Origin: Actinomycetes bacterium
GTDB taxonomy: Bacteria > Actinomycetota > Thermoleophilia > Gaiellales > Gaiellaceae
DNA: 31,170 nucleotides
Direction of reading: 5' to 3'
Assembly: GCA_031425855.1 (NCBI GenBank)
Contig: JANPKC010000131.1
Span: 1-31,170 of the forward strand
The notes beneath the pieces are model-generated. The model was not told the DNA's origin. It saw nothing but the letters and a program-made list of their open reading frames with translations, and did not search any database. Shown here one piece after another: positions 1 through 31,170 of the stretch; position 1 is the stretch's first letter, and each line of letters opens with the position of its first letter. A program made the translations under genes and the position numbers.

Positions 1-1434
1 GACGAGCGCGTCGATGTCCGCGAGATCGGTCACCTGGGGCCAGTCGCCCGACCGGGCCGCGACCGGAACGATCAGGTGCCCGTAGCGGGCACGGATCCGC
101 TCGTGCTCGTCCCCTTCCTCCCGTCGGCTCCGGGCGGCAAGAGCGAGCCCGCCGAGCAGGAGCAGCACCGCGATCCCGAGCAGCGAGACACGGCGTGCCG
201 TCGCGACGGAGAGCGAGAGCGCGCCGACGGAGACCTTTGCGGGCGCGACACGGGTGCCGCTGCCGGCCTCGCGCGGCGCGAGCGGGCCGACTCCTTCGCC
301 GGCCTCGAGGTTCGGCTGCAGGCGGAGATCGCCGAGGTCGAACGAGAGCGCCGGAGCGAACGTGGCGTCGACCGCTTCGCGCCCGACCCTGCCCGCGACC
401 TCGACCCGCGGCAGCACCGCGACGGTGTACGCCGTCTGGCCGGAGCCGGTGAGCTCGCGCACGTCCTCGACGATCCGCTCGATCCTGGCGAGGTCGAGGA
501 CGCCCGAGACCGTCGAGCCACCCTCGGCGAACGGGCGCTCGAGCGCCAGCGGCAGCACCCGCTCCCAGCCTCGGCCGTCGCTGAGCCGCGCGTCGAGCGC
601 GATCCTGCCGCCCGCGTCGACGGGCAGCTCCGACTCGAGCCGGTAGCTGAAGGACACGCGCAGGCGGGGAACGAGACGCAGGAAGACGGGCTCGCCCGTG
701 CTCACCTGGCCGTCGGGATACGCGGCGTTCCGGGACACGCGCGCCTCGTACTCGAACCGGCCCTGGTGCGCGTAGGCCGCCTCGACGGTCTCTGTCCCGG
801 TCAGCGGGCGGCCGAAGGAGATGGCCGCAAGCGCGATGCAGGCGAGCGCCGCCGCCGCGAGGCCGGTGAGGAGAGGCTTCAGCTCGTCCCGCACGGCGCG
901 CGAAGGTCGCGGGGTCGGGGCGACCCGCGGCTTCGGAGCAGCCAGACGGCCGCCTCGCCGAACGGCCGCACCGGCGCCGAGGCCGCCGCCGAGCGCGATC
1001 AGCGTCACGAGCCCGACGAGGAGAGCGCTGTGCAGGGGCTGGCGCAGCCACTCGGTGACTCGTCCGACGGCGGGCGCGGTCACCCAGAGGCTGCCGACGA
1101 TCTGCTCCTCGGTCGGGCGCTCGGCGTCGAGGAAGCTGTTGTTGTCGCCCTTGAGCACGTAGCGGCTGCCGTCGACGCCGACGATCCGGTGCAGCACCTT
1201 CGAGCCGAGCTCGCGGCTGTCGTAGAGGACGACGTCCCCGACGCGGTAGGAGCTGCGCGCCCGGACGACGGCGAGGTCGCCGCGATGGAGCTTCGGCTCC
1301 ATCGAGCTGCCGACGATGATCGCGTACGACGTGCCGCCGCCGACCTGGGCCGGCGCGAAGAACAGCCAGGCGCCGACGAGCGCCACGGCTGCGACGAGGC
1401 CGCTGAGGAGCCCGGTGATGCGTCCCGTGCTCAT
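1..1434 (-). CDS. sipW: SipW-type (Ser-His) signal peptidase I fused to a large membrane-anchored C-terminal region (DUF5305-like); 3' end runs off the window
   Basis: Translated by hand; absent from the ORF track. Open frame from ATG 1434 (alternative ATG 1440) to position 1: MSTGRITGLLSGLVAAVALVGAWLFFAPAQVGGGTSYAIIVGSSMEPKLHRGDLAVV...GDVVLY...KVLHRIVGV...VLKGDNNSFLD. It has the GSSMEP serine box, HRIV (His rather than Lys) and KGDNN..D boxes of SipW/Sec11-type peptidases. These are followed by two hydrophobic segments, a ~200 aa beta-like domain, another TM segment and RIRARYGHLIVPV. The DUF5305 resemblance is recalled, not searched. Confidence 0.85.
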   Translation of the reverse strand, partial: MSTGRITGLLSGLVAAVALVGAWLFFAPAQVGGGTSYAIIVGSSMEPKLHRGDLAVVRARSSYRVGDVVLYDSRELGSKVLHRIVGVDGSRYVLKGDNNSFLDAERPTEEQIVGSLWVTAPAVGRVTEWLRQPLHSALLVGLVTLIALGGGLGAGAAVRRGGRLAAPKPRVAPTPRPSRAVRDELKPLLTGLAAAALACIALAAISFGRPLTGTETVEAAYAHQGRFEYEARVSRNAAYPDGQVSTGEPVFLRLVPRLRVSFSYRLESELPVDAGGRIALDARLSDGRGWERVLPLALERPFAEGGSTVSGVLDLARIERIVEDVRELTGSGQTAYTVAVLPRVEVAGRVGREAVDATFAPALSFDLGDLRLQPNLEAGEGVGPLAPREAGSGTRVAPAKVSVGALSLSVATARRVSLLGIAVLLLLGGLALAARSRREEGDEHERIRARYGHLIVPVAARSGDWPQVTDLADIDALV

Positions 1435-1499
1435 GTGCATGGAGAGGAGGTGGCCGGGCGAGGCATGGTCGTCCTCGTCCCGGCCGTTCCCGTCGAGCC

Positions 1500-1874
1500 C
1501 TACGAGGTCGCGATCACGGACAGCTGGTCGGCCGTCGTGATGGCGATGTCGGGGCTGAAATCGCAGGTGACGTTGACGCCGCCGGAGATCGTGCAGGAGG
1601 TGTACGTCGTCGAGCCGCTGACGATCTTCGCCTTCGCCGTCGCCGCGTTCGCGTTCAGGGTGAAGGTCATCGAGTCGATGTCGCTGGGAGTGGTCGCGTT
1701 CAGCGTGTAGGCGATCGCCGACACCGTGTAGCCGCTGATCGTGCCGCTGCCCGAGCCTGCGCTCGAGCTGGGAACCGTGTTCGTCGCCGTGAAGGCGTAC
1801 GCGCCTGTCGCCAGGGCTGCCGCCACGACCAGGGCGCCGAGGATCCGGCTCCGTCCGATGAGTGCCTGCTTCAT
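1500..1874 (-). CDS. Secreted Ser/Thr-rich protein with SipW-class signal peptide (TasA/CalY-like fibre subunit candidate)
   Basis: 124 aa. GGAG RBS upstream of the ATG. Basic N-region, hydrophobic core and GAYA|FTATNT resembling the GTWA|AF-type SipW cleavage context. Two C-terminal Cys. Directly upstream of the SipW-like gene. Confidence 0.75.
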   Translation of the reverse strand: MKQALIGRSRILGALVVAAALATGAYAFTATNTVPSSSAGSGSGTISGYTVSAIAYTLNATTPSDIDSMTFTLNANAATAKAKIVSGSTTYTSCTISGGVNVTCDFSPDIAITTADQLSVIATS

Positions 1875-1892
1875 GTCGTGTACTCCAAGTCA

Positions 1893-1953
1893 GGGGAGGG
1901 GGGTCACGCGTTCCGGGTAGGTTTCGGCGGTTTCGGGTGACGGACCCTCCCCC
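1893..1953 (-). promoter_or_regulatory. Imperfect inverted repeat (long hairpin) in the leader of the secreted-protein/sipW operon
   Basis: Minus-strand arms GGGGAGGG-UCC-GUCAC and GUGAC-CC-CCCUCCCC. The loop contains CCGAAAC twice. Confidence 0.5.
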
Positions 1954-1976
1954 GGAAGGGGTACTTTGCGCGGGAT

Positions 1977-3296
1977 CTAGGCCAGGACGCCGGGTAGAGC
2001 CGCGATCAGATCGCTCGCGATCAGGCCTCGCTGCGGCAGGCCGCGCGCGGCGAGGCCGTGAGCCGTGGCGGCGGCGGCTGCGGCGAGGCGGGGCTCGAGC
2101 CCCTTCGCGAGAAATGCGGCCACGATGCCGGTGAGCACGTCGCCGCTGCCGGCGGTCGCGAGCCCCGGCGCCTCGGCCACGGAGACGAGCACACCCGTGC
2201 CCGGCGCCGCGACGATCGTGTCGGCGCCTTTCAGCAGGCAGACGCAGTCGAAGCGCTCGGCGGCCCGCCGCGCCGCCTCCAGCCGGTGCGCGGTCACCCA
2301 GGTCGAGTCCTCGCCGAGCAGCCGCGCCAGCTCGCCGGCATGAGGCGTCAGCACGGCACGCGAGCCCCAGTCTCCCGGCTCGAGCTCGTGGAGCGCGTCG
2401 GCGTCGAGGACGAGCGCGTGCCCGCCCAACCCCAAGAGGTCGCCGCGCAGGCGCTTCGCGGCGTCGTCGCGGCCGAGCCCGGGCCCGATCGCGAGCACGT
2501 CCGCCTTGGCGGCCGCGGCCTCCGCATCGGCCCACGTCAGCTTGACCGGCTCGAGCAGCTTCGCCTCGACGACGGGAAGCGACGGCTCGGGAACGGCGAC
2601 GGCGACGTAGCCGGCATCGGCGCGGAATGCCGCTTCGGCGGCGAGGCACGCGGCGCCTGTCATCCCGGGCGCTCCGCCGACGACGAGCACCGAGCCGGCG
2701 CTGTACTTGCTGTCCTCCGCCCGCTTGCGCGGGACGAGCTGGAGGATCGCCGGCGTCACGAGCGCGTGCTCCGTCTCGCGCTGCTCGAGCCCGATGTCGG
2801 CGACGACGATCTCGCCCGCGTGGAAGAGCCCGGGCGCGACGGCGAGCCCGAGCTTGCGGCCGTGGAACGTCACGGTCAGGCTCGCCTGCACCGCGGCGGC
2901 CGCGATCTCGCCCGTCGATGCGTCGACGCCGGACGGGACGTCGACCGCGACCACGGGCGCCTCGGCCGCGTTGATCCGCTCGATCGTGGCCGCCGCTTCC
3001 TCGCGCGGCTCGCCGAGGAAGCCCGTGCCGAAGAGCGCGTCGACGATCACGTCCGCCTGCTCGACGGCGGTCGTCTCGACCGCGTCGCGGCCCTCCTCGC
3101 GGAGGATGCGGGCCGCGATCCGGCCGTCGCCCCCGTTCGAGCCGCCGCCGCAGACGACCGCGATCCGCCGTGCGTCAGGGAATCGCTGCATCACCTCGCG
3201 CGCGACCGCGGCGCCGGCCCGCTCCATCAGCTCCGACGCGTCGCGGCCCTCCTCCGCGGCACGCGCCTCTACGGCTGTGTAGAGGGACTCACGCAT
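1977..3296 (-). CDS. nnr: Bifunctional NAD(P)H-hydrate epimerase/dehydratase (YjeF family)
   Basis: LMERAG, GGGSNGGDG, IVDALFGTG and VDVPSG in the YjeF_N part; GPGLGR, LDADAL, VLTPHAGE and LATAGSGDVLTG in the carbohydrate-kinase part. Confidence 0.93.
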   Translation of the reverse strand: MRESLYTAVEARAAEEGRDASELMERAGAAVAREVMQRFPDARRIAVVCGGGSNGGDGRIAARILREEGRDAVETTAVEQADVIVDALFGTGFLGEPREEAAATIERINAAEAPVVAVDVPSGVDASTGEIAAAAVQASLTVTFHGRKLGLAVAPGLFHAGEIVVADIGLEQRETEHALVTPAILQLVPRKRAEDSKYSAGSVLVVGGAPGMTGAACLAAEAAFRADAGYVAVAVPEPSLPVVEAKLLEPVKLTWADAEAAAAKADVLAIGPGLGRDDAAKRLRGDLLGLGGHALVLDADALHELEPGDWGSRAVLTPHAGELARLLGEDSTWVTAHRLEAARRAAERFDCVCLLKGADTIVAAPGTGVLVSVAEAPGLATAGSGDVLTGIVAAFLAKGLEPRLAAAAAATAHGLAARGLPQRGLIASDLIAALPGVLA

Positions 3297-3657
3297 CGTC
3301 GACGACGGCGACCGCGGAGGCGAGCTCGCGCGAGTGCGTCATCGAGAGGTCGATCCCGCCGGCCCCGACCCGCTCGGCCCAGGCGGCGACCCGTCCGGAG
3401 AGCCGCACCGACGGCTTCGGCCGCCCGGCGATCTCGATGTCCTTCCACGCGAACGCCCGCGCGACCCCGAAACCGAGCGCCTTCCCGACCGCCTCCTTGC
3501 CCGCGAACCGGCCCGCGTAGCTCTCGGCCGGGTTCTTGCGCGAGTCGCAGTACTCCTGCTCGGCGGCGGTGAAGCAGCGGTCCCTGAAGCCCTGGTAGCG
3601 CTCGAGGGAGCGGCGGACGCGCTCGATCTCGATCAGATCGACGCCGACGCGCGTCAC
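3289..3657 (-). CDS. acpS: Holo-[acyl-carrier-protein] synthase
   Basis: GTG start overlaps the HAD stop (GTGA). Motifs VGVDLIEIERV, FTAAE, AGRFAGKEAVGKALG and LSMTHSRE. Confidence 0.93.
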   Translation of the reverse strand: MTRVGVDLIEIERVRRSLERYQGFRDRCFTAAEQEYCDSRKNPAESYAGRFAGKEAVGKALGFGVARAFAWKDIEIAGRPKPSVRLSGRVAAWAERVGAGGIDLSMTHSRELASAVAVVDDA

Positions 3658-4430
3658 AGCGAGCGGTCGATCCAGTCCGGGACGTTCGCGATCGAGCTCA
3701 GCACCGCGTCGGGCACCGTCGACGAGCGGTCGAGCGCCTCTGGCCTGAACTTGCCCGTCCGGAGCAGGAGCGTCTTCATCCCGAAGAGCTGCGCGCCGCG
3801 AACGTCCTGCTCGAGATCGTCGGTGACCATCCACGTCAGCTCCGGCTCGGCGTCGAGCGCCGCGAGGGCGGCGGCGAAGCACGCGGCGCTCGGCTTCCCG
3901 ATCACGGTCGCCTCGACCCCCGTCGCGTACTCGAGCGCGGCGACGAAGGCGCCGCCGTCCAACATCGGCCCCCGAGCGGTCTGCCACCACGGGTTCTTGT
4001 GCAGGCAGAAGAGGTCGGCGCCCGCCTGGATCTCGGAGAACGCGCGGGCGAGGTTCATGTGGCTGAAGACCTGGTTCGGCTCGGTCGTCTCGTCGCAGCC
4101 GCCGACGAGCACGGCATCTGCGCCCTCGCCGACGAGCTCGATCCCGGCGAGGTCGGGCACGATCGCCGACATGACGAGGCCGTAGACGCGCCGCCCGCCG
4201 AGCTCCTCCGCCGCCGCGACCGGGGTCGTCTGCAGCTCGGAGTCTTCGAGCTCGAGCCCCATCTCCCGCAGCTCGGTCGCCAGCTCGGCCCGGGAGCGCG
4301 TCGAGTTGTTCGTGACGAAGCGGAGCCGGTGCCCGTCGGCGCGCAGGCGGGCGATCGCCTCCACGGCACCCGGGATCGGCTCGCCGGAGACGTGGAGGAC
4401 GCCGTCGACGTCCAGCAGAATGGCGGCCAT
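3654..4430 (-). CDS. HAD-superfamily subfamily IIA hydrolase (LHPP/NagD-like)
   Basis: MAAILLDVDGVL (motif I), FVTNNS (motif II), IGKPS (motif III), MVTDDLEQDVRGA (motif IV) and LRTGKF. Start placed at ATG 4430. Confidence 0.88.
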   Translation of the reverse strand: MAAILLDVDGVLHVSGEPIPGAVEAIARLRADGHRLRFVTNNSTRSRAELATELREMGLELEDSELQTTPVAAAEELGGRRVYGLVMSAIVPDLAGIELVGEGADAVLVGGCDETTEPNQVFSHMNLARAFSEIQAGADLFCLHKNPWWQTARGPMLDGGAFVAALEYATGVEATVIGKPSAACFAAALAALDAEPELTWMVTDDLEQDVRGAQLFGMKTLLLRTGKFRPEALDRSSTVPDAVLSSIANVPDWIDRSL

Positions 4431-4839
4431 GGAGCGGGATGCTATCCGGGTGACACGTTCAGTCCTACTGCCTCTCGCCGAGATCGAGCTGCGCTTCTCG
4501 CGCTCGAGCGGCCCGGGCGGCCAGCACGCGAACACGGCGGAGACACGCGTCGAGGCGATCCTGGACATCGACGCGTCGTCGGCCCTGACCGAGGTGCAGA
4601 AGCGGCGCGTGATCGCGAAGGCGGGGCCGACGCTGCGGGCGGTCGCGCAGGACGAGCGGAGCCAGTGGCGGAACCGCGAGCTCGCGGTCGAGCGACTCGT
4701 CCTGCAGCTGCGCGAGGCGTTGAAGGTGGAGCGCCGCCGGGTTGCGACGAAGCCGACCGCGGCGTCGCGCCAGCGGCGGCTCGACGCGAAGAGACGCCGC
4801 TCCGAGGCGAAGCGCCTGCGCCGACCCCCGTCCGAATAG
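4429..4839 (+). CDS. arfB: Alternative ribosome-rescue peptidyl-tRNA hydrolase (YaeJ/ArfB)
   Basis: FSRSSGPGGQHAN (GGQ), QDERSQWRNRELA and a basic C-terminal tail (RRVATKPT...RRLDAKRRRSEAKRLR). Confidence 0.92.
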   Translation: MERDAIRVTRSVLLPLAEIELRFSRSSGPGGQHANTAETRVEAILDIDASSALTEVQKRRVIAKAGPTLRAVAQDERSQWRNRELAVERLVLQLREALKVERRRVATKPTAASRQRRLDAKRRRSEAKRLRRPPSE

Positions 4840-4840
4840 G

Positions 4841-4903
4841 CCAGAGGGTGTCAGAGACGACTCTGGCACGACTCCGGCTCGTCTCCGAGACGAGTCTGAC
4901 ACC
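4841..4903. repeat. Nested palindromic (REP-like or operator-like) element between arfB and the FDH operon
   Basis: GGTGTCAGA (4847-4855) / TCTGACACC (4895-4903); CTCGTCTC-C-GAGACGAG (4878-4894); CCAGAG (4841-4846) / CTCTGG (4861-4866). Confidence 0.6.
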
Positions 4904-4913
4904 GGTGCGGACG

Positions 4914-4919
4914 TAGACT
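4914..4919 (+). promoter_or_regulatory. Putative -10 box (TAGACT) of a leaderless FDH transcript
   Basis: TAnnnT hexamer 7 nt before GTG 4927; no SD sequence seen. Confidence 0.55.
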
Positions 4920-4926
4920 CGGATTC

Positions 4927-6381
4927 GTGGACGTGCTTCGGCTCGCGAGCCTGCTCGAGGAGCTTCCGCCCGAGCGGACGCGGCTGCTCGACAACCTCGG
5001 CCGCCTGCGCCGCGAGGTGGGCCCGATCACGCCGGAGCTCTCGGACGCGCTGGCCGACCGGATGAACCTGCGCCGCGGCGACGTCCACGAGGTCGTCTCC
5101 TTCTACTCCTTCCTGCAGGTGCCGGTCGACGCCGTCCGCGTCTGCACCGGCCCGGTCTGCGACTGCGCCGGCTCGCGCGACCTGCTCTCCGACGCGTCGG
5201 TGGAGGTGCCCTGCCTCGGCCACTGCGACCTCGCGCCGGTCGTCATGCACGGCGACGACGTCCTCGGCGGCGTCACTCACTCCACGAACGGATTCCTGCT
5301 CGAGCCCGACGACGTCCGCGAGCCGCCGCAGCTGACTCAGGACGAGGTGGTCGCACGGCTCGAAGCCGCCGGCCTGGCCGGGATGGGCGGCGCCGGCTTC
5401 CCGACCTGGCGCAAGTGGGACGCAGTGCGCCGCGAGCCGGGCCCGCGCGTCGTGGTGGTCAACGCCGACGAGGGCGAGCCGGGCACGATCAAGGACCGCT
5501 ACGTGATGGAGCTCCGTCCGCAGCTCCTGCTCGAGGGGCTCGAAGCGGCGATGCGCTTCTGCGAGACCGACGGGGCCCACATCTACCTGCGCGAGGAGTA
5601 CGCCACGTCCCGCGCCTCGCTGCAGGACGCAATCGCGGCGCGCGGGCTGCCCGTGCAGCTCGTGATCGGTGCCGGCGCCTACATCTGCGGCGAGGAGACC
5701 GCGATGCTGGAGTCGATGGAGGGCCGGCGCGGGATGCCGCGGCTGCGGCCGCCGTTCCCGGCCCAGTCCGGCTACCTCGGCCGGCCCACGTTGATCAACA
5801 ACGTCGAGACGCTCGCGCACGTCGCCCTGATCCTCCGCGGCGGCTGGGAGCCGTCGCGGCTCTGGTCCGTCTCCGGCGCCGTCGCGAAGCCCGGTTGCTA
5901 CCAGGCGCCGCTCGACATCACGCTTCGCGAGCTGATCGACGGCTACGCGGGCGGGCTCACCGCCGAGCCCGATTCGAGCGGAATCAGCGCGATCGTCCCG
6001 GGCGGCGCCGCGAGCGGGATCCTGCCGCCGGCCGCGCTCGACACGCCGCTCACCCGCGAGGCACTGGCCGAGTGGGGCTGCGGCGTCGGCTCCGCGGCCG
6101 TCCAGGTCTTCCCCGCGAGCTACTCCCCTGTGCGGCTGCTCGCCGAGACGATGCGCTTCTTCGCCGAGGAGTCGTGCCAGAAGTGCACCCCGTGCCGGAT
6201 CGGCAACCGAGCCCTCCATGCCGTCTTCGAGGGAGAGCGGACGATGACGCAGGCGACGATGGACGAGTGGCTGGAGGCGATGACGCTGACCTCGATCTGC
6301 GGGCTCGGCCAGGCGGCGCCGATCCCGGTCCGGAACGCGCTCCGGCACTGGCCGGAGCTCTTCGACAAGATGTCCGCGTGA
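4927..6381 (+). CDS. NAD-dependent formate dehydrogenase diaphorase subunit: fused NuoE-like [2Fe-2S] and NuoF-like FMN/NAD/[4Fe-4S] domains (FdsG-FdsB-like)
   Basis: CTGPVC...CLGHC (thioredoxin-like 2Fe-2S); GMGGAGFPT, NADEGEPG..KDR, GAGAYICGEETA, NNVET, ESCQKCTPCRIG and SICGLG. Confidence 0.88.
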   Translation: MDVLRLASLLEELPPERTRLLDNLGRLRREVGPITPELSDALADRMNLRRGDVHEVVSFYSFLQVPVDAVRVCTGPVCDCAGSRDLLSDASVEVPCLGHCDLAPVVMHGDDVLGGVTHSTNGFLLEPDDVREPPQLTQDEVVARLEAAGLAGMGGAGFPTWRKWDAVRREPGPRVVVVNADEGEPGTIKDRYVMELRPQLLLEGLEAAMRFCETDGAHIYLREEYATSRASLQDAIAARGLPVQLVIGAGAYICGEETAMLESMEGRRGMPRLRPPFPAQSGYLGRPTLINNVETLAHVALILRGGWEPSRLWSVSGAVAKPGCYQAPLDITLRELIDGYAGGLTAEPDSSGISAIVPGGAASGILPPAALDTPLTREALAEWGCGVGSAAVQVFPASYSPVRLLAETMRFFAEESCQKCTPCRIGNRALHAVFEGERTMTQATMDEWLEAMTLTSICGLGQAAPIPVRNALRHWPELFDKMSA

Positions 6382-9068
6382 TCGAGTTCACCCTCGACGG
6401 GAAGCCGGCGAGCGCCGCCGAGGGCGAGCTGCTCGTCGACGCCGCCGCCCGCAACGGCGTCTTCATCCCGACCCTCTGCCACGACGACAAGCTCGACCCG
6501 TACGGCGGTTGCCGGATGTGCGTCGTCGGCGTCGAGGGATCGCCGCGACCGCTCCCCGCGTGCGCCACGCGTGTCGCGGACGGAATGGTCGTCTCCACCA
6601 ACTCGAACGTCCCGCAGCTGCGGCGAACGCTGACGGAGATGCTCCTCTCCGAGCACCTGAACGCCGATCCGGGCGGCCGCCCGAACGAGCTCGCCGAACT
6701 CGCAGAGGAGCTCGGCGCCGAAGCGCCGTTCCTCCTTCCCGACGCGAAGCGCGAGCCGTACGCCGACCGGAACCGGCTGATGGGCTACGAGCCGGACTCG
6801 TGCATCCTCTGCAACCGCTGCGTGCGCTACACGCAGGAGGTGATGCAGTGCTCGGCGCTCTCGCTCGAGGGCCGCGGGCCGGAGGCGCGGATCGTGCCGA
6901 CGTGGGGCAAGAGCTGGCTCGACACCGAGTGCGAGCTCTGCGGGGGCTGCCTCTCGACCTGCCCGACGGGCGCGATCTACGAGAAGTTCCTCGAGGGCGC
7001 CGGCGTCGAGGAGCGCGCCCTCGACCAGGTGAAGACGACCTGCACGTTCTGCGGCGTCGGCTGCCAGCTCGACCTCAACGTCGACCCGGAGACGAAGCGG
7101 ATCGTGAAGGTGACCTCGAAGCCGGAGTACGTCTCGAACGAGGGCAACCTCTGCGTCAAGGGCCGCTTCGCGTTCAACTTCGTGCACCACCCCGACCGGC
7201 TGACCGAGCCCCTGATCCGCGGCGAGGACGGCGAGTTGCACCCGGCCACGTGGGAGGACGCCCTCCACGCCGCCGCCGACGGGCTGAAGGGGGTGATGGA
7301 GCGGCACTCACCGCAATCGGTCGGCGTGCTCAGCTCGGCCCGGCTGACGAACGAGGAGAACTACCTGATCCAGAAGCTCGCCCGGACGGGGCTGCAGACC
7401 CATTCCGTCCACTCGTGCGAGGCCACCTGACACGCTCCCACCCTTTACGGCCTGGTCAGGTCGCTCGGCAGAGGCGCAACCACCAACTCGATCCCCGAGA
7501 TCGAGAACTGCCGCTTCCTGCTCGTGATCGGCTCGAACACGACCGAGGCCCATCCGGTGCTGGCGCTGCGGATCAAGAAGGCGGTGCGAAACGGCGCCAC
7601 CCTCGTGGTCGCCGACCCCCGCGCGATCTGGCTGACGAAGCTCGCGAGGCGCCACCTGCAGCTGCGCCCCGGCTCCGACGTCTGGCTGCTGAACGCGATC
7701 ATGCACGTGATCCTCGAGGAGGGGCTCCAGGACGACGCCTACATCGCGGCGCACTGCGAGGACTTCGAGTCGGTGCGCGAGGTGGTAGCGCGCTACACGC
7801 CCGAGGAGGCCGAACGGGTCACAGGGGTGTCCGCCGACGCCATCCGCGCGACCGCCCGCGAGTACGCGACCGAGCGGCACGCGGCGATCTTCTACACGCT
7901 CGGGATCACCGAGCACGCGTGCGGCGTCGACAACATCTGGTCGCTCGCGAACCTCGTCCTGATGACCGGCCACCTCGGCTACGAGTCGACCGGCCTCAAC
8001 GCCCTGCGCGGCCAGAACAACGTCCAGGGCCTGAACGACTCCGGCGCGAACCCGCACTACTTCCCCGGCTATCAGCCCTGGGACGACCCCGAGGTGCGCG
8101 CGAAGTTCGCGACCGCGTGGGGCGTCGCCCTGCCCGAGCGCGCCGGCTACCGGCTCGACCAGATGATGTCGGGCCTCCACGACGGCCGGATCAAGGCCCT
8201 GTATCTCGTGGGCGAGAATCCGGCCCAGACGGAGCCGAACGCCCACCACGTCGAGGAGGGCCTGCAGCAGCTCGAGTTCCTGGTCGCGCAGGACCTCTTC
8301 CTGAACGAGACCTCGCGGCGGCACGCGAACGTCGTCTTCCCCGCGTCGAGCTTCGCCGAGAAGGACGGCACCTTCACGAACACCGAGCGGCGGATCAACC
8401 GTGTCCGCGCCGCCGTGCCGCTGCCGGGGAACGCGCGCGGCGACCGGGAGATCGTGATCGCCCTCGCCCGTGCGCTCGGCTGCGACTGGCCCGACTACCC
8501 GGACGCGGAGTCGGTCTGGAACGAGCTCGCCGACCTCTGCCCGAACTGGTTCGGCGTTCGCTACCCGCGGCTCGAGGAGCAGGGGATCCAGTGGCCGTGC
8601 CCGACCGAGGATCACCCCGGGACGATGTTCCTGCACGAGGGCCACCCGTCGCTGCCCTCCGGCAAGGGCAAGTTCCACCCGGTCGAGTACCAGCCGCCGA
8701 TCGAGGAGCCCGACTCGGAGTACCCGTTCGTCCTCTCGACCGGCCGGACGCTCTACCACTACAACTCCGCGGGTATGACGATGCGCGAGGACGGGATCAC
8801 CGACAAGCAGGTGGATCCGTTCTTCGAGATCGCGGCCGAGGATGCGTCCGCCCTGGGCGTGAGCGAGGGAGATTGGGTGCGGCTCGTCTCCCGGCGCGGC
8901 GACCTGACCGCCCGCGCGAAGCTCTCCGAGCGTGTCTACCCCGGTCTCGTGTGGATGGCGCTCCACTTCGCAGAGGCGCGCGTGAACTGGCTCACGCACG
9001 ACGTCGGCGACCCGCTGATCGGGACGCCGGAGTACAAGGTGTCGGCGGTCAGGCTCGAACGGCCGTGA
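6378..9068 (+). CDS. fdhA: Selenocysteine-containing Mo/W-bisPGD formate dehydrogenase alpha subunit (896 aa with UGA read as Sec)
   Basis: GTG overlaps the upstream stop. ORFs 5415..7430 and 7524..9068 are in one frame, and the only stop I found between them is TGA 7428-7430. Context SCEAT-U-HAPTLYGL aligns with FdhF-type CARV-U-HGPS. Also CTFCGVGC...LCVKG, LRGQNNVQG, AEKDGTFTNTERR, STGR and PEYKVSAV. Confidence 0.9.
7431..7463 (+). promoter_or_regulatory. Bacterial SECIS element
   Basis: Stem CGGCCU (7448-7453) / AGGUCG (7458-7463) with a GGUC loop starting 24 nt after the UGA. The segment uses codons otherwise rare here (GCU, CUU, AGG, AGA). Confidence 0.75.
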
Positions 9069-9763
9069 TCGGCTCGCCGCGTCGACACGTCGCGGAGTGC
9101 GAGTCGACACAGCTCCTGCTCGGTCCGGACGATCCCGAGGGCGCGGTCGCGACCACCGACCACCAGACCGGCGGACGCGGCCGGCGGGGACGGACCTGGG
9201 TCGAGGCGCCCGGGACGTCGGTGCTCGTCTCGGTGCTCCTGCGCCCGCCCCCGGAACGGCTCGCGCCGCAGCTCTCCCTCCTGGGTGGGCTCGCGGCGGC
9301 GATGGCGGCCGAGGAGGCTCTGGGGCTCGCGGCGCAGATCAAGTGGCCGAACGACGTCATGGTCGACCGGCGCAAGGTCGCGGGCGTGCTCGCGGAGGCG
9401 AGGGACGGCGTCGTCGTGCTCGGGATCGGGCTGAACGTGAACCAGACGCGCGAGCAGCTGCCCGCCGACGCCCGCGTGGCCGCGGCGTCGCTGCGGACGA
9501 TCGACGGTCGCGAACGAGAGCGCGAGCAGCTGCTCACGTCGGTGCTCGCGCAGCTCGACCGGCTCTACGGCGCGTGGCGGCAAGCCGGTCTCGAGGCCGT
9601 CTACGAGGATCTCGGCGCGCGCGACTTCCTCCGCGGCCGCCGCGTCACGGTCGACGGCGTCGCCGGGACGGCGCAGATGATCGTCCGCGACGGCCGGCTC
9701 GCGGTCTCGACGAGCTCAGGCCTGGTCGTCGTCGAGAGCGGCGAGGTCACGTTCGAGCGCTGA
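9065..9763 (+). CDS. birA: Biotin--[acetyl-CoA carboxylase] ligase (no N-terminal HTH)
   Basis: GTGA-coupled to the FDH alpha gene. Motifs QTGGRGRRGRTW, IKWPNDV, KVAGVLAE and GIGLNV. Confidence 0.9.
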   Translation: MIGSPRRHVAECESTQLLLGPDDPEGAVATTDHQTGGRGRRGRTWVEAPGTSVLVSVLLRPPPERLAPQLSLLGGLAAAMAAEEALGLAAQIKWPNDVMVDRRKVAGVLAEARDGVVVLGIGLNVNQTREQLPADARVAAASLRTIDGREREREQLLTSVLAQLDRLYGAWRQAGLEAVYEDLGARDFLRGRRVTVDGVAGTAQMIVRDGRLAVSTSSGLVVVESGEVTFER

Positions 9764-10258
9764 GAGCTCCGCGGGCGTGTTCGCGTTCGCGAGCAGCCGC
9801 GGGTCGGCCTCGAGCACTCGCGGATTGACGCCGCGGAGCGACCAGTCGCCCGACGCGAGGCGTCGCTCGAGCTCCGGCAGGTCGTCCTTCGCGTAGGCGC
9901 CCGGCAGCGGTCCCGTCTGCGTGACGGCGCGGCGCTCGCCGAGCTCGCGCAGCAGGCCGGGTGTCACGAGCGGGCAATCGACGGGCAGGAAGACGGACGT
10001 CTCGGTCGCGGCCGCACGAAGCCCCGCGATCACCCCGGCGAGCGGCGCCTGCGGCTGCGCCGGCTCGACGACCACGTCGAAGGGCAGGTCGAGCTCTCCC
10101 TTCCCGACCGCGAGCCGGAAAGGGAACGCCTCACCCAGCGTCCGCCACGCCCGCTCGCCGAGCGCCTCGCTGCCGAAGCGCGCGAGCGCCTTCGGCGACC
10201 CGAAGCGCGTCGACGCCCCGCCGACGAGCAGGACGCCCGTTACCGCAGGATCCGCCAC
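9716..10258 (-). CDS. mobA: Molybdenum cofactor guanylyltransferase
   Basis: GVLLVGGASTRFGSPKAL, PLAGVIAGL, PVDCP, PLPGAY and LANANTPAEL. Next to fdhD. Start GTG 10258 inferred. Confidence 0.85.
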   Translation of the reverse strand: MADPAVTGVLLVGGASTRFGSPKALARFGSEALGERAWRTLGEAFPFRLAVGKGELDLPFDVVVEPAQPQAPLAGVIAGLRAAATETSVFLPVDCPLVTPGLLRELGERRAVTQTGPLPGAYAKDDLPELERRLASGDWSLRGVNPRVLEADPRLLANANTPAELSALERDLAALDDDQA

Positions 10259-11016
10259 GCCTCGGTGTAGACGTTGAGCGAGCCGTCGCGGACGAAGCCG
10301 CAGAGGGTGATTCCGCGATCGGCTGCGAGCTCGACCGCGAGCGACGACGGCGCGCCCACCGCCACGAGCAGCGGGCACCCCGCGACGGCCGCCTTCTGGA
10401 CGAGCTCGAAGGAGAGCCGCCCGCTGACGCACAGGATCGAGCCCGACAGCGGCAACAGCCCGTCGAGGAACGCGCGGCCGAGCACCTTGTCGAGCGCGTT
10501 GTGACGGCCTACGTCCTCGCGGAGGCAGAGCAGCTCGCCGCTCGCCGTGAAGAGACCGGTCGCGTGCAGGCCGCCGGTCGCCTCGAACGCCGCCTGCGCA
10601 CTCCGGAGGCGATCGGGCAGCGTCGCGACGAGCCCGGCGGGGACGCGCAGGTCGCTCTCCACCCGCGGCGCCTCGACGGCGACCGCCTCGAGAGCGCCCT
10701 TGCCGCACACACCGCAGGAGGACGAGGTGTAGAAGCTCCGCTGCAGGCGGCCGACGTCTGCTCCGGGAGCGTCGACGTCGACCGTGTTAGCGGCGAGGTC
10801 GTCGGGCACCCGGGCTGCGACCGGGCGCAGCCCCTCCGAGAGGCAGAAGCCCAGCGCGAGCTCCTCGTCGTGCCCCGGGGTGCGCATCGTCACCGCGACC
10901 GGCGTGCCGCCGATCCGGATCTCGAGCGGCTCCTCGACGGCGACGAGGTCGCCCTCCTCGCCGCCCGGCACCCGCGTCACGCGCACGCGTGCGGTGCTGT
11001 AGGCGGGCGCTTCCAC
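10240..11016 (-). CDS. fdhD: Formate dehydrogenase accessory sulfurtransferase
   Basis: EEPLEI, TMRTPGHDEELALGF, SSCGVCGK, TGGLHA, EDVGRHNALDK and SGRLSFELVQKA. Start GTG 11016 lies 7 nt after a TACTGT -10 box. Confidence 0.93.
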   Translation of the reverse strand: MEAPAYSTARVRVTRVPGGEEGDLVAVEEPLEIRIGGTPVAVTMRTPGHDEELALGFCLSEGLRPVAARVPDDLAANTVDVDAPGADVGRLQRSFYTSSSCGVCGKGALEAVAVEAPRVESDLRVPAGLVATLPDRLRSAQAAFEATGGLHATGLFTASGELLCLREDVGRHNALDKVLGRAFLDGLLPLSGSILCVSGRLSFELVQKAAVAGCPLLVAVGAPSSLAVELAADRGITLCGFVRDGSLNVYTEAWRILR

Positions 11017-11072
11017 GGTGGCAACAGTACCGCGCAGGTTTTCCACAGGTCCGGTGTCTCAATTGTTAGGAA

Positions 11073-11441
11073 ATGATGGAGTCAGCCGCAGACTTCGGTA
11101 CCGGGCTTCGCGCTCACCTCGGCCTCGAGCAGGCCGAGCTGGAGCTCGTCGCCGCGCCGGAGGCCGCTCCCGAGCGGATCGCGGCCGACGAGAACGTCGC
11201 CGCCGACGGCCCGGCCGCATCCGACCGCGCCACGCAGGACGCGCTCGAGGCGCTCGAGGTCCTCGAGGCGGAGCTGCTCGAGCGTGAGCGCGACCTCGCC
11301 CGGCGCGAGGCCGGTCTTGCGGGCCGAGCGGGCGCACTGCTCGCCGCGGCCCAGGCGCTCTACGACGATGTCCTCGGCGGCGGCCCGTCGCCCACCGACG
11401 ACGAGCTCGCACGCCTGCGGCGGCGGAAGAGCGTGGCTTGA
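11073..11441 (+). CDS. Hypothetical acidic coiled-coil protein
   Basis: 122 aa, AGGAAA before the ATG, GC-typical codon usage, heptad-like LEVLEAELLERERDLARREAGL. No family recognised. Confidence 0.65.
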   Translation: MMESAADFGTGLRAHLGLEQAELELVAAPEAAPERIAADENVAADGPAASDRATQDALEALEVLEAELLERERDLARREAGLAGRAGALLAAAQALYDDVLGGGPSPTDDELARLRRRKSVA

Positions 11442-11448
11442 CGCCGGG

Positions 11449-11655
11449 ATGGTCGAGCGTATCGAGCGGATCCGGGGGGACCGCCTGCAGCGCTGGAGCG
11501 TCTATGCGGCAACGCCGTTCCTCTGGCTCGCGCTCGCGCTGCTCAACCCGTTCCTGCTCCTCGTCCCGGCGCTGATCACAGTGGCGATCTGGAAGGCGAT
11601 GGAGTACGGGATCGTCGACCGGCACGACCCGCCGGACGACCCCGACTTCTACTAG
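11449..11655 (+). CDS. Small hypothetical membrane protein
   Basis: MVERIERIRGDRLQRWSVYAATPFLWLALALLNPFLLLVPALITVAIWKAMEYGIVDRHDPPDDPDFY has a long hydrophobic core. Alternative TTG start at 11438 overlaps the upstream stop. Confidence 0.65.
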   Translation: MVERIERIRGDRLQRWSVYAATPFLWLALALLNPFLLLVPALITVAIWKAMEYGIVDRHDPPDDPDFY

Positions 11656-12290
11656 CTCGCGCCCGCAGCTTCGAGGATCGCGGCGATCTTGTCGTGACCG
11701 CCGCGACGCGCGTGCTCGAGCGGCGTCACTCCCTCCCGGTCGGCGATGTCCACGCCGGCGCCCGCGCCGACGAGCAGCCGGACGATCTCCTGATGCGGAG
11801 CGCCGCCCTCGCCGAGGAGAACGGCCTCGAGCAGCGCCGTCCAGCCGAGATCGTTGACGTGGTCGATGTCGATCGACGTTTCGAGGAGCTCTCGCACGAC
11901 GCCGACGTGACCCCGGTCGGCCGCCGGGATCAGCGCGGTGCCGCCGAAGCGGTTCGTCCGGGTCAGGTCGGGCTCTGCTCGCAGCACCTCGTGGAGCACG
12001 GCCACGTTCCCGGTCTCCCCGGTGGCGAGGAGCGCGTTCGCCCGCGAGTCGTCCTGGAGATCGACGTCGGCGCCGGCGTCGACGAGGACGCGCACGGCGG
12101 CGGCGGAGCCTCCGTAGGCGGCGGCGGTCACGGCCGTCCGGCCGCCCGGGCCACGATCGTCCACTGCCGCGCCGCGCTCGAGCAGCCGCACCACCGCCTC
12201 GACCTCGCCGCGTCCCGCGGCCGCCGCGAGCTCCCCGGCCGCAGGCCTGTCGCCGTCACCACAACCGCCGACGGCGAGCACCAGGAGCAC
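11652..12290 (-). CDS. Ankyrin-repeat protein (YahD-like), possible lipoprotein
   Basis: Repeated GRTAVTAA, ANALLAT, GGTALIPAADRGH, GWTALLEA and GVTPLEHA units. N-terminal LVLAVGGC lipobox-like motif. Confidence 0.8.
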   Translation of the reverse strand: MLLVLAVGGCGDGDRPAAGELAAAAGRGEVEAVVRLLERGAAVDDRGPGGRTAVTAAAYGGSAAAVRVLVDAGADVDLQDDSRANALLATGETGNVAVLHEVLRAEPDLTRTNRFGGTALIPAADRGHVGVVRELLETSIDIDHVNDLGWTALLEAVLLGEGGAPHQEIVRLLVGAGAGVDIADREGVTPLEHARRGGHDKIAAILEAAGAS

Positions 12291-12307
12291 GACGAGCCGG
12301 CGCGCGC

Positions 12308-14134
12308 CTATTCGACCGTGACCGTCTTGGCCAGGTTGCGCGGCTGGTCGACGTTGAGCTCGCGGATCCGCGCGATCCGGTAGGCGAGCAGCTGCAGCGG
12401 GATGATCGCCAGCACCGCCTGGAGGAAGTTCGGCGTCTTCGGCACGTAGATGACGTCGTCGGCGTGGTGCTGGATGTCCTCGTTGCCTTGCGTCGCGATC
12501 GCGATCACGTGCGCACCGCGCGCTCGAACCTCCTGGATGTTGGAGACGAGCTTGTCGTAGACGTGGATGTCAGTGGCCACGACGACGACGGGCGTCTCCT
12601 CGTCGAGCAGCGCGATCGGCCCGTGCTTCATCTCGCCGGCGGAGTACGCCTCGGTCGGGATGTAGCTGATCTCCTTCAGCTTCAGCGCCCCCTCGAGCGC
12701 CACCGGCAGGCCGATGTGGCGGCCAAGGTAGAAGAAGAACGGCTTGTCGGCGAAGCGCTGGGCGATCTCCTCGATCGGATGGTCGCCGTCGAGGAACTGG
12801 TCGATCTTCTTCGGCAGGTCGTAGACCTTGTCGAGGATGAACGAGATCTCTCCTGCCGGCATCGTGCCGCGGATCTGCGCCAGCTTCAGGGCGACGAGAT
12901 AGAGGAGCGAGACCTGCGCCGTGAACGTCTTCGAGGCGGCGACGCCGACCTCGAGCCCGCAGCGGGTGTAGAGGACGGAGTCGACCTCGCGCGTGATCTG
13001 CGACCCCATCATGTTCGTGATCGCGACCGTGCGGGCGCCCAGCGAGCGAGCGAGCTTCATCGCCTCGATCGTGTCGCGCGTCTCGCCGGACTGCGAGATC
13101 CCGATCACGAGCGTGTCCTTGTCGATCACCGGGTTGCGGTAGATCCACTCGGACGCGATGTCGGGCTCGACGGGGATCCGCGCCCACTCCTCGATCACGT
13201 ACCGGCCGACGACCCCCGCGTGGTAGGCGGTGCCGCAGGCGAGGATGACGATGCGGCGGAGGTCCTTCAGCTCCTCCTCGGAGTGCCCGAGCCCCTCGAG
13301 CACGAGCGTGCCGTGCCGGACGCGGTCGCCGATCGTCTCGGCGACGGCCTCGGACTGCTCGTAGATCTCCTTGAGCATGAACGTCTCGTAGCCGCCCTTC
13401 TCGGCGCCCTCGTCGTCCCAGTCGAGCTCGACCGGGTCGTGCTCCACGTGCGAGCCGTCGACGCGGGTGAAGACCGAGCCTTCGGGCGTGATCGTGACGA
13501 TGTCGCCGTCGTCGGGGAACTGCACCTGCCGCGTCTCCTTCAGGAACGCGGCCGCGTTCGAGGCGAGGAACATCTCGCCCTTCCCGATCCCGACCACGAG
13601 CGGCGTCTGGTGCCGGGCGGCGACGAGCACGTCCGGGTGGTCGTGGTGGATGACGACGAAGGTGAAATGGCCCTCGAGCTCTGCGAACGTGCGCCGGACC
13701 GCCTCGGTGAGATCGCCCTCGTAGTGGCGCTCGATCAGGTGCGAGACGGTCTCCGCGTCGGTCTCGGAGGTGAACGTGTGGCCCTCGGCGATCAGGCCCT
13801 CCCGAAGCTCGCGGTAGTTCTCGACGATCCCGTTCAGGACGATCGACATCTTCGTCCCGTCGCAGCCGGTGAGCGGGTGGGCGTTCGCCTCGGTGACACC
13901 GCCGTGCGTCGCCCAGCGCGTGTGGCCGAGGCCGTGGGTCGCCTTCGAGCCGTTCGGGCCTGCCGCCTCCTTCAGGTTCTGGAGGTTGCCGACCGCGCGG
14001 ACGTACTCGAGCCCGTCATCCTCGCGCAGCGCGATCCCGGCGGAGTCGTAGCCGCGATACTCGAGGCGCTCGAGGCCCTGGAGCAGCAGCTGCTTGCACT
14101 CTCTGGGCCCGACGTATCCGATGATCCCGCACAT
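12308..14134 (-). CDS. glmS: Glutamine--fructose-6-phosphate aminotransferase (isomerizing)
   Basis: N-terminal MCGIIGY (Cys1), LEYRGYDSAG, GHTRWATHG, SQSGET, EGALKLKE and PRNLAKTVTVE. Confidence 0.97.
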   Translation of the reverse strand: MCGIIGYVGPRECKQLLLQGLERLEYRGYDSAGIALREDDGLEYVRAVGNLQNLKEAAGPNGSKATHGLGHTRWATHGGVTEANAHPLTGCDGTKMSIVLNGIVENYRELREGLIAEGHTFTSETDAETVSHLIERHYEGDLTEAVRRTFAELEGHFTFVVIHHDHPDVLVAARHQTPLVVGIGKGEMFLASNAAAFLKETRQVQFPDDGDIVTITPEGSVFTRVDGSHVEHDPVELDWDDEGAEKGGYETFMLKEIYEQSEAVAETIGDRVRHGTLVLEGLGHSEEELKDLRRIVILACGTAYHAGVVGRYVIEEWARIPVEPDIASEWIYRNPVIDKDTLVIGISQSGETRDTIEAMKLARSLGARTVAITNMMGSQITREVDSVLYTRCGLEVGVAASKTFTAQVSLLYLVALKLAQIRGTMPAGEISFILDKVYDLPKKIDQFLDGDHPIEEIAQRFADKPFFFYLGRHIGLPVALEGALKLKEISYIPTEAYSAGEMKHGPIALLDEETPVVVVATDIHVYDKLVSNIQEVRARGAHVIAIATQGNEDIQHHADDVIYVPKTPNFLQAVLAIIPLQLLAYRIARIRELNVDQPRNLAKTVTVE

Positions 14135-14258
14135 CCAAGCCCCCCTTTCCCACGACGAAAACCGGAAACGCGTCCGAGAACGCGTAAGAGCCCGGCGCAC
14201 CTCCCGCGTCGTCGCGGGCTAGCCGAGCTCCCTCTTTACGAGGGTTGCGATCCTAGCA
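14135..14258 (-). promoter_or_regulatory. Putative internal promoter (TGCTAGGAT) in the glmM 3' end plus a structured glmS 5' leader
   Basis: Extended -10 at 14250-14258 within a run of rare codons. Helices at 14230-14244, 14222-14230/14188-14196, 14203-14218 and 14168-14185. Confidence 0.5.
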
Positions 14259-15478
14259 CAGTATTGCAGGGCTTTCTCCTCGGTTTCGGCCTCCCCGAGG
14301 ACGCGGATCAGGGGCTCCGTGCCGGACGCGCGCACGAGCACGCGACCCGCCCCGCCGAGCTCGGCGTTGAGGCGCTCGGCCTCCGCCAATGCCTCCTGCG
14401 GCACCTCGCGGCGGGAGACACGGACGTTCTCCTTCGCCTGGGCGTAGAGCGGCATCACGGCCGCGGCCTCGCCGAGCGTCCGGCCGCGCACGGCGTCGCA
14501 GAGGAGGAGCGCGGCGGCGAGGCCGTCGCCGGTGACGTGGTTCCGCAGGCAGATCACGTGGCCCGACTGCTCCCCGCCGAGGATCCCGTTCTCGCGGCGG
14601 AGCGCCTCGAGCACGTAGCGGTCCCCGACCGGGGTCGTCACGACCCGGACGCCGCGCTCGTCCATCAGGCGGTGGAACCCCAGGTTCGTCATCACGGTCA
14701 CGGCCACCACCTCGACGCCGAGATGGAGGGCGAGGATCGCCAGGATCTGGTCGCCGTCGACCGCGTTGCCGTCGCCGTCGACCGCCAGCATCCGGTCGCC
14801 GTCGCCGTCGAAGGCGACACCGAGATCGTGCCCCCCCTCGCGCACGGTCCGCTGGAGCAGGGCGAGATCGGTGGCGCCGCACCCCGCGTTGATGTTCTCG
14901 CCGTTCGGCTCGTCGCCGATCGCGGTCACCTCGGCGCCGAGGCGCTCGAATGCCTCGGGCGCGATCCCGGCGTAGGCGCCGTTCGCGCAGTCGACCGCGA
15001 TTCGCAGGCCGGTCAGGTCGGTGCCGAAGCGCTCGAGCACGTGGTCGAGGTAGCTCTCGGTGTAGACGTCGACACGGTCGATCGTCCCGCCGCCACGTTC
15101 CGGGGCGTCGAGCAGCGCCTCGATCTCCTCCTCGGACGCGTCGGTCAGCTTGCTGCCGTGCTGGTCGAAGAACTTGACCCCGTTGTACTCGGGCGGGTTG
15201 TGCGAAGCGGAGATGACGACGCCGAGATCGAGCGCGAGCAACGCCACGGCCGGCGTCGGGAGCACCCCCGCAAGCACCGCGTTGCCGCCCGCGGCCACGA
15301 CGCCGCGCCCGAACGCCTCCTCGAGCTCCGGCCCGGAGCCGCGCGTGTCGCGACCGACGAAGACGCGGCCGCGGCCCGACCAGAGCGTCGACGCCTTGCC
15401 GAGACGCTCGACGAGATCGACGGTCAGATCCTGGCCGACGACTCCCCGGACGCCGTCCGTGCCGAAGTACCGGCGCAA
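14219..15478 (-). CDS. glmM: Phosphoglucosamine mutase
   Basis: RRYFGTDGVRG, GRDTRGSG, VISASHNP, DCANGA, FDGDGDR, VGDRYV, GGEQSGH and VRASGTEPLIRV. TTG start inferred. Confidence 0.95.
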   Translation of the reverse strand: MRRYFGTDGVRGVVGQDLTVDLVERLGKASTLWSGRGRVFVGRDTRGSGPELEEAFGRGVVAAGGNAVLAGVLPTPAVALLALDLGVVISASHNPPEYNGVKFFDQHGSKLTDASEEEIEALLDAPERGGGTIDRVDVYTESYLDHVLERFGTDLTGLRIAVDCANGAYAGIAPEAFERLGAEVTAIGDEPNGENINAGCGATDLALLQRTVREGGHDLGVAFDGDGDRMLAVDGDGNAVDGDQILAILALHLGVEVVAVTVMTNLGFHRLMDERGVRVVTTPVGDRYVLEALRRENGILGGEQSGHVICLRNHVTGDGLAAALLLCDAVRGRTLGEAAAVMPLYAQAKENVRVSRREVPQEALAEAERLNAELGGAGRVLVRASGTEPLIRVLGEAETEEKALQYCARIATLVKRELG

Positions 15479-15486
15479 GCCGGGGG

Positions 15487-15882
15487 CTACCGCTTGGAGA
15501 ACTGGGGCGCCTTGCGCGCCTTGTGCAGACCGGCCTTCTTGCGCTCGACGACGCGGGCGTCGCGGGTGAGGAAGCCCTCGCGCTTGAGCGGGATGCGCAG
15601 CTCCGGGTCGGCCTCGACGAGCGCACGGGCGATCCCGTGGCGCACCGCACCGGCCTGGCCGGAAGGGCCGCCGCCGTGGACGCGGACGCGGATGTCGAAC
15701 GTCCCCTCGACGCCGGCGGTCTTCAGCGGCGCAAGCGCCAGCGTGCGGTGTGTCGCACGCGGGAAGTAGTCCTCGAGCGTGCGGCCGTTGAACCACGTCT
15801 TCCCGTCGCCGGGGCGAAGGATGACGCGCGCGACCGAGGTCTTGCGCTTTCCGGTGCCCAGATACTGCGCCTGCTCTACCAC
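15487..15882 (-). CDS. rpsI: 30S ribosomal protein S9
   Basis: [43 protein letters not shown] and C-terminal QFSKR. GGAGG RBS. Confidence 0.97.
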
Positions 15883-16313
15883 TACCTGACCTCCAACGTC
15901 TTCGGCGCCTGGGCCTCGTGCGGATGCGCGGGCCCGGCGTAGATCTTGAGCTTCGTGATCTGCTGGCGCGCGAGCCGGTTGCGCGGGAGCATCCCCTTGA
16001 CCGCCTTGCGCAGCACCTCGGTCGGCCGCCGCTCGAGCTGCTCGCGCAGCGTCCGCGACCGGAGCCCACCGGGATAGCCCGAGTGGCGGTGGTACATCTT
16101 CTGGTCGAGCTTCTGGCCGGTCACCGCGATCTTCTCCGCGTTGACGACGATCACGAAGTCGCCGGTGTCGATGTGCGGCGTGTAGGCCGGCTTGTTCTTC
16201 CCGCGCAGCGTGTCTGCGATCTGAGTCGCCAAGCGGCCGAGCGTCTTGCCGTCGGCGTCGACGACGTACCACTCGCGTGCGATCTCGCCCGGCTTTGCGC
16301 TGTAGGTCTTCAA
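15882..16313 (-). CDS. rplM: 50S ribosomal protein L13
   Basis: [41 protein letters not shown] and KGMLPRN. Confidence 0.97.
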
Positions 16314-16378
16314 GTCAGCAGATTCTCACTTCACAGAAAGAGGGCGCACATCGGGTGCGCCGGCGGCGGATCGTAGCA
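16314..16378 (-). promoter_or_regulatory. Putative rplM promoter (TGCTACGAT) and leader hairpin embedded in the MFS 3' end
   Basis: Extended -10 at 16370-16378. Hairpin GGCGCAC-CCGAU-GUGCGCC (16343-16361) followed by CUCUUUCUGU. Confidence 0.5.
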
Positions 16379-17558
16379 GAATCCAGGCCGCGGGCAGGCC
16401 GACGAAGACGGTCGCCGCGAAGGCCAGCGCCTCGACGCCGAGCTCGCTGTAGGCGACGCCGCCGAGCAGGACGAGCGCCGCCCCGGTGAAGCTCGAGACC
16501 TGGTCTGTGAGCCCGATCAGCTTCCCCCGCTCGGCCGGAAGCGCCCGATCCGCGAGCTCGGTGACGGCCGCGACGTAGGAGATGTTCCACCCGAGGCCGA
16601 GGAGGAAGAGCGACGCGGACATCCAGGCGACGCTCTCGAACCAGGCGAGCCCGAATGTGGACAGCGCCATCACGAGCAGGCCGGCAACCTGGCAAGGCCG
16701 CCGCCCGACCTTGTCGACGAGCTGGCCGATCACGAGGACGAGGGCGTACATGCCGACGATGTGGAGGCTGATCACGGTGAAGACGTCGGCCTGGTGGTGG
16801 CCGTGGTCGATCACGAGATACCCGGTCAGGTTCATCACCGAGACCATGCAGGCGAAGCTCGCAACGGCGGCGACGAGTGCCGTGAGCACGCCCGGGCGCC
16901 TGACGATCTCGCGCAGCGGCGCGGCCTCGTCGAAGGCGGAGCCGCCGGCGTCGAAATGGAGCCTTTGCGCGATCGTCCGTGGATCGGGCCTGACCGAGAG
17001 GACGAGCCCGAGGCCGACGACCATGATCCCGGCAGCCGCGATCCACGGGACGACGAGCGCCTCGGTATCGAGCTCCTTCCCGGCGAAGAGCGGGCGGAAG
17101 ACGAGCGGGCCGAGCGCTGCTCCGAAGAGCGCACCGAAGAGGACGTACGAGATCCCTCGGGCGCGGCGCTCCGGCGGATACATGTCGGCCGCCGCAGCGC
17201 GCGCGAGAAGGATCGTCCCCTGCGCGACCCCGACGAGCGCGAACCCGGCGATCACGACGGCTGCCGACTCGGTCTCGCATCCGAGCGCAGTCGTCAGGCA
17301 GCCGGCGACACCGGCGAGACATCCTCCCGCGAGCACCGGGATCCGGCCGTGACGGTCCATCAGCCGGCCCGCCGGGAGCGCGGCAAGAGCACCCGCCGTC
17401 AGGAAGATGGCCGGCCCGAGCCCGAGGATCCCCTCGATCCCGGTGACGAGCACGAGCGTCACGGTCGCGACGGCGACGGCGAGCTGCACCATCCCGGAGA
17501 GCGACGTGAGCGTCGCGGCGAGCAGGAAGGTGTTGCGGCGGATCGGGAAGCTCTCCAC
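16326..17558 (-). CDS. MFS transporter
   Basis: 410 aa with about 12 hydrophobic segments; GRLMDRHGR and GQLVDKVGRR loop motifs. TAGGGT -10 box 6 nt before the GTG. Confidence 0.9.
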   Translation of the reverse strand: MESFPIRRNTFLLAATLTSLSGMVQLAVAVATVTLVLVTGIEGILGLGPAIFLTAGALAALPAGRLMDRHGRIPVLAGGCLAGVAGCLTTALGCETESAAVVIAGFALVGVAQGTILLARAAAADMYPPERRARGISYVLFGALFGAALGPLVFRPLFAGKELDTEALVVPWIAAAGIMVVGLGLVLSVRPDPRTIAQRLHFDAGGSAFDEAAPLREIVRRPGVLTALVAAVASFACMVSVMNLTGYLVIDHGHHQADVFTVISLHIVGMYALVLVIGQLVDKVGRRPCQVAGLLVMALSTFGLAWFESVAWMSASLFLLGLGWNISYVAAVTELADRALPAERGKLIGLTDQVSSFTGAALVLLGGVAYSELGVEALAFAATVFVGLPAAWILLRSAAGAPDVRPLSVK

Positions 17559-17702
17559 CGCTCGACCCTACCCCAGCCGGCGACGCGTGCTTTCACGGGT
17601 TGGCCCGCGGCGCACGTCTCGGCCCGCGGCGGGTCGATCCGTGAGCGAATCGGAGCGAACGCGACACACACGCGTAACTGGATGGTCGGCAACATTCCCG
17701 GG

Positions 17703-17960
17703 ATGAAGCCGCTTCTGAGTCGACTTGGTCTGACCAGGTCGAGCGACCAGGTCGGACTTGCTCAGTACAACGTCTACGAGGCGCGCACTCACTTCTCCCG
17801 CCTGATCGAACGAGCGGCCACCGGTGAGGAGATCGTCATCGCACGGGCAGGGGAACCGCTCGTGAAGCTCGTGCCGTACCGCAACGAGCCGCGGGTTCCG
17901 GGCGCTATCACTGCCCAGATCGTCTTCGACGCGGTGCGACTCCCGCGAGGGCGTCTCTAG
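17703..17960 (+). CDS. Phd/YefM-family antitoxin, no adjacent toxin
   Basis: QYNVYEARTHFSRLIERAATGEEIVIARAGEPLVKLVP is the typical Phd core. The start is uncertain: ATG 17703 adds about 18 atypical residues. guaA ends convergently 4 nt after its stop. Confidence 0.75.
   Translation: MKPLLSRLGLTRSSDQVGLAQYNVYEARTHFSRLIERAATGEEIVIARAGEPLVKLVPYRNEPRVPGAITAQIVFDAVRLPRGRL
17722..17753. repeat. Three GAC(C/T)(A/T)GGTC palindromic boxes (operator-like)
   Basis: GACTTGGTC 17722-17730, GACCAGGTC 17732-17740 and GACCAGGTC 17745-17753, immediately before the Phd core. Confidence 0.55.
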
Positions 17961-17964
17961 CTCG

Positions 17965-19539
17965 CTACTCCCACTCGATCGTCGCGGGCGGCTTCGAGCT
18001 GATGTCGAGCGCGACGCGGTTGACGCCGGGGATCTCGTTGATGATCCGGCTCGAGATCGTCTCGAGCAGGTCGTAGGGCAGGCGCGCCCAGTCGGCGGTC
18101 ATGGCGTCGTCGGAGGTGACAGCGCGGATCACGATCGGGTACGCGTACGTGCGCTCGTCGCCCTGGACGCCGACGGACTTGATCGCGGGCAGCACGGCGA
18201 AGCTCTGCCAGAGGTCGCGGTAGAGGCCCGCCCGCCGCACCTCTTCCTGGAGGATCGTGTCGGCGCTGCGCAGGATCTCGAGCCGCTCGCGGGTGACCTC
18301 GCCGATGATCCGGATCGCGAGCCCCGGCCCCGGGAACGGCTGCCGCCAGACCATCCGCTCGGGCATGCCGAGCTCCTCGCCGACGCGGCGCACCTCGTCC
18401 TTGAAGAGCAGGCGCAGCGGCTCCACGAGCTCCATCTGCATGTCGTCGGGGAGGCCGCCGACGTTGTGATGCGACTTGATCTTCGCCGCCACCCCCTCCG
18501 TGCCGCCCGACTCGATCACGTCGCTGTAGAGCGTCCCCTGGACGAGGAACCTGATGTCCCCGAGCTTCGCCGCCTCCTCCTCAAAGACGCGGATGAACTC
18601 CTCGCCGATGCGGTGGCGCTTCTCCTCGGGCTCGTCGATCCCCTCGAGGCGCGCGAGGAAGCGATCCTGCGCCTGGACGTGGACGAGCGGTACGTTGAAG
18701 TGGCCGCCGAAGGTCTCGGCCACCTGCTCGGCCTCGTTCGAGCGCATGAAGCCGTGGTCGACGAAAACGCACGTGAGCTGGTCGCCGACCGCCTTGTAGA
18801 CGAGCAGCGCCGCGACCGCGGAGTCGACGCCGCCGGAGAGCCCGCAGATGACGCGGTTGCTGCCGACCTGGGCGCGGATCCGCTCAACCTGCTCCTCGAT
18901 CACCGCGGCCGGCGTCCACGCCGGCGGCGCACCGGCCACGTCGTAGAGGAAGTTCTTCAGCAGGTCCTGGCCGTGCGGCGTGTGCACGACCTCAGGATGG
19001 AACTGCACGCCGTAGATGCCGCGCTCGGCGTCCTCGAAAGCGGCGACCGGCGTCGCGGGCGACGTCCCGGTGACGGTCGCGCCCTTCGGCGGCGCGACGA
19101 CCGTGTCGCGGTGGCTCATCCACACCGTCTGCTGCTCCGGCAGCCCGGAGAAGAGCGCACCGCTGCCACCGTCGAGCTCCGTCTTCCCGAACTCGGACGC
19201 CCCGGTGCGCGCGACCTCGCCGCCCAGCTCGAGCGCGAGCAGCTGGGCGCCGTAACAGATGCCGAGCGTCGGGATCCCGAGCTCGAAAAGCGCTTCGTCG
19301 ACCCGGGGCGCACCCTCGGCGTAGACCGAGGCAGGGCCGCCGGAGAGGATCAGCGCGGCCGGGTTGCGCCGCCGCACCTCCTCGACGCCGAGCGTGTGCG
19401 GCACCAGCTCCGAGTAGACCCGGGCGTCGCGGACGCGGCGCGCGATCAGCTGCGCGTACTGGCCGCCGAGGTCGAGCACGAGCACCGGCCGCTCCTCGGC
19501 GGCCGGCTCCGGGATTGGCAATGGATGCACCGACGCCAC
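17965..19539 (-). CDS. guaA: GMP synthase (glutamine-hydrolysing)
   Basis: [59 protein letters not shown]-like QPFPGPGL and KPPATIEWE. Confidence 0.97.
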
Positions 19540-19554
19540 TCTGCTACCTCAACC

Positions 19555-22026
<2,472 letters not shown>

Positions 22027-22030
<4 letters not shown>

Positions 22031-23148
22031 GGGAAGAGCCCCCCTAGGTGGTCGAGCGTTCGGCCGGCATAGAAGCCTACGCGCCCGAGGGCGCCCGGCT
22101 TCTCGACCGTGTCGGCGGCGACGAGCGGCGAGCGGGCGATGACGGTGCCACGGTCGACTATCTGCACCTCGCCGAGCCGCTGGCCCTTGCGGACAGGCAG
22201 CGAGACCTCGACCGGCACGACGACGCGCTCGAGCAGCGGCCGCTCGACGTGAATCACGCGCAGCGCCGGCTTCTCGGCGACGAGCCGGACTGGATCCTTG
22301 CCGTAGGCGGTGCGGGCGGTCCCGTAGACGCGGCCGCCGTCGATCGCCCAGACGGTGCGGTAGCGCGACAGTCCCCACGCGAGCAGCGCCGAGAGGTCGC
22401 CGTTCCTGCCCTCGCGCGTCTCGCCGCCGAGGATCGTCGCGTAGATCGTGACCCCCGCCCCGCGCGCCGCCGCGACCTGCGACCAGCCGGCTCCATCCGT
22501 GTGCCCCGTCTTGACGCCGATCGTGTTCGGGTAGCTCGAGAGCAGGTCGTTCCACGTGTGCAGCTGCCGCCCCGCGGCCGTCGCCCCGACGAGCCGGACG
22601 GTCTCGCGGATGAAGGGCTTGTTCATCGCGACCCGCGCCAGCTTCGTCACGTCGCCGGCGCTCGAGTAGTGGCCGGGCGCGTCGAGGCCGTCGGGGTTCG
22701 CGAAGTGCGTGTCGACGAGCCCGAGCTGGCGCGCGCGGGTGTTCATCAGCGCCACGAACCGGCCCACCGAGCCGCGGCCGACGAACGCGGCAATCGCGTT
22801 CGCGGCGTCGTTCGCGCTCTGGATCAGGGCCGCGCGGATCAGGTCGCGCAGCGTCACCCGCTCGCCGGGACGGAGGTTGATCGTCGACTCGCCGATCGAA
22901 GCGGTGCGCCGGGAGATCGTCGCGACGTCGTCGAGCGAGGCGTGCTCGAGCGCGACGATCGCGGTCATCAGCTTGGTGATCGACGCCATCGGCAAGCGCT
23001 CGCGCTCGTCGTGCGCCGCCAGCACCTCGCCGGTGCCGGAGTTCTGGACGACGTACGCCTCGGCGTCGACCGGCGGTGGCGCGGCGGCCGCGACGACGGC
23101 CAGGACGAGCGTCGCGGCGGTCGCCGACAGGAGGGCAAGCCGCTTCAC
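22027..23148 (-). CDS. D-alanyl-D-alanine carboxypeptidase (S11, low-molecular-weight PBP)
   Basis: Signal peptide; ASITK (SxxK), SAN (SxN), NPDGL and KTGHT (KTG). Confidence 0.93.
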
Positions 23149-23160
23149 GCGGGCCGGACT

Positions 23161-23526
23161 CTACTTGACGCGGATCCGCTGACCGACCGTCAACGCAACT
23201 GGGTCGACGTCGGGGTTGAGCACGAGCAGCTGCTCGACGGTGGTGTCGTGCTGATCCGCGATGACGGCGAGCGTGTCGCCCGACTGGATCTCGTAGAACT
23301 CCGCCCCTGCGGTGTCGGTCGTGGTCGACGTGGTCGTCCCCGTCGTGCCAGTCGTGCCCGTCGTCCCGGTCGTGGCGGGCGCCGTCGTCGTCGCGACCGT
23401 GGTCGCCGGCGGCGCCGTCGCGTCGCCGTTCTCGAGCCCGGAGCGGACGAGCAGGATCGCGACCGTGGCTGCCGCGAGGAACGCGGCGGGCGCTGCGTAC
23501 CGCGCGAGCCGGGCGTTGCGGCGCAT
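23161..23526 (-). CDS. Membrane-anchored LysM protein with Thr-rich linker
   Basis: N-terminal basic residues and TM segment, (TTG)n linker, C-terminal LysM YEIQSGDTLAVIADQHDTTVEQLLVLNPDVDPVALTVGQRIRV. Confidence 0.88.
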   Translation of the reverse strand: MRRNARLARYAAPAAFLAAATVAILLVRSGLENGDATAPPATTVATTTAPATTGTTGTTGTTGTTTSTTTDTAGAEFYEIQSGDTLAVIADQHDTTVEQLLVLNPDVDPVALTVGQRIRVK

Positions 23527-24434
23527 CACCAGCCCGAGACCGACCAGACGTCGGAGCGAAGTCGGGCCGCCTCGGCGCCCGCGGCGCCGCGCCAGTCGTC
23601 GCTGCCGCCCCGATAGGCGAAGATGACCGACCGCGAGGCGGTGACAAGTGCGCTCGCCGGGCCGCTCGTGAACGCACGAGCGACATCGGCCGCCGTCGCG
23701 CCCTGCGCGCCGACGCCCGGAAGCAGGAGCACGGCGCGCGGCAGCAGCTTCCGCGCCTCGGCGACCACTCTCGGCGCGGTGGCGCCGACCACGGCGCCCA
23801 CGCTCGACAGCCCGCGCTCGCCGGTCAGCTCCGCGCCCCACTCCCCGACGAGCCCGGCGACGTGCTGCCAGACGCGCCGCCCGTCGGAGAGCGTCAGCTC
23901 CTGGACGTCCCCCGCGCCGGCGTTCGAGGTGCGCACGAGGCAGAAGATGCCCGCTCCGTGCAGGCGGCACGCCTGCAGGAACGGCTCGACCGAGTCGCCG
24001 CCGAGATAGGTGTTGACCGTCAGCGCGTCGGCGAGCGGCTCCTGGTCCTCGCGCGGCTCGAGGTAGGCGGTCGCGTACGCGCGCGCGGTCGAGCCGATAT
24101 CGCCACGCTTGCCGTCGGCGATCACGAGCAGCCCGGCGGAGCGGGCATAGCCGCAGACGCGCTCGAATGCTCCGATCCCGTCGCCGCCGAGCGCCTCGAA
24201 GAACGCGACCTGGGGCTTGACCGCGACGACGTAGGGCGCGACCGCGTCGACGATCCCGCAGCAGAAGCGGGCGTAGGCGTTCGCCGCCTCGGCGCGGCCG
24301 AGCACCGCCTCGCCGCGGAGCTCGACCGGCAGCAGGTCGAGGCGGGGGTCGAGCCCGACGACGAGCTGGCTGCGCTTCCGCTCGACCGCGTCCGCGAGCC
24401 GGTCGGCGAAGGTCGCGGTGGCGACGGAGGCCAT
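23526..24434 (-). CDS. pyrF: Orotidine-5'-phosphate decarboxylase
   Basis: VGLDP, KPQVAFFE, DGKRGDIGST, RTSN, GAVVGAT, LLPGVGAQG and SRSVI. Confidence 0.95.
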   Translation of the reverse strand: MASVATATFADRLADAVERKRSQLVVGLDPRLDLLPVELRGEAVLGRAEAANAYARFCCGIVDAVAPYVVAVKPQVAFFEALGGDGIGAFERVCGYARSAGLLVIADGKRGDIGSTARAYATAYLEPREDQEPLADALTVNTYLGGDSVEPFLQACRLHGAGIFCLVRTSNAGAGDVQELTLSDGRRVWQHVAGLVGEWGAELTGERGLSSVGAVVGATAPRVVAEARKLLPRAVLLLPGVGAQGATAADVARAFTSGPASALVTASRSVIFAYRGGSDDWRGAAGAEAARLRSDVWSVSGW

Positions 24435-24443
24435 GCGCAGAGA

Positions 24444-26075
24444 CTAGGCGGCGCGGCGGAGATCCGCGAGCGGCAGCACGCGCAGCTCAGGCGGCGGCCG
24501 GCGCAGGAACGAGCCGATCAGGAGCAGCTCGTCTGCGTCCGCCGCGCCGAGCGACAGCTCGGCCCGCGCGGCCGCGGCGAGGCCGGCATCCGCCTCCGTG
24601 CGTCCCGCGTCGCCGTCGAGGAGCGTGCGCGCCGCGGCGATGCGGCCGCCGGAGACGAAGTAGGCGCGCCGGAAGCCGTCCTCGCGCGCCGGCGCGAGCA
24701 GGCAGAGCTCGAGCGCGCGAAGCCGGTCGAGCTCCGCGAGCGAGCTCGCGACGTCCTCGAGTGCGGCGATCCGGTCGCGCAGCCGTGCGGCGTCCTCGAA
24801 CCGGAGCTCGGCGGAGAGCCGCCTCAGCTTCGCCCGCAGCGCCGGCAGCGCCGCGGCCGGCTCGCCGTCCCAGTCTCCGAGCGCCCGCGCCGCCGCCTGG
24901 GCGCGCCGCCGGCTCTTGAGCGGACCGTGCGGCCCGGGCGTGTCGGTGACGCACCAGCCGGCGCCGCGGCGGCGCAGATAGACGTAGCGGTCGGGCCGCG
25001 CACTGCGGGCGTTCGCGGGCGGCCGCAGCTCGCGGAGCAGCCGCAGCTCCTCGAGCCCCGCCTCGAGCTCCGAGCCGAGGACGCGCCACTCGACCCGCTC
25101 GAGCGCGCCGAGCGCCGCCTCGACCGCGGGCCGCTGCCGGTCGGTCCGGAAGTAGGAGCGCAGGCGCGCCCGGAGATCGCGGGCGCGGCCGACGTAGAGC
25201 ACCTGCTCGTTGCGGTCGCGAAAGAGGTAGACGCCGGGCTGCGCGGGCGCGCCCGCGACGAGCCGGCTCTTCCCGGCGAGCCGGCGGGCCCGCGGAGCAG
25301 AGAGGTCGACGAGCTGGGCGACTGTCGCTGCACCGCGTTCCTGCGCGAGCCCGATCAACGCCAGCAGGATCTCCGCGGTCGCCTCCGAGTCGGCCAGCGC
25401 GCGGTGGCACGGTTGGGCGGAGGTGCCGAAGAAGTAGGCCAGCGCGGCGAGGCCGACACGCTTCTGCCGCCCTTCGAGCAGCCGCCGTGCGAGCCAGACG
25501 GTGTCGACGACCGGCGCAGCCACCCGCCGGCCCGTCAGCCGCTCGACCTCGCGGTCGAGGAAGCCCATGTCGAAGCGGGCGTTGTGCGCGACGAGCACGG
25601 CGTCGCCGGCGAACTCGAGGAAGCGCCGGACGGCGAGCTCGACCGGAGGGGCGCCCCGGAGCGCGTGCGGGTCGATCCCGGTGAGCGCGGCGATCGGCGC
25701 GGGCAGCGGCCGCCTCGGGTTCACGAGCGTCTCGAACCGGTCCTCCAGCTCGAGCCCGCGCACCCGCACGGCGCCGATCTCGCAGATCGCGGACGAGCCG
25801 GGTGAGAGGCCGGTCGTCTCGAGGTCGAAGACGACGTAGGTCGCGTCCTCGACGGCGAGCGCCGCCCCGGCCGGATCGGCGAGCCCGACGCTCGCGCCCC
25901 GCCAGGCGAGCCGCGCGTCGCCGTCGACGACATCCGCCAGCAGCGACCGGGCGAGGCCGACCGGGACGTGGCGGAGGGCGTAGAGCGCCCGGGCCGCGTC
26001 CTCGGCGGGCACCGGCCCGTGCCGCGCCTCGACGAGCTCCACGAGCCGGTCCGCGGCATCGAACGACAGCTGCAT
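24444..26075 (-). CDS. DEDDh (DnaQ-like) exonuclease fused to GIY-YIG and UVR domains (UvrC/Cho-like; Rv2191-type architecture)
   Basis: VVFDLETTGL, AHNARFD and HRALADSEAT (DEDDh); PGVYLFRD...LYVGRARDLRARLRSYF (GIY-YIG); LRFEDAARLRDRI (UVR). Confidence 0.9.
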   Translation of the reverse strand: MQLSFDAADRLVELVEARHGPVPAEDAARALYALRHVPVGLARSLLADVVDGDARLAWRGASVGLADPAGAALAVEDATYVVFDLETTGLSPGSSAICEIGAVRVRGLELEDRFETLVNPRRPLPAPIAALTGIDPHALRGAPPVELAVRRFLEFAGDAVLVAHNARFDMGFLDREVERLTGRRVAAPVVDTVWLARRLLEGRQKRVGLAALAYFFGTSAQPCHRALADSEATAEILLALIGLAQERGAATVAQLVDLSAPRARRLAGKSRLVAGAPAQPGVYLFRDRNEQVLYVGRARDLRARLRSYFRTDRQRPAVEAALGALERVEWRVLGSELEAGLEELRLLRELRPPANARSARPDRYVYLRRRGAGWCVTDTPGPHGPLKSRRRAQAAARALGDWDGEPAAALPALRAKLRRLSAELRFEDAARLRDRIAALEDVASSLAELDRLRALELCLLAPAREDGFRRAYFVSGGRIAAARTLLDGDAGRTEADAGLAAAARAELSLGAADADELLLIGSFLRRPPPELRVLPLADLRRAA

Positions 26076-26081
26076 GGCGAG

Positions 26082-26110
26082 AGCTTAGGCGAACACATGT
26101 TCGCCTGCAA
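26082..26110 (-). promoter_or_regulatory. Promoter TTGCAG-N17-TAAGCT with a LexA (SOS) box in the spacer
   Basis: -35 at 26105-26110; -10 at 26082-26087, 6 nt before the ATG. GGCGAAC-ACAT-GTTCGCC (26088-26105) matches the Gram-positive GAAC-N4-GTTC box. Confidence 0.85.
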
Positions 26111-26113
26111 CGG

Positions 26114-26148
26114 CAAAGAGAAGGCCGCGACGCCTGCGCGGCCCTCTC
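26114..26148 (-). terminator. Intrinsic terminator downstream of hup
   Basis: 12-bp stem GAGAGGGCCGCG / CGCGGCCUUCUC (one G-U pair), 7-nt loop, then UUUG. Confidence 0.7.
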
Positions 26149-26168
26149 GACCTGCCGGACGTGCGGTG

Positions 26169-26450
26169 CTAGCCGCCCTTGACCGCGGCCTTCAACTGGC
26201 TGCCGGCCGAGAACTTCGGCACCGTTGCCGCCGGGATCTGCACCTTCTGGCTCGGATTGCGGGGATTGACGCCCTCGCGCGCTGCGCGATCGCTCGTCGA
26301 GAACTTGCCGAAGCCGGTGAAGGTGATCGTGTCGCGCTTCTTGAGCGCGTCGGTCACCGTGTCGAGGACCGCGTCCACCGCGGCGCCGGCGTCGCGGCGA
26401 GAGAGATTCGCCCTGGACGCGACAGCGTCAACGAACTCCTGCTTTGTCAC
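26169..26450 (-). CDS. hup: HU family DNA-binding protein
   Basis: TKQEFVDAVA, TFTGFGKFS, REGVNPRNP and VPKFSAGSQLKAAV. AAGGAG RBS. Confidence 0.95.
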   Translation of the reverse strand: MTKQEFVDAVASRANLSRRDAGAAVDAVLDTVTDALKKRDTITFTGFGKFSTSDRAAREGVNPRNPSQKVQIPAATVPKFSAGSQLKAAVKGG

Positions 26451-26534
26451 TTGCCACTCCTTTTGTTGGTGGGACGTTCGGAAACCCGCGGGCACCCTAA
26501 CAGCAGCATCGGACTGCCTCAACGGTTGAGTGGC

Positions 26535-27092
26535 TCAACCATGCGGGTTTTCAGCGGTCTTAGCGGCCTCGACGAGTTCTCCTGCACGGTAGAGGGAGCG
26601 CAGACGGACGCCGAGGCGGGCCAGCGCGTCGGCTCCGCCCTCCTCGCGGTCGACGACGCAGATCGCGTTTCGGACGACGAGACCGGCCTCCCGCAACGCC
26701 TCGACGGCCTCCGCGAGCGCGCCGCCGGAGGTGACGACGTCCTCGATCAGGCAGACGAGCTCTCCCGTCTCGAACGGCCCTTCCAGGCGGTTCGCGGTCC
26801 CGTACTCCTTGGCGCTGTCGCGGACGATCACGAACGGAAGCCCGGACGCAAGCGATGCGGAGGCCGCCAGCGCGACCGCGCCGAGCGCCGGCCCCGCGAG
26901 GCGCACCGCGTCGGGCTCGTGCTCCCGGACGGCGGCGGCGAGCCGATCGCCCAGCGGGCCGAGCAGCTCCGGCAGCGTCTCGAACCGGTACTTGTCGAGG
27001 TAGTAGCTCGACCGGCGGCCGGAGCGGAGCAGGAAGTCGCCCTCGAGCAGCGCGTGCTCGCGAAGGCGGGCTCCGAGCTCGTCGACGGTCAC
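26535..27092 (-). CDS. pyrE: Orotate phosphoribosyltransferase
   Basis: GDFLLRSGRRSSYYLDKY, KEYGT, CLIEDVVTSGG (PRPP loop) and VVDREEGG. Confidence 0.93.
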   Translation of the reverse strand: MTVDELGARLREHALLEGDFLLRSGRRSSYYLDKYRFETLPELLGPLGDRLAAAVREHEPDAVRLAGPALGAVALAASASLASGLPFVIVRDSAKEYGTANRLEGPFETGELVCLIEDVVTSGGALAEAVEALREAGLVVRNAICVVDREEGGADALARLGVRLRSLYRAGELVEAAKTAENPHG

Positions 27093-27265
27093 AGCGCCCG
27101 TCGGGCCAGCGCGAGCAGCCGGGCCGCCTCGGGAGCGTCGTCGGCGAGCGTGACCGTCGAGCCGTCGTCGAAGTGGAGGTGGACCCGCTCCCTGCGCGCG
27201 TCGCGGCGGCGCCTGAGGTAGAGCGGGCCTCCGACGAGGACGAGCAGGCCGAGCGCCCTACGCAC
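27089..27265 (-). CDS. Small single-pass membrane protein
   Basis: 58 aa VRRALGLLVLVGGPLYLRRRRDARRERVHLHFDDGSTVTLADDAPEAARLLALARRAL. Overlaps the roadblock stop and is GTGA-coupled to pyrE. Confidence 0.6.
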   Translation of the reverse strand: MRRALGLLVLVGGPLYLRRRRDARRERVHLHFDDGSTVTLADDAPEAARLLALARRAL

Positions 27266-27659
27266 CGGCCGGCTCAGACTTCCGCGCGGCCCGGCGCCGG
27301 GGTTTCGGCTTCTCGCGGGCCTCGGCCACGGTGCGGAGGCAGGATCTGAGGTCGTAGAGGACGAGGCCGGACGCGGGGGCGGCGCTGGTGCGCGCGACGA
27401 TCGCGAGGTTCCCGTCGCGGGCGGCGAAGATGCTGCCCTCTGAGAGCGAGGCCTCGATCTGGGTGACGGCGCGGCCGCCCGTGCCGAAGCGCGCCTCGGC
27501 CGCCTCGAGCATGGCCAGACCTCCCCCGGCGAGCCGCTGCGTGCCGCTGTCGTCGGCGATCGTCGAGGCGACGACCGCTCCCTCACCGTCGACGAGGACG
27601 GCCTCCTCGAGCTGCGAGGAGATCTCCGTCAGGTCGGCGAGTGCGGACGCGGCATCCAC
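27258..27659 (-). CDS. Roadblock/LC7 (MglB-like) domain protein
   Basis: ALADLTEISSQLEEAVLVDGEGAVVAST...QIEASLSEGSIFAARDG...GLVLYDLRSCL follows the helix-strand pattern of roadblock domains; basic tail. TATCGT -10 box 7 nt before the GTG. Confidence 0.7.
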   Translation of the reverse strand: MDAASALADLTEISSQLEEAVLVDGEGAVVASTIADDSGTQRLAGGGLAMLEAAEARFGTGGRAVTQIEASLSEGSIFAARDGNLAIVARTSAAPASGLVLYDLRSCLRTVAEAREKPKPRRRAARKSEPAGA

Positions 27660-27681
27660 GGTCGAGACGATACTGGCGGGC

Positions 27682-28497
27682 GTGCACAAGCCGCTCGCCC
27701 AACCCCTGGCCAAATTCTTCGCCGACCGGGGCACGCACCTCGCGGCGATGATCGCGTACTTCGGCCTTCTCTCCTCGGTCTCTCTGATCTTCCTGGCGCT
27801 CGCACTGCTCGGCTTCACCGGGCGGGCGGAGGAGTCGAGCTACCTCGTGCGGGAGTTGCAGCAGCTCTTCCCCTCACAGTCGATCACCGACATCGTCCGC
27901 GTCGTCGAGGCGATCACGTCGAACGCGACGACGCTGGGCCTGATCGGCGGCGCGTTTCTCCTCTGGACGTCGCTCTCGCTCTTCAGCGTGCTCGAGTCGG
28001 CGTTCAACATCGTCTACGGGCGGCCGAACCGATCCTTCCTGCGCGGGAAGTTCCTCGCGACCCTCTTCATGGCCGGGTCGCTGATCATCCTCTCGACCGC
28101 GCTCGTGCTCGGCTCGTTCGGGTACGACGTGCTCGACCGCTTCGCCCCGGGCGTGTTCGACAACGCTGCCGCCGCGTACGGGCTCTCGGCGGTGATCTCG
28201 ACGATCGCGGTATTCGTCTTCCTCGTCGCGGCGTACGAGCGGCTGACGAACGCGCGGCTGACGCTGCGCGAGGTCTGGCCGGGGGCAGCGCTCGCCGCGG
28301 TGCTCCTCCAGGTGACGTTCCAGGTGCTGCCGCTCTTCGTCCGGCTCTCTCACGAGGTGGTGGCGGTCCAGGCGCTAGGAGCCTCGGTGCTGCTGCTCGT
28401 CTGGATCTACGTGATGGCGAACGTGATCGTCTTCGGCGCTGAGGTGAACTGGTGGTACGCCCGGCGGGACGAGGAGCAGATCGCGGGACTGGCCTGA
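27682..28497 (+). CDS. YihY/virulence factor BrkB family membrane protein
   Basis: AAMIAYFGLLS, LLWTSLSLFSVLESAFNIVYG and LLLVWIYVMANVIVFGAEVN; about 6 TM segments. Confidence 0.9.
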   Translation: MHKPLAQPLAKFFADRGTHLAAMIAYFGLLSSVSLIFLALALLGFTGRAEESSYLVRELQQLFPSQSITDIVRVVEAITSNATTLGLIGGAFLLWTSLSLFSVLESAFNIVYGRPNRSFLRGKFLATLFMAGSLIILSTALVLGSFGYDVLDRFAPGVFDNAAAAYGLSAVISTIAVFVFLVAAYERLTNARLTLREVWPGAALAAVLLQVTFQVLPLFVRLSHEVVAVQALGASVLLLVWIYVMANVIVFGAEVNWWYARRDEEQIAGLA

Positions 28498-28514
28498 ACC
28501 GACGCGCCGCTCCA

Positions 28515-28545
28515 GGACATGCCGGGGCCAGGACCCCACACGTCC
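28515..28545 (+). repeat. REP-like 31-bp palindromic element, copy 1
   Basis: GGACATGCCGGGGCCAGGACCCCACACGTCC; 27/31 identical to the reverse complement of 28853-28883. Confidence 0.75.
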
Positions 28546-28579
28546 CGCCTGGACGGTGGCAGGAGGGGGAGAGCGGAGT

Positions 28580-28798
28580 TCACGACGCGTCCCCGGACTC
28601 GACCAGCTCCCGAGCCCGCTCCAGGTCGCCGGGAGCGACGAGAATCTCGCGCGGCCCGCCACTTCCGGTCCCCTCCCATGCGCCCACGCCCATGTCGGTC
28701 TGGCGGTGGTCGCAGGCGATCCCCTCTGTTCTCAGCAGGCCACAGATCGCCTCGGCCGCCATGCCGTCGCCGACGACGGTGAGCCGAACTCCGAACAC
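28580..28798 (-). CDS. DUF2007-like (putative signal-transducing, PII-like) small protein
   Basis: RLTVVGDGMAAEAICGLLRTEGIAC...EILVAPGDLERARELV matches the AE...GLL..EGI / I.V...D.ERA..L pattern. TACTGT -10 box 6 nt before the GTG. Confidence 0.78.
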   Translation of the reverse strand: MFGVRLTVVGDGMAAEAICGLLRTEGIACDHRQTDMGVGAWEGTGSGGPREILVAPGDLERARELVESGDAS

Positions 28799-28852
28799 CG
28801 GTCCACAGTAACGACCAGTGCAGCGACCACCGCTGCCGGACGTGGCCGCTGC

Positions 28853-28883
28853 GGACACGTGGGGTCCTGGCCCCGACACGTCC
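28853..28883 (-). repeat. REP-like 31-bp palindromic element, copy 2
   Basis: Minus strand reads GGACGTGTCGGGGCCAGGACCCCACGTGTCC and starts 2 nt after the rdgB stop. Confidence 0.75.
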
Positions 28884-28885
28884 GT

Positions 28886-29437
28886 TCAGGACAGCGCTGC
28901 TCGTAGTGCGGCGGCGGCGCGGGCGCGGTGGGAGTTCGCCCGCTTCCAGTCGTCGCCGAGCTCCGCGACGGTCAGCGTCTCGCCCGCCGGGACGAAGATC
29001 GGGTCGTAGCCGAAGCCCTCGGCGCCCCGCCGTTCGGTCGTGATCGCCCCCTCCAGGATCCCGGTGCCCCGCCGTTCCTCCCCGGCCGGGCCGAGCGCGA
29101 CGAGCTCGCAGACATAGCGGGCGCGGCGGTCGCCGACGGCCTCGAGCTCGGCGAGGAGCCGCACGACGCCGTCCTCCGCCCAGCGCGCCGAGGCGAGCCC
29201 GGGACGACCGCCGAGCGCGACGGCCTCGATCCCCGAGTCCTCCCCGAGCGCCCATTCATCCGGACTGCTCGCCTCGCGGCCGAACGCGGCCTTGGCGCGC
29301 GCGTTCTCGTAGTACGTCGACCCGTCCTCGGGCGGATACTCGCGGTCGCTCTCCAGGAGCTCGATCTCCCAGCCGGGCTGAGCCGCCCGCAGCTCGTCCA
29401 GCTTGTGCCGGTTCCCGGACGCGAGCCGCGCCCTCAC
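28886..29437 (-). CDS. rdgB: Non-canonical purine NTP pyrophosphatase (RdgB/HAM1)
   Basis: LASGNRHKLDE, EDGSTYYENARAKA, EDSGIE, RPGLASARW, GFGYDPIF and SHRARA. GTGA-coupled. Confidence 0.93.
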   Translation of the reverse strand: MRARLASGNRHKLDELRAAQPGWEIELLESDREYPPEDGSTYYENARAKAAFGREASSPDEWALGEDSGIEAVALGGRPGLASARWAEDGVVRLLAELEAVGDRRARYVCELVALGPAGEERRGTGILEGAITTERRGAEGFGYDPIFVPAGETLTVAELGDDWKRANSHRARAAAALRAALS

Positions 29438-30108
29438 GGCCGCCACTGGACGCGCTCGACGTCGTCGAGCTTGTTGACCTCCTCGGCTACGCGCGCGGAC
29501 TCCACCCGGCGGGACGCGCGCAGGGTCACGTCGATCGTGCGCTCGTCGCCGAACTCGACCTGGCTGACCTGCCCGCCCAGCTCCTCGATCGCCGACAGCA
29601 CGCTCGTGGCGTCGCCGTCGTGGACGAGCACGATCGCGAGCTCCGCCTCCTCGGGCCGCACCCGCGCGACGAGCCGCGACGAGATCAGCTTCAGCGGGCC
29701 GAGCGAGATCAGCACGAGCAGGGCCGCACCGATGCCGACCGTGTAGTAGCCGGTGCCGGCGGCCATGCCGATCGCCGCCACGGCCCAGAGCGTCGCGGCG
29801 GTCGTCAGGCCGCGGACCGAGATCCCGCGCACGATGATCGCCCCTGCGCCGAGGAAGCCGACGCCCGTCACGATCTGGGCCGCGATCCGGGTGGGGTCGA
29901 AGACGATCCCCGACTCGGTCGAGAACGTCCAGTCCGTCCACGCGTAGGCGGAGACGAGCGTGAAGACACAGGCGCCGAGCGAGACGAGCAGGTGCGTGCG
30001 GAAGCCCGCCTCGTGGTCGCGCAACTCGCGCTCGAGCCCGATCGCGCCGCCCAGCCCCGCGGCGACGAGGAGCCGCAGCAACGCCTCGGCGGTCGAGAGC
30101 TCAGGCAC
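29434..30108 (-). CDS. MgtC/SapB family membrane protein with C-terminal ACT-like domain
   Basis: [37 protein letters not shown] and GLTTAATLW. Confidence 0.92.
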
Positions 30109-30814
30109 GCTCGGCGGCGATGGCGTCGTTCTGGGCGGCGACGATCTCCTCGCAGCCCGAAGCTGCGAGGTCGAGCAGCTGGTCGAGCAGCTCGCGGGAG
30201 AACGGGTCGCGCTCGGCCGTCGCCTGCACCTCGACGAGGTCGCCGGCCGCGGTCATGACGACGTTCATGTCCGTCTCGGCGGTCGAGTCCTCGGAGTAGT
30301 CGAGGTCGAGGATCGGCCGTCCGTCGACGACGCCGACCGAAACCGCGGCCACCTGGCCGGGCAGCGCCTTCGACAGCCCGAACCGGTCGAGCGCCCGCGA
30401 GGCCGCGACGTATGCGCCCGAGATCGCGGCACAGCGGGTGCCGCCGTCGGCCTGGAGCACATCGCAGTCGAGCCAGAGCGTCCGCTCGCCGAGCGCCTCG
30501 AAGTCGCAGACCGAGCGGAGCGCGCGGCCGATCAGCCGCTGGATCTCGACCGTCCGGCCGCCCTGCTTGCCCTTCGCAGCCTCCCGCTCGACGCGGTCGC
30601 CCGTCGAGGCGGGCAGCAGCGAGTACTCGGCCGTCATCCAGCCGCGGCCCGAGCGGTGAAGCCAGCGCGGGACGCGGTCCTCGACCATCGCCGTGCAGAG
30701 CACGCGCGTCTTGCCCTGGGAGTACAGCACCGAGCCGTGCGCCTGCTCGAGCCAGTCGGGGACGAGCTCGAGCGCGCGAAGCTGGTCGTCGCGTTGGCGG
30801 CCGTCCGCTCTCAT
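30101..30814 (-). CDS. rph: Ribonuclease PH
   Basis: [65 protein letters not shown] and EVQATAE. Confidence 0.96.
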
Positions 30815-31170
30815 GCGGCGGCCGCTTCCAGGGTCGCGATCTCCACGTGCTCGACCTCCTCGATCGGGAGCTGCAGGAAGCGGCGGCCCATCTCCCGAAA
30901 GGCGGTCGGGTCGCCGGTGGTCAGGAAGCCGTAGGTGCCCTCGCGGGCGGGATCGTTCTCGATCCGCTTCCGCGCCAGCGTCTCGGCGACCTCGCGCGCC
31001 GTTTCGTCGGCGGAGAAGACGAGCGTCACCTCGCGGCCGAAGACGCGCTGGAGGATCGGGCGGATCAGCGGGTAATGCGTGCAGCCAAGGATCACGGTGT
31101 CGACGTCCGCGGCCTTCAGAGGATCGGCCACCTCGCGCACTGCTTCGAGCATCTCCTCGCCGAAGGTCTC
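30811..31170 (-). CDS. murI: Glutamate racemase (C-terminal part; 5' end outside the window)
   Basis: [13 protein letters not shown] and FLTTGDP..F; upstream of rph, as is typical. Confidence 0.92.

Follow-up and report, generated by a model that had tools for sequence, protein, structure and literature searches.

Two small tagged secreted proteins and their own membrane signal peptidase: a conserved bacterial module for a putative surface fibre

Introduction

What does a bacterium make with a small secreted protein whose gene is followed by one coding a membrane-bound signal peptidase? The question is raised by positions 1–1874 of a 31,170-nucleotide stretch of DNA (the window), the rest of which was covered here by its list of open reading frames, from a Gaiellaceae actinobacterium of soil or sediment. 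Few bacteria of soils and sediments are as abundant and as little cultured as the Gaiellaceae, the other Thermoleophilia and the Anaerolineales. The initial annotation of the window proposed a TasA-like fibre subunit next to a SipW-class peptidase fused to a domain that would anchor or nucleate the fibre. A conserved module of three genes, coding a small protein, a peptidase fusion and an RTX protein, lies here, and the window covers its first two-thirds. The two small secreted proteins and their own membrane signal peptidase may make an undescribed surface fibre, whose polymerization is putative.

Organization of the Module

The open reading frames and their translations place the small and the large gene on the minus strand at the coordinates given by the initial annotation (Table 1), which had also claimed for the large gene a frame of at least 478 codons that the ORF track had missed. 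That frame is open to base 1 over 478–480 codons, starting at ATG 1440 (480 codons) or, likelier, at ATG 1434 (478 codons) where the genes of its relatives start. The window is an entire contig, whose end truncates the large gene. The suggestion of an operon reaching past position 1 proved correct: another contig of this genome, C134, resumes the gene two codons later and codes the final 57 residues of the enzyme, followed by an overlapping gene for a 130-residue RTX protein. The C134 tail aligns with residues 481–533 of P0123, an orthologue 79% identical to the fusion protein, with 83% identity. Full-length relatives have 529–534 residues.

Table 1. Coordinates of the module features in the window and in contig C134.
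Feature	Position	Strand	Basis and remarks
Small-protein gene, candidate major subunit	1500..1874	(-)	ORF, translation; 124 aa; stop codon 1500-1502
Predicted Sec signal peptide, residues 1-27	1794..1874	(-)	Hydropathy; modelled helix 8-25
Conserved mature N-terminal tag, residues 28-50	1725..1793	(-)	Family conservation, model, six-frame scan
Six-strand Ig-like beta-sandwich core, residues 51-124	1503..1724	(-)	AlphaFold2 model
GC-rich RNA hairpin within the spacer (59 nt) that separates the small and peptidase genes	1446..1490	(-)	Folding energy, relatives
S26B peptidase-DUF5305 fusion gene, residues 1-480	1..1440	(-)	Open frame, cut by contig end
Catalytic signal-peptidase domain, outer membrane face	1000..1383	(-)	TIGR02228; PDB-sequence and fold matches
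Catalytic residue Ser46	1303-1305	(-)	
Catalytic residue His84	1189-1191	(-)	
Catalytic residue Asp99	1144-1146	(-)	
Catalytic residue Asp105	1126-1128	(-)	
DUF5305 membrane and ectodomain part	118..873	(-)	TM3 817-873, ~200-aa beta-sandwich ectodomain 208-801, TM4 118-207; hydropathy, P0123 model
Start of DUF5305 cytoplasmic alpha/beta C-terminal domain	1..108	(-)	P0123 model residues 443-512
Last 57 residues of the fusion	C134:1-174	(+)	After gap of two codons

The Signal Peptidase–DUF5305 Fusion

The amino terminus of the large protein is a signal peptidase of the ER/archaeal type (MEROPS S26B), matching TIGR02228 with 67.1 and 70.1 bits (cut-off 51.85). The motifs GSSMEP, HRIV and KGDNN reported by the initial annotation were confirmed and contain Ser46, His84 and Asp99, respectively. 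Together with Asp105 these positions are invariant in 49 full-length homologues (alignment numbering +2) and align with the catalytic residues of SEC11A/C among the PDB sequence matches, the Ser-His pair and two Asp replacing the bacterial Ser-Lys dyad. In the P0123 model the catalytic domain matches the folds of Streptococcus pyogenes SipA, Escherichia coli LepB and SEC11C (Z 12.7, 11.8 and 10.7, respectively). The attribution to SipW stood in part: judged by its sequence, the enzyme belongs to the Ser-His class of SipW and is not a SipW orthologue, its score against the Bacillus SipW equivalog NF046067 (31.9 bits) being far under the cut-off of 190. It is the only S26B enzyme of the genome, which also codes a LepB-type peptidase (145 bits). 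The fusion protein has 1160 homologous cluster representatives at E<=1e-30.

Four transmembrane segments (residues 11–29, 139–157, 190–208 and 412–430) are predicted by hydropathy and about 200 residues separate the third from the fourth, as annotated. In the AlphaFold2 model of P0123 (pLDDT 87) the amino terminus forms a transmembrane helix (residues 3–26) and a beta domain (35–120). The part fused to the peptidase is assigned to DUF5305, a family that the initial annotation had named for comparison: residues 290–510 of the full-length P0123 match the whole PF17231 profile with 39.8 bits (cut-off 29), and the window copy, whose last 59 residues are missing, gives no match at E<=1. Hydropathy and the model show a transmembrane segment, a beta-sandwich ectodomain, a second transmembrane segment and a cytoplasmic alpha/beta domain, the layout described for DUF5305 (bioRxiv 10.64898/2026.01.04.697558). 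The ectodomain carries no tag of the kind described below and the PDB fold search gave it no specific pilin-like match; it retrieved no more than generic sandwiches, among them RbmA and the barrel of factor XIII, at a Z of about 8. No SPC22/23-like fold is found among the matches listed, for a query model of over 400 residues, so a search with the domain only would be fairer for the ectodomain. DUF5305 is proposed to be a peptidase accessory (PMC11821415, PMC12337348, bioRxiv 10.64898/2026.01.04.697558) and its fusion to a peptidase in some bacteria is already known from the literature.

The Small Secreted Protein

The gene of the small protein is preceded at 8 nt by a GGAG ribosome-binding site. 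Its product starts with a predicted Sec signal peptide made of a basic n-region, an h-region and an A-Y-A motif that follows the A-x-A rule known for type I signal peptidases, from which cleavage is predicted after residue 27 (A-Y-A|F). The mature protein would have 97 residues and is rich in Thr, Ser and Ala (49 of 98 residues counted). It has no His and one Met, and its invariant positions are occupied by Phe, Gly, Tyr and a pair of Cys. The latter, Cys94 and Cys104, are the two carboxyl-terminal cysteines pointed out in the initial annotation; they are conserved in all 27 homologues compared and probably form a disulphide. The AlphaFold2 monomer model has a pLDDT of about 90 across residues 45–124.

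A total of 696 homologues were found at E<=0.01, most of them 80–94% identical and coming from Gaiellaceae metagenome-assembled genomes (MAGs) and soil metagenomes. Neither the small protein nor 26 homologues match any Pfam or NCBIfam model, including Peptidase_M73 of the TasA/camelysin superfamily and the models of SipW-cognate signal peptides, the latter singled out for search by the initial annotation; DUF1102 also gives no match in a profile search with the protein and its homologues. No PDB sequence is found with the family profile. In Foldseek PDB and wide VIA-align searches, the matches listed are generic Ig, FN3 or CBM sandwiches (best Z 5.7) among which there is no TasA, AbpA, AbpX, Taf, thread or CanA protein. 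The AFDB clusters return only unnamed relatives and the ESM Atlas at most weak or unnamed matches. The designation TasA-like, if taken as homology, is thus not sustained by Pfam, NCBIfam, PDB sequences or a specific fold match.

The RTX Partner and the Common Tag

The RTX gene in C134 overlaps the stop codon of the peptidase gene by 14 nt. Its product has the tag common with the small protein, followed by a short calcium-binding RTX beta-roll (PF00353, HemolysinCabind; 32.4 bits, cut-off 23, residues 87–120) that is likewise found in its relatives. This tagged third gene was absent from the initial annotation. Counting against the function proposed below, a tag-bearing paralogue in contig C159 stands alone, with dapB and dapA on either side.

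The tag has the pattern F-T-A-T-N-T-V-P-x-S-x-A-G-x-G-x-G-x-I-S-G-Y and is better conserved than any other segment of the small-protein family, with a top-residue frequency of 0.64 vs 0.53 in the core. A six-frame scan of the 2.69 Mb genome finds it after an h-region in exactly three proteins. Tags of the small and RTX proteins co-vary locus by locus, being identical in 7.3 of 14 positions within a locus and in 5.5 of 14 between loci (10 loci that are not phylogenetically independent; permutation p = 0.0005), and gene conversion inside the operon could be another cause of this co-variation. The tag is a candidate recognition element of the peptidase, a candidate donor strand, or both. The monomer model gives it a low pLDDT and leaves residues 28–44 unstructured beside the six-strand core, and its F-T-A-T-N-T-V stretch alternates apolar and polar residues; both features are consistent with strand donation. 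Between the predicted A-x-A site and the tag the small protein has two residues more than the RTX protein, and one or both of the cleavage predictions may therefore be off.

Conservation of Gene Linkage

A profile built from a 10-row alignment of the small protein was used to scan genome contigs and matched the module in at least 239 species-representative genomes. Its carriers are uncultured Actinomycetota and Chloroflexota, the best 80 of the 239 loci all coming from MAGs. Within these best 80 loci the peptidase gene lies directly 3' of the small gene in 75, full peptidase–DUF5305 fusions are found in 62 and the RTX partner in 70, while in eight both substrate genes are retained beside a peptidase that has no DUF5305. 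The peptidase gene also follows the small gene in 12 of 13 loci fetched individually, and eight of nine fusion-bearing genomes in a phylum sample also match the small-protein profile. The association of the small protein with SipW-like genes, on which the initial annotation had staked its proposal, therefore holds. No sortase, LPXTG or SLH anchor was found within the conserved module in the loci of relatives. HMA, copper P-type ATPase, CopZ and CsoR-like genes are found in relatives downstream, beyond alr.

Spacer and Transcripts

The spacer between the small and peptidase genes folds stably (positions 1425–1515, minus strand; MFE -38.4 kcal/mol, z -2.2). Two relatives have hairpins of different sequence in that position, L010 with a z of -3.2 and L007 with a z of -1.8. 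The hairpin lacks a U-tail and no canonical terminator was found in the spacer; a promoter scan found no sigma-70-like promoter. The hairpin may be an attenuator or a 3'-stabilizer of the small-gene mRNA.

Relatives of the small gene appear in many soil metatranscriptomes. In four metatranscriptome libraries, picked for holding the small gene, short contigs 87–99% identical to the window span positions 1492–1899 end to end and not the flanking genes, noting that flanks diverged past the 80% threshold would escape. RNA depth gives no ranking of the genes, the runs being stored as assembled contigs and selected by the small gene. The RNA contigs and the hairpin between genes 1 and 2 are consistent with an abundant major subunit.

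Proposed Function of the Module

The fusion is quite likely a dedicated peptidase with cognate substrates. That these substrates build a fibre by strand donation is possible, at a likelihood somewhat below even. The best overall explanation, whose chance we place just short of even, is a module composed of the peptidase fusion, two tagged substrates and a donor-strand fibre with an RTX starter or cap. The small and RTX precursors would both be exported, and the fused peptidase would read their common tag region and cut just ahead of it. By donor-strand complementation, the freed amino-terminal strand of each small subunit would then be inserted into the sandwich, itself incomplete, of the subunit that follows, resulting in a thin extracellular fibre or matrix. 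The RTX protein, presumably of low abundance, would donate the same strand to initiate or cap the polymer, the part that TapA plays for TasA. A broader formulation, which we hold only tentatively, is an undescribed class of donor-strand fibre in which an Ig-like subunit of ~97 residues, unrelated to TasA, Taf, Abp and chaperone-usher pilins, is served by a single-chain S26B and DUF5305 "mini signal-peptidase complex" and an RTX starter or cap, the tag being both address and strand and the hosts being abundant uncultured soil Actinomycetota and Chloroflexota.

A rival reading, also tentative, has no fibre: the fusion would mature two monomeric secreted or wall-associated proteins, for instance one for binding or coating and a partner that binds calcium, the tag being a recognition or sorting signal alone. 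It accommodates the linkage and tag evidence equally well, and a generic Ig/CBM-like sandwich is what adhesins and carbohydrate-binding modules have. A homotrimer prediction with three copies of residues 27–124 (Ala27 precedes the predicted mature end) reached 0.15, the mark being 0.32, and counts for neither reading. However, conservation in the protein is highest over the ~23 residues past the predicted cleavage site, a longer stretch than peptidase recognition normally needs, and these residues are modelled as unstructured beside a six-strand core. Moreover, every characterized small-protein system linked to an S26B enzyme makes fibres (PMC9674648, PMC12337348, PMC9245690). The small and RTX proteins could also be cleaved by LepB.

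Two other readings concern the neighbours of the small protein. The version of the initial annotation, in which the fused DUF5305 tethers or nucleates the fibre so that one protein both processes and anchors it, draws on the position of the ~200-residue ectodomain beside the active site and on the lack of a separate sortase, LPXTG or SLH anchor in the conserved module. It is improbable: archaeal Tafi and AbpX loci have a separate DUF5305 gene as well as their own anchors, the domain being read there as an accessory (PMC11821415, PMC12337348, bioRxiv 10.64898/2026.01.04.697558), the ectodomain resembles no pilin in particular, and eight of the best 80 loci keep both substrates without DUF5305. 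Tying the small protein to the copper ATPase, CopZ and CsoR genes as a periplasmic metal-binding protein similar to CopC or CrdA is most improbable. CrdA (Z 5.4) and CopC (Z 5.0) do appear among the weak fold matches, at values no better than those of dozens of unrelated sandwiches; alr stands between the module and the copper genes, and conservation links the small protein to the peptidase and the RTX protein instead. With no His and a single Met in the mature protein, the CopC-like reading was ruled out because the ligand residues are missing.

The donor-strand fibre remains the preferred reading. If the module is fibre-forming, its three compact genes would add a new subunit family, with a very small self-assembling building block, to the chaperone-free, peptidase-linked donor-strand polymers common to bacteria and archaea. 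The single-chain fusion is in any case a handy object to learn the role of DUF5305, that in the archaeal Tafi and AbpX systems included.

Comparison with Known Systems

The fibres of TasA, TapA, AbpA, AbpX and Tafi are linked to S26B peptidases and assemble by strand donation (PMC9674648, PMC10151520, PMC9245690, PMC12337348). In the Bacillus subtilis tapA-sipW-tasA operon the fibre is formed by amino-terminal donor-strand complementation and is started by the TapA amino terminus (PMC9674648, PMC10151520). The module shares with this operon a dedicated ER-type signal peptidase gene between those of two secreted substrates, one abundant and one minor with a common amino-terminal strand region (their abundance being proposed here), and an overlap by few bases, 14 nt in the module, of the minor-partner and peptidase genes. 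Its substrates differ from TasA and TapA in lacking sequence or specific fold likeness to them, its subunit has about 97 residues instead of the about 234 of TasA, and its minor partner is an RTX beta-roll and not Ig-like. The gene order is also different, and the peptidase, which is not a SipW equivalog, carries a DUF5305 that the Bacillus enzyme does not have.

In archaea, the loci of the Tat-fimbriae (Tafi) and of their Sec-dependent relatives likewise have an S26B peptidase (TafD) and DUF5305 (TafG) adjoining small secreted beta-sandwich proteins. Deletion of tafD abolishes TafA processing and fimbriae, whose pilins join by strand donation, and bacterial peptidases with a fused DUF5305 were already listed in that work (PMC11821415, PMC12337348). 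Unlike in Tafi, peptidase and DUF5305 are a single polypeptide in the module and the substrates have Sec-type signal peptides, no twin-arginine motif being found in the small or RTX precursor of this genome. These substrates match neither DUF1102 nor any Taf structure, which sets them apart from the pilins TafA and TafE, and an RTX partner is found instead of equivalents of TafB, TafC and TafF. The module has no chaperone, usher, outer membrane or sequence similarity in common with the chaperone-usher pilins (Fim/Pap), with which the monomer model, on which this analogy is based, suggests a common design: an incomplete Ig-like sandwich and an amino-terminal extension of alternating apolar residues.

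The AbpX-type loci of the TasA superfamily also code a dedicated signal peptidase I and a DUF5305 "accessory" next to genes for fibril subunits and for minor or tip proteins, and in Anaerolinea thermophila DUF5305 is fused to the peptidase, an arrangement that was likened to the eukaryotic signal peptidase complex (bioRxiv 10.64898/2026.01.04.697558). AbpX-linked peptidases have ten transmembrane helices, whereas that of the module has two, plus two from DUF5305, and its subunit is not a member of the AbpX/TasA superfamily by the searches run. Calcium is involved in the assembly of AbpX fibrils, bound by the subunit, and would be in that of the module, bound, as proposed, by the separate RTX protein.

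Gene organization of the three-gene module

The contig C131 is complete at 31,170 bp and belongs to a metagenome-assembled genome (MAG) of 2.69 Mb, 355 contigs and ~72% G+C; MAGs labelled Gaiellaceae encode near-identical proteins. The small gene codes exactly for the 124-aa secreted protein quoted in the initial annotation. A spacer of 59 nt separates it from the gene of the large protein, an S26B signal peptidase fused to DUF5305, in which ATG 1434 is the counterpart of the start in relatives. This gene is incomplete because the contig ends; another contig of the same genome, C134, opens with the remaining 57 residues, aligning to positions 481–533 of the full-length orthologue P0123. The window copy covers positions 1–478 of P0123 (79% identity, gap-free), so that two codons are absent between the two contigs. 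The suspected continuation of the operon beyond position 1 is thus borne out: C134 supplies the peptidase end and then the overlapping gene of a protein with calcium-binding (RTX) repeats, which has four Cys and a conserved carboxyl-terminal C-E-T-Q-I-Q. The order in relatives on long contigs is yjeF, small protein (123–125 aa), peptidase (529–534 aa), 130-aa protein and alr. The genes upstream of the module are syntenic with those of relatives and seemingly unrelated to it.

Coordinates of the module, its relatives and the modelled domains (window numbering unless a contig, locus or residue is named)
Feature	Position	Strand	Description
Small-protein gene	1500-1874	-	ORF, 124 aa; GGAG 8 nt 5' of ATG
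Spacer hairpin	1446-1490	-	strong, GC-rich, no U-tail; -38.4 kcal/mol for 91-nt stretch, z -2.2
Peptidase gene, partial	ATG 1440 to base 1	-	480 codons, no stop; 478 from ATG 1434
yjeF-type NAD(P)HX epimerase/dehydratase gene	1977-3296	-	domain call from relatives' Pfam matches
Holo-ACP synthase, HAD hydrolase, RF-1-domain (ArfB-like) genes	within 1977-4839		domain calls from relatives' Pfam matches
RTX-protein gene	C134:161-553 (locus L012)	+	130 aa; 14-nt overlap with peptidase stop
Alanine racemase gene	C134, from 570		directly after RTX-protein gene
Small-protein paralogue	C159:2840-3166 (L003:1492-1818)	-	108 aa
Variant-tagged group	L023:3294-7195	-	three small-protein paralogues and RTX protein
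Divergent small-protein homologue	L032:4193-4555	-	22% identity, degenerate tag
Peptidase with in-frame RTX part	L022:1873-4062	-	other Actinomycetota
Peptidase with in-frame RTX part	L027:3462-4388	+	other Actinomycetota; no DUF5305
Small-protein model	residues 8-25; to ~45; 51-123		signal-peptide helix; low confidence; six-strand sandwich, pLDDT ~90
P0123 model, TM segments	residues 3-26, 133-153, 183-207, 410-439
P0123 model, domains	residues 35-120; 155-177; 212-409; 443-512		peptidase beta-domain; disordered Arg/Pro loop; beta-sandwich ectodomain; cytoplasmic alpha/beta domain
Large protein, TM by hydropathy	residues 11-29, 139-157, 190-208, 412-430

The close relatives L010 and L007 carry at the position equivalent to the spacer hairpin a hairpin of different sequence and conserved structure, which is absent in families whose small and peptidase genes abut. 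No RNA run contains the entire 2-kb stretch, and the DNA runs matching it best are freshwater-sediment metagenomes, from which the MAG may have been derived. Part of the small gene's words is found in sixteen metatranscriptome runs. Four of these (wetland and soil, four studies) were aligned to window 1–3300 at ≥80% likeness: short contigs tile 1492–1899 end to end (87–99% identity), while the peptidase gene and yjeF are represented by short partial pieces only. This fits an abundant small-gene mRNA, as weak evidence from runs selected via the small gene and stored as contigs, with possible DNA carry-over and with diverged flanks evading the 80% threshold.

The peptidase-DUF5305 protein

The amino-terminal 150 residues of the large protein match TIGR02228 (archaeal/ER-type signal peptidase I; 67–70 bits, cut-off 51.85), but not the Bacillus SipW equivalog model (31.9 bits, cut-off 190); the proposed SipW peptidase therefore stands as a member of the archaeal/ER-type class and not as SipW itself. 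The Ser-His motifs already recognized are present as Ser46 (GSSMEP), His84 (HRIV) and Asp99 (GDNN), and these columns, together with Asp105, are invariant in 49 full-length homologues. Human SEC11A/C are matched in the PDB sequence search, and the peptidase fold resembles S. pyogenes SipA (Z 12.7), E. coli LepB (Z 11.8) and SEC11C (Z 10.7). The genome also codes for a LepB-type enzyme (C174; TIGR02227, 145 bits) and for no second S26B enzyme, which makes the S26B peptidase an extra enzyme.

The protein layout was read from the AlphaFold2 model of P0123 (pLDDT 87). The DUF5305 assignment is supported by this full-length orthologue, which covers the entire Pfam profile (39.8 bits, cut-off 29); the truncated window copy has no match at E≤1. 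Ectodomain fold matches are generic sandwiches only. The fused architecture is common (1160 at E≤1e-30 among 1.8 billion cluster representatives), with full-length proteins in the majority among the matches listed. In the Tat-fimbriae locus of haloarchaea DUF5305 corresponds to TafG, whose neighbour TafD is an S26B peptidase; tafD deletion abolishes TafA processing and fimbriae, and bacterial peptidases bearing the domain were listed in the same study (PMC11821415). TafG was later predicted to assist TafD (PMC12337348, a structure paper). The 2026 AbpX preprint describes DUF5305 as a putative peptidase accessory with the same ecto-sandwich, two-TM and cytoplasmic alpha/beta layout; in Anaerolinea thermophila the domain is fused with the peptidase, an arrangement likened to the eukaryotic signal peptidase complex (bioRxiv 10.64898/2026.01.04.697558). 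The pairing and fusion are thus already described, and the published reading is that of a putative accessory, not of a fibre anchor. Neither this reading nor the eight loci without DUF5305 favours the initial suggestion of a fused domain that tethers or nucleates the fibre, which is an improbable but admissible alternative.

The small protein and its tag

The small protein has 696 homologues at E≤0.01 (81–94% identity among the matches listed). No Pfam or NCBIfam family, SipW-cognate models included, was found for it or 26 homologues, and its family profile matches no PDB sequence. Its AlphaFold2 model (27-row alignment, mean pLDDT 76) retrieved nothing from PDB with Foldseek at E≤0.001; the exhaustive VIA-align search reached Z 5.7 with unrelated Ig/FN3/CBM/CopC-type sandwiches. 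TasA, AbpA, Taf, thread and cannula subunits are not among the structure matches listed, and the relatives returned by AFDB clusters and the ESM Atlas are all unnamed and belong to Actinomycetota and Chloroflexota. Since TasA is absent from the sequence matches and from the fold matches listed, the original term "TasA-like" stands for a parallel in operon logic and assigns the protein to no family. Cys94 and Cys104 do not vary among homologues.

Cleavage after A-Y-A (residues 25–27) is predicted to yield the mature amino terminus F-T-A-T-N-T-V-P-S-S-S-A-G-S-G-S-G-T-I-S-G-Y. In the RTX protein A-L-A is followed by A-T-N-A-V-P-A-S-N-A-E, and on contig C159 a small-protein paralogue has the tag L-T-A-S-N-T-V-A. 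These are the only three proteins with the tag hexapeptide class after a hydrophobic stretch in a six-frame genome scan (39 motif occurrences overall). The paralogue (46% identical, with both Cys) is an isolated gene flanked by dapB and dapA; it is encoded on the opposite strand and has no peptidase nearby.

Residues 27–50 are the most conserved segment in 19 non-redundant family members (top-residue frequency 0.64; folded core 0.53, signal peptide 0.39). The tags of the small and RTX proteins vary jointly between loci: all four proteins of L023 have T-N-(T/S)-I-x-G-V-x-x-P in place of T-N-T-V-P, and in L031 both tags are A-A-N-S-V-P. Identity in the 14-residue tag window is 7.3 within versus 5.5 between loci (10 loci, excluding L007 and L010, two close relatives in Gaiellaceae), and 0.045% of permutations attain the within-locus value, the windows being excised by hand and the loci related to one another. 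Gene conversion could contribute to this co-variation.

Linkage and distribution

A query with the small protein alone matched 6 of the 151 genomes from its class, and a profile query matched 14 of the 401 from its phylum. The anticipated co-occurrence with the peptidase was recovered: an S26B gene lies directly downstream in 12 of the 13 strong-profile loci fetched by hand, followed in most by the RTX gene. The sole exception is L032, with no detectable peptidase within 4 kb of its divergent homologue. Nine genomes of the phylum sample code for the full-length fusion and eight of them match the small-protein profile. Among 185,579 species-representative genomes 239 relatives were found. The best 80 are all from MAGs, of Actinomycetota (Gaiellaceae, other Thermoleophilia, Acidimicrobiales, unclassified Actinomycetes) and Chloroflexota (Anaerolineales, Chloroflexia, Dehalococcoidia). 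Downstream of these 80 lie the full fusion (62), a peptidase without DUF5305 (8), a peptidase cut by the contig end (5) or no peptidase (5, two or three with too little downstream sequence); the RTX partner is present in 70. In L022 and L027 the RTX part follows in frame behind the peptidase ORF, which ties the three genes together. This part has its own hydrophobic segment and tag, and the arrangement may reflect self-processing or an unrecognised internal start.

Proposed function

The best reading, which is probably correct, is that the peptidase is dedicated to two cognate substrates. Peptidase cleavage would free an amino-terminal strand that polymerises the small subunit, and the RTX protein would supply this strand too, initiating or capping the fibre. 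Such a strand-donation fibre, suggested by tag conservation and disorder, the six-strand core, residue alternation and analogy to all S26B-linked systems characterised so far, is plausible but somewhat short of an even chance. The literature searched contains no description of the family of small tagged subunits, of the RTX partner or of the co-varying tag. The role proposed for the RTX protein would resemble that of Bacillus TapA, which donates a strand to start the TasA fibre (PMC10151520).

What the first reader, a model, noticed from the sequence alone, without database searches (positions are those of the whole stretch)
6378..9068. Hidden selenoprotein: FDH alpha subunit with in-frame UGA and SECIS
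Seen: a single in-frame TGA at 7428-7430, followed by His and a 6-bp hairpin with a GGUC loop, with intact coding frame on both sides. Established: Mo/W FDHs use Cys or Sec as the metal ligand followed by His, and the E. coli fdhF SECIS has a GGUC apical loop bound by SelB. FdhD and MobA maturation genes are adjacent. Automated pipelines would split this gene or call it a pseudogene. Sec use is uncommon in Actinobacteria, so an NAD-linked Sec-FDH in this probable lineage is notable. The loop sits about 5 nt further from the UGA than in E. coli.
Basis: partly seen in the sequence, partly recalled or inferred. Interest (0 to 1): 0.75.

Follow-up and report, generated by a model that had tools for sequence, protein, structure and literature searches.

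The report
Selenocysteine formate dehydrogenase gene, Gaiellaceae
The apparent stop codon inside this formate dehydrogenase gene of an uncultured soil/sediment actinobacterium almost certainly encodes selenocysteine. This is the commonest kind of bacterial selenoprotein, so the finding is real but ordinary.

Summary
One in-frame TGA (7428-7430) interrupts an otherwise open 897-codon frame (6378-9068, +). It is followed by His and by a 6-bp hairpin with a GGUC loop (7448-7463).

The TGA sits at the Mo/W-ligand column. It aligns with Cys386 of Rhodobacter capsulatus FdsA. The protein passes the NCBIfam formate dehydrogenase alpha equivalog cut-off.

All 84 orthologues examined carry TGA at this column. 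All are from Gaiellaceae/Gaiellales MAGs, at 75-95% amino-acid identity. The 18 nt that contain the hairpin are identical in every one, wobble positions and a rare AGG codon included. This is the longest codon-invariant run in the gene.

The same genome holds selA, selB, selD and tRNA-Sec (UCA). It also holds a second UGA-containing gene, MerB-like, with its own GGUC hairpin.

The claim that Sec is rare in this lineage is not supported. SelA was found in 48 of 52 family genomes, 206 of 301 class genomes and 268 of 401 phylum genomes sampled. This scan has noted Sec formate dehydrogenases about 750 times on other DNA.

The one local peculiarity is the position of the recoding hairpin. In this clade it lies 5 nt further downstream than in E. 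coli fdhF and in sister Thermoleophilia families. It sits beside a remodelled active-site loop.

Verdict: a real, new member of a known kind, of low interest.

The parts
4927..6381 (+). Beta (diaphorase) subunit. An N-terminal NuoE-like thioredoxin-like [2Fe-2S] domain is fused to a NuoF-like FMN/NAD(H)-binding domain and a 4Fe-4S domain. Its stop overlaps the GTG start of the alpha gene (GTGA).
   Evidence: Pfam PF01257, PF01512, PF10531 and PF10589. The best solved relative is the beta subunit of the tungsten NAD-dependent FDH1 of Methylorubrum extorquens, 7e5z_B, E 1.9e-94 over residues 6-481. The gene is present upstream of the alpha gene in 76 of 80 orthologous loci.
6378..9068 (+). Formate dehydrogenase alpha subunit, 896 residues with Sec351. 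It has an FdsA/Fdh1A-type architecture: 2Fe-2S, Nqo3-like ferredoxin, Fe4S4, molybdopterin and MGD-binding domains.
   Evidence: Translation with TGA=U. Pfam domains. NCBIfam TIGR01591 Fdh-alpha equivalog scores 763 bits against a cut-off of 666. The closest solved structures are R. capsulatus FdsA 6tg9/6tga, E 7e-198 over residues 2-893.
7428..7430 (+). UGA codon 351, read as selenocysteine. This is the Mo/W ligand position, followed by His352 (7431-7433).
   Evidence: It aligns with Cys386 of R. capsulatus FdsA, with the Cys of T. kivui FdhF and with 'X' of the F420-dependent FDH 9t1s_L. TGA is present in 81/81 sequences and in four further orthologues at 75-78% identity.
7448..7463 (+). bSECIS hairpin: CGGCCU / GGUC loop / AGGUCG. 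The spacer from UGA to the loop is 23 nt.
   Evidence: Fold. All six pairs and the loop are invariant in 63 distinct 66-mers. All four constraints of the published bSECIS model are met.
7446..7472 (+). Zone of suppressed synonymous change. Codons 357-362 (TAC GGC CTG GTC AGG TCG) are identical in all 81 sequences. GGC364 is kept in 80/81 and AGA365 in 79/81.
   Evidence: Codon-entropy scan. AGG361 and AGA365 are two of only four AGR codons among 63 Arg codons in the gene.
8007..8009 (+). Codon of Arg544 in LRGQNNVQG, the catalytic arginine of formate dehydrogenases.
   Evidence: It aligns with Arg333 of E. coli FdhH (1aa6) and Arg587 of R. capsulatus FdsA.
9716..10243 (-). MobA-like molybdenum cofactor guanylyltransferase. 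The start is approximate.
   Evidence: Pfam PF12804. NCBIfam MobA models hit below their cut-offs. The gene is conserved next to the FDH gene in 63 of 80 loci.
10240..11046 (-). FdhD, the sulfurtransferase that matures the FDH molybdenum cofactor.
   Evidence: Pfam PF02634 at 217 bits. NCBIfam NF001943 scores 277.6 bits against a cut-off of 269. The gene is conserved in 62 of 80 loci.

Best explanation
Positions 6378-9068 are one intact gene for the catalytic alpha subunit of a two-subunit, cytoplasmic, probably NAD(H)-linked Mo/W formate dehydrogenase. The enzyme is of the FdsA/Fdh1AB type, in a Gaiellaceae bacterium.

What is shown here by sequence:
- The UGA, its position at the ligand column, its conservation, and the hairpin.
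- The synonymous constraint on the hairpin.
- The presence of the Sec machinery in the genome.

What is inferred from the E. coli system:
- During translation, SelB carrying Sec-tRNA(Sec) (anticodon UCA) binds the GGUC-looped hairpin at 7448-7463 while the ribosome sits at UGA 7428-7430.
- This inserts selenocysteine 351, which ligates the metal of the bis-MGD cofactor next to His352. Arg544 completes the active site.
- Electrons pass through the Fe-S chain of the alpha subunit to the FMN of the NuoE/NuoF-type beta subunit (4927-6381) and on to NAD+.
- FdhD and MobA, encoded next door, mature the cofactor.
For: - Single in-frame TGA followed by His, in an otherwise open 897-codon frame.
- Family membership: TIGR01591 scores 763 bits against a cut-off of 666. 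R. capsulatus FdsA is the best solved relative.
- The UGA aligns with the metal-ligand Cys/Sec of solved FDHs. The catalytic Arg is present.
- TGA is present in all 81 sequences, and in four more at 75-78% identity, from different species-level MAGs.
- Amino-acid identity is as high downstream of the UGA (median 80%) as upstream (82%). The 31 codons between the UGA and the next possible start are the best-conserved stretch, with 68% invariant columns.
- The hairpin codons are the longest codon-invariant run in the gene, and rare AGG/AGA codons are fixed there.
- All four bSECIS model constraints are met.
- The own genome holds selA (431 bits), selB (N-terminal part 243 bits, C-terminal winged helix 52 bits), selD (353 bits) and tRNA-Sec with UCA (55.6 bits against gathering score 47).
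- All 24 other family genomes that have the TGA orthologue also have SelA. The four family genomes without SelA show no TGA orthologue.
- A second gene in the same genome (MerB-like) has a conserved UGA at a catalytic-Cys column and a 7-bp GGUC-looped hairpin. Both observations point to a working Sec system that recognises this loop.
- An independent DNA run bridges the UGA. So do contigs from three metatranscriptome libraries, though these are related sequences at 85-95% likeness. No variant at 7428-7430 appears among the listed differences.
Against: - There is no direct evidence of selenium incorporation or of the full-length polypeptide. The organism is known only as a MAG.
- The hairpin is invariant within the clade, so it shows no compensatory changes.
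- Its folding energy is not better than that of shuffled sequence (z 0.57).
- No Rfam family matches it.
- The loop lies 5 nt further from the UGA than in the E. coli element, where spacing is known to matter (my knowledge of the E. coli literature, not tested here).
- The assembly is fragmented. selB is split over two contig ends, and the Sec genes are on other contigs of a binned genome with 1.5% estimated contamination.
- NAD linkage and the choice between Mo and W are inferred from homology only.
Confidence: 0.93

Rival explanations
1. The UGA is a true stop. The locus would then encode two polypeptides: an N-terminal Fe-S module of 350 residues, and a catalytic module restarted at GTG 7524 that lacks the ligand residue. 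This would be a naturally split formate dehydrogenase.
For: Table 11 gives two ORFs. Split FDH genes exist in other lineages according to earlier notes of this scan, which I did not check.
Against: The 31 codons between the UGA and GTG 7524 are the most conserved part of the protein. They include the catalytic His352. The stop lies exactly at the ligand column. The hairpin shows synonymous constraint. The Sec machinery is present and co-occurs with the gene.
Confidence: 0.02
2. The TGA is a sequencing or assembly error for TGC/TGT, or a recent nonsense mutation that makes the gene a pseudogene.
For: None beyond the presence of the stop itself.
Against: TGA is found in 85 of 85 orthologous sequences from independent assemblies, and in 25 of 25 family genomes that have the orthologue. 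Purifying selection acts on both sides of it. A second DNA run bridges it with no listed variant there.
Confidence: 0.005
3. The UGA is read through, but not, or not only, as selenocysteine. It could be read as Cys or Trp by near-cognate decoding or by Cys loaded on tRNA-Sec. The conserved hairpin would then serve another purpose, such as pausing or mRNA stability.
For: No direct selenium evidence exists. The hairpin spacing differs from the canonical E. coli spacing.
Against: The complete dedicated Sec pathway is present. The loop has the same four letters, GGUC, as the E. coli fdhF SECIS loop and as the hairpin after the second UGA gene of this genome. The column is the classical Cys/Sec column. 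Sister families carry an E. coli-like covarying hairpin after the same codon.
Confidence: 0.04

Closest known systems
E. coli formate dehydrogenase H (FdhF, Sec140) and its fdhF SECIS
   Same: The Sec-His dipeptide is at the metal-ligand column and the catalytic Arg is present (R333 = Arg544 here). The recoding hairpin lies directly downstream, inside the coding frame, with the same GGUC loop letters. The protein scores 502 bits against 1aa6.
   Different: - The protein here has an extra ~215-residue N-terminal 2Fe-2S/ferredoxin module.
- It pairs with a NuoE/F-type subunit rather than with hydrogenase 3.
- The loop lies at nt 27-30 after the U of UGA instead of nt 22-25.
- The stem sequence is unrelated, and there is no counterpart of the bulged U17.
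- The loop before Sec reads HSCEAT-U, not the D-x-CAR-x-(U/C) seen in the solved FDHs and the sister families.
Rhodobacter capsulatus FdsGBACD NAD+-dependent formate dehydrogenase (FdsA, PDB 6TGA/6TG9)
   Same: This is the best full-length solved relative of the alpha subunit, E 7e-198 over residues 2-893 with the same domain order. An FdhD-type maturation gene lies nearby.
   Different: - R. capsulatus uses Cys386 where this protein has Sec.
- It has a separate FdsG subunit and an FdsD, whereas here the NuoE-like domain is fused to the beta subunit.
- No FdsG or FdsD gene was seen in the locus.
Methylorubrum extorquens tungsten-containing NAD-dependent FDH1 (Fdh1AB, PDB 7E5Z/7VW6)
   Same: It has the same two-subunit layout. 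The beta subunit with fused NuoE-like and NuoF-like parts is the best solved relative of 4927-6381 (E 1.9e-94). The alpha subunit matches at E 7e-182.
   Different: The alpha subunit there matches the query, which was sent with C at residue 351, without an X at the ligand stretch (table). I take it from my own knowledge, not from an alignment shown here, that its ligand is Cys. The metal of the present enzyme is unknown.
Sec-containing FDH alpha genes of sister Thermoleophilia families (loci L094-L110)
   Same: They belong to the same class and have the same domain architecture, at 42-46% identity. They carry one TGA at the same column followed by His.
   Different: Their hairpin is E. coli-like: GU[G/C]GCC-GGUCU-GGC[C/G]AC with the loop at nt 22-26, with compensatory G-C/C-G changes between families. 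Their active-site loop is the usual DHCAR[T/L]-U-H. The Gaiellaceae clade has neither feature.

Membership tests
Mo/W bis-MGD formate dehydrogenase alpha subunit (NCBIfam TIGR01591, Fdh-alpha equivalog) | Whole-protein score above the curated equivalog cut-off | tested here: met
   763 bits against a cut-off of 666.25, residues 220-892 on profile positions 1-671.
Mo/W bis-MGD formate dehydrogenase alpha subunit (NCBIfam TIGR01591, Fdh-alpha equivalog) | Cys or Sec metal ligand followed by His at the active-site column | tested here: met
   U351-H352 aligns with C386-H387 of R. capsulatus FdsA and with the C/X-H of three other solved FDHs.
Mo/W bis-MGD formate dehydrogenase alpha subunit (NCBIfam TIGR01591, Fdh-alpha equivalog) | Catalytic arginine (FdhH R333) | tested here: met
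   Arg544 in LRGQNNVQG aligns with R333 of 1aa6 and R587 of 6tg9.
Mo/W bis-MGD formate dehydrogenase alpha subunit (NCBIfam TIGR01591, Fdh-alpha equivalog) | Fe4S4 domain plus molybdopterin and MGD-binding domains | tested here: met
   PF04879, PF00384 and PF01568 all score above their gathering thresholds.
Mo/W bis-MGD formate dehydrogenase alpha subunit (NCBIfam TIGR01591, Fdh-alpha equivalog) | Formate oxidation / CO2 reduction activity | not testable with these tools
   This needs an enzyme assay. The adjacent FdhD gene is circumstantial support.
Bacterial selenoprotein gene with bSECIS (consensus model as given in PMC13188914, Fig. 2A) | Apical loop of 3-9 nt on an upper stem of 4-16 bp | tested here: met
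   4-nt loop on a 6-bp stem.
Bacterial selenoprotein gene with bSECIS (consensus model as given in PMC13188914, Fig. 2A) | G in the first two loop positions, usually G[G/U] | tested here: met
   The loop is GGUC.
Bacterial selenoprotein gene with bSECIS (consensus model as given in PMC13188914, Fig. 2A) | [quoted passage not shown] | tested here: met
   23 nt (7431-7453).
Bacterial selenoprotein gene with bSECIS (consensus model as given in PMC13188914, Fig. 2A) | MFE of -7.5 kcal/mol or lower | tested here: met
   -7.6 kcal/mol for the 20-nt hairpin and -13.7 for the 51-60 nt after the UGA. This is marginal for the bare stem, which gives -6.5.
Bacterial selenoprotein gene with bSECIS (consensus model as given in PMC13188914, Fig. 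2A) | Sec-decoding machinery in the same genome (selA, selB, selC, selD) | tested here: met
   All hits lie above the curated cut-offs. selB is split across two contig ends.
Bacterial selenoprotein gene with bSECIS (consensus model as given in PMC13188914, Fig. 2A) | Cys/Sec pair with homologues, and TGA-containing orthologues in other organisms | tested here: met
   TGA in 85 orthologues. Cys forms occur in relatives at 46-48% identity and in solved structures.
Bacterial selenoprotein gene with bSECIS (consensus model as given in PMC13188914, Fig. 2A) | SelB binding to the hairpin and Se in the protein | not testable with these tools
   This needs EMSA, a reporter, 75Se labelling or mass spectrometry.
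E. coli fdhF-type SECIS in the strict sense | GGUC-type loop with G23/U24 at fixed spacing from the UGA (loop at nt 22-25) and a bulged U in the upper stem | tested here: not met
   The loop letters are the same, but the loop lies at nt 27-30 and the 6-bp stem has no bulge. Sister families do meet the spacing. The element therefore works like an fdhF SECIS but is not a positional homologue of it.

The most novel reading that the evidence does not exclude
The Gaiellaceae enzyme may be a distinct Sec-FDH subfamily. On this reading the recoding hairpin was rebuilt 5 nt downstream, out of register with the ancestral E. coli-like element that sister families keep. At the same time the active-site loop changed from DHCAR(T/L)-U-H to HSCEAT-U-H, losing the Arg two residues before Sec. 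If so, one SelB in this organism serves GGUC loops at two spacings, 19 nt in the MerB-like gene and 23 nt here. The altered second-sphere residues might also change the catalytic properties, such as oxygen tolerance or bias toward CO2 reduction, of an NAD-linked selenium enzyme in a lineage whose cultured members are aerobes (the last point is my knowledge, not tested).
Probability: 0.25. Interest if true: 0.45.

Novelty: new member of a known kind. Interest (0 to 1): 0.2.

Why it matters
For annotation, the gene should be called as one 896-residue selenoprotein and not as two fragments or a pseudogene. The same applies to its orthologues across Gaiellaceae MAGs. The lineage should also be scored as a selenium user.

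For biology, the finding adds little. Formate dehydrogenase alpha is the most widespread bacterial selenoprotein, with 822 organisms listed already in 2016 (PMC5029168). The Sec trait turns out to be the rule in this family and class.

Two modest points are worth keeping:
- The displaced hairpin, compared with the E. coli-like hairpin in sister families, is a natural example of SECIS turnover at a fixed Sec codon.
- The second, MerB-like, selenoprotein suggests that the selenoproteome of these abundant soil actinobacteria is larger than FDH alone.

Tried and rejected
- **Rfam:** permissive thresholds over 7350-7560 found no RNA family for the hairpin.
- **Folding energy:** it gives no support. 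The z-score against shuffles is 0.57.
- **ARAGORN:** it missed tRNA-Sec and reported only a spurious 97-nt 'tRNA-?' on C137. Infernal with RF01852 found the real one on C240.
- **Lower helix:** a possible helix pairing nt 7-11 with nt 46-50, and an extension of the stem, show no compensatory change. Pair 9:48 is standard in only 56% of distinct sequences. I do not claim them.
- **Genome-wide TGA screen:** my first screen for in-frame TGA was too strict and missed the FDH itself. The relaxed screen gave 33 candidates.
- **Screen candidates discarded:** the candidates on C161, C292, C126, C132 and C106 translate to wrong-frame-looking, low-complexity products. The remaining candidates were not examined one by one. 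The selenoproteome count of two is therefore a lower bound.
- **Public gene calls:** a look-up of the 514-residue C-terminal ORF found nothing on record. I could not check how public pipelines called this gene.
- **Reads:** only Logan contigs were available. They cannot show expression level, strand or transcript ends. 212 differences were not listed, so 'no variant at the UGA' holds only for the best-supported ones.
- **Literature:** searches for selenocysteine with Gaiella or Thermoleophilia returned only incidental co-mentions.
- **Unannotated ORFs:** window ORFs 9049-9537 (-), 8936-9715 (-) and 9097-9828 (+) have no Pfam or NCBIfam match.
- **Searches not run:** I did not run the large protein-database searches, structure prediction or complex prediction. 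Their answers would not have changed the verdict.


Full report
**1. The observation**

The frame is an 897-codon frame opened by GTG 6378, which overlaps the stop of the upstream gene in GTGA. It has one internal TGA at 7428-7430, CAC (His) as the next codon, and a terminal TGA at 9066-9068. A plain ORF caller breaks the frame at 7430 and restarts it at GTG 7524.

The hairpin is CGGCCU (7448-7453), GGUC (7454-7457), AGGUCG (7458-7463). It appears in both the minimum-energy and the centroid fold.

**2. What the protein is**

- Pfam finds 2Fe-2S, Nqo3-like ferredoxin, Fe4S4, molybdopterin and MGD-binding domains in the order typical of FdsA-type enzymes.
- The NCBIfam formate dehydrogenase alpha equivalog TIGR01591 scores 763 bits against a cut-off of 666.
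- The closest solved structures are R. capsulatus FdsA (6TG9/6TGA, E 7e-198, residues 2-893) and the tungsten FDH1 alpha subunit of Methylorubrum extorquens.
- Residue 351 aligns with the metal-ligand Cys386 of R. capsulatus FdsA, with the Cys of the T. kivui HDCR FdhF, and with an 'X' in an F420-dependent FDH.
- Arg544 aligns with the catalytic Arg333 of E. coli FdhH and Arg587 of FdsA.

The upstream gene (4927-6381) is a fusion of NuoE-like and NuoF-like parts. Its best solved relative is the beta subunit of M. extorquens FDH1. The enzyme is therefore most likely a two-subunit, NAD(H)-linked FDH, though this link is inferred from homology only.

FdhD and a MobA-like gene lie convergently downstream. 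The beta, FdhD and MobA genes accompany the alpha gene in 76, 62 and 63 of 80 orthologous loci respectively.

**3. Is the UGA real and conserved?**

A scan of one genome per species returned 80 orthologous loci at 78-95% identity, all titled Gaiellaceae, Gaiellales or unclassified actinobacterial MAGs. All 81 sequences have TGA at the column. So do four more orthologues at 75-78% identity.

In a sample of 301 genomes of the class, 25 of 25 family genomes with the orthologue show exactly one TGA. Sequencing error and recent nonsense mutation are therefore excluded.

Protein identity to the window is the same upstream (median 82%) and downstream (80%) of the UGA. The 31 codons between the UGA and the next possible start are the most conserved segment. 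This argues against a split gene.

**4. Is the hairpin more than chance?**

The fold energy alone says nothing (z 0.57), and no Rfam model matches. The codon-level comparison is decisive.

- Of 512 alignment columns with a conserved, degenerate amino acid, only 8% use one codon in all 81 sequences.
- The longest run of such columns in the whole gene is the six codons TAC GGC CTG GTC AGG TCG (7446-7463), which contain the hairpin.
- The Arg codons AGG361 and AGA365 are rare. Only four of the 63 Arg codons in the gene are AGR, yet these two are fixed or nearly fixed.
- A GGUC tetraloop on at least 6 bp occurs at about 3e-5 per position in this genome. This gives about 7e-4 for the window allowed after a given UGA.
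- The element meets all four constraints of the consensus bSECIS model as summarised in PMC13188914.

Because the stem never varies within the clade, there is no covariation there. The function is inferred from position, loop identity and synonymous constraint.

**5. Sec machinery**

The window's genome has 355 contigs, 2.69 Mb, 71% GC, 90% completeness and 1.5% contamination. It holds:

- selA on C241 (431 bits);
- the start of selB immediately after it (243 bits against a cut-off of 242), and the SelB C-terminal winged helix at the end of C270;
- a Cys-type selD on C350 (353 bits);
- a tRNA-Sec with anticodon UCA on C240 (55.6 bits against gathering score 47).

All 24 other family genomes with the TGA orthologue also have SelA. 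The four family genomes without SelA have no TGA orthologue among the listed matches.

**6. A second selenoprotein in the same genome (outside the window)**

A screen for in-frame TGA with coding-like flanks and a G-first loop gave one further convincing case, C295:4689-5363.

- It is a MerB-family protein (PF03243, 108 bits).
- It scores below the cut-offs for MerB and for the known MerB-like selenoprotein SaoL.
- Its UGA aligns with the conserved catalytic Cys of MerB2 (5C17).
- The UGA is kept in 20 of 21 family matches at 41-60% identity. Two of those genomes, G323 and G332, are unpublished.
- It is followed by a 7-bp hairpin with the same GGUC loop at nt 23-26, with variation between loci that keeps the pairing.

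This supports a working Sec system that reads GGUC loops.

**7. How it compares with the known elements**

I verified the E. coli fdhF SECIS letters against 5,419 E. coli genomes. Its GGUC lies at nt 22-25.

Sec-FDH genes of three other Thermoleophilia families (42-46% identity) have an E. coli-like element at that very position. It reads GU[G/C]GCC-GGUCU-GGC[C/G]AC, with compensatory G-C/C-G exchanges between families, and the usual DHCAR(T/L)-U-H loop.

The Gaiellaceae clade has instead the hairpin 5 nt further on, built from different codons (L-Y-G-L-V-R-S instead of V-A-G-L-A-T-T). It also has an HSCEAT-U-H loop. It is still well inside the 16-37 nt range of the general bacterial model.

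**8. Is it notable for the lineage?**

No. SelA was found in 48/52 family genomes, 206/301 class genomes and 268/401 sampled Actinomycetota genomes of at least 90% completeness. That last sample includes six unpublished genomes: G347, G391, G429, G458, G637 and G712.

By my hand count, about 115 of the 150 best FDH-alpha matches in the class carry one TGA.

FDH alpha is the most widespread bacterial selenoprotein (PMC5029168; PMC13188914). This scan has already noted the same kind of thing about 750 times in more than 550 genomes, including a soil actinobacterial case. I found no paper that mentions selenoproteins specifically in Gaiellales or Thermoleophilia, so the clade itself is a new member.

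**9. Reads**

An independent freshwater-sediment DNA run and contigs from three soil or rhizosphere metatranscriptome libraries bridge the UGA. The latter are related sequences at 85-95% likeness. Among the listed differences none falls on 7428-7430 or on the hairpin. Because these are contigs, this is only weak support for transcription.

**10. Verdict**

This is a genuine selenocysteine codon with its recoding hairpin in an FdsA/Fdh1A-type formate dehydrogenase gene (confidence about 0.93). It is a new member of a well-known kind and of low interest. The displaced SECIS, the remodelled active-site loop and the MerB-like second selenoprotein are the only points that go beyond routine re-annotation.

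Noticed in passing
Own genome, contig C295:4689-5363 (+) = L114:890-1564, Sec codon at L114:1343-1345 (outside the window): A second candidate selenoprotein. It is a MerB-family protein (PF03243, 108 bits) with an in-frame TGA at the column of the conserved catalytic Cys of MerB2 (5C17). A 7-bp hairpin UUCCUCC-GGUC-GGAGGAG follows. The TGA is kept in 20 of 21 family matches; two of those genomes (G323, G332) are unpublished. The protein scores below the NCBIfam cut-offs for MerB and for the known selenoprotein SaoL, and its motif is F-T-U-S rather than SaoL's C-U.
   Followed up: partly
window 7398-7433: The active-site loop before Sec reads H-S-C-E-A-T-U-H in all 85 clade members. Solved FDHs and the Sec-FDHs of sister Thermoleophilia families read D-x-C-A-R-x-(U/C)-H, so the Asp and the Arg are replaced here. 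The functional consequence is unknown.
   Followed up: partly
L094-L110 (sister Thermoleophilia families): Their Sec-FDH genes carry an E. coli fdhF-like SECIS at the canonical spacing (loop GGUCU at nt 22-26). The stems alternate between GUGGCC/GGCCAC and GUCGCC/GGCGAC, which is clean compensatory change. Two loci of the sample (L111, L112), listed with one TGA, show Cys at this column, so their TGA lies elsewhere. I did not look into this.
   Followed up: partly
window 9049-9537 (-): A 162-codon ORF lies between the FDH alpha gene and mobA and overlaps the alpha gene's last 20 nt. It is conserved at up to 81% identity in 56 of 80 orthologous loci but has no Pfam match. Overlapping frames (8936-9583 -, 9097-9828 +) also give hits, so the true frame is not settled.
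   Followed up: partly
window 4306-4839 (+): An RF-1-domain protein (ArfB-like peptidyl-tRNA hydrolase, PF00472) lies directly upstream of the FDH beta gene. It overlaps the HAD-hydrolase gene on the other strand and is conserved in 45 of 80 loci. I found no evidence that it is linked to Sec decoding.
   Followed up: no
Own genome, contigs C240, C241, C270, C350: tRNA-Sec lies near the start of the 1.8-kb contig C240. selA is followed by the start of selB at the end of the 3.3-kb contig C241, and the end of selB lies at the edge of C270. SelD on C350 has Cys, not Sec, in its SGGCAAK motif. The Sec genes sit on short contigs, which suggests an assembly break in this region.
   Followed up: partly
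window 11652-12290 (-): An ankyrin-repeat protein (PF12796 and related families) lies between the FdhD region and glmS. Such proteins are uncommon in bacteria.
   Followed up: no
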